A DNA stretch of 36,763 bases, taken from positions 1-36,763 of IMG/VR virus record IMGVR_UViG_3300027734_000164; one strand, 5' to 3'. Position 1 is the stretch's first letter; every line of letters begins with the position of its first letter. The notes under the pieces are model-generated. The model was not told the origin of the DNA. It saw only the letters and a program-made list of their open reading frames with translations, and ran no database searches. Source of the DNA: a virus (Duplodnaviria; Caudoviricetes). Made by a program: the position numbers and the translations under genes. Shown here piece after piece: positions 1 to 36,763 of this stretch.

Positions 1-10
1 GCTCGGAACC
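1..10. repeat. Terminal direct repeat GCTCGGAACC (left copy), candidate cosN cohesive end
   Basis: Identical to 36754..36763; on the circle it lies 63 bp upstream of the ParB-terS-terL operon. Confidence 0.85.
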
Positions 11-56
11 TGCCGTGCAGAAAAATGACCTGTAAAAAGTTATCTATGTTTTTTAT

Positions 57-324
57 TGACAACAACTTACAGAAGCTATTACTTTTAAAGTCATAAGTAT
101 GGGTAGTATCAACACTCAAGCTTTTGTAAGTGCTACTTCCTTGTGTAAGTCCTTGGGAATCAACAGGTCGTTCATGGCTTTTCTTGGCTTTTGTAACCTC
201 TTGATATAGAGCATATACCAAGAAGCCAAACTCCCAGGCTAGGCAAAAGAACATCAAATGGAGTGCTTTCATGTGATGTGCCTACTCAAGAGAATGTGCC
301 TTTTCCTTCTTTAAGCCCTTAATA
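57..324. promoter_or_regulatory. Cluster of IHF-like sites next to the genome end
   Basis: TAACCTCTTGATA 194..206 matches YAAN4TTGATW exactly; near matches TAAGCCCTTAATA 312..324, TAAGTCCTTGGGA 146..158, TAAGTTGTTGTCA (minus, 57..69). Confidence 0.5.
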
Positions 325-515
325 TGCATAGATTTAGCTGTTTGTTTTTGATATGGACAAGTGATTTCCCATGTATTTCCAGGGGGGCTACCGTTTATTT
401 ATTGCCCAGGTTGGCCTACCAGGCTCCACCCCAGCAAGGGGGGTATGGTGTCCATGGGCTGGCCATGCATGGCTAGGCTTGTGGCGGGGCTCCCAGGTGC
501 CTTTGCGTGGCTTCC

Positions 516-1010
516 TCACAGGCTCCCACCTGCCTCCACCCATGCCTCTACCAGGGGCTTGGCCTCCTCGATGAACTCTAGCCTTTGGGCTTCTGACCAG
601 GCTGATGGGCTCTTCTTGGCTACCCACTGCTTGGCCTTGAATACATAGGCTAGCCAATGGGCTTGTGGTCTTGGGCTTGAGCCCTCAATGGGGTCTGGCA
701 AGATACCTGCCCATAGGCATAGCTGTTTGAGTTCCCCTGGCTTAGGGCTGGCCAGCATGGTCTTAGCCTTGGCTACCCTCTCCAGGCGTCTGCCTTCCTC
801 ACCATTGATGCCACCAATATCAAGCACTTGTTCAATATCCAGCCCCTCACTCCTGGCTGACAATAGCAGTTGCCCTGCATCGGCGGCTAGGCTGATGGCT
901 TCTGCCATGTCCTGGATTGCCTGTTCCCTGGCCTGGCGTAGTTTGGCTACCGTTTTTTGTAGCTCCAATCCTACCTGCTTTTCGTTGTCCTGGATGATTG
1001 CCTTACTCAT
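516..1010 (-). CDS. Hypothetical helical protein (DUF3102-like N-terminus)
   Basis: Start moved to MSKAIIQ after AAGGAG; segment AISLAADAGQLLLSAR. Confidence 0.7.
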   Translation of the reverse strand: MSKAIIQDNEKQVGLELQKTVAKLRQAREQAIQDMAEAISLAADAGQLLLSARSEGLDIEQVLDIGGINGEEGRRLERVAKAKTMLASPKPGELKQLCLWAGILPDPIEGSSPRPQAHWLAYVFKAKQWVAKKSPSAWSEAQRLEFIEEAKPLVEAWVEAGGSL

Positions 1011-1024
1011 GTGCTTGTGTCTCC

Positions 1025-1324
1025 TTATTGTGCAAAGGCTTCCCATGGCATTTGTGCCTCCTGGGCTTCCTCTGCTGGTGGTTCCAATTCTGCAAACCTG
1101 TGCTGTGCAAAGCCTCTCTCTGCATGGGGTGGCACACTAGAGCATGGGTTCTCAAGCCCTTGCAAATAAACCACCACCTCACCTGGCTGGCCATCCAGGC
1201 CAATACCTATGCCCATATCCCTTACAATATAGACCCTGTCCTTGATTGGTAGGCTGTTGTAATAGACCAGTATGTCTGTTGGGAACCTGTCGTCCAGGCA
1301 CACAACTTTGCTCCCAGACCTCAC
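1025..1324 (-). CDS. Hypothetical protein (possible SH3/KOW-like fold)
   Basis: GTG start overlaps upstream TGA (GTGA); GSKVVCLDD...YIVRD pattern. Confidence 0.65.
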   Translation of the reverse strand: MRSGSKVVCLDDRFPTDILVYYNSLPIKDRVYIVRDMGIGIGLDGQPGEVVVYLQGLENPCSSVPPHAERGFAQHRFAELEPPAEEAQEAQMPWEAFAQ

Positions 1325-1860
1325 TTTTTGCCCCTCCCTACCGTTTTCTTGATGCCCTTTTCCCAGGCTCCCTTTGGCCATTTCGGACATTCCTGGCGTC
1401 TTCTCTGGTGAATCCTAAGAGCCCTTTCCTTGTAAATCTCCCTAACCCTTTGAGACCTCTGCACCCTCAACACAAGCCCTGTTCTTTGGGATAGCTCAGA
1501 TAACCTGGCTGATAAAGCCGCCCTGGTGTAGGGCTTGCCTGTCAGTGGATTGATGTATTTCTTGGCAATGCTAGTGAGGCTTTCTGGGCTCCTGTTGGTA
1601 GCTAGGGCTAGTAATGCCTCATCCAGGGTATCATCCCTTTTGGTTCTGAGTAGCGGACCACTCAACTCTGTTTGGATGGTGTCTTGAATCACCTGGGCGG
1701 CCATCTTGGCTAGTTCATCCAGGCTAATGGCTGGGTTCATGCCCTTCATCTTGGAAAGCCTCTCCTTTACCACATCCTCCATGGTATCAATTTCTGAGGC
1801 AATATCTGGGGTGTAGCTGGCCAGGATGCTGTCTGCTGGGTCTTGATTTATAGAGGGCAT
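1321..1860 (-). CDS. HTH protein with sigma70 region-4-like C-terminal half; candidate late regulator
   Basis: ESLTSIAKKY...TRAALSARLSEL; basic C-terminus; position near the end of the early/middle region. Confidence 0.55.
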   Translation of the reverse strand: MPSINQDPADSILASYTPDIASEIDTMEDVVKERLSKMKGMNPAISLDELAKMAAQVIQDTIQTELSGPLLRTKRDDTLDEALLALATNRSPESLTSIAKKYINPLTGKPYTRAALSARLSELSQRTGLVLRVQRSQRVREIYKERALRIHQRRRQECPKWPKGAWEKGIKKTVGRGKK

Positions 1861-1865
1861 ACCGT

Positions 1866-2270
1866 TTAATTTTCCACTTCTACCCAGGCATACCTGCCTA
1901 CCCTGTTCAGTTCTGCCATGGCTTGCTTCTGGGTTGAGAAAAACAGGTCAATTACTGGAGCCCTGCCATAGCTGGCCTTCTTTGCCACCACTGCTGTTCC
2001 AGTGTCTTTAGCCACATAGGTTTTCCCATTCACCTTTACCCTGGAGCCATATTTGATGATTTTGGGGTCGACAGCACAGGTCTTACCACTAACAAGCCTA
2101 TTGCCTGTTGAACTTTCATACCTGGTTGTCCATGGGTCTTGGCTTGGGTGAGCCCAGTAAGCTGTAATTCTGGCTTTAATCAGCTTTTTAGGCTTTGAAA
2201 CAGGCTCAATAAGTATGTTGGTGGCTTGGCATGGAGCCAAAAGGGCAACAAACATTACCAAGAATCTCAT
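1866..2270 (-). CDS. Secreted 3D-domain (MltA-like) protein
   Basis: Signal peptide; ITAY, CAVDPKIIKYGS, AKDTG and IDLF give the three conserved Asp. Confidence 0.85.
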   Translation of the reverse strand: MRFLVMFVALLAPCQATNILIEPVSKPKKLIKARITAYWAHPSQDPWTTRYESSTGNRLVSGKTCAVDPKIIKYGSRVKVNGKTYVAKDTGTAVVAKKASYGRAPVIDLFFSTQKQAMAELNRVGRYAWVEVEN

Positions 2271-2563
2271 ATAGCCACCTGTTCTGCATCAATCCAGTGT
2301 GCAAATCTCCCAGGCTTAACAATCTTACCGTTTTTCTCTAACCACCTGGCATGATATTGGACTGCCCCCTGGCCAAGTTTAAGGATTTTGGCAATCACTG
2401 CTGTTGGGATGCCATTGATTAAAAGCACTGCAATGGCCTGGCGTAGCAAATCTATCCGCTCTTCAGTCCTATTCTTGGCTGTAAGCTTCTTAAACTCTGT
2501 ATTGTCTGGGCAAAGTTCAATTAAAAGCCTTTCAGCCCTAAGTTGTGCTGATTCAATGGGCAT
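2267..2563 (-). CDS. HTH DNA-binding protein
   Basis: GIPTAVIAKILKLGQGAVQYH. Confidence 0.7.
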   Translation of the reverse strand: MPIESAQLRAERLLIELCPDNTEFKKLTAKNRTEERIDLLRQAIAVLLINGIPTAVIAKILKLGQGAVQYHARWLEKNGKIVKPGRFAHWIDAEQVAI

Positions 2564-2568
2564 AGCTT

Positions 2569-2596
2569 GTCCTAGCTTTTGAGTTTATGGTGTCAA
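2569..2596 (-). promoter_or_regulatory. Sigma70-like promoter TTGACA-N16-TAGGAC
   Basis: Intergenic; same architecture as the promoters at 8015..8042 and 9044..9071. Confidence 0.6.
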
Positions 2597-2606
2597 TGTT
2601 GGTGCT

Positions 2607-3494
2607 TTATTGGTCACAACTTACACACAAGGGCTTCTTATGCTCCTCTGGGACAATCATTGGAGTTGTGTTCTGCCACTTAATCAAATGATGAATCCTG
2701 GGGTTGCTGGTGTTCATCATTGAAATCCTAACACTGGATGGGTGCATCATCACCGTGGTGAAAGCCTTGCAGTATGTTCCAAACCTCAGATACATATCAG
2801 TTATACCGTTTTTCTGGCTCTGGGTAGCTGTTTGAACCAGGCTAATCATGGGAATAGTGCCAAATAGCACTCCCCTGGAGCCCAAGGTTACGTACGTATT
2901 TACGTCCTCATTCATTGCACCAATAAACTGGAATGGCCTATCTGTTGAGCAAATAAAAGAGTTCATACATTTTCTGATGAGAGGCTTCTTGGTTGCATAC
3001 TTATTTTCAACACCACCAATGAAGTCCCCGCCTTGGGCAAATGCCATGCTTGAGAATCCTGTTTCCTTGTAGAACTCAAGGTAAAGGCCAAGCACAGCAT
3101 CCAGGTTGGATACATAGTGAACCTTCAGCTTCTCACCACACCTGCTCACATACCTGTATTCAAATGATATGTAGTCATCGTCCAGTTCCATGAAGTATTT
3201 TATGCCAAGGTCTTTGGCTATTTTGAAACAGGCATTCCTGGCATGGGTGATTGTCCTTCTTTCATCGAAGTTGTTTCCCTCATCAACCTGGTCTGCCATC
3301 TCTTTCTTATTAAATACAACCACTCTGTCCTTGCCAAAGTTGGCAATGTATTTGTCCAGGGTCTTGTCCTCATTATCAACAACCAGGTAAAGCCTTCCAG
3401 TATAACCAGCATCTTTCAGTGTAGCCATGGTCTTTACATTGGTTGGCCTACCATGGGTTAGGATGAATATGGCAAAATCACTCTGCGTGCTCAA
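2607..3494 (-). CDS. TAGT/GREB1-like GT-A glycosyltransferase (putative DNA base modification)
   Basis: FILTHGR, ARNACF, ELDDDY, KCMNSF and NEDV motifs. Confidence 0.75.
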   Translation of the reverse strand: MSTQSDFAIFILTHGRPTNVKTMATLKDAGYTGRLYLVVDNEDKTLDKYIANFGKDRVVVFNKKEMADQVDEGNNFDERRTITHARNACFKIAKDLGIKYFMELDDDYISFEYRYVSRCGEKLKVHYVSNLDAVLGLYLEFYKETGFSSMAFAQGGDFIGGVENKYATKKPLIRKCMNSFICSTDRPFQFIGAMNEDVNTYVTLGSRGVLFGTIPMISLVQTATQSQKNGITDMYLRFGTYCKAFTTVMMHPSSVRISMMNTSNPRIHHLIKWQNTTPMIVPEEHKKPLCVSCDQ

Positions 3495-3885
3495 GATACT
3501 GGCTCCTTATCTCATCGCATAGCCTTACATAACCATTCTGGATTGCTTTGCCAAAGTCTATGATAACTAAGGCAGACTTTTCCATAAGGGCTTGGGTCTC
3601 TGGTGAGGCATGGGCATAATAGTCTGCAATCTTTTCATAATTGAAGACGCTGTGCCTTTTGGCCGCCTCAATCAGAAACTCCTTTTCGTCCTGTGGAATG
3701 GCTGATGCAAGAACCTCTCTAATTAGGCTGTTGGATTTTGAGATGTCCACCAGTTCCATTAGGTGTGGCTTCTTGTTCTTTGGCTCATAAACTGGAGCCT
3801 CTATTTTGGATGAGTATTTTGACTCCTCCTTGTCTATCTCAAGCTCTGCACCAAAGAGGCTGGCCTGTTTATGGATTCCATCCAC
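3478..3885 (-). CDS. Conserved helical partner protein of phage TAGT-like glycosyltransferases
   Basis: EKEFLIEAAKRHSVFNYEKIADYYAHA...ALVIIDF; probable GTG start after GGAGG; overlaps the GT start. Confidence 0.65.
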   Translation of the reverse strand: MDGIHKQASLFGAELEIDKEESKYSSKIEAPVYEPKNKKPHLMELVDISKSNSLIREVLASAIPQDEKEFLIEAAKRHSVFNYEKIADYYAHASPETQALMEKSALVIIDFGKAIQNGYVRLCDEIRSQYLEHAE

Positions 3886-4078
3886 TGACCACCTCCCATC
3901 CTTTGTCTGTTCTTTTAAGAATCCTTGACCTTCCAATCTTTGGAACAGCAAGTTTTGCACTTTCAATGCAATCATAAGCCTTTGGAAGTTCTCTCCAGGT
4001 AAGAAGGTTGTGATCAACAACCTGTATTTTGAACAGAACAACCTCTTTCCTGGTGCTTGATAGGTCTTTAATCAACAT
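3869..4078 (-). CDS. Hypothetical protein
   Basis: 69-aa ORF coupled to both neighbours. Confidence 0.55.
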   Translation of the reverse strand: MLIKDLSSTRKEVVLFKIQVVDHNLLTWRELPKAYDCIESAKLAVPKIGRSRILKRTDKGWEVVSGWNP

Positions 4079-4343
4079 AGTATTGGCTCACTTTCTTTCC
4101 TGTTTCAGTCTCCACATCCCTACTCTTGATTGCAATGCCATTCTTTTTTAGGTCATGGATTCTGCTTGCCAGCCTAAAAATCCCATAAAGCTTCAATGCC
4201 TCCAGGGATGTTATGGGCTTTCCACTTTGCAAGTGTGATAGCACCTGCTGGCACTGCTTGGAGCCTATTGGCTTGATTGGGTGGTGTGTCTGGATTGGCT
4301 CAACAAAGGCCATGGTTAGCTGAGATGCATAGTGGAAGCTCAT
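4068..4343 (-). CDS. Winged HTH protein (HTH_39-like)
   Basis: HLQSGKPITSLEALKLYGIFRLASRIHDLK. Confidence 0.85.
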   Translation of the reverse strand: MSFHYASQLTMAFVEPIQTHHPIKPIGSKQCQQVLSHLQSGKPITSLEALKLYGIFRLASRIHDLKKNGIAIKSRDVETETGKKVSQYYVD

Positions 4344-4777
4344 TTCTTTGACCCCTTCAGTTTGTAGTTAATCCAGTTCATGTTTCTTGCATTGAGGATT
4401 GTGGTGTGGTCACAGCCCCATGCCCTTGCAATCACTGATGCGGGTATGCCAGCATTGTATTGGTCTTTCCATAATGCCCATCTTCTGGCAACGATCTCTG
4501 AATTTTTATTGGATGTTGCCCTGCACATCACCTTTCCCTTCTTGAACTTCTTTCCCTTTGAGTAGGAAAGCTCTTCTGGGACTACAATATTTGCAATCTT
4601 GCCCTCTTCATTTGGAACTGAATGCTTCAGCACCATGCATGATTTGATCTGATTGATCTGAGCCCCCAGGGTATTGTTTGATATATCAATTTTCTGCATC
4701 AGTTCTTCAATCTTCTTTTCAAGCTCACCAACCCTGTATATTGTTGCTGGTAATGCCATATCAATGTTGTTGATCAT
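4340..4777 (-). CDS. Coiled-coil protein with DnaA domain IV-like C-terminal HTH
   Basis: ATGA overlap with initiator stop; IARAWGCDHTTIL resembles the DnaA RDHTTV signature. Confidence 0.65.
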   Translation of the reverse strand: MINNIDMALPATIYRVGELEKKIEELMQKIDISNNTLGAQINQIKSCMVLKHSVPNEEGKIANIVVPEELSYSKGKKFKKGKVMCRATSNKNSEIVARRWALWKDQYNAGIPASVIARAWGCDHTTILNARNMNWINYKLKGSKK

Positions 4778-5541
4778 GATGTTGGGGCTCCAGCTTTCTG
4801 CCACTCATTGAAGCTTGTGAAGCCCATTACCCTGTAAAGTGGTGCTGATTCACAAGACGATTTATATTGTGGTTTTGGTTTCATTATTTGTGTTCCTTTT
4901 GTTTGGTGTGTTGTTGTTGTGTCCTTGTTCCTTCTGAAGCAGTTCCTGGCGGCGGCTTGCCAATCCTTTACATGGCCTTTTCCACCAACCTTCCATCCAT
5001 TGGATTGGTAGTGGTCATAAGCTCCCTCAACTGAATCTCCATGCCATCCAATTGAAGTTGCATATTCACACCATTCCAAAAGACTAGGGCGAACATGGTG
5101 AGCCCTTTCTATATGTATATTCTTATTCTTACTCTTACTCTTATTCTCCCCCCATCTTTGATCAATAGATGCCTCATCTTTGATTGATACATCAACCATC
5201 TTTGCTACATCTCTGCGCCTATAAGCCTCCATCTTTGAATTGATTTTATTCAATCCTTGTGCAACTCCTTGATGGTGAATGGCTCCATCTTTAAGTTCAA
5301 AGACTCCAGCTTTTTGCAGTTCATCAACTAGATGCCCTGCCTCCTGGCCAACCATTCTGCTAATCTGTTCTTTGCTTGGGATGTTGCCAGCAATCACCAG
5401 GCTTCCATTGCTGTTGGCCTTATACATTAAGCATACAAGGTGAATCCAAAGCCCCCTGGCCTCAAGGCTAACTAGGGAAAGCTTCTCATTGGAGAGCCAC
5501 CTGTTTGGTTCAAATGGAAACCAGAAACTATCTTTAATCAT
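4774..5541 (-). CDS. Replication initiator (lambda O/DUF1376-like)
   Basis: WFPFEPNRWL...SLEARGLWIHLVCLM N-terminus, K/N-rich linker, HYQSNGW...KDWQAAARN C-terminus; internal iterons. Confidence 0.8.
   Translation of the reverse strand: MIKDSFWFPFEPNRWLSNEKLSLVSLEARGLWIHLVCLMYKANSNGSLVIAGNIPSKEQISRMVGQEAGHLVDELQKAGVFELKDGAIHHQGVAQGLNKINSKMEAYRRRDVAKMVDVSIKDEASIDQRWGENKSKSKNKNIHIERAHHVRPSLLEWCEYATSIGWHGDSVEGAYDHYQSNGWKVGGKGHVKDWQAAARNCFRRNKDTTTTHQTKGTQIMKPKPQYKSSCESAPLYRVMGFTSFNEWQKAGAPTS
5111..5237. repeat. Replication origin candidate: CATCTTTG iterons plus AT-rich TCTTAY repeats
   Basis: CATCTTTG at 5153, 5175, 5197, 5230; TCTTAY tandem hexamers at about 5121..5145. Confidence 0.75.
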
Positions 5542-5747
5542 TTCTTTTTAGCCTCCATATCCCTCTTCTGATATTTCCTTGCCCTATCCAATAGCTCTTT
5601 AGTGATACGATGGGAATAGTCCAGGTGGCTCACAATGTCCTTGTAGTTTTCCCTCTTTGCATGGTCGAAGTCTCTGAACAATTCTTTTAATCTTTTGCTT
5701 ACAACCCTGTGAAACTCATCTACAATCATTAGCCTCTTTACACTCAT
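5538..5747 (-). CDS. Hypothetical protein
   Basis: 69-aa ORF with ATGA overlaps at both ends. Confidence 0.7.
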   Translation of the reverse strand: MSVKRLMIVDEFHRVVSKRLKELFRDFDHAKRENYKDIVSHLDYSHRITKELLDRARKYQKRDMEAKKK

Positions 5748-5899
5748 TTATTTTTTTTAATCCTTTCAATTAAGTCTTTTACCAAATCCAGCAATATCTC
5801 GCACACAAACAAAGCCGTGAGAAATGCGGCGAATAATCCAATGCCCATAATAAACACCGCCCACAAACTCTTGGCGATGTATAAAAGGAAAGTTACCAT
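5744..5899 (-). CDS. Small membrane protein (51 aa, not in ORF track)
   Basis: MVTFLLYIAKSLWAVFIMGIGLFAAFLTALFVCEILLDLVKDLIERIKKNK; coupled at both ends. Confidence 0.65.
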   Translation of the reverse strand: MVTFLLYIAKSLWAVFIMGIGLFAAFLTALFVCEILLDLVKDLIERIKKNK

Positions 5900-6114
5900 T
5901 TGGGTGCTTTAGGCCACGATGCCCACATCCGAACATTTGTTTCACTTTCAGTCCAGCTTTTAGAAACAAACTGACCGCAGACGAAGCGACCACCAAGCAC
6001 CTCACCATCAATATCAATAAGAACTCTTTCATTTTCTTCTGGTAACTCCTTTGTGTTTTTCCAGACCAGCATTGACCATTTGGTTATAGGCACATCAATT
6101 TCAATAGCGGACAT
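5893..6114 (-). CDS. DUF551-like protein
   Basis: WKNTKELPEENERVL...VRMWASWPKAP. Confidence 0.75.
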   Translation of the reverse strand: MSAIEIDVPITKWSMLVWKNTKELPEENERVLIDIDGEVLGGRFVCGQFVSKSWTESETNVRMWASWPKAPKW

Positions 6115-6325
6115 TTTGAAGCCTCCTTATCTCTAGCACTACATCATTCAAAACATCCTTGATCACTTGATCTTCAGTAGAGTCTGCTATCTGTTGAACC
6201 AATTCAGCACAACGATTGCGCTCCACCTCTGCCACCTTTCCAAAGTTTTCCCTTAGTATATTTGGGATTTCACCCAACACCTGGGAGCCAATAGACTCTG
6301 TAGCACTAGAAAGGAATTTGGTCAT
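6101..6325 (-). CDS. Hypothetical protein
   Basis: ERNRCAELV motif common in small phage proteins. Confidence 0.65.
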   Translation of the reverse strand: MTKFLSSATESIGSQVLGEIPNILRENFGKVAEVERNRCAELVQQIADSTEDQVIKDVLNDVVLEIRRLQNVRY

Positions 6326-7091
6326 CTGGGTTCTCCTTGGTTACTGCTTCAGCCTCCAGCAAGATTTCTCTGATGATTTCATTTCTAATGATGTCGTTCT
6401 TATATGGCTTGCCATCTTTACCTGGCTTCAGTTCTTGCTTGGACAACCAATCAAGATAGTCTAAGCCCTTGCCACTTGGGAACTGGGCAATCTCTCTGAG
6501 GCTTGAGCCCTTATGCTTTCCAAAGTTCAGCACCATATCCCTAACTCCACCAAGCTTTTCATTGGCTACTTGGGCTACAATCTTTTCAGCAAGTCCTACT
6601 GGTGCCTTGATAGGCTCTTCATATTTCTCAGTGTTGATGTCCTCAAACCCACCATGAGGAACTTCTTCAGCTGGTGTGGTGGATAGGTTGCTATCGATCA
6701 GAACCACAATATGGGCAAAGGCTGAACGACAGGCTCTGCTGATTGCCCTGGTCTGGCACATTGCCCTTCTGGCGTATTCTGGTCTCTTAGCCCACATGGG
6801 CTCATCATCTCCAACAAATCCCTCTGCCTGGCTAATAACCTGGCCATCTGCCATCTTCCTAACTTCTCCAATACACCGAAAGCCACCCTCTACCTTCTCA
6901 ACACCTTTGGCAGAGGCAACACAGCCATGAGCAACTGCTATGGCTTGCCATCCCTCCACTTTCACATAATCTTTATTGCCAATTCTCTGTGCTGTTGCCT
7001 TAACAATTTCACGACAAGCTCCAGCAACATCGGAACTCTGCCTTGCCAGGATTGCCACCTGGTTGTTTGTTGTAGTTAGTTCACTGCTCAT
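6306..7091 (-). CDS. Single-strand annealing recombinase (Rad52-superfamily-like) with DUF3820-like domain and SSB-like tail
   Basis: YVKVEGW, AMCQTRAISRA; FGKHKG...YLDWL; ends DDQIPF. Confidence 0.7.
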   Translation of the reverse strand: MSSELTTTNNQVAILARQSSDVAGACREIVKATAQRIGNKDYVKVEGWQAIAVAHGCVASAKGVEKVEGGFRCIGEVRKMADGQVISQAEGFVGDDEPMWAKRPEYARRAMCQTRAISRACRSAFAHIVVLIDSNLSTTPAEEVPHGGFEDINTEKYEEPIKAPVGLAEKIVAQVANEKLGGVRDMVLNFGKHKGSSLREIAQFPSGKGLDYLDWLSKQELKPGKDGKPYKNDIIRNEIIREILLEAEAVTKENPDDQIPF

Positions 7092-7318
7092 TTCATCCTC
7101 CTTATTGGTTGGTTGTTGTAGTCGTAATCCCCCAGGGATTCACGATCTTCTCTGCTTCCACTGACAGGTAAATTTAAGCTTCTAAGGTCTTTGCCCTGGT
7201 CGTATTCAGTATCTGGAAAAGCACCGAATAATCTTACAACCCATTCATCTGTGGTTTCACCTGGTAACTTTTTATTGGCTGGCTCCTCATGCCAGAATGT
7301 TGGTAGTTCTTCACTCAT
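7088..7318 (-). CDS. Hypothetical acidic protein
   Basis: Start MSEELP after AAGGAG, ATGA overlap. Confidence 0.65.
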   Translation of the reverse strand: MSEELPTFWHEEPANKKLPGETTDEWVVRLFGAFPDTEYDQGKDLRSLNLPVSGSREDRESLGDYDYNNQPIRRMK

Positions 7319-7680
7319 TTTATTGTCTCCTTTATTTTGTTTAGTAAAACATTGTATGCCATAGAGCCACCCTTGCTGATGGTTGCCTGGATGGGCTTGA
7401 GCCATTCAGAAGTTATGGAATGTGATGGGACTCTGAATACCAAGATGCCCCTGCTTGCGGCCTCATTATACTTCTCCATGTCTTTAAGGAACCCCGCCCC
7501 CCTGGTGTGCCGTCCACCTGTATAGACACCACCCTCAAGCTCAATGGCAACACCAGACTTGTGGAAGTAATCAAACCTCCACTTTCTTGTGGGGTGGAAC
7601 TTATATTCTGGAATCAGTTCTTGGCCATGGGTAATCCTCCACAGCAGTTCAAACTTTTTATTTGCTTTGGAGGATTTCAT
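7315..7680 (-). CDS. PD-(D/E)xK endonuclease (DUF559/Vsr-like)
   Basis: EYKFHPTRKWRFDY...AIELEGG...GRHTRGAGFLKDMEKYNEA. Confidence 0.85.
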   Translation of the reverse strand: MKSSKANKKFELLWRITHGQELIPEYKFHPTRKWRFDYFHKSGVAIELEGGVYTGGRHTRGAGFLKDMEKYNEAASRGILVFRVPSHSITSEWLKPIQATISKGGSMAYNVLLNKIKETIK

Positions 7681-7687
7681 TTGCCTC

Positions 7688-7918
7688 TTAGTTCCTGCCC
7701 CACCATTTTGGCTCTGGCTCAAGCATGGACTCTGCCCTGGCAATCATCCTGTTATTGTGCTTGATTTCAGCATCCAGCCTTTGCAGTTCTTGGGCTACAA
7801 GCATAACAAATCTTTCCCTGTATTGCTCTTGCTCTTGCATGGCATTACCAAGTCTGTTCAGCAGAACAACCAGGCACAGGCCGCCAAAGCCAAGGATGAT
7901 TGCAAGAATTATTTGCAC
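7688..7918 (-). CDS. Membrane-anchored coiled-coil protein
   Basis: N-terminal transmembrane helix then heptad-rich segment. Confidence 0.65.
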   Translation of the reverse strand: MQIILAIILGFGGLCLVVLLNRLGNAMQEQEQYRERFVMLVAQELQRLDAEIKHNNRMIARAESMLEPEPKWWGRN

Positions 7919-7998
7919 AGGTAATCAACCCAGGAATAAATCCCAGCACCAATAAACATTCCAAGTAAAATTAAGAAATAAGCTTTTGCAATTTTCAT
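7909..7998 (-). CDS. Small membrane peptide (29 aa, not in ORF track)
   Basis: MKIAKAYFLILLGMFIGAGIYSWVDYLCK after AAAGGAACAC and a promoter. Confidence 0.6.
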   Translation of the reverse strand: MKIAKAYFLILLGMFIGAGIYSWVDYLCK

Positions 7999-8014
7999 AG
8001 TGTGTTCCTTTGTT

Positions 8015-8042
8015 GTTCTAGGGTTTGTGGTTAATGTGTCAA
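8015..8042 (-). promoter_or_regulatory. Sigma70-like promoter TTGACA-N16-TAGAAC
   Basis: Intergenic; shares its architecture with two other sites. Confidence 0.65.
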
Positions 8043-8049
8043 TGAATTA

Positions 8050-8496
8050 TTAGGCCTTAATATAATAGCCATATACACACCTTGTGCCATCCCTGGTGCA
8101 ATCGTGTGTATCATTTACAATTCCATCTACTACAGCGGCGAAGTGACGGGTCACTCTGCATATAATTCTGCCCATAGGAAGCTCACTGGATTTTAAATGG
8201 GTTTGGCATCCAGTGCCAATGCCCATTGTTGCAACCCACTTCCAGCCTTTTGACTTTAGGTAAGACCTAAGATGCTGGTGAAAGATTCCAGTGTCTGGGG
8301 TATATTTACCATTGCTTGCAATCTTGGCCTGTCTCTTCTTGGCCAGGGGCTCATCCTTCATCAGCCTCCAAATCTCTTCCCAAACAATGCTGTAGGGAAG
8401 TTCCAATGCTATTGCCACTGCCCTGGCACCGCAGTCCCTGGCCTCACCCTTGTAGCCAGCTTCTTTTCTGCCACCATCATTGTATGTCCAGTTCAT
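8050..8496 (-). CDS. Papain-fold (C39-like) early protein
   Basis: DCGARAVAIA ... RHFAAVVDG.VND gives a Cys-His-Asp arrangement. Confidence 0.6.
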   Translation of the reverse strand: MNWTYNDGGRKEAGYKGEARDCGARAVAIALELPYSIVWEEIWRLMKDEPLAKKRQAKIASNGKYTPDTGIFHQHLRSYLKSKGWKWVATMGIGTGCQTHLKSSELPMGRIICRVTRHFAAVVDGIVNDTHDCTRDGTRCVYGYYIKA

Positions 8497-8516
8497 ATAG
8501 GATTTCCTTTCTTGAT

Positions 8517-8690
8517 TTATATTTTAGAAAGTATTTCTGTTAAGGCTTGAGCATATCCCTTGGCGTGTCCCAAATCCTCGCTACTTTGATTTGCCTCTCC
8601 ATCAATAATGTAGGTTTTTAGTTTTGGGATTTCTGCCTCTGCCTCTGCTTTGTATTGCTCCATCAGTTCTTTAAGTTCTTTTATAGTCAT
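8517..8690 (-). CDS. Hypothetical early protein (57 aa, not in ORF track)
   Basis: MTIKELKELMEQYKAEAEAEIPKLK...LTEILSKI; AAATCCT directly before ATG. Confidence 0.65.
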   Translation of the reverse strand: MTIKELKELMEQYKAEAEAEIPKLKTYIIDGEANQSSEDLGHAKGYAQALTEILSKI

Positions 8691-8716
8691 AGGATTTATT
8701 TCTTTCTTGGTTGGGG

Positions 8717-9043
8717 TTAGCTTTTGTTGGGTAGGTTGGCAAAGATTGCCCTCACTCCCTCTTCAGTCATAAAGATGATTTTGTTTTCCTCTTGCATTGG
8801 GTCATAGATAAGCCCCTTCTTGCAGAGGCTACCAATCACTCCAGCGGCCTGGTGCTTGCCACCACAAATCTTGTGGGCATCTTTCAAATCACAATTGCTG
8901 TAGTTATCAGACAACTGGCTTTGAATGTTGTCGTAATTCAAACAGGCAAACAAAATATCAATCTCTAGGTTGGTTAAGGAAATGTTGCCCTCTTGCACCT
9001 GGGCAATGTTGGTGTTGGTGTTTGTTGTTTCTTGCATACCCAC
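8717..9043 (-). CDS. Winged-helix early protein
   Basis: LTNLEIDIL...AAGVIGSLCKKGLI...MTEEG; first gene after a promoter. Confidence 0.65.
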   Translation of the reverse strand: MGMQETTNTNTNIAQVQEGNISLTNLEIDILFACLNYDNIQSQLSDNYSNCDLKDAHKICGGKHQAAGVIGSLCKKGLIYDPMQEENKIIFMTEEGVRAIFANLPNKS

Positions 9044-9071
9044 AATCTAATCTATGTTGAGGGTTTGTCAA
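9044..9071 (-). promoter_or_regulatory. Early promoter TTGACA-N16-TAGATT
   Basis: At the late/early boundary; IHF-like TAAGTTATTGATG at 9101..9113 upstream. Confidence 0.65.
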
Positions 9072-9110
9072 TGGTTTTTCTTCAGGAGGATTGCATTGAC
9101 CATCAATAAC

Positions 9111-9401
9111 TTATAGAGCCTTGCCTAATTTATAATGGATGATTGGTGTGACTCTGCGACCAGAACCATCAAAAACTCTGAACACCTTTTTCTCTATGTA
9201 GCCATCATGAGTCATCCTCTGAAGAAGTTTGTTTCTTTGCCCAGAGGCAACTCCATTCAATCCCATTTTTCTTAAAGCAACATCTCCAGTAATCCAGCCA
9301 GGTGGAACTTGCTCCTGTTGTTTTGAAAGAAATCTGTGAAGTGTCTCTGCCCACTCACCCTTAAACTCCATCTTTGACCATGATGTTTTTTTTGCTTTCA
9401 T
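9111..9401 (-). CDS. Hypothetical basic protein (possible wHTH)
   Basis: VPPGWIT...LLQRMTHDGYIEKK. Confidence 0.65.
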   Translation of the reverse strand: MKAKKTSWSKMEFKGEWAETLHRFLSKQQEQVPPGWITGDVALRKMGLNGVASGQRNKLLQRMTHDGYIEKKVFRVFDGSGRRVTPIIHYKLGKAL

Positions 9402-10135
9402 AATGGGAACCTCCACTCTCCACTGCCTGTTGGTGAAAGAACATTAACGATGCAATCCTTATCATTGTATTCACCCCAAGCAATTCCATGTTGCCACCTG
9501 GTGATACTTCTATTTCTTCTGGCATAATTCATTGAATCAACATTGGCCAAGCATCCAATTGTCCAGCCCACTGGAGCCCCAACACTTCTTCCAGCTGATC
9601 TGTCCACCCTGTGCAGATGCCCAATCACAACGGGCTTCTTCATCATCTCTACATGGTCGCGGACGGCGTGCTCATTGAACATCCAGCCATGCCCAAACAA
9701 TGTTCCACCATATTCTCTCCAGCCTTTCATAATGTCGTATTGGACAATCTCTGCTCTTAAATCTTTGCAGACCTGGTGAAGGTCAGCCAAGCAACTGGTG
9801 GCACAATGAGCCAGGATTGCATTGGGAGAATACTGATGCTCGTAAACTCTATGCTCGTGATTGCCTACAAAAAATACATTTGGCTCTAATAACCTTAAAA
9901 AGTTTATGCCCGCATTAAAGTCCTCTGAGATGCTGGCGGCTCTGTCTGCTGAGTCTGGAGACCTCATTGCTCCAGCCCTAAAAGCGGCCAGGTCGATGGC
10001 ATCACCTAGGTGCAGTGTAAGGTCTGGCTTCCATCTCTTCTTAAATTCAAGCACCGCCCTGGTGGCCTTGGCATCAGCCAGGTGACCATGGGAGCATGAA
10101 ACAGCAAGGAACTTCTTAAATTTTTGCGCCATCAT
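9398..10135 (-). CDS. Calcineurin-like metallophosphoesterase
   Basis: SCSHG, LGDAID, GNHE, HG and GHLH motifs. Confidence 0.9.
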   Translation of the reverse strand: MMAQKFKKFLAVSCSHGHLADAKATRAVLEFKKRWKPDLTLHLGDAIDLAAFRAGAMRSPDSADRAASISEDFNAGINFLRLLEPNVFFVGNHEHRVYEHQYSPNAILAHCATSCLADLHQVCKDLRAEIVQYDIMKGWREYGGTLFGHGWMFNEHAVRDHVEMMKKPVVIGHLHRVDRSAGRSVGAPVGWTIGCLANVDSMNYARRNRSITRWQHGIAWGEYNDKDCIVNVLSPTGSGEWRFPL

Positions 10136-10478
10136 CTCTACCTGTAATTACATACCAGATGGTTCTGCAATTCTCTCTGGCAGTTAAGGCACAGACTGAA
10201 TCGTCTTTCATTCCCTCATAAGCAAGTTCCATTATGATTCTCATTTGCTGTCGTAGGGTGAAAAGATAGGTCAGTTGGTCTGTGGCTTCCTCAAGTGAGG
10301 ATTCAACAATCTTTCCTGTTGGCATTCCCCATAGGTTTCCACCATGCTCGGCTTGACCTCTGCGATACTTCGATTCAAGCATCTCACCTGCGGCTAGTTT
10401 GATTTGCTGAAGGTGCTGGGAATGGCTGGGTGTGAATTGATTATCAGCCACAATACCAATGCTCTTTGTCATGCTCAA
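10116..10478 (-). CDS. All-alpha NTP pyrophosphatase-like protein (MazG-like fold)
   Basis: KYRRGQAEHGG...EEATDQLTYL (EExxD). Confidence 0.5.
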   Translation of the reverse strand: MSMTKSIGIVADNQFTPSHSQHLQQIKLAAGEMLESKYRRGQAEHGGNLWGMPTGKIVESSLEEATDQLTYLFTLRQQMRIIMELAYEGMKDDSVCALTARENCRTIWYVITGRDDGAKI

Positions 10479-10981
10479 CGACTAGACCATGGATTCTTTT
10501 TGGCAATGGAGGAGATTTTTTTATCCACAACCTTTTGGATTTCTTTCTTTGGAATTGAAACAAGCTCCCTCCACCCAGAAACATTGGCGTCCTCAAAGTG
10601 TGGGGTCTCCCATTCTAAAAATCTTAGGCCATGCTTCTCACCTATTTTCCTCATGATGCCATAGGTAAGTTCATCATCCCAAGCTGTAAAGTATTCACCA
10701 GTGGAAGAGCGTGCCAAGGGAACAGCATCAATGGCCTTGCCGTGGATGTGCAGACTCTGTGCTGGTTTTCCCCTGGCATTGGTAACCTTAGTTCCTGGCT
10801 TGGTTCGCCCCCTAGAATAGAGTTCTTCCTGCTCCTCTGGTGTTCTTACTGAGCAGTAGATAAGCACTGGTATTTTCTTTTCCAGTAGCTCTGAATACCA
10901 CTTTGCCACCCTGGCTCCAAAGGTAGCCTCTAATCGTTCTATATGCCCCCTGGAGCGTTCAGCCGCCTCCCTTAGGGTCAT
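10475..10981 (-). CDS. Endolysin, M15 family L-Ala-D-Glu peptidase
   Basis: RTPEEQEELYSRGRT...VTNA...SLHIHGKAID...ETPHFE. Confidence 0.92.
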   Translation of the reverse strand: MTLREAAERSRGHIERLEATFGARVAKWYSELLEKKIPVLIYCSVRTPEEQEELYSRGRTKPGTKVTNARGKPAQSLHIHGKAIDAVPLARSSTGEYFTAWDDELTYGIMRKIGEKHGLRFLEWETPHFEDANVSGWRELVSIPKKEIQKVVDKKISSIAKKNPWSSR

Positions 10982-11226
10982 TGTTCCTCAAGCCTTGATT
11001 TATATCGTTCTGCTTCCTCCAGGCTTCTAGATAAAGCTTTGAGCGTCTGCGCAAACAATTGTCTGTATTCTTCTTGGGTAGCTTTGGTTCTGTCCAGCTT
11101 GTCCCATTGCATGATGAAGTCTGAGATTGAGTCTTTGTGCGGTGCTTGGCCAATGTCGTATGGCTGTGTTGTTGCACACCCAACCAGGGTGCTAACGACG
11201 ATGAATCCAAGAATCCACTTCAGCAT
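10978..11226 (-). CDS. Outer-membrane lipoprotein, o-spanin (Rz1-like)
   Basis: MLKWILGFIVVSTLVG-C lipobox; overlaps the i-spanin 3' end. Confidence 0.75.
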   Translation of the reverse strand: MLKWILGFIVVSTLVGCATTQPYDIGQAPHKDSISDFIMQWDKLDRTKATQEEYRQLFAQTLKALSRSLEEAERYKSRLEEQ

Positions 11227-11353
11227 CTCTAAGGGAACGCCTGTAAGCAATTTGTTCATCATCCCTCTCCCTCCTGGTCTTTAGTCTATTTTTAATCCAC
11301 CACCCACCAACACCAACCAACCCTGCAACAATGGCAAGGATTGAAGTAATCAT
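11192..11353 (-). CDS. i-spanin-like protein (53 aa, not in ORF track)
   Basis: MITSILAIVAGLVGVGGWWIKNRLKTRRERDDEQ...; N-terminal TM plus charged helix. Confidence 0.7.
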   Translation of the reverse strand: MITSILAIVAGLVGVGGWWIKNRLKTRRERDDEQIAYRRSLRDAEVDSWIHRR

Positions 11354-11515
11354 TTAGTCGATGTGGAGTCCGAGGGTCTTTAGAACTGAAACAATCTTTT
11401 CCAGGACGCTGTCATCTGCTGGCGTTGGGGTCAGCTTCACTACGATACGAGCCAGGACAATCACTGCACCCACAACCGCCATGATATTTGCAAAGTTTTC
11501 AGTAATCCAGTTCAT
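11354..11515 (-). CDS. Holin-like protein (53 aa, not in ORF track)
   Basis: MNWITENFANIMAVVGAVIVLARIVVKLTPTPADDSVLEKIV...; first gene of the lysis cassette. Confidence 0.7.
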   Translation of the reverse strand: MNWITENFANIMAVVGAVIVLARIVVKLTPTPADDSVLEKIVSVLKTLGLHID

Positions 11516-11525
11516 GCCTTGTGCA

Positions 11526-12173
11526 TTATGTCAAGGGTTCACCAGTAGAAGTGTTGTAGGTTCCACCATAAGACCAGTATTCACTAGCTACGATTGTAGA
11601 TGTAAAGTCTGTAATTAGAGGAGTTGGGCCGGGAGGAGAATAAAATCTGGTATAATAAACTTTTTGTTCACCTGTCGTATAAACTTGAAATCCATTTAAG
11701 GTGAATGGTTCTATTGTATATGGGTCGCCCTCAACACCAAGAAGAACGCCAGCCCGATCATCTTGGTCTGTTTGAAAATATACATCCAGATAAAGACGAA
11801 CAAGAGGCTGGGTTGGCGATGAATTGAAATAAAAATCAGCACCTCTATATCCAAGGTTAATCTCCACAATCGCACCAGTATAGCTTATGTTGTCTTGATA
11901 ATTATAATTGCAAAGAAGGCTCGCTTCTTCTGATGCCAAAGATGTTTGCGTTCCGTTCCAAGTAACTATTTCTGGATAGGCTGGGTCATTAAAAACATAA
12001 GTAGTAAATGAACCAGATACAGAAAGTTTTCTTACTCTCCAATAGAGTTTCATCATTTCAGACAATGTTCCTTGAACATATTGACCCGTAGTAATTCCAC
12101 AAGGAACATACCCACCAGCCTCGGAGTCGTAATGACTAAATGGGAATGGTTGGGCAGTTAAGATTTTACCCAT
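11526..12173 (-). CDS. Putative tail tip/receptor-binding accessory protein
   Basis: Follows the fibre gene; aromatic and beta-rich; composition differs from the backbone. Confidence 0.55.
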   Translation of the reverse strand: MGKILTAQPFPFSHYDSEAGGYVPCGITTGQYVQGTLSEMMKLYWRVRKLSVSGSFTTYVFNDPAYPEIVTWNGTQTSLASEEASLLCNYNYQDNISYTGAIVEINLGYRGADFYFNSSPTQPLVRLYLDVYFQTDQDDRAGVLLGVEGDPYTIEPFTLNGFQVYTTGEQKVYYTRFYSPPGPTPLITDFTSTIVASEYWSYGGTYNTSTGEPLT

Positions 12174-12199
12174 AGGATTTCAGCCTTTCGGCTCTCGGC

Positions 12200-13903
12200 T
12201 TAATAGCCGATGACGGAGATTCGGTAAGTGGCCGTGTTCACATCCCTAGAAACGCTATCTGCATTTACACAAGATAAGCAAACAACATTTGGAGCATAGA
12301 CAACCCCTTGAATAATTGCACCTGCTGAAATTGCAGAAGGTAAGCCAACCAAAACTATGTCGTTCACAGCCGCACCAGTAATAACTACATCCCTATAATG
12401 CTGATCGTTGCTAGCTAGCGTTCCAAATGAAACAGATGTTAGCGTAGTAATGGTTCTTGGAGATTGTGGAAACACTCCGTAGGTTGTCCCATTTGCTATC
12501 AATCCCACATTGATTAGGCCAGAAACAACATTGATATTTGCGGGTTGTGTGATTGGGGTGGAGCCATAGAAGGCAATCTTTGAAGCCGTGCTAACCCCAA
12601 TCTTTGTTCCAGTTGTTGTGCCTACTCCCAAATTATATCCATCAGAAATTGTGATGGCAGTTCCAGAAAGGTCTAGGATTGTTGAGCCAGTTCCAATGCT
12701 ATTGTTCTGCCAATCTAGAAAGGCCGTTCCATAGCTATTGTATAGCTTGCGGTTTGTGGCATCGACATTGGCAGTTGAGTCCTCTACAAATAGGGCATTG
12801 GCTTCGGCCTTGGTGTAATACGATGCTTGATCAGCAGGGACTACAGCACCTGTGGTGATAAGATCACGTCGAACATTGATTGTTCCCTGGTAGATCGTCT
12901 TGGGGGTTCCACCCTGAGTAAGCTCAATTTCAATGGTGGGGGTAATCGTATCAGTTCCAGCTTCGGCAAATAGCTCGTCGAGCTCTGCCGTGGCCATTGT
13001 AACTGATGTGCCTAGATAGTTTCCATATATAACACCAGTGGAATCAAGAACCAATTGATAGGGCAATGCCTGTGAGCCAAGAGCCTGGACAAATGAAATT
13101 GAATAGTCTCCAGAGTTATTTCCAGAATCTACAGAGACATTGTTTGCACCAATTCCAGTAACTGCTGTTAATGCTTCAGCAAAGCTTGCGGCACTTGCAC
13201 CAATTGCAATAGCTGTAGTTGTATTGTTATTGTAAGACAGGACAATTGAGCCGCCTTCTGCATCTGAACCAATTGCCAAGTTATAGGTTTCATTCCTTGG
13301 GAATGTGGTAGAGCCAACCTGGGTTCTATTCAAAGACACAACACCAGAGACTGAAGATGCTGTGAAGCTATCAGAATAAACAGCAGGGTTTCTACGAAGC
13401 TTGACTACTTGCTGTGCTTGAACGCTGGCTGAAGGATAACGCCTGGTGCTGATAATAACAGAGCTAGTTGGGAAAAGTGTGAAGCTTGAGCCACCAAAAG
13501 ACATGGCTGTATTTGGCTGGGTTGCTGTAAGCAGATAGGCATCTGGCTCCAGGCCATAAACTCCACAGGTAGAAACATTATTGGAGACTGCTGTATAGAT
13601 TCTTGAGGCAACCGTAGCCTCATCAGAACTCCAGGTAATGGCATTGGATGTTACAGAATTGATTACCAGCTTAAATGCTCCATCGCTAGGGCCGTCATCA
13701 ATGCCACCAATGCCAAGCTTTAATGAAGCCCCCGTGGTATCTAAATCACGAAGAAAGTTGTTTGTGTCCCTCTCTTGGAGACGCACACGGAAGTTATAGG
13801 TGTCGTTCCTGGTGAATGTAGGCAGAACTCCATTCTTAACAGAGCCAGCCGCCACCAGGGTTCCATTGGTAACATCAATAAAGAAGTCGATGTTTTGAGC
13901 CAT
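12200..13903 (-). CDS. Tail fibre/baseplate upper protein
   Basis: 567 aa, S/T/G-rich; BppU-like N-terminus (PTFTRNDTYNFRVRL); position at the end of the tail module. Confidence 0.7.
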   Translation of the reverse strand: MAQNIDFFIDVTNGTLVAAGSVKNGVLPTFTRNDTYNFRVRLQERDTNNFLRDLDTTGASLKLGIGGIDDGPSDGAFKLVINSVTSNAITWSSDEATVASRIYTAVSNNVSTCGVYGLEPDAYLLTATQPNTAMSFGGSSFTLFPTSSVIISTRRYPSASVQAQQVVKLRRNPAVYSDSFTASSVSGVVSLNRTQVGSTTFPRNETYNLAIGSDAEGGSIVLSYNNNTTTAIAIGASAASFAEALTAVTGIGANNVSVDSGNNSGDYSISFVQALGSQALPYQLVLDSTGVIYGNYLGTSVTMATAELDELFAEAGTDTITPTIEIELTQGGTPKTIYQGTINVRRDLITTGAVVPADQASYYTKAEANALFVEDSTANVDATNRKLYNSYGTAFLDWQNNSIGTGSTILDLSGTAITISDGYNLGVGTTTGTKIGVSTASKIAFYGSTPITQPANINVVSGLINVGLIANGTTYGVFPQSPRTITTLTSVSFGTLASNDQHYRDVVITGAAVNDIVLVGLPSAISAGAIIQGVVYAPNVVCLSCVNADSVSRDVNTATYRISVIGY

Positions 13904-13926
13904 TTTAAGTGCCTCCTATGTCAATG

Positions 13927-14187
13927 CTAGACAGACGGGCCATAAACTTGAATTGTGGCTGGGGTTCCATTTGAGCAAACATTAAGGTCAATGACTCGCA
14001 AGCCAAGGCTTCCAGCACCAATTCCGCCAGATACTGCAATCTGAATGCCATCTTCTTTTTCAATTAAGGCAATGCCAGTTCCAGCTATTGGCTTTGTGCA
14101 TTCAATTCTTCTGATAATGCTATTAAAGAATCCTAGAGCTAGTCTGCAATCACCACTTAATTCTGTTAGCCTTGGTTCTTTTGTCAT
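13927..14187 (-). CDS. Tail tip protein
   Basis: KPIAGTGIAL motif; position. Confidence 0.55.
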   Translation of the reverse strand: MTKEPRLTELSGDCRLALGFFNSIIRRIECTKPIAGTGIALIEKEDGIQIAVSGGIGAGSLGLRVIDLNVCSNGTPATIQVYGPSV

Positions 14188-14882
14188 ACTTGTGTTGCAT
14201 AGGCAAATGCACCAATGCCAAATTGTTTCTCTTTGAATACTGCCTTAGCCACGAGGAATTGACCCCTTCTTGTGGAGTCTATGCTATCCATGCAGTATCC
14301 AAAGTAAGTTATATTTCCAGCATTACTTTTTTGAACAATTCCAATTGGTCTTGGCTGGCTTGGAAGAGTAAGTCCATTAAGCTCTGTTGGCATTGTAATA
14401 AATCTTCCATACCCAACATTTGTGAACTGCTGGGTTGCTGGAATACCCTTTACAAGCTGACCAACAGCAAACTCACTCTCAACTAGGTCTGTTACAAACT
14501 CAATTTCAATAGTCAATGGCGGGCCATAGATGCCAGCACCAGTGGTTGGAATCTGTCTTACAACAGGCTTTGGCAATCCACTTGAGCTAGTTAGGCCAGC
14601 ATAGCCCACAGACATTGTAGTTAATCCACCATCATTCTCATCAAATGTAATTGTCTCAACTGCCATCCTTGCATATTTTGTTGTGGCAGATGAAAAAGAT
14701 GCATGAGTTGTATCTTTTTCTGGAGCAAGAATTGCCCTATCAGCAGTTCTGATTATATAGTTTTCAGTAATAGTTTCCAAGCCATTGATGTCTCTTTGGA
14801 AGTTTTGCCTTTGCAAGACTTTTGCATTTAGAGTTTGTGAAGAGGATGCTGATACAGGGTAGCCAACAATAACTGCACTCAT
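14184..14882 (-). CDS. Distal tail/hub-like protein
   Basis: Directly after the tape measure gene; beta-rich. Confidence 0.55.
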   Translation of the reverse strand: MSAVIVGYPVSASSSQTLNAKVLQRQNFQRDINGLETITENYIIRTADRAILAPEKDTTHASFSSATTKYARMAVETITFDENDGGLTTMSVGYAGLTSSSGLPKPVVRQIPTTGAGIYGPPLTIEIEFVTDLVESEFAVGQLVKGIPATQQFTNVGYGRFITMPTELNGLTLPSQPRPIGIVQKSNAGNITYFGYCMDSIDSTRRGQFLVAKAVFKEKQFGIGAFAYATQV

Positions 14883-16294
14883 TTAGAACCTCCAGCCGCA
14901 GATGTTACAATTGGGGCTTGTGTTACTTTAACAAGAATGTCCTCAATGTTCTTCATAATATCTGGGGCTCCCTGTTTATTGCTTGCCATAACAGCCTCTG
15001 ACCTGCTTCTTGCAACCTGTGCTGGTTCAATACCAGCCGCAGTTCCGGCAAGTCTATCTGCAAGAGTTGGCATCTCTGTGGCCGCCGCCCTGGTTGCCAT
15101 TCTAACCCTAACATCTTGCATGGTTACTTTTTTGTTTTCAGCCTTAGAAAGTCTTTCAGCCTCTGAAGTTAATATTGTCTCTTGAGTCTTAAAATCTTCT
15201 TGAGGATTCTGTTGTTTCCTCATCTTCCTGGCTTGGTCTAAAGCCTGGGAGCCGGCCTTGGATGCCAGCAGAACACCAATATCTCCACCAACGGTTTCCT
15301 CAGTATCTTTCTTTGCCTGTGCATCTTGTTCTTTGATCTTTTCAATTGCCTTTTTGGATGCCTCTATAAGCTTTTTGTTTGCCTCTTCAGCGGCCCTTAT
15401 CTTCTCTTCTTGAGCATCTTTGAAGTCCTTAACTCCCTTATCAAATAATGCTTCTTCTTGCTTAATTAAACTATCTGTAATTCTAATTGAAAGTCTTGCA
15501 GACTCCTCATCAGTTTTCTTTTTCTCTTCAGCAATCTTTTTGTCTGTCTCTTTGGCTTTTTTAAGCCTTAATCCTCTAAGCTTATCTGCCTGTTCTTCCC
15601 TTGCTAGTTCAGCCTGTTCTAGCTTCTGTTGTGCAGTAAGTGCATCATTGCTTTCAATTTGTCCAAGCTTTTTCCTTGTCTCAATGTTGATCTTGAATAC
15701 TTCAGCCATTTCATCATCCAAATCCATGATGATCTTTTGCTGGGCAATTCTCTCTGCCTCTTGCTGAGTAAGCTTATCTCCAAGTGCAATCCTAGTTTCA
15801 ACAGCCTTAACAAATGCCTTGGCCGCTTTGTCTGCATCATCATTAAAGAAGAAGGCGGCAATAGAGTTCATTGCACCCTGTTTGCCAATTGCATTCTTGC
15901 TTTCATTGATTGCAGTTGTTAGTGACTGCATCTTTTGAGTGGTTCCTTCAATGCTATCTCCAGCCTTGGCTCCAACTGCCTTATTGAGAGTCTCTGCAAG
16001 CTTGTCTGATTCTTCCTGGGCATCAATTAGTCCCCTGGTCATCTTATCAATTGCAAGATATGCGGCCACCCCAAGCCCACCAAAACCAGCCGCAGATGCC
16101 AACCCCTTGACTACTTTTCCTAAGGACAATCCCCTTGCTCCAGCCTGTAATATGCTTTTGGCAAGACTATCCATGCCAACACTTGTCCTCTGAGATTCAG
16201 CCCTAAGGCTTGCTAGATATGCCCTAAGTCTATCTACATTCTGCCCAGATTTCTGGGTATGAATTAGTAACTCTCCTTCTGCGACCTTCTTCAT
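14879..16294 (-). CDS. Tape measure protein (short, 471 aa)
   Basis: A/K/E-rich helical protein with one hydrophobic Gly/Ala segment; downstream of the chaperones. Confidence 0.8.
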   Translation of the reverse strand: MKKVAEGELLIHTQKSGQNVDRLRAYLASLRAESQRTSVGMDSLAKSILQAGARGLSLGKVVKGLASAAGFGGLGVAAYLAIDKMTRGLIDAQEESDKLAETLNKAVGAKAGDSIEGTTQKMQSLTTAINESKNAIGKQGAMNSIAAFFFNDDADKAAKAFVKAVETRIALGDKLTQQEAERIAQQKIIMDLDDEMAEVFKINIETRKKLGQIESNDALTAQQKLEQAELAREEQADKLRGLRLKKAKETDKKIAEEKKKTDEESARLSIRITDSLIKQEEALFDKGVKDFKDAQEEKIRAAEEANKKLIEASKKAIEKIKEQDAQAKKDTEETVGGDIGVLLASKAGSQALDQARKMRKQQNPQEDFKTQETILTSEAERLSKAENKKVTMQDVRVRMATRAAATEMPTLADRLAGTAAGIEPAQVARSRSEAVMASNKQGAPDIMKNIEDILVKVTQAPIVTSAAGGSK

Positions 16295-17010
16295 GACATT
16301 AAGCTCTTGTCAGCCCTCTCCTGTATTTTTCTAAAGATATAGACCATCATGTCCTCTGTCTCTTCATCTACAGCCTTTTGCAGTGCTGTATTTAACCTGG
16401 TTTCAATTGAAACCGGCCCCCTTGCAAATGTCCTTGGGTTGGCTGTTGAGTAAAAATAGGTTCTCATGGTTTCACCTGGAGTTGCTTTTACTCCACCACC
16501 AAAGCTGGCAGTTCCCTTTTTGCCCCTTAATTTTGCAGAGTCCTTTGCCCCTCCAGATTGCTTAAAAACTCTAAGTGCTGGCAACCAACCAGATTTCAAA
16601 TACCCAACTGCACTGCCCAGGGCTTTGAATGTTTTCCTTATATATGCCTTCATTGATGCTCCACCCAATCCACCACCAGGAGGGTTGCCTGTTGGCCTTC
16701 TGCCAAGCCTTATATTCCTTCTGTAATTGGCTATTCTGTAGCCATCCATAGTTCCATGAATAACTTTTTGCCTTGGTTTGGTAATCTTAGTTATGCCTGT
16801 TTTCTTGTTTGTTCTTGCCCTCATCACCGTTGCAGTCCTAGAGAAGAACGACCTTAGAGCCCCAAGGCTGGCCTTTTCTGTATTAACAATGGCCTTCATG
16901 AGGATATTGGCTGAACGCCTATTAAGCTCATTGGTTATGTCTTTCCTGGCCAATGGAACATATTGCTCCAACCTTCTTTCAAATTGTCTGGTATCTAGTT
17001 TGAAGCTCAT
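16291..17010 (-). CDS. Basic neck/tail completion protein (HK97 gp10-like)
   Basis: FKLDTRQFERRL N-terminus, GYLKSGW. Confidence 0.55.
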   Translation of the reverse strand: MSFKLDTRQFERRLEQYVPLARKDITNELNRRSANILMKAIVNTEKASLGALRSFFSRTATVMRARTNKKTGITKITKPRQKVIHGTMDGYRIANYRRNIRLGRRPTGNPPGGGLGGASMKAYIRKTFKALGSAVGYLKSGWLPALRVFKQSGGAKDSAKLRGKKGTASFGGGVKATPGETMRTYFYSTANPRTFARGPVSIETRLNTALQKAVDEETEDMMVYIFRKIQERADKSLMS

Positions 17011-17222
17011 AAGCCTAATTGTTTTTCAAGGTCTTTAATGCTTGAAGCCTTCAAATAGCCCCTCCTTCTCAACTTAACTCCAGACATCCACAGGTGAACA
17101 TGGTTTGCTTGGTGGAATAAGCTAATTGGAAGCTCCCACATAATGTAATCAATGCTCCAGCCTGTCCTTTGTGCCAACGAGAATACAGAAGCCGCTATGC
17201 CCGTTGGCGGGGTCAGTTTCCC
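17007..17222 (-). CDS. gpT-like extension of the tail chaperone, read via -1 frameshift
   Basis: Open -1 frame GKLTPPTGIAASVFSLAQRTGWSIDYIMWELP...LEKQLGL; its stop overlaps the next ATG. Confidence 0.85.
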   Translation of the reverse strand, partial: GKLTPPTGIAASVFSLAQRTGWSIDYIMWELPISLFHQANHVHLWMSGVKLRRRGYLKASSIKDLEKQLGL

Positions 17223-17590
17223 TGGGTTGTTGCCCCTGGTGCAGGGATTGGCTCAACCTGTCCCTTGTTTGCCTCATCAAGAATAGATGCAACAAGACTG
17301 CTTGCATTTTCCCTATCTGTCTCAGTTTTGTCTGAAATCCAATCAAGAATAGTTTCTCTAAATAATTCCTTGTTCCAGCAGAGTCTGATTGCTTCTTTCC
17401 TATTCTTCTGGAGTTGAATATGCAGAAACACAAAAGACCATACAAAGAATGGGGTTGAGTCCTCATCACTCCTGGCTTGTATCATTAGAAGCCTGGAGCC
17501 CTCTGTATATGGTGCAAGAGATTCTCCCTTGAACTGCCTTTGTGGAGCCACAAAAGCCGATTCTAATGCTTCTTCTAGGATGTCGTTCAT
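17213..17590 (-). CDS. Tail assembly chaperone (gpG-like)
   Basis: Lies between tail tube and tape measure; ends in a slippery site. Confidence 0.8.
   Translation of the reverse strand: MNDILEEALESAFVAPQRQFKGESLAPYTEGSRLLMIQARSDEDSTPFFVWSFVFLHIQLQKNRKEAIRLCWNKELFRETILDWISDKTETDRENASSLVASILDEANKGQVEPIPAPGATTQGN
17216..17222 (-). other. -1 ribosomal frameshift heptamer G GGA AAC
   Basis: CAG GGA AAC TGA at the chaperone 3' end; X XXY YYZ pattern. Confidence 0.88.
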
Positions 17591-17964
17591 ATATGTCTTA
17601 AAAGTGCCTTCTTTCTTTCTGGGCTGGCATTCTCTGGCACCATGAGGGTTTGCCCACCCATTTGAATAACTCTAATTGGCTCTGCACGCTTCACAAGACC
17701 AAGCCAGGTCTCTCGATTCTCAAGAGCCGCCCTAACATATCTAATTGGAGATTCTTGATCAGACTGCATATCTGCCCATGTTCTCTCCATTTCTTTCCTT
17801 GCAATGTCTCCATTGCCATCAGAAATAAACCAGAATGTTACTTGTTGCTGTCCATCTTTAATCACCCTTGTAACAGGATCGACGGGTCTTGGCTTTGCAC
17901 CAAAAGCCGCAACAGCAGAAGCAACCTTGAGATTTGTGGTTCCCCAGTAAGTATGGCCTTCCAT
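17587..17964 (-). CDS. Hypothetical protein in the tail module
   Basis: 125-aa ORF preceded by GAAATCCT. Confidence 0.7.
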   Translation of the reverse strand: MEGHTYWGTTNLKVASAVAAFGAKPRPVDPVTRVIKDGQQQVTFWFISDGNGDIARKEMERTWADMQSDQESPIRYVRAALENRETWLGLVKRAEPIRVIQMGGQTLMVPENASPERKKALLRHI

Positions 17965-18007
17965 TTTAGGATTTCATTTTCTGGGGATTGAACCCAGTAT
18001 TCTTTAA

Positions 18008-18355
18008 TTAACTTACGTTAGGGTATCCAGTGGCACTGATGTCCAGGGTAACAAAGGCATCATTGCTCTTGTTAATTGTGATGGAGTCAATGCGGAGGGT
18101 TCCACTGCTTGTAGTGGCATTGGCCAGGGCGGCCAGAGCGGCACCAGCAGTTACAGCATAGGAACCAGTCACTGCAACAGAGAGGCTATATCCAGTGGTT
18201 GCATTATAGAATGCGATACCAACGATGTCGCCAGCTTGGTTCCGAATTTCATTCTTCTCAATGTTGCGTGTTTCACTGAAGCTTTGAATCAATCCAATAC
18301 CTTCAGTGGTTGCCCCGAAAACCAATCCGGGTTGTCCAATTGTCGTTGCGGGCAT
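18008..18355 (-). CDS. Major tail (tube) protein, minimal size
   Basis: Strong AAGGAG; beta-rich; RIDSITINKSNDAFVTLDISATGY C-terminus. Confidence 0.65.
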   Translation of the reverse strand: MPATTIGQPGLVFGATTEGIGLIQSFSETRNIEKNEIRNQAGDIVGIAFYNATTGYSLSVAVTGSYAVTAGAALAALANATTSSGTLRIDSITINKSNDAFVTLDISATGYPNVS

Positions 18356-18378
18356 AGTAATGTCTCCTTTATGTCAAG

Positions 18379-18612
18379 TTAGGGTTTAGTTAGAAATTTG
18401 CTCTTAATTATTTCCCATCCAATAGTGAAAAGAAATCCACATACAGCAACCATTCCAAGCATCCTGTGCTTCAATATCTCTAATACACTCACTCTGTTTA
18501 CAAGGTCTGCATATCTAGAAAGGCTCATTTCCAGCATTGATGAGATATTCTTTTGGCGTTCCTCCATCCTGGCAAGGCGCTCCTTGATCTCGCTAGAGTC
18601 ATTCTCACTCAT
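18379..18612 (-). CDS. Coiled-coil plus C-terminal TM protein (XhlA/holin-like)
   Basis: ERLARMEERQ heptads then one TM; start MSENDS with ATGA overlap. Confidence 0.65.
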   Translation of the reverse strand: MSENDSSEIKERLARMEERQKNISSMLEMSLSRYADLVNRVSVLEILKHRMLGMVAVCGFLFTIGWEIIKSKFLTKP

Positions 18613-18758
18613 AGCCTTGAACCTGGCTCTGTAACCTTGATGAACCATTCCCCACTTTCATCCTGGTAAGCCTCAATGAATCCTTCATCAAAAAGATAAG
18701 ATAACGCACCAATTTTCTCTTCATCAGAGATTTTAGACCAATCAACATCACTGCTCAT
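18609..18758 (-). CDS. Hypothetical acidic protein (49 aa, not in ORF track)
   Basis: MSSDVDWSKISDEEKIGALSYLFDEGFIEAYQDESGEWFIKVTEPGSRL; ATGA overlaps at both ends. Confidence 0.65.
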   Translation of the reverse strand: MSSDVDWSKISDEEKIGALSYLFDEGFIEAYQDESGEWFIKVTEPGSRL

Positions 18759-18895
18759 AGGGTTCCAGCAGAAGCTCTCTCAACATCTCCCATGGTTGGG
18801 GTATTGGGGTATTTGGTTGATTGGGTATCTGTCACTTGAATTGGACTGCAGGAACATATAATTCCAGAAATAAATATGAATATCAAAGCCATCAT
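18755..18895 (-). CDS. Small lipoprotein (46 aa)
   Basis: MMALIFIFISGIICS-C lipobox-like; ATGA overlaps. Confidence 0.55.
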   Translation of the reverse strand: MMALIFIFISGIICSCSPIQVTDTQSTKYPNTPTMGDVERASAGTL

Positions 18896-19314
18896 TGTGG
18901 TGTTGCATAGATATTCAGTGTTAAGCCTCTTTGCCATGCATCCTTATCTGTTCTTATAGATGGTGTCTGGCTAACAATCCTGGCCATGAATACTTTTGTG
19001 TTGGCTATTAAATTCTGAATCTTGACCACCAAGGTTGGGGTTTGCTCATAGAATGCATTAAAAACATCGCAATACTTTGAATCAAAATCCTCTTGGCTGA
19101 TTTTATCAGCAGTGTCTGAGTAGTTCACCATGACATTCAAATCATAAACACCAGTATAGTTCCCAAGAAGCTGAGAGTTAATGGATGCTTGGATGGTAAC
19201 AAATGGGTAAAGCCTAGCCCCAACACGATTAGCAGTATAAACATTAACATTGGACACACTAGACAGAATGCTTGCAACGGCATTCTCAAGGTTAAGCTGG
19301 ATTGATTGGCTCAT
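18892..19314 (-). CDS. Tail terminator-like protein, paralog B
   Basis: Size and position; alignable by eye with 19311..19727. Confidence 0.65.
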   Translation of the reverse strand: MSQSIQLNLENAVASILSSVSNVNVYTANRVGARLYPFVTIQASINSQLLGNYTGVYDLNVMVNYSDTADKISQEDFDSKYCDVFNAFYEQTPTLVVKIQNLIANTKVFMARIVSQTPSIRTDKDAWQRGLTLNIYATPQ

Positions 19315-19727
19315 TTTTTAGCTGTAGCACTGATGTCCAGTGTGATTGTTTTTGACCAGGTTCTATTCTGAGCAATGATCTGTGGGCTTTCACTTGTTAC
19401 TTTAGCAACATAGACAGAGATGCTTGAAACATTTGTCATGTAAGTTGGCAGGTCTGGAGCTCTGTAAAGCTGGTTCATGATGTCTTGGAACTTTGCATCG
19501 AATGCCACCCTGGTTATTGAGTCTGCCCTGGCTGTATAGGTAATGGTTGCTGGCACGCTAAAAACACCTGTGAACGGGCCGAGAACCTCAGAGCCAATCT
19601 GTGCTTGAGCCACCATATTAGGCAGAAGTCTTGCATCCCCTCTTTCACTTGTGTAGGCATTCAATCCAGTTACAGCAGAGACAGCATTGAGAAGCCCATT
19701 CTCAACCTCTCTTTCAATGGATGCCAT
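19311..19727 (-). CDS. Tail terminator-like protein, paralog A
   Basis: Size and position; alignable by eye with 18892..19314. Confidence 0.65.
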   Translation of the reverse strand: MASIEREVENGLLNAVSAVTGLNAYTSERGDARLLPNMVAQAQIGSEVLGPFTGVFSVPATITYTARADSITRVAFDAKFQDIMNQLYRAPDLPTYMTNVSSISVYVAKVTSESPQIIAQNRTWSKTITLDISATAKK

Positions 19728-19731
19728 GGCT

Positions 19732-20049
19732 TTAGGTTGTAATCTCTGCCATGTCTATTGTATAAGAAAGGCCATCTGTGGATTGTGAGAATCCAGCAAT
19801 CATCCTTTCAATACCAGACACCGTGCAAAGGTTTCCAATTACAGGGGCAGAAATCATGGATGCACACACAACAACACTTTGTGTGATTCTAAAAACATCT
19901 CCACCCACATCTAATTCAGATGACACTGCCAAGTCAGTGACGCTGGCAGAAACAGCACTTGAGCCAAGACCAGTGACAGATTGCCACATATCTATGATCA
20001 TGTAGTTCAAATCTGTGCTGAAATAGGAAGTTTGAATTGAGCCACCCAC
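19732..20049 (-). CDS. Head-tail joining protein (gpFII-like)
   Basis: 105 aa beta-rich, PVIGNLCTVSG; first gene of the neck/tail module. Confidence 0.6.
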   Translation of the reverse strand: MGGSIQTSYFSTDLNYMIIDMWQSVTGLGSSAVSASVTDLAVSSELDVGGDVFRITQSVVVCASMISAPVIGNLCTVSGIERMIAGFSQSTDGLSYTIDMAEITT

Positions 20050-20068
20050 AGACCTAAACTTATGTCAA

Positions 20069-20746
20069 TTATACAATAACAAGGCCATCAAAGTGATGAA
20101 TGTTATCTTGAACAAACTCATTTCTTTGACCATATAGCCTAGTTTCCTTTCCAAGCCTAACTGCCGAAGCAACTACTGCTGGGCTTGAGTTGATGCAAAT
20201 AAATTCCTTGGCATCCCTTATGGCTTTTGCCATGTCTGCAATGGTTGGTGCCGTATAGGTTCTGATGCCATGGATTTGATGGGAGCCTGGTGGGCATAAA
20301 ATTATTGTATTATCTGTGCCTAATTCACTTACTACATCTTGAATAATCTCAATGGGATTCCTTCTATCTCCCTGGCTTACACCAAAAGGTGCAATAAGAT
20401 TAAACTCTTCTGGAAGCCCTTCTGCTGGTGATTTGTCCAAATTATCTAAAATAATGCTTGTTCTGTCTGCATCCTTAATGGAATGATGAGAATACACAAA
20501 GTCATGCCATGGCTTTCTTGATTTCCTGTATTCCTCATATCTTGAAGGCCAAACCTCTAGGTCAATTGTAAGTCCTTGTCTATGGCCGGCCTTCACATAA
20601 GAAACCATTTCAAAGACACCATGATATTGGGCAAAGCAATCAAAGAACACCTCGTGCCCTTGGTCTGCCAAATACTTGCAAGCTGGAAGGCATCTAAGCA
20701 CATCCCCAAGTCTCTGGCTATATTTTATAGTTCTAGGCTGTATCAT
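20069..20746 (-). CDS. GT9 (heptosyltransferase)-like GT-B glycosyltransferase
   Basis: RLGDVLRCLPA N-terminus; IAPFG; FICINSSPAVVASA. Confidence 0.75.
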   Translation of the reverse strand: MIQPRTIKYSQRLGDVLRCLPACKYLADQGHEVFFDCFAQYHGVFEMVSYVKAGHRQGLTIDLEVWPSRYEEYRKSRKPWHDFVYSHHSIKDADRTSIILDNLDKSPAEGLPEEFNLIAPFGVSQGDRRNPIEIIQDVVSELGTDNTIILCPPGSHQIHGIRTYTAPTIADMAKAIRDAKEFICINSSPAVVASAVRLGKETRLYGQRNEFVQDNIHHFDGLVIV

Positions 20747-21503
20747 CAACAACACTCCTGTCTGCTACAAATGGCATATAATCTGCAAGCCTTACCGGCC
20801 CCTTGGTTTCTTGTAGCTTTTCCCATCCTTCAACAAGCCCCTTATATCCATAGAAATCTTCCTTAAACTGCACCTGTTCCCTGGTGAAATAGGCAAAGTG
20901 GTCAAAGGTTAGCCCCCAAGCCTCAGTCATTCCCCTGGGAATCATTAGTCCATTCACATTTAGTTTGGGTGGCTCATGGCTAACAAACTCAATGCCATTT
21001 CCCCACTTCCAAGCTCTAAACCATTCATACCAGTTGGAGCCAAAACCCTCCTTGGTCACAACCTTTTTGTTCTTCCCAACATAGTAATTACAATGAAACT
21101 GCATTGCCATGCCTTCCTCACATCCCTTCAAATGCCCATAGATTGCATCAAGCTGGTCTGCCCTCCAGATTTCATCAGCATCAACTTCCATAACCACACC
21201 TTTTTCCACACCACTCAAAGCCTCTTTAATCATGGCCAGCTTTCCTGGGAATGACTTGGCTTGCCAATAAACCGAAACATTTGGTTCGTTAATGCTATTT
21301 AGATATTCGTGCGTTCCGTCCACGCTCATAAAGTTCTTGTGATATTTGTCTGGAACTTGCTTGCACCAGCGGGTGCATCCTAGGGGTTCTGAAACTCCCT
21401 CGACAATACGCCATTGCCAAGGAATCTTTAGCTTCTTGAACTCATCAAGATGCCTATTTATGTAAGGCATCCCATTGAGAACGATGGTAAAGATTGTCAG
21501 CAC
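20733..21503 (-). CDS. GT-A (GT2-like) glycosyltransferase
   Basis: IVLNGMPYI, SVDGTHEYL, EVDADEIW (DxD). Confidence 0.85.
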   Translation of the reverse strand: MLTIFTIVLNGMPYINRHLDEFKKLKIPWQWRIVEGVSEPLGCTRWCKQVPDKYHKNFMSVDGTHEYLNSINEPNVSVYWQAKSFPGKLAMIKEALSGVEKGVVMEVDADEIWRADQLDAIYGHLKGCEEGMAMQFHCNYYVGKNKKVVTKEGFGSNWYEWFRAWKWGNGIEFVSHEPPKLNVNGLMIPRGMTEAWGLTFDHFAYFTREQVQFKEDFYGYKGLVEGWEKLQETKGPVRLADYMPFVADRSVVDDTA

Positions 21504-22108
21504 AATTCAAAAATGGCGGCTCCGTTCCGCACCGACCAATCCTCCCAAAGCAATTTGGAGAATCCTTTTAGTTTATGATAGTTTGTCCAGTTCTTAATGT
21601 CGTTTGTATCGTCCAAGGCAATGATTGAATTATGTGGCAAGAATGGTCTTACACACCTAAGTTCTGCTTCACCAGAGAATGGTGAACCATCAATAAGCAC
21701 AAAGTTGAAATGAACATTGTGATCAAAGTGAATGTCCTCAATGGCATTGGTTTGATATGGTTTGGCAGTTTCCATACACTCATCATGCCATCCCAAAACC
21801 TGCTCAAGTGGGTATGCATTTAGATTAGTTTTTGTGGTTCTGTAAAATTCCTCTACATCAGCATTGTTCATCCACATATTTGAAACAACTGCTGTGCCTT
21901 GCACTGATACTCCACCCCTTGCCTCCAGGTTCATCCTGTGACGGCCAATGCGATCTGGATGGTTTTCAATAGAGAAAAGCTTTTTAGTTCTGATGCATTG
22001 GGTGGAGCCATCTCCAGTTCCACCACCAATCTCCAAGCCAACATCCAGGCCATAGCTATACCTTGCTAATGCCCTGCCAAATGAATCTTCAAAGCTTACT
22101 TCTTTCAT
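21497..22108 (-). CDS. Class I SAM-dependent methyltransferase-like protein
   Basis: LEIGGGTGDGST motif I; SIE; VLIDG; ALDD. Confidence 0.75.
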   Translation of the reverse strand: MKEVSFEDSFGRALARYSYGLDVGLEIGGGTGDGSTQCIRTKKLFSIENHPDRIGRHRMNLEARGGVSVQGTAVVSNMWMNNADVEEFYRTTKTNLNAYPLEQVLGWHDECMETAKPYQTNAIEDIHFDHNVHFNFVLIDGSPFSGEAELRCVRPFLPHNSIIALDDTNDIKNWTNYHKLKGFSKLLWEDWSVRNGAAIFELC

Positions 22109-22110
22109 AT

Positions 22111-23766
22111 TTATGCCCAGTTGCTTGCCTTCCTTCTGTCGTAGATGGCTTTACCTTTCTCATAAAATTCTGGTTTGTTGTGGTGGACAAGTTGCTGGTC
22201 TGCTTCTTTCCCAGTGTGGATTGGGTTCTCATGAACAAACTTCAAGTCCTTTGCCTCAATAACAACTTGGTCGGCATAAGCTCTTTCTGTGAACTCGTTA
22301 TCGGAATACAGCCCATCTGACTGCTGGTAGTCTGGATGGAATAGCCATCCACCCTGGGTCTCAAGCCTCTTTTTGTTTAGAATGGCCATGCAGAGTAGCT
22401 TGTCTGACCTATAGCCATCTGATACTGCCAAGACTTGATCGGTGGTTTTAGAGCCAATTAAAGAGCAAATAGAGGCATCCCAGTGTCTTGGTGGAGCCCA
22501 ATCATCGGACATCTGCACAATGATGTCTGAATTGGCCAGTTTTGCCCCCTGGTTCCAGGCATTGATAATGCCACCAGGATTGCATCTAATAGCCTGGTGT
22601 GGGGTGTAATCAATGGGGTCATCATGATCTACCATGAAAAGCCACTCAACCTCCATGGGTTTTTCAGCCGCTGAAAGCCACTGGAACCTTCTTTGCCATG
22701 CCAATTGTTGCCTTCCCCTGGTTGCATGAACAATGGTGATTCTGGGGGCTGGCTTTAGCTTTTTCATCTTGGCAACCTCATCAGCCTTCCCAACACAAGC
22801 TGAAGCAGTCTCATATAAGTCCATTGATTGCCAGCCATAGATTGCCTCAACCTGGTTCCAGTAGTGTGAGGATGGCCTGGGTAGGCTCATGGCCGCCCTG
22901 GCTGAACCCCAAGCCTTAATCCATTGCCCTCTGCCAGCATACTCCAATGCTGTCCAGTAGTGTGCCTCTCTTCTGTCTGGCTGGAGTGTAATTGCCTGTC
23001 CAAGATATTTCAGCCTGTTCTCTGGCTTTGCACATCTGCCCATATTGCAAAGAACATCGTATCTTAAAGTGTCATCAAGATCTTTGAACATTAAGGCCAT
23101 TTCACCAAACTCCAGGCACTTCTCAAAGTTCATTGAAAGAAAGTATTCTTGCTGGGTATAATAAAGAGAATTTGGGGCTGGCTCCAGGGTGTCTTTTAAG
23201 ATTGTAAGATTTCTGTCTGCTGAAGTCTTTTTGTATCCATGGGGCTTGTGAATCCTAACCACTTTATCCACCCCAAAAAGCTTATCTGGCTCATTGGCAA
23301 CTAAAGCCTCGTGAACCCTATTCTTCCACTTGCACTTGCCCTTTCTGCTGGCCATTTCCCTCAATGGTATAAGACCAGCATTTTGGACATCGTATCTGAA
23401 TGCAATTAAATCTGCCCCTCTTTTATTGGCTTCTTCAATGGCATTATCTACCAGGGCTTCTGCTCCTGGTTGCATTACATCATCAGCATCTACCCACAAA
23501 GCCCATTCATTTTTGCAAGCCTCCAGGGCTGTATTCCTGGCAGAGGCAAAGTCATCTATATGATTCCAATCAGAGTTTTTATTTTTATAATGAACAATTC
23601 TAGCACCGTGAGCCAATGCAATCTCTTCTGTTTTATCTGCCTCAAGGTTCCCTCTAGAGATGCAAACAATAAACTCTTCTGCCATGGGCTTAAATGACTC
23701 CAGGCACCTGGCAATGTAGGCTTCCTCATTTCCAGAAATTAAATAGACTGAAAGCTTGTGTTTCAT
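22111..23766 (-). CDS. GT2-TPR-GT2 double glycosyltransferase
   Basis: NEEAYIARCLES, DFASARN, WVDADD, RVHE; TPR-like helices; second GT-A domain HATRGR, QMSDD, YSDNEF. Confidence 0.9.
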   Translation of the reverse strand: MKHKLSVYLISGNEEAYIARCLESFKPMAEEFIVCISRGNLEADKTEEIALAHGARIVHYKNKNSDWNHIDDFASARNTALEACKNEWALWVDADDVMQPGAEALVDNAIEEANKRGADLIAFRYDVQNAGLIPLREMASRKGKCKWKNRVHEALVANEPDKLFGVDKVVRIHKPHGYKKTSADRNLTILKDTLEPAPNSLYYTQQEYFLSMNFEKCLEFGEMALMFKDLDDTLRYDVLCNMGRCAKPENRLKYLGQAITLQPDRREAHYWTALEYAGRGQWIKAWGSARAAMSLPRPSSHYWNQVEAIYGWQSMDLYETASACVGKADEVAKMKKLKPAPRITIVHATRGRQQLAWQRRFQWLSAAEKPMEVEWLFMVDHDDPIDYTPHQAIRCNPGGIINAWNQGAKLANSDIIVQMSDDWAPPRHWDASICSLIGSKTTDQVLAVSDGYRSDKLLCMAILNKKRLETQGGWLFHPDYQQSDGLYSDNEFTERAYADQVVIEAKDLKFVHENPIHTGKEADQQLVHHNKPEFYEKGKAIYDRRKASNWA

Positions 23767-23795
23767 TGAGGATTTCAAGAGTGGTTATTTTTAGG

Positions 23796-24599
23796 TCAAA
23801 GTAAAGCGTTTAGTGTGGTCATTAGGGTGGTTATTCGAGTATCTAAAAGTGCTAGGTTAATGTCTGTTCCTAGCGAATAAAAAGACATTCTTGCATCGGA
23901 ATACCCTGCACTAATACCAACGAATATCGTAATTAAAAAGGAAGTTGAAGCGACCGAGGCTGTTGCGTCTGTTGTATTTGTTTGTGAGCTACGAATAATT
24001 GTATTTGTCGAAGAATTTCTTGAATGCCCTTTAAATCCAAGTGTAGTCCCTTCACCCGCAATACTTATTCCAGTAGAAGACGATGTTCTATTTTTTATAT
24101 TTAATGAGGAGTCTGTGCCGCATCGTAGCCAAATTCTCCCACCAGTACCAGTTGGAGTTCCGGCAAACACTTTGGCAACCGCACCGATAGTTGGAGATTG
24201 TGTTACATAACAAGAAATATGGTCATTATCTGTTGGAATGGACGAATTATTATATTGAGTTACTAATGATTTTGTTGAGTTATCCCCAATCAATCCTGTT
24301 TTTCTATTATAATCACCGCTAACAAAATTGTTATTTGTTGGGGCAATACCTTTCAATGGAACAATAGCACCAGCAATAGTTCTTGCCCCAGCCATAATGC
24401 AAGCGTTAGTTAATGCAGACCAAGTGCCGTCAGTCTTGCATCCCTTAACAAAAGTATTGATGGCAATCTTAACAGAGTTTTCCAAGGCTTGTCCATCGGC
24501 GGCCTCTACTGCGGTGAGATAATTAAGGGCATCTGCATCGTAGGTATTGTTAACAGATAGGGAGCCAATACCACCAATTCTTGTGTTTCCAATTAACAT
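23796..24599 (-). CDS. Putative accessory virion protein
   Basis: YDADALNYLTAVEAADGQALE N-terminus, S/T-rich beta C-terminus; AT-rich. Confidence 0.6.
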   Translation of the reverse strand: MLIGNTRIGGIGSLSVNNTYDADALNYLTAVEAADGQALENSVKIAINTFVKGCKTDGTWSALTNACIMAGARTIAGAIVPLKGIAPTNNNFVSGDYNRKTGLIGDNSTKSLVTQYNNSSIPTDNDHISCYVTQSPTIGAVAKVFAGTPTGTGGRIWLRCGTDSSLNIKNRTSSSTGISIAGEGTTLGFKGHSRNSSTNTIIRSSQTNTTDATASVASTSFLITIFVGISAGYSDARMSFYSLGTDINLALLDTRITTLMTTLNALL

Positions 24600-24620
24600 A
24601 GGATTTCTAGGGAAAGAGTG

Positions 24621-25913
24621 TCAATAGATGGCGTATTTGGCGTTTAGATAGCCTTCGACTTGCTGACGCTCCGTTTTTGATAGTGCCTTATTATAAACTA
24701 AAATTTCACAGATATACCCACCATAATAAGTTCTTTGGGGTGGGTTGATCGTATAATAATCACTACCAATAAAAAAAGATGAGTTGGATGTATTTATGGA
24801 TAAATTTCCACTATTTGCTAGTGAACCATTGCTATAAAGATTTGTTGTTGTTCCATTATAATCCACCGATGCAAGTCTCCATATATTAGACTGAAAAGAC
24901 GGGCCAGTTAAATCGTAAGTATTTGAGGAAAAATAAGGATTAGAATTCAAGTCTGATCTTGCATATAGTTCAAAATTTGTTCCTTCAATAACGCCGTATT
25001 CATTTGCAATTCCACAAATCGCATTTACTGAATATATATCATTTACATAATAAACAGCAAACATTGTTCTTGGGGTGGTTCCATTGAATATATTTGCAGT
25101 TTTTAGGTATTGGTTTCCGCCAAAATAAATAGCGGGTTTCCCATTCACCACGCTAGATGCAAAAGTTGGATTTGAATTTGCAACATTTATTGACGGATTG
25201 TAAGATTCTGGTAAGGCATTTTTATTGTTGCCACTCTGATCATTCCATTGGGTTATCTGGCTTATTTCAACACTTGAAATTGTCACACTTGCAGTTGGAA
25301 TTTGTGATGGCGTGTATGCCACAGATCCAGTTATTCCACTTGGAGTCCACACTCCGTTTGTGCAAGATGCTATAACTCCTAAAGGTTCTTCTGTTGAAAG
25401 ATTATATGCATATAAATTAAAGTTTTCGATACTCCCGCTTATTGTAAAGCGATAATCTCCACTATCTCTTATAAAATCAAATTCCGATGGCTGACCCGCA
25501 TAGCCATATTGTCCATTTGCATCTTCAAGTCCACCACTAACCCCGCTTATTGTTGGTGGTGTATATTCTACCTGATCCTGATACCAAACCACTCCATCGT
25601 AGGATATAATTCTTGCCCAGATACCACCTATTGCTAGGTAAAATGCACCATTTTCAGCAATCCAATTTATCGCTCCCAAACTATAATTATTTGGTGAATT
25701 ATATTGAAAGTTCCAAGTGGGAACACTAGAGGCATTATATGTTCCGGCCCCATCTCCTCCACTCAATACAATTTTAGATATATAACTATATGTAAATTTT
25801 TCAGTTGTAACGCCAGCATCTGCCTTGAGCCAAAGACTTAATCCAGAAATGTCGCTAGGTAGGCTAGACGAAGTTCCCGAATAATGGGCATATCCATAAC
25901 CCAACTTGGGCAT
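24621..25913 (-). CDS. LamG/ConA-like lectin domain virion protein
   Basis: LSLWLKADAG, WNDQSGN, NGKPAIYF, GYICEILVYNKALS...VEGYLNAKY. Confidence 0.8.
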   Translation of the reverse strand: MPKLGYGYAHYSGTSSSLPSDISGLSLWLKADAGVTTEKFTYSYISKIVLSGGDGAGTYNASSVPTWNFQYNSPNNYSLGAINWIAENGAFYLAIGGIWARIISYDGVVWYQDQVEYTPPTISGVSGGLEDANGQYGYAGQPSEFDFIRDSGDYRFTISGSIENFNLYAYNLSTEEPLGVIASCTNGVWTPSGITGSVAYTPSQIPTASVTISSVEISQITQWNDQSGNNKNALPESYNPSINVANSNPTFASSVVNGKPAIYFGGNQYLKTANIFNGTTPRTMFAVYYVNDIYSVNAICGIANEYGVIEGTNFELYARSDLNSNPYFSSNTYDLTGPSFQSNIWRLASVDYNGTTTNLYSNGSLANSGNLSINTSNSSFFIGSDYYTINPPQRTYYGGYICEILVYNKALSKTERQQVEGYLNAKYAIY

Positions 25914-25916
25914 TGT

Positions 25917-26207
25917 TTAGCTCCCGATGGCTAGGACTAGGCCAGTATGCAACTGGAACGAGGACACATCACCCGGTAAATAACTTCCAGCGGGGATGGT
26001 TGTAGCGGAGCCGATGGTCGTGCTTGCAAAGCCACTCATTCCAGTAACAGACGATGTGAGGCCATAGAAACGAGTATCAGTCACGGCAACAAGGCCAGCA
26101 AATGAACCAGTGGTAGCACTTGCAGTAGTTGAGCTATACCTGCTTCCAGGTCTGGATGCATGAGAAAGTTGAGAATAGTAGGCAACTGAAGTTGTTGGGT
26201 CTGGCAT
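25917..26207 (-). CDS. Small S/T-rich putative virion protein
   Basis: 96 aa; TIPAGSYLPG...LHTGLVLA. Confidence 0.6.
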   Translation of the reverse strand: MPDPTTSVAYYSQLSHASRPGSRYSSTTASATTGSFAGLVAVTDTRFYGLTSSVTGMSGFASTTIGSATTIPAGSYLPGDVSSFQLHTGLVLAIGS

Positions 26208-26227
26208 AATAATGTTATGGTGCTGTC

Positions 26228-26270
26228 AAAAAAGTAGGGGCTGGAAGGTTTTATCCCTCCAGCCCCCACT
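26228..26270 (-). terminator. Rho-independent terminator after the major capsid gene
   Basis: AGTGGGGGCTGGAGGG / CCTTCCAGCCCCTACT stem followed by a T tract. Confidence 0.9.
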
Positions 26271-26292
26271 AGGAACACACCAACAGCAGTTT

Positions 26293-27258
26293 TTAGGCGA
26301 AGCTTGTGGTGATGCGGACGGCCGCATTAGCATCAATCAGTTTCTCACTGGTGTTCATGCGAACACGGAGAACGTTGCTACGGCGGGCTTCATCACGATA
26401 GCTTTCAGAAACAAAACCACCAGGGGCATCAGCCGACCACACCAGGGTGCGACCAATTCCACCAGCAGTGAACTGACCACTCTGCACATTGGCAACAATG
26501 ATCTGCGTGTTGGGAACAATGAACCCACCAGAGTAGCTCTTGTTCTTGTTAGCAGAGTTGATTGCGGCCCGACCAACCAAAACCCGCTCCACCCCAAGGG
26601 CGGCGGCAATTTCGGCTTCACTCAGCAGACGGCCCTTGGTGTCAGAAACAACACCAAAGAACTGGTTCTGGAGTTTAGTTGTGCGGCGGATACGCTCAAA
26701 CACAGGGGCAGACATGATGATCGTGTTGGCTTCATAACCAAGTTTATTCAACTCAGTGCGAGCACCAGCAACGTCACCAGCTACATCAATGTTGGAAAGA
26801 TTCGCATTGGTGTAGGCAGAGATTGCACTCTGGTCAGCAGTTGTGAATGGGGTAGTTCCAGCAAACAGAATATCGCTTACACGCTTCTCATGGCCAAGTT
26901 TAATTTGGCGAAGGAGGAAGCGGGCAGACGATGCTTCGAGATCAAAAAACCTGTCAGCATCTGCGCGGAAACCATCATCAATTAGCTCTTCGAGGCCATA
27001 TTCGATCGTGTCGTAGGTGTCAGTGCCAAATGCACGAACAGCACGAGCGTAATCAGAAGCGGCCGCGCGGGGCTTAGAATCATTGTTCAACAGATCAGCC
27101 TGGGCAAGCTGAACTTTGAGATATTGTCCGCTCTTGGCAGGGACGGGAAGCAAAGGAAGAACCTCTGCTCCGATCAAGCCAGTCTCGGTGTTGGGAGCCT
27201 CGATCAACGCCTGGTTGATATCGGCCCGAATGGTTGTGCCACCAGAAATAAAACTCAT
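26293..27258 (-). CDS. Major capsid protein (HK97 fold)
   Basis: 321 aa, after protease and cement genes; ANTIIMS, LGVERVLVG; distinct codon usage; followed by a terminator. Confidence 0.88.
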   Translation of the reverse strand: MSFISGGTTIRADINQALIEAPNTETGLIGAEVLPLLPVPAKSGQYLKVQLAQADLLNNDSKPRAAASDYARAVRAFGTDTYDTIEYGLEELIDDGFRADADRFFDLEASSARFLLRQIKLGHEKRVSDILFAGTTPFTTADQSAISAYTNANLSNIDVAGDVAGARTELNKLGYEANTIIMSAPVFERIRRTTKLQNQFFGVVSDTKGRLLSEAEIAAALGVERVLVGRAAINSANKNKSYSGGFIVPNTQIIVANVQSGQFTAGGIGRTLVWSADAPGGFVSESYRDEARRSNVLRVRMNTSEKLIDANAAVRITTSFA

Positions 27259-27286
27259 TGTATTATTATTCTTTCTTGGTTATGGG

Positions 27287-27649
27287 TTAGAACATTGGCA
27301 CTGCAATTTCAATCACAGCAGAAGTCGCAGTAGCGGCTTCCAGGGCGATTCCAGCAGTAACAAGGTTTGCCGCTAGAGTGGTAACTTGGCCAGCGGCATC
27401 GAATTTCATCACATCACCCACAGCGGCCACGCCACTCACGGTTGCGAAGAAGGTAGGATGGAACAGCTTCACGGTCACATAACCATTAGCCGCCACATCT
27501 TCAAGGGTTGAACCAATAGCTTTGGTCGCACCAGTTACAGCCACATCAACGCCACCAGCAGTGACGGTAGAAGGCTGAACCATGCGATAAGCAGAGATAG
27601 CGGACGATGTTGAGAAAGTCCGATACCCATTATCAATTTGCGTGCTCAT
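27287..27649 (-). CDS. Capsid cement/decoration protein (DUF2190-like)
   Basis: AAVGDVMKFDAAGQV...GIALEAATATSAVIEI. Confidence 0.8.
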   Translation of the reverse strand: MSTQIDNGYRTFSTSSAISAYRMVQPSTVTAGGVDVAVTGATKAIGSTLEDVAANGYVTVKLFHPTFFATVSGVAAVGDVMKFDAAGQVTTLAANLVTAGIALEAATATSAVIEIAVPMF

Positions 27650-27666
27650 TTCTATTTATCCTTTTG

Positions 27667-28092
27667 TTAGATGTTCTTAATGCCGCGGCTAAGAGCCTCA
27701 GCATATTCTTTTGGGTTGGAAAGCATGACGGCCTTCATGGCCTTCAGCTTCGAAGTCTTGTATTCCGAATGACCAGAAACAAGCTCTTCAAAGTTCTTTG
27801 GCTCCTCTTTCTTTTCAAGGGCAACCTCAACAGCAGGAGACGCAGGAATGGGCTTGATGCCAAACTGGGTAAGAACTTTCTTCACCACTTCACTCATTGC
27901 CTCTTCTTGCTTTTCCTCTTCAACAGATTCACCTTCAGCTTTTGCGCCATCTGCAACTGCCTTATCTTCCACAACAGCTTGCTCATCCACAGGCACTTCA
28001 GCCATCTTTTCATTTTTGGGTTTCATCGAATCTTCAATGGCCGCTAGGCGAACCTTGATATCCTCGATATCTTTAGAATAATTGTTTTCCAT
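27667..28092 (-). CDS. Nested in-frame scaffolding protein (Nu3-like, 141 aa)
   Basis: TTGACA-AAAGAAGGAGAAACA-ATG at internal MENNYSK. Confidence 0.7.
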   Translation of the reverse strand: MENNYSKDIEDIKVRLAAIEDSMKPKNEKMAEVPVDEQAVVEDKAVADGAKAEGESVEEEKQEEAMSEVVKKVLTQFGIKPIPASPAVEVALEKKEEPKNFEELVSGHSEYKTSKLKAMKAVMLSNPKEYAEALSRGIKNI

Positions 28093-28854
28093 TGTTTCTC
28101 CTTCTTTTGTCAAACCATCACCTTCAACAACTGCATTGGGCAGATCGACGGGGATTGGCTTACCTCCGGCCATATAGCCGAGTTTCTTTTCTGCTTTTAC
28201 GCAAGAACCAGATTCATAGGGCTTAACTCCCTTTGCTGGCTTATAACCATCCCAGCATCTAAATTCTTTAACCTTTTCCATAAACTTGACTATTTCCTCA
28301 AACAATCCATTAGTTGCCGCAGGGCTGGAAACCAGGTCAGCAGAGGCAATGCTCTGGGGTCTGATATAGTCCTTGCCATTGATTGACTCACTCTCATTCA
28401 CAAATGCCAGGGAGATTCCAAACTGGTCTGGAGCCTCATCTGCCATCTCTTTAATCAATCCATAATGTTGGCTACTCTTCAAAAGCTTTAGGTCTGCAAC
28501 TAGTTTATTGCCATCAATCCTGGCATTCTTTGCAAAGCCAACGACTGCGTCCAATCCAGAACCGTGGTTCATCTTAACCTTAACCCCATTGGGAGCCTTG
28601 TTCATTATCTCCATAGCCTTCTCAAGGCTTACCTTGTCCACAAATAAATCGTGCCCCTTGGCCTCGCCAATCTCTAGAATGCTTACCCCGCCAAAATCAC
28701 CAGACTCCATTTCCTCTTCATCCCTGTAAGTGCTGTAGGCCACGGCCGCCCTTTGAGTCTCATCTGGGAACTTGCTTATTGCTTCCTCATCTCCCATGAA
28801 TCGAGAAACAAAGTCCTGTTCGGACTCATCACCACTAGGTAGGGGCAGGGGCAT
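27667..28854 (-). CDS. Prohead protease fused to scaffold
   Basis: GEAKGHDLFVD, KMNH, FGISL, SADLVSSPAATNGLF; acidic helical C-terminus; start moved to MPLPLP. Confidence 0.8.
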   Translation of the reverse strand: MPLPLPSGDESEQDFVSRFMGDEEAISKFPDETQRAAVAYSTYRDEEEMESGDFGGVSILEIGEAKGHDLFVDKVSLEKAMEIMNKAPNGVKVKMNHGSGLDAVVGFAKNARIDGNKLVADLKLLKSSQHYGLIKEMADEAPDQFGISLAFVNESESINGKDYIRPQSIASADLVSSPAATNGLFEEIVKFMEKVKEFRCWDGYKPAKGVKPYESGSCVKAEKKLGYMAGGKPIPVDLPNAVVEGDGLTKEGETMENNYSKDIEDIKVRLAAIEDSMKPKNEKMAEVPVDEQAVVEDKAVADGAKAEGESVEEEKQEEAMSEVVKKVLTQFGIKPIPASPAVEVALEKKEEPKNFEELVSGHSEYKTSKLKAMKAVMLSNPKEYAEALSRGIKNI

Positions 28855-28884
28855 AAAAGCCCACATTATGTCAAAGCCCAAAGC

Positions 28885-29145
28885 CTAATAGACTGCGTCT
28901 TCTTTTGCTTTTTCTTCTTCTGTATCTGATACTTCTACTATTTCTGCCCCATACTTATCTAACTGCATTGCTAGGTATTTACCAAAGAAGCCATCTGACG
29001 GCCCATAATTTTTAATAGCCCGATCATATACTGAGTTTATAAGCTTAATAATTTGATCATATTTAGAATCAATTGAAATACCCTCATCATCTATGGTTAT
29101 CAATGTTTTCTCATCATCATAAAAAATAGCAAAAATTTTGATCAT
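28885..29145 (-). CDS. Small acidic protein, candidate immunity partner
   Basis: 86 aa, AT-rich, 8 nt after the peptidase-bearing portal gene. Confidence 0.6.
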   Translation of the reverse strand: MIKIFAIFYDDEKTLITIDDEGISIDSKYDQIIKLINSVYDRAIKNYGPSDGFFGKYLAMQLDKYGAEIVEVSDTEEEKAKEDAVY

Positions 29146-29153
29146 AATAGTTA

Positions 29154-32100
29154 TTATTCTATTCCCCTTGTTTTCTTTAGCAATCTTCCAGTTGCAATTC
29201 CAGTAACTAGATCAAACCACTCTGGATCAACCTTGGCAAACTTTGCTGGGTTCCTGTGAAGCAATTCCATTCCCATGGAATAAACTTCTGTTGCTCCAAT
29301 ATACTTTGAACTTGCTCCAAATGGTTGATCATCATATCTCTTGCCAGTATAATATGCACGGTTATTTGTATCAAATTCTGGAAAAAGTTCTGCGTGAGCC
29401 TTTCCAAATCCATCTGCTGAACCCTTCTCATATCTTTTGTAGCCGTAGCCTGGCATTGTCTTTTGGAACTTTTGAATCTTTTCACCAGCAGTTCTCTTAT
29501 TAAGAAATTCCGTGCAAAGGTCTTTTGCTTCTGCATTTCCATCTTCAATTTGATGCCCATATTCATGCATATAGGTTTTTGTCGGTGTCTCTATACTAAC
29601 CCTTATTCCACCACCTGTTGAATTTCTTGTTCCATCTACAAACTGCACTATTGTTGCAGTTGAATCTGCTCTTTTCTCATTCCAATATGTAACCGGTCTT
29701 GTTAGTGATTCAGTGTGAATGTTTGGATTGCATATCTCTCTTAGTGCTCCTTGTGCCTCATCTCTTCTTTCCTTAACATATTGAATGGTGCTATCTTTTA
29801 TAGATTTACGATCATTAACAATTGCTGATTGTTGTTTTTCTTTTAGCTCTTGAGTTGCCTTTGCTAATTGCTCTGGTGAGAATCCATCCTGTTTATTTAC
29901 GGCCAGCATATCTTTTTTGATTTCAGAAAATCCAATTTGCCTGGCTTTTTCGTTTTCTGTTTTTATTTTCTTTTCTTGCTCTTCAATGTTTTGCTCTAGT
30001 TTGTTAATTTTTGCGTATTCAACATCTAGGGTTTTTTGTGTTTCAAGATAATTCTTTACATCTTTTGCTTCTCTATATTGCACGGCCTTGTCTCTTAGGG
30101 GTCTTGCTTTTGCCCTAAGTTCCTCTAATTGTTTTTGTGATTCAGTAATATTATTTTTTGCAGAATCTATTTCTTTTAGTGTATCTTCTGACTTCTTGAT
30201 AACTGCTTGTCTTACTGAATCAAGTTCCTTTTGATTGCCTTTAATGGCTGATTCGAGAGATGCCCTTTCCTTGCTGTCATAGTCCTTTTTTGAGTTTGGA
30301 AATTTAGACTTCTTTTCATCTGTTGGCTTTTTCCCACCAGGTGGAGGAAGTGGTGGTGGGGGTGGTGGAAGTGGTGGCTTAGGCTTTGTTCCTGTTGGTG
30401 TTGGCTTTACTGGTGTTGGCTTAACTGGCTTGGGTGGAATCTTTCCACCTGGGCGTTTTGGCTTATAGCCACCAACAAGTTTTGGCCTTCCATAGCCATT
30501 TGCACAGCTATTCTCATCATCAAAAGTTCCATCATCCTTCATTCCACACGGGTTAAGATTTGCTTCTGCAACAAATTCTGTTGTCTCTTGTGGCTCTGAA
30601 AGGTTCTTGTCCCTTGACTCCATCTGGCCAACCACTTTCTTTGCCCAGGAATAGCCAGCATCACCACCCCATCCATTCCAGGCTTGCCAGCCCTTGCCCT
30701 GCTCATCCCAGGTTTCACCCTTCTTATCGACTTCATGGCGATCAAAGAATGCCTTCATTCTGCGGATTGTATCTGGGGAGAACTTGACCCCATTGATCAA
30801 ATCCCGCGCCCTGGCTATGCCTACAGCTGTCATTCCCTTTTGGCTGGCTGATTTCCCTTCCCTTACATCCAAAGCCCTTTTAGCGGCCTCACTGGCTCCC
30901 TGTGGTGGGGTAAAATCAATACCATCATACTTGCCTAACTCAATCCCACCCATCATCCCAGCAATGAGCATTTTAAGCTCTTGCTTGTTTAGGCTAGCTA
31001 GTGCTTGTTGAGTTTCTTTTTTTTTATCTGTAATTGGCCCGCCAACAATCCAGGCATCGCAGGTTCTTTTAGCCGCACATTTGAAATCAAAAATTTCACA
31101 ATATCCAAGGTCTCCACCAAGTGCCACCTCATTTGCATCTTCACCAATTCCATTTTTAATGCAACCCAGTAGCTTGCTGGTCTGATTGAATGCGGCGCAA
31201 TTACCACAAAGCATTTTCTTTGCTGTTGCAACATCACCCTGGAACTCATTGGCCTTTGCCTCCCAGTAGTCCTCATTTGGTTCATTTGGATTGGCTGGCC
31301 CGTAGTTAGCTTTATCAACTGCTGTCTGTCTGTTCTCTAAATTAAGCTTTATATCTTGAGTTGGTAGTGGGCATTTTAATTCTTCCAGGCCTGTTGGAGG
31401 AACTGGGGCTTTTGGTATTTCTGGAACTGGAGCTCCTCCCTGGCCTTCATCCTTTTGACCATCCTGGGCGGCTTGTTTTTCTTTTTCTGTGGTTGGAATG
31501 ATTTTTCCAGACTGCACACCAGCAACAATTCCGATGGCCTGTTCCCTTGAAATAGTTGGGAATGCGGCTGTGATAACTGAAACTGCACCCTCCTTGGACA
31601 ATGCACCAGCCGCAACTGCATTGATAACATTGATAAGAGAGGCAACCTGGGCTCCATTGAGGCTCTGGCCAATAACATCCTCTTGCCCTGCCACTGGCTG
31701 ACCATCTTGGGTTGTTTGCCCTGGTTGGCCTTGTTGCACTGGCTGGCCTGTAGGAAGCAGAATTTCAGAAACTGCCTGGGCTGGAACTCCATATTCCTTT
31801 GCCAGGTCTTGAATCATCTTGGTCTCAATGGCTCTTGCCCTAAAGGCGGCCTCAACATCCATACCCCTTTCGGAGTAAATATCTGAAGCAGTTCTCAGTC
31901 CAGCCTTGAACTCTGCAATAGCTGATGCCGACTCCCGTCCAAGGTCGATAGATACATTGGCTCCAAAGTTAAAAAAGCCCTTGGTTGTTTTGGCTCCATT
32001 CCCACTGATCATTCCCCTGGCTACAGCATCAGCAATAACAATGTTCTTGATTGGGCTAAGAACCTTATCATTGAGAAGCTTCTGGTATCTGTTGAAGGTT

Positions 32101-33191
32101 CTTCCAGCCTGTTGCATTTCAAGCCTGGCTGTGGGGCCGGACATGGCAGATGGGTCGACAGCAAAGGAGTATGGGATTCCAAGTCCCATGCAAATGTTTC
32201 TCAGCAAAATTTTATGGAACTCTGCAAAGGCTCCACTGGGTCTGCTGGGGCCGTCTGGGAAAATAATGTCCTCTCCAGGCTCAAGATAACTAACCTTTCC
32301 AGATTCCATTGATTCCAACTTAATTTGTTGATTATCAAAGTTTTCTTCTGTGGTTAATGCACTAAGGTCAGAGGCATTGTTGTTCGACCTCTTCACAACT
32401 GCGCTCTGTGAACTGGCAACCTTTGCGGCCAGTTTTTCAAAGTTCACAATGTCATAAATATCAGTGGCATCATTGATGGCTGTATGAAAAGCAGACACAC
32501 CTCTGTATTGGTCAATCCTAAGTGGGTCAAAGTAGTGGAATGCCTGGCTTGCTGGAATAGTTGCCTGGTATGTATAAAAATCTCCAATGCTACGATTATA
32601 AATATCATAAGCAGTAGGAGCACCAGTTCCCCTATCAATGTGAATACCGCCAATAAGCTCCAAGCTTGTATAAGTTTTGTAAGGGTCGCCGAGTCTATCA
32701 GATTCAATTCCCTGGAGCCTCAAGTCTCCATCTTTATCTCTGACCAATACAAAAAGAAAATCTCCATCTCGGAGCATGGACATGGTTGCAACCTGCATAA
32801 GGGTTGAGCCTGTATGTCTGGTTGATAGGTCACAATTCTCAAACCACTGATTCCAATAGGCTTCAATTTCAGTATTTACCTTGGGCTTATCTGTCCTGGC
32901 CTGGTATGTGATATTTGATGCAACATGGCTTGCAAACTTCATCAAGATGGAGCGAACAAGGCCATTGTTTTCAGCCAGGTCTCTTGCCCTCTTCATCAGT
33001 TCTACACGATCATAATTTGATCTATAGTCCTCTGCACCAGATAGATTGCTCGGCCCACGCCTTTCCCTGGTGTATTTTACTGCATCATATTCAAACTTTG
33101 TAAGGGCTTTTTTAGCCATCAGCCTTTGAACCCCTGCCTGGGGATTTACAAACGAAACAAGCTTGTCCAGGAATGTCTGCTTAAGCTTCAT
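29154..33191 (-). CDS. Lambda-family portal protein with about 865-aa multi-domain extension ending in a zincin peptidase
   Basis: RARDLAENN, LRDGD, RIDQYRGVS, LEPGEDI portal motifs in the first about 480 aa; HEYGH and ATEVYSMG near the C-terminus. Confidence 0.9.
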   Translation of the reverse strand: MKLKQTFLDKLVSFVNPQAGVQRLMAKKALTKFEYDAVKYTRERRGPSNLSGAEDYRSNYDRVELMKRARDLAENNGLVRSILMKFASHVASNITYQARTDKPKVNTEIEAYWNQWFENCDLSTRHTGSTLMQVATMSMLRDGDFLFVLVRDKDGDLRLQGIESDRLGDPYKTYTSLELIGGIHIDRGTGAPTAYDIYNRSIGDFYTYQATIPASQAFHYFDPLRIDQYRGVSAFHTAINDATDIYDIVNFEKLAAKVASSQSAVVKRSNNNASDLSALTTEENFDNQQIKLESMESGKVSYLEPGEDIIFPDGPSRPSGAFAEFHKILLRNICMGLGIPYSFAVDPSAMSGPTARLEMQQAGRTFNRYQKLLNDKVLSPIKNIVIADAVARGMISGNGAKTTKGFFNFGANVSIDLGRESASAIAEFKAGLRTASDIYSERGMDVEAAFRARAIETKMIQDLAKEYGVPAQAVSEILLPTGQPVQQGQPGQTTQDGQPVAGQEDVIGQSLNGAQVASLINVINAVAAGALSKEGAVSVITAAFPTISREQAIGIVAGVQSGKIIPTTEKEKQAAQDGQKDEGQGGAPVPEIPKAPVPPTGLEELKCPLPTQDIKLNLENRQTAVDKANYGPANPNEPNEDYWEAKANEFQGDVATAKKMLCGNCAAFNQTSKLLGCIKNGIGEDANEVALGGDLGYCEIFDFKCAAKRTCDAWIVGGPITDKKKETQQALASLNKQELKMLIAGMMGGIELGKYDGIDFTPPQGASEAAKRALDVREGKSASQKGMTAVGIARARDLINGVKFSPDTIRRMKAFFDRHEVDKKGETWDEQGKGWQAWNGWGGDAGYSWAKKVVGQMESRDKNLSEPQETTEFVAEANLNPCGMKDDGTFDDENSCANGYGRPKLVGGYKPKRPGGKIPPKPVKPTPVKPTPTGTKPKPPLPPPPPPLPPPGGKKPTDEKKSKFPNSKKDYDSKERASLESAIKGNQKELDSVRQAVIKKSEDTLKEIDSAKNNITESQKQLEELRAKARPLRDKAVQYREAKDVKNYLETQKTLDVEYAKINKLEQNIEEQEKKIKTENEKARQIGFSEIKKDMLAVNKQDGFSPEQLAKATQELKEKQQSAIVNDRKSIKDSTIQYVKERRDEAQGALREICNPNIHTESLTRPVTYWNEKRADSTATIVQFVDGTRNSTGGGIRVSIETPTKTYMHEYGHQIEDGNAEAKDLCTEFLNKRTAGEKIQKFQKTMPGYGYKRYEKGSADGFGKAHAELFPEFDTNNRAYYTGKRYDDQPFGASSKYIGATEVYSMGMELLHRNPAKFAKVDPEWFDLVTGIATGRLLKKTRGIE

Positions 33192-33424
33192 GGGCCGAAT
33201 TTTGCATAGGTGGTTCTGATTCTTGTGCCAGATGCAGATTGAATTGCAATAGTCAATTCTGCAATAATCTCTCTCACCTCAGATAGATTGGCTCTGCTGA
33301 ATGATCTTCCAGCAATAGAATAACTTGCACCTGCCACCGCAATTGCCTCCAAGCAAGTAATATACTTATCACGCAGGGAATTTAAGGTGGCAATGGGCAA
33401 ACCAATAAAATCACCCTTCGCCAT
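33188..33424 (-). CDS. Head completion protein (gpW-like)
   Basis: GASYSIAGRSFSRANLSEV; between terL and portal. Confidence 0.85.
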   Translation of the reverse strand: MAKGDFIGLPIATLNSLRDKYITCLEAIAVAGASYSIAGRSFSRANLSEVREIIAELTIAIQSASGTRIRTTYAKFGP

Positions 33425-35186
33425 GTTCAATCTCCTCTGTCAAGCCTGCGGGCATGATCTTCAGCCTCTTATGTAAGGCCGCACCCACAACGGCCATGCA
33501 TTCACAATCAAGTAAGTGGTTATGCTTGCCTATCTGCTTCCACACCCTCCTGGTTCTTCCTGTCATTGGGTTCTTAACCTCAACCTTGGTTTCAGATGAG
33601 ATGTGAACTTTCCAGACTTCTGGTGTGTCCTCTGCAATGAAGCCGTCTGTTTTTAGAAGGTTTGCCAAGATGTCCTTGATTGCTGGGTTTGACCACCTCC
33701 AAACTGGGCAAAGCTTCCATTTCCAGCCTTCCCTAGAGCCAACATTCTTACCACTGAATGGGTCTCCATTTGCAATTCTGGCATAAGGTCTTTGAACTCT
33801 TTGCTCACCCACAATCTCTGAAAAACTTGATCTATCTGAACCAACCAGGGCAATAAAGCCCCATTGGCAACAATGCAAATAAACATCACGAGTCTGGTCA
33901 CCAGAATCAATGAACACTGCTTTAGGCTCAACATTGAACTCATCTGCCTTGGCTTTGATGTCTCCCCAGGTTTCAAGCCTTCCAGCCCATACCAATCTGC
34001 TTTTGCCGTCCATATCCCAAGCCCTCACAACACACCAAGCATGGAAGCCGCCGGCCTCTTGAATATCACAGGCCATGACAAGCTTTTCACCCATGTTCAC
34101 TTCCCCAAGTTTATATTTACCTGGGACAATCTCCACCCTCTCTTGGTCGTGCTCCATCCATGGCTCTGCAAGAACCCTGTTCACAAAGTCCTGTAGCCCT
34201 ATGATTCCACTATGCTTATCTTGTAAGAACTTAACTGCAAGGCTTCCAAAGGTTACCCATGGTGGATATAGGCCATTCAAATGATACGACCTTCTGCCTG
34301 GTTCACCCTTGGGGTTGGTTGGCCTCCACTCACCATCCCTCAGCATCATTGTTTTGTGGCCATCCCTAATTGGCTTCTGGCAGTTTTCACATTCATAATA
34401 GGCTGAATTTTTCACAATCCCAAAATCATAGACACCATCTTCCAGCTTTGCCTTTTCATCCCACTTCACCCTCTCCCAAATAAGTTTTTGTTTGTGGCCG
34501 CAATGGGGGCATGGAACAAAGAAAAACCTCATATCTCCCTTTTGCCACTCTGCCCAGATGATTGAATCTGCTGTGGTTGGTGTGCTGGTAGAAACAACCA
34601 GGTGATTTGGATAGGTTGCAACCCTGGCTTCTGCCAACTGCAATGCCCCAGCTTCTTTTGAGTTTGTGCCGTCAGAAAATTTATCAACCTCATCGAGCAT
34701 CAAAAGTGAAACCGACCTAGAGGAAAGATTGGCTGGGCTGTTTGAGCCCACAAACCAAAGGCTCATCTTTCTGAAGTGCTGTTCGAGTATCTTTATTTTG
34801 TCTGTATTCTCTGGCTTTTCCTTTGCCAGCACAGGGCAATCATCCACCATTGGCAACCACCTGGTTTCAGAGAATGATCTTGCCAGTGCTTCAGATGGCA
34901 TTACCCAAAGTGCTGGGCATGGTTCAACTGCCAGCCTGTAGGAAAGCCCCGCAAGAATTGTGGTTGTCTTGGATGTCTGGGCTCCCCACACCAGGGTAAT
35001 TCTTCTCACAGAATCATTCCCAAAAGCCTCCAGTGGCTCCCTCACATAGGGTGTAAGATTGGTGCTATAGGGGCCGGGTATGTTTGTGATTCTTGGTGAA
35101 AGAACCAGGCTCTGCTCACACCATTCTGAAATTGATAATTGCTTCTTGGGAATCAAGAAGCTCTTCATGAAAGGAACAAGCTTCAT
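33411..35186 (-). CDS. terL: Terminase large subunit, GpA family
   Basis: TPYVREP, GAQTSKTT Walker A, LMLDEVD Walker B, STPT, VPCPHCG, NHLLDC. Confidence 0.96.
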   Translation of the reverse strand: MKLVPFMKSFLIPKKQLSISEWCEQSLVLSPRITNIPGPYSTNLTPYVREPLEAFGNDSVRRITLVWGAQTSKTTTILAGLSYRLAVEPCPALWVMPSEALARSFSETRWLPMVDDCPVLAKEKPENTDKIKILEQHFRKMSLWFVGSNSPANLSSRSVSLLMLDEVDKFSDGTNSKEAGALQLAEARVATYPNHLVVSTSTPTTADSIIWAEWQKGDMRFFFVPCPHCGHKQKLIWERVKWDEKAKLEDGVYDFGIVKNSAYYECENCQKPIRDGHKTMMLRDGEWRPTNPKGEPGRRSYHLNGLYPPWVTFGSLAVKFLQDKHSGIIGLQDFVNRVLAEPWMEHDQERVEIVPGKYKLGEVNMGEKLVMACDIQEAGGFHAWCVVRAWDMDGKSRLVWAGRLETWGDIKAKADEFNVEPKAVFIDSGDQTRDVYLHCCQWGFIALVGSDRSSFSEIVGEQRVQRPYARIANGDPFSGKNVGSREGWKWKLCPVWRWSNPAIKDILANLLKTDGFIAEDTPEVWKVHISSETKVEVKNPMTGRTRRVWKQIGKHNHLLDCECMAVVGAALHKRLKIMPAGLTEEIEHGEG

Positions 35187-35489
35187 TCATCTAAACAGCA
35201 GGTAGCCTTTTGAGTATGCCTCAATTGAGTTGCTGTGAATCCAGTTGTGGCAAGTCATGCATACTGCCATGAAAAATTCTTTCTCATTAAGCCTCTCTCC
35301 AAACCTTCCCCTTTTGTGGTGGATTTGATCTGCCTTTTTCCAACATCTTTCACATAGTGGATTGTGCTGAAGATACTCAAGCCTCACAGCAGAATAAACC
35401 TTGTTCTGCTTTGCTCTTTTCTTTGAAACAGGCTTTAGCCTTCCACCTCTCTTGAGCGGTGTCTTTCTTTTTAGTGGTGATCGTTTCAT
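35187..35489 (-). CDS. HNH endonuclease (packaging-associated)
   Basis: CERC...IHHKRGR...CMTCHNWIH. Confidence 0.9.
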   Translation of the reverse strand: MKRSPLKRKTPLKRGGRLKPVSKKRAKQNKVYSAVRLEYLQHNPLCERCWKKADQIHHKRGRFGERLNEKEFFMAVCMTCHNWIHSNSIEAYSKGYLLFR

Positions 35490-35569
35490 TTTAGAATGTC
35501 ATCAAGAATAGAACCAAGGATGCACACTACAACAAGGCCAACCAATAGTAATAAAAAACTTTCATTCAT
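35486..35569 (-). CDS. Small membrane peptide (27 aa, not in ORF track)
   Basis: MNESFLLLLVGLVVVCILGSILDDILK; ATGA overlaps at both ends. Confidence 0.55.
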   Translation of the reverse strand: MNESFLLLLVGLVVVCILGSILDDILK

Positions 35570-36174
35570 TTGAATGCCTCATCTTCTGTTTTCTGAATGG
35601 TAATCATCAATTGATCTACTGCATCTTGAATTGCTTTTTTAGAGCATTCTGGGTCACTTGGATTTGCCCTGGTTGCAACTGATGATGGCATAGCATCCAG
35701 TAGTGAACGGATTTGAGAGAGGAACTTAGAAAGAGTTTCTTGAACTTCGTCTGCCGAAAGTGTTTGTCGAAGCCTAGCCTTTTCCTCTTCATGACATCTC
35801 TTGGCATCTTCATAGCCCTTCCTGGCTTCATTATGGGCATGGATTGCGGCTTTGATTTGGAATATGTTGTCTGTTTTAAGTGCTTTTCCAACCTTGCTGG
35901 CCGCTGATAGCTCAATTCTTTCTGCCCTAAGAACCCTTCCCAGGCTTGTGCTTGCTGAAATATCCTCATTGGATATTGCATCTGGTTCTGGTTGTTCATT
36001 GCTTTCTTGGCTTGGCTCTACTGGAATGGCGTGTTTCTTTGGCATCTTCATGTTCTCCAGCCTCCATCGCATGGCTGAAGCTTCTGACTCCAACGGCATT
36101 CCCCTTTTTACCATTCTTGAAATTTGTCCTGGAGTATATCCCCATTTCTGGCAAAGCTCTTTTTGTCTTATCAT
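35566..36174 (-). CDS. terS: Terminase small subunit (Nu1-like)
   Basis: N-terminal HTH QKELCQKWGYTPGQISRMVKRGMP; coiled coil; RSLLDAMPS. Confidence 0.8.
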   Translation of the reverse strand: MIRQKELCQKWGYTPGQISRMVKRGMPLESEASAMRWRLENMKMPKKHAIPVEPSQESNEQPEPDAISNEDISASTSLGRVLRAERIELSAASKVGKALKTDNIFQIKAAIHAHNEARKGYEDAKRCHEEEKARLRQTLSADEVQETLSKFLSQIRSLLDAMPSSVATRANPSDPECSKKAIQDAVDQLMITIQKTEDEAFK

Positions 36175-36210
36175 AAACTAGCTTAACTGCTGAAGGGTAA
36201 TCTTCATTCA

Positions 36211-36690
36211 TCACAAAGGTCTGCCACAGGCTTTGCATTTTTCACCATCTGCTTTTTTGTCCTCATCCTCTGGTGGTGCTTGCTCCATTAGGTCAGCAAG
36301 TTCATCGGCACCAAACCCAGTAATGTCCAAATCTACCTCTCCAGTGTCCAGTTCTTCAATTAGGTCTTTGAGTTGTGGCAGGTCAAACTCTCCACTCAAT
36401 TTATTCAGAGCTATATTTGCTGTCTTTTCTTTTTGTTCATCCAGCCATACTGCCCAGACATCTACAACATCCACACCCATGGCCATATAACATTTGAGTC
36501 TTTGGTGGCCTCCAACAATTCTACCTGTCTTGGCGTTCCAGGTGATGGGCTGGAGATTCCCCAACTCATGCAAGCTTTTTGTGAGCCTTCCAAGGGAATC
36601 ACTAGAAATTGTTCTGGGATTGTATGATGCTGGAATTAGTTCAGAGATTTTCTTCTGAATCAGTGTTGGGAATTTTTGGTCTTTATTCAT
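36211..36690 (-). CDS. ParB/Srx-like N-terminal domain protein
   Basis: LIPASYNPR, PITWN, IVGGHQRL, NIALNKLSGEFD; C-terminal CKACG. Confidence 0.9.
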   Translation of the reverse strand: MNKDQKFPTLIQKKISELIPASYNPRTISSDSLGRLTKSLHELGNLQPITWNAKTGRIVGGHQRLKCYMAMGVDVVDVWAVWLDEQKEKTANIALNKLSGEFDLPQLKDLIEELDTGEVDLDITGFGADELADLMEQAPPEDEDKKADGEKCKACGRPL

Positions 36691-36753
36691 AAAGCTTTTT
36701 ATATCAGTTTTTTACAATATGGTTTTTTAAGCAACTCGCACAAAGACTCGTCG

Positions 36754-36763
36754 GCTCGGAACC
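36754..36763. repeat. Terminal direct repeat GCTCGGAACC (right copy)
   Basis: Identical to 1..10. Confidence 0.85.

Follow-up and report, generated by a model that had tools for sequence, protein, structure and literature searches.

A phage portal protein with an exchangeable zincin tip and a predicted inhibitor gene: a candidate portal-borne variant of MuF-type toxin-immunity systems

The closest described systems are the MuF polymorphic toxins, among them Bxa and Apk2, which are encoded in the head module, at the portal gene or after it, and which combine a variable C-terminal enzyme (a metallopeptidase in 20%) with a small downstream ORF (in 89%); the locus described here is alike in all these features (Zhang et al., 2012, PMC3482391; Jamet et al., 2017, PMC5576092). 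Portals themselves can also carry effectors, since the passages drawn on here from Iyer et al. (2017, PMC5512222; 2022, PMC9503650) describe PBECR, 2H, InPase, Nudix and ART domains fused to them. In T4, according to the part of PMC9026906 used here, head proteins released by the protease are ejected and then refold.

The window, that is, the whole stretch of viral DNA that was analysed (36,763 nucleotides; IMG/VR record IMGVR_UViG_3300027734_000164), contains a head module with the gene order TerL, adaptor, portal, partner, probable protease, decoration and MCP.

33411..35186, minus strand: terminase large subunit (context; Pfam GpA_ATPase and GpA_nuclease)
31758..33191, minus strand: lambda-type portal core, aa 1–478 (Pfam Phage_portal_2, PF05136, and PHROG 21; lies between TerL/head-tail adaptor and protease/MCP)
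26293..27258, minus strand: major capsid protein (context; PHROG 1005, E 2e-32)

The phage resembles a short-tailed siphovirus (it has a 471-aa tape-measure-like ORF). No integrase was found among the scanned ORFs, which included all those above 250 aa, and a search of genome contigs returned neither a prophage relative nor a host.

The portal gene (29154..33191, minus strand) is a single ORF of 1345 aa with no internal stop. Its Pfam Phage_portal_2 match spans aa 56–370 (E 3e-56; 191.6 bits against a cut-off of 32.9) and its PHROG 21 match aa 5–495, while the score for the TIGR01539 equivalog (129.6) lies under the cut-off of 172.7. C-terminal of the core the protein continues for 865 aa and terminates in an HExxH...E zincin. 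The first-pass annotation had described this uninterrupted portal with its extension of approximately 865 aa, as well as an AT-richer distal part, and both descriptions hold: the GC content is 0.446 in the core, 0.338 in the coiled coil, 0.388 in the tip and 0.314 in the partner gene, and GC3 in the same comparison is 0.43 against 0.25 and 0.24. Continuity across 29154..33191 was checked on assembled contigs. In run X1, which may be the source run, one 8702-nt contig covers 28063–33500 with one difference, a contig of run X4, from another study, covers 27600–31517, and the same portal-to-tip fusion is encoded by 13 of 52 IMG/VR portal loci, some of which are repeat assemblies of one phage. A chimeric join or a missed stop is ruled out by this recurrence in separate assemblies.

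The extension and the gene that follows it comprise the following elements.

31494..31670, minus strand: module A, approximately aa 508–566, present in most related portals
31023..31373, minus strand: module B, aa 607–723, Cys-rich, optional, shifting in position among relatives
30609..30932, minus strand: module C, aa 754–861, a widespread head-protein module (phrog_2859, E 1e-20)
30570..30581, minus strand: predicted prohead-protease site T-E-F↓V, aa 871–874, ahead of the tip cassette (signature statistics)
30504..30548, minus strand: two-cysteine CG motif, aa 882–896, at the start of each variable cassette
30327..30464, minus strand: Pro/Lys-rich linker, aa 910–955 (sequence)
29772..30305, minus strand: coiled-coil stalk, approximately aa 963–1140, accompanying tip A
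29157..29771, minus strand: zincin metallopeptidase tip A, aa 1141–1345, with HEYGH at 1209–1213 and E1302 (invariant residues, AF2 model, fold matches, PHROG 19443)
28885..29145, minus strand: 86-aa cognate partner, predicted active-site inhibitor or immunity protein (co-occurrence, profile matches, complex model)

Family searches with modules A, B and D gave no useful match (D is weakly like DUF5824); in particular, the PHROG search with the stretch containing module A found no match and the family search with module B no significant one. Module C, with an estimated 7500 or so stored stretches in IMG/VR, is also fused to prohead proteases of both the Mu-like and S78 types. The CG motif lies N-terminal of every closed tip (52 portals) and reaches up to seven copies in polyvalent proteins. 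The Pro/Lys-rich linker noted earlier is found at aa 910–955 (30464..30327), and the stalk has a weak SMC-like match (aa 963–1150, E 0.24) and a similar stretch in stand-alone carriers of the tip. The chain holds several modules, of which A–D carry no assigned activity, and one relative (P0026) joins ART-PolyVal to tip A on a portal.

In the terminal domain, an alignment of 24 tips (27–95% identity) shows no change at H1209, E1210, H1213 or E1302, so that the first-pass proposal of HEYGH plus the glutamate of ATEVYSMG stands as to the motif; its coordinates for HEYGH were one base off (the true position is 29567..29553). The PHROG match of the tip is to 19443, a minor head protein. As modelled by AF2 (pLDDT 90; helices 64–78 and 163–173 in model numbering), tip A is a zincin of the gluzincin type, with HExxH on one helix, the downstream Glu on a second, and the corresponding fold. 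A VIA search gave as closest folds PPEP-3 (Z 8.2, rmsd 3.1, 131 aligned), the catalytic domain of lethal factor (Z 7.8, rmsd 3.3, 137 aligned) and PPEP-2 (Z 7.6, rmsd 3.1, 124 aligned), and Z-scores near 8 lend only moderate support to the fold. The model shares the fold of the PPEP and anthrax-lethal-factor-like zincins; however, the likeness is one of fold at 8–12% sequence identity, the tip has a large insert between the motifs, and the specificity of those enzymes is not transferable to it. Foldseek against the PDB found no match to the model below E 0.001, Pfam ATLF did not match the tip, and the tip profile matched only coiled coils among PDB sequences because its alignment (A2, 443 positions) had retained stalk columns.

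The tips of 69 distinct related portals fall into zincin A (20), zincin B (20), ART-like (4), JAB-like (1, in L016, a tentative label based on a motif), other (2) and none (22), with zincin A over-represented because it was the search target. Of three ART-like tips scanned with Pfam, two gave no match (L138, L151) and one scored below the cut-off (L141); the fourth ART-like tip is that of L152. At least five tip types occur on portals that are 68–100% identical, different tips sit on identical cores (aa 1–470; L009 and L014, L041 and L045), and a quick portal tree requires 12 tip changes, the least possible being 4. The next gene follows the tip: among the 69 distinct closed portal/next-gene pairs, partner A comes after zincin A in 20 of 20, a short peptide fused to modules comes after zincin B in 20 of 20, and the four ART-like tips have peptides of their own, whereas a partner follows none of the 22 tip-less portals; it is also absent after two tipped ones (L045, L051). 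Across 14 loci, partner identity tracks tip identity (Spearman 0.81, partial 0.80) and not portal identity (0.25, partial 0.17). The suggestion that C-terminal domain and small gene would co-vary among close portal homologs is thereby borne out (20/20 vs 0/22).

The partner ORF itself starts 8 nt past the portal stop, as first described, and all 84 matches of its profile sit directly after a tip A. Co-folding of the two, also proposed at the outset, predicts binding at the zinc site with a score of 0.83, the best of three controls scoring 0.00; the mark for this score is reached by 116 of 157 solved pairs and by 2 of 215 mismatched ones. At least 30% of contacts agree between runs, with a partner pLDDT of at least 73, and one of the three runs scored 0.00. 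The predicted interface comprises H1209, E1210, H1213 and E1302 together with partner residues 44–57 and 82–86, and the model places the YGPSDG loop of the partner over the zinc site of tip A. Pfam, PHROG and Atlas searches assigned the partner to no family, including the described immunity families, and its best fold match (VIA Z 4.9; none in BFVD below E 0.001) does not imply a new fold.

Such a placement in the model would also be compatible with a substrate. The small protein could thus be a substrate, an adaptor or a co-packaged chaperone of the protease, as the passage of a short loop along the cleft of the active site and the lack of a match to described immunity families would allow; but it is a small acidic protein, encoded in every case right after the tip, with which it co-diverges, and tested MuF immunity proteins behave likewise and block the active site (in the portion of PMC11699363 used here), which makes this alternative improbable. 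A further alternative is that the zincin serves in self-processing or maturation, cutting, as Pro-Pro endopeptidases do, the polyproline linker or other head proteins, with the partner as a brake and no attack on the host. Its best structural neighbours are PPEP-3 and PPEP-2, a polyproline linker lies ahead of the stalk, the model presents a conserved Pro of the partner to the zinc site, and autoproteolysis has been proposed for polyvalent-protein metallopeptidases in the part of Iyer et al. (2017, PMC5512222) considered. However, 22 of 69 portals do without the tip, ART-like and JAB-like domains can replace it, the linkers of stand-alone proteins with this tip are rich in Gly rather than Pro, and Pro-rich linkers precede other tips too, all of which leaves self-processing unlikely.

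Beyond these portals, the tip is nearly always found on head proteins: MuF proteins, portals of four families, and genes between portal and protease. A Pfam scan of 113 tip relatives (400–2700 aa, from 146 new proteins listed, 145 of which have HExxH) identified MuF in 35 and a portal domain in 8, from the four families, those 8 lacking MuF; the total of 1637 tip-profile matches at 1e-10 may include some driven by the stalk or the CG motif. ART-PolyVal, 2H-like, InPase and LPD1 domains also occur on these relatives. In the cultured Flavobacterium phage pippi8-1 (gp028/gp029) there is a portal, a MuF protein with the tip and a 70-aa partner homolog, so that the same tip and partner families exist on MuF carriers. 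The partner profile gave no match to the small ORF of Lactococcus 62503 (E 0.24), and in Bacillus BboS-125 no ORF of 55 aa or more follows the tip. For ORF081R of PaV-LD, labelled 'virion structural protein', no data underlying the label were traced. The absence of a MuF domain reported in the first-pass annotation is sustained here: Pfam MuF matched neither the portal protein nor 51 ORFs of the window, and a profile of 35 MuF domains, which recovers L106 and L108 with E<1e-30, gave a best E of 0.19 over all six frames. A cryptic MuF domain is not supported by these two tests, which consisted of Pfam MuF and the 35-domain profile.

The junctions between modules carry a short signature. The motif [EQN][LF][AGVD] is found no more than 16 aa from the start of a module in 54 of 72 contexts against a background of 2–9%, the contexts sharing descent and the signature having been picked after the first ones were inspected; it recurs in 14 of 16 new contexts and in none of 16 contexts from phages that have a different prohead protease, where E-x-R or K stands ahead of the cassettes and also at the capsid and protease junctions. 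In the present portal, sites similar to T-E-F↓V lie at aa 750–753 and, more loosely, at aa 603–606. Module B agrees with the strict signature in only 3 of 14 cases, and the major capsid protein of this phage lacks a propeptide with which the proposed sites could be compared. Since the signature precedes modules and changes with the type of protease, the extension is probably a polyprotein that the maturation protease encoded by the phage itself would cleave, and the gene after the partner is the candidate for this enzyme.

27667..28881, minus strand: probable prohead protease-scaffold (position; homologs match PHROG head maturation protease)

Against PHROG head maturation protease, homologs of its product (39% and 28% identity) reach E 0.0015 and 0.0027 (range 0.0015–0.006), with an invariant His and Ser. 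Its own direct match is weak (E 0.26), and profile-profile tests were not significant, as was also the case for an S78-versus-Mu-like control. This association of the signature with modules is new in this analysis.

These junctions bear on the idea of an undelivered, toxin-antitoxin-like passenger of the late operon, acting late, within the cell that produces it, against host defence or co-infecting phages and fused to the portal incidentally. The imported DNA is AT-rich, zincin-B phages have their downstream modules separated from the portal, and the role of MuF toxins is itself described as unsettled in the part of PMC11699363 used here; but the tip keeps to head proteins, the protease-type signatures agree with those in the head proteins of the same phage, and a co-expressed inhibitor would silence the enzyme in the producer. 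The idea is an unlikely one.

The reading preferred here, to which we give a probability of roughly 0.65, is that the portal carries a swapped zinc-protease cassette whose active site is plugged by the partner, and that the extension is loaded, cut and injected against a protein of the new host. With its YGPSDG loop over the zinc ligands, the partner would hold the enzyme inactive both in the producer and while heads assemble. The C-terminal crown of a portal faces the capsid interior, and from this anatomy up to 12 copies of the tip could be placed in the head without a MuF carrier. Cuts after E-L/F at approximately aa 605, 752 and 873, as the signature suggests, would make the portal core available for DNA packaging and set loose a piece of approximately 470 aa containing the CG motif, the stalk and the zincin, which, by analogy with T4 internal proteins, would unfold through the tail, shed its inhibitor and act early in infection, most probably on proteins of host defence or of a rival phage. 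Delivery would pass a 50-kDa head protein through a short siphovirus-like tail, and this was counted against the preferred reading.

Another, more tentative way of looking at these loci is to consider the portal as a general cargo-loading polyprotein, in which a cassette consists of protease site, CG motif and effector, and inhibitor peptides daisy-chain effectors into the head. The stop codon of a cassette would be followed by a gene that opens with that effector's inhibitor peptide and continues with the remaining modules or the next toxin; binding of the inhibitor would re-attach these modules, and the prohead protease would later cut the effectors loose. The corresponding gene structure is seen in all 20 zincin-B portals, in the JAB-like portal and in two ART-like ones, and tandem toxin chains occur in L094 and L103. 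The partner of tip A has a conserved terminal tyrosine and is never extended; tip A would close such a chain.

Portals are considered to rank among the most constrained proteins of the virion, and here the C-terminus of the portal is a recombination hot spot where one abundant freshwater phage population swaps enzymes together with their predicted inhibitors. Should the extension be cleaved by the maturation protease and ejected, it would represent a MuF-independent route by which a head could be loaded with as many as 12 copies of an effector, and it would define a family of small protease inhibitors (a predicted role) without a database match. Module junctions would then reveal the specificity of the phage's maturation protease, and packaging and delivery of MuF-type toxins would become testable, one cultured phage having the same cassette. 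Modules B, C, D and the CG motif are candidate early counter-defence proteins.

The idea of a portal-borne toxin is less new than first implied, because MuF proteins too bear this tip-partner cassette, and the parts of PMC5512222 and PMC9503650 considered already mention portals fused to other effectors. A portal-fused toxin-immunity pair or portal polyprotein was not found in the literature beyond the papers cited, whose figures and supplements (for example, Figs. 4–5 of Iyer et al., 2017) may show portal-metallopeptidase architectures. The polyvalent proteins treated in those parts are, like the portal extension, multi-domain and virion-packaged, with zincin metallopeptidases as hubs, but portal-metallopeptidase fusions, cognate inhibitor genes, swapping of tips within one population and maturation sites between modules do not figure there. 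In T4, SPN3US and phiKZ (PMC9026906, PMC10052503), head proteins including the portal are cut at a short motif and then ejected, much as proposed here, except that N-terminal propeptides of separate proteins are removed there, whereas the cargo here would be the C-terminal part of a portal polyprotein with paired inhibitors.

Compared with the MuF toxins, which are tied to temperate phages and whose MuF protein is reported at one to three copies per head, this phage has no detected integrase, its carrier is a 12-copy portal in which no MuF was found, and several modules separate carrier and tip. The locus has a variable enzymatic C-terminus, a cognate downstream ORF with a predicted neutralising function and a head-morphogenesis location, and lacks the N-terminal MuF. 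The portal tip-partner pair is classed here as a variant of the MuF-type toxin-immunity system, with a putative role as a toxin.

The window is apparently a whole, circular phage genome, with 10 nt common to both ends and relatives spanning 36–38 kb, and the phage occurs in freshwater metagenomes. The portal gene, which the first-pass annotation had read as continuing without a stop into a long extension, does so:

29154..33191, minus strand, portal fusion ORF, 1345 aa, stop-free

Pfam Phage_portal_2 matches its residues 56–370, PHROG matches lie at 754–861 (phrog_2859) and 1198–1311 ('minor head protein'), and the zincin signature proposed for its end is present (HEYGH at 1209–1213, downstream glutamate E1302). 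The 86-aa partner gene does start 8 nt past the stop, and the distal part is AT-rich as had been noticed (GC of 0.34 in the stalk, 0.39 in the tip and 0.31 in the partner, vs 0.45). The join between portal and tip, for which a chimera had been considered, is genuine: positions 28063–33500 of the window are covered by a contig of run X1, which may be the source, and 27600–31517 by a contig of run X4, a run of a different study, and many IMG/VR contigs carry the fusion. Elsewhere, the window encodes a TET-associated glycosyltransferase (2607..3494; Pfam TAGT, E 3e-34), possibly for DNA base hypermodification, with no TET/JBP gene recognised among the ORFs scanned, and, within the head–tail region, a GT2 glycosyltransferase with three unannotated genes (20069..23778), possibly for virion glycosylation.

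The prediction that C-terminal domains vary among close portal homologs was confirmed in 52 loci gathered with the portal core alone (74–100% identity, repeat assemblies included): 18 end in a second zincin, tip B, and 13 in the window's own, tip A; nine end in module D without a tip, two in other domains and one in a JAB-like domain, a label given tentatively from a motif, while nine are cut by the contig end. Identical cores bear different tips (L009 vs L014; L041 vs L045), and later-added loci have ART-like tips (in L141, Pfam ADPrib_exo_Tox at E 7e-5, below the cut-off). Modules B and D are variably present and change order, and a two-cysteine motif, CG, starts every tip and likewise opens internal inserts. 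This makes the tip polymorphic. The CG motif (window 30504..30548), for which no family name was found, also occurs in up to seven copies in giant polyvalent proteins (P0058, P0092, P0098, P0026), often before ART-PolyVal domains, and might serve as a tag for packaging or ejection. Module C (window 30609..30932; phrog_2859; loci L153–L181, L093, L098), with an estimated 7500 or so stretches in IMG/VR, is very widespread, occurring on portals and on proteases of the Mu-like and S78 types, often alongside module D.

The small downstream gene varies with the tip, as had been anticipated. In a set of 69 distinct closed portal/next-gene pairs, an 86-aa-type partner comes after tip A in 20/20 and an acidic peptide of about 35 aa fused to modules after tip B in 20/20; a partner is absent after tip-less portals (0/22) and after two portals with other tips. 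The partner belongs with the tip: across 14 loci its identity correlates with that of the tip (Spearman 0.81) rather than that of the portal (0.25), and all 84 partner-profile matches (redundant loci) lie directly after tip A. A Y-[GS]-P loop and terminal tyrosine are kept in the partner down to 20% identity. Family and fold searches with the partner gave no match. Co-folding, which the annotation had proposed, supports binding: the modelled complex obtained 0.83 (three controls, at most 0.00), a mark reached by 116/157 solved and 2/215 mismatched pairs, and did so in two of three runs with contact agreement of at least 30% and partner pLDDT of at least 73. The predicted interface spans the zinc ligands and catalytic glutamate.

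The AF2 model of tip A (pLDDT 90) best matches PPEP-3 (Z 8.2, rmsd 3.1, 131 aligned), followed by the lethal-factor catalytic domain (Z 7.8) and PPEP-2 (Z 7.6), at 8–12% identity and with moderate scores from which specificity is not transferable. The family is widespread and C-terminal in nearly all members. Of the 146 tip relatives listed, 113 were scanned: Pfam MuF occurs in 35 and a portal, of four families, in eight; a profile built from the 35 domains found four further MuF carriers and matched neither the eight portal-borne relatives nor any of the window's six frames, which bears out the reported absence of MuF there. The same tip–partner pair occurs on a portal of HK97 type (L093), on MuF (L106–L108) and on genes of its own lying between portal and protease (L094–L096, L101), and the cultured Flavobacterium phage pippi8-1 has a portal, a MuF-tip and a 70-aa partner homolog (E 8e-4), so the cassette, which the window phage bears on its portal, would be of the MuF toxin–immunity kind. 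In a cyanophage (L199; phage PaV-LD ORF081R/082R), a protein with the annotation 'virion structural protein' also ends in a tip A-type zincin, and a 91-aa weak homolog of the partner, with terminal Tyr, comes next.

In the window's portal family, 54/72 distinct contexts have [EQN][LF][AGVD] no more than 16 aa from a module start (background 2–9%), the motif having been picked after viewing these first 72; new contexts gave 14/16, and phages with other proteases 0/16 (one truncated). Module B contexts have the strict motif in 3/14 and a loose form in 12/14 (vs 23–28% background). In the phages with other proteases, read by eye, E-x-R precedes cassettes in L093–L096, likewise at capsid and Peptidase_S78 junctions, and K does so in L101–L103 and L183/L185/L196, likewise at capsid and protease junctions; such capsid junctions are presumably cleavage sites, as in HK97-type maturation. 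A small inconsistency is that at several junctions an arginine also stands two residues ahead of the CG motif, which may have been left over from a donor phage.

The gene that follows the partner, 27667..28881, probably encodes the prohead protease: PHROG head maturation proteases are matched by its homologs, in which a His and a Ser are invariant, though direct tests of the gene were not significant. Besides a module at the N-terminus, it has an internal CWxGY module, its junctions show a similar D/E-F/L signature, and its true start is probably a later ATG, as in relatives; in the L143 homolog, a CG cassette at a D/E-F/L-type site replaces the CWxGY module. From the junction signatures and this probable protease we infer that the portal extension forms a polyprotein and is cleaved within the prohead. 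In other loci, L147 (8391–13949) encodes an 1853-aa protein in which a long variable middle joins a MuF-like N-terminus to the prohead protease-scaffold, with junctions after Glu; L183, L185 (4690–7653) and L196 join an HK97-type portal, modules and a C-terminal MuF domain through K-type junctions and may represent a step between MuF and portal carriers; and one sub-clade (L084, L088, L148) has a 125-aa DUF5856 gene between portal or partner and protease.

Module D is found inside none of 25 portals that close with tip B or with an ART-like or JAB-like cassette, and in 23 of them the remaining modules lie in the next gene, behind a tip-specific peptide. Tandem toxin cassettes lie between portal and protease in L094 (4012–6586) and L103 (738–7893), where the same metallopeptidase (as a gene or a portal tip) precedes a gene opening with the same short peptide; a protease-type site joins this peptide to the next cassette, CG motif and tip A, and the partner comes after that. 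If the peptides bind their tips, they would act as tethers that bring the following protein into the head.

The main reading, to which we give roughly a two-in-three chance, is that the portal would load the effector into the head, where the prohead protease would free it for injection, while the inhibitor would silence it in the producing cell. Action in that cell only, a self-processing enzyme, and a partner that is a substrate or chaperone are each unlikely. Two papers offer precedents for protease release and ejection, T4 head proteins being freed by the prohead protease, ejected and refolded (PMC9026906) and the SPN3US portal cut at the protease motif (PMC10052503). Because no integrase was found among the window ORFs scanned, counter-defence early in infection is a better fit than rivalry between lysogens.

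In the literature, 20% of 191 MuF toxins carry a metallopeptidase and 89% a small downstream ORF (Jamet 2017, PMC5576092); portal fusions to PBECR, 2H, InPase, Nudix and ART are noted (Iyer 2017, PMC5512222; 2022, PMC9503650); and MuF toxin–immunity pairs have been tested, their biological role being called unknown or little known (PMC11699363, PMC12226406). The consulted parts of PMC3482391 and PMC7824862 hold nothing on portal carriers, and our search, covering text outside figures, supplements and subscription papers, returned no account of a portal-borne polymorphic toxin–inhibitor locus or of protease-site-delimited portal polyproteins. Because no MuF domain was found, the portal–zincin cassette is set apart from the MuF polymorphic toxins, although it would work like one.
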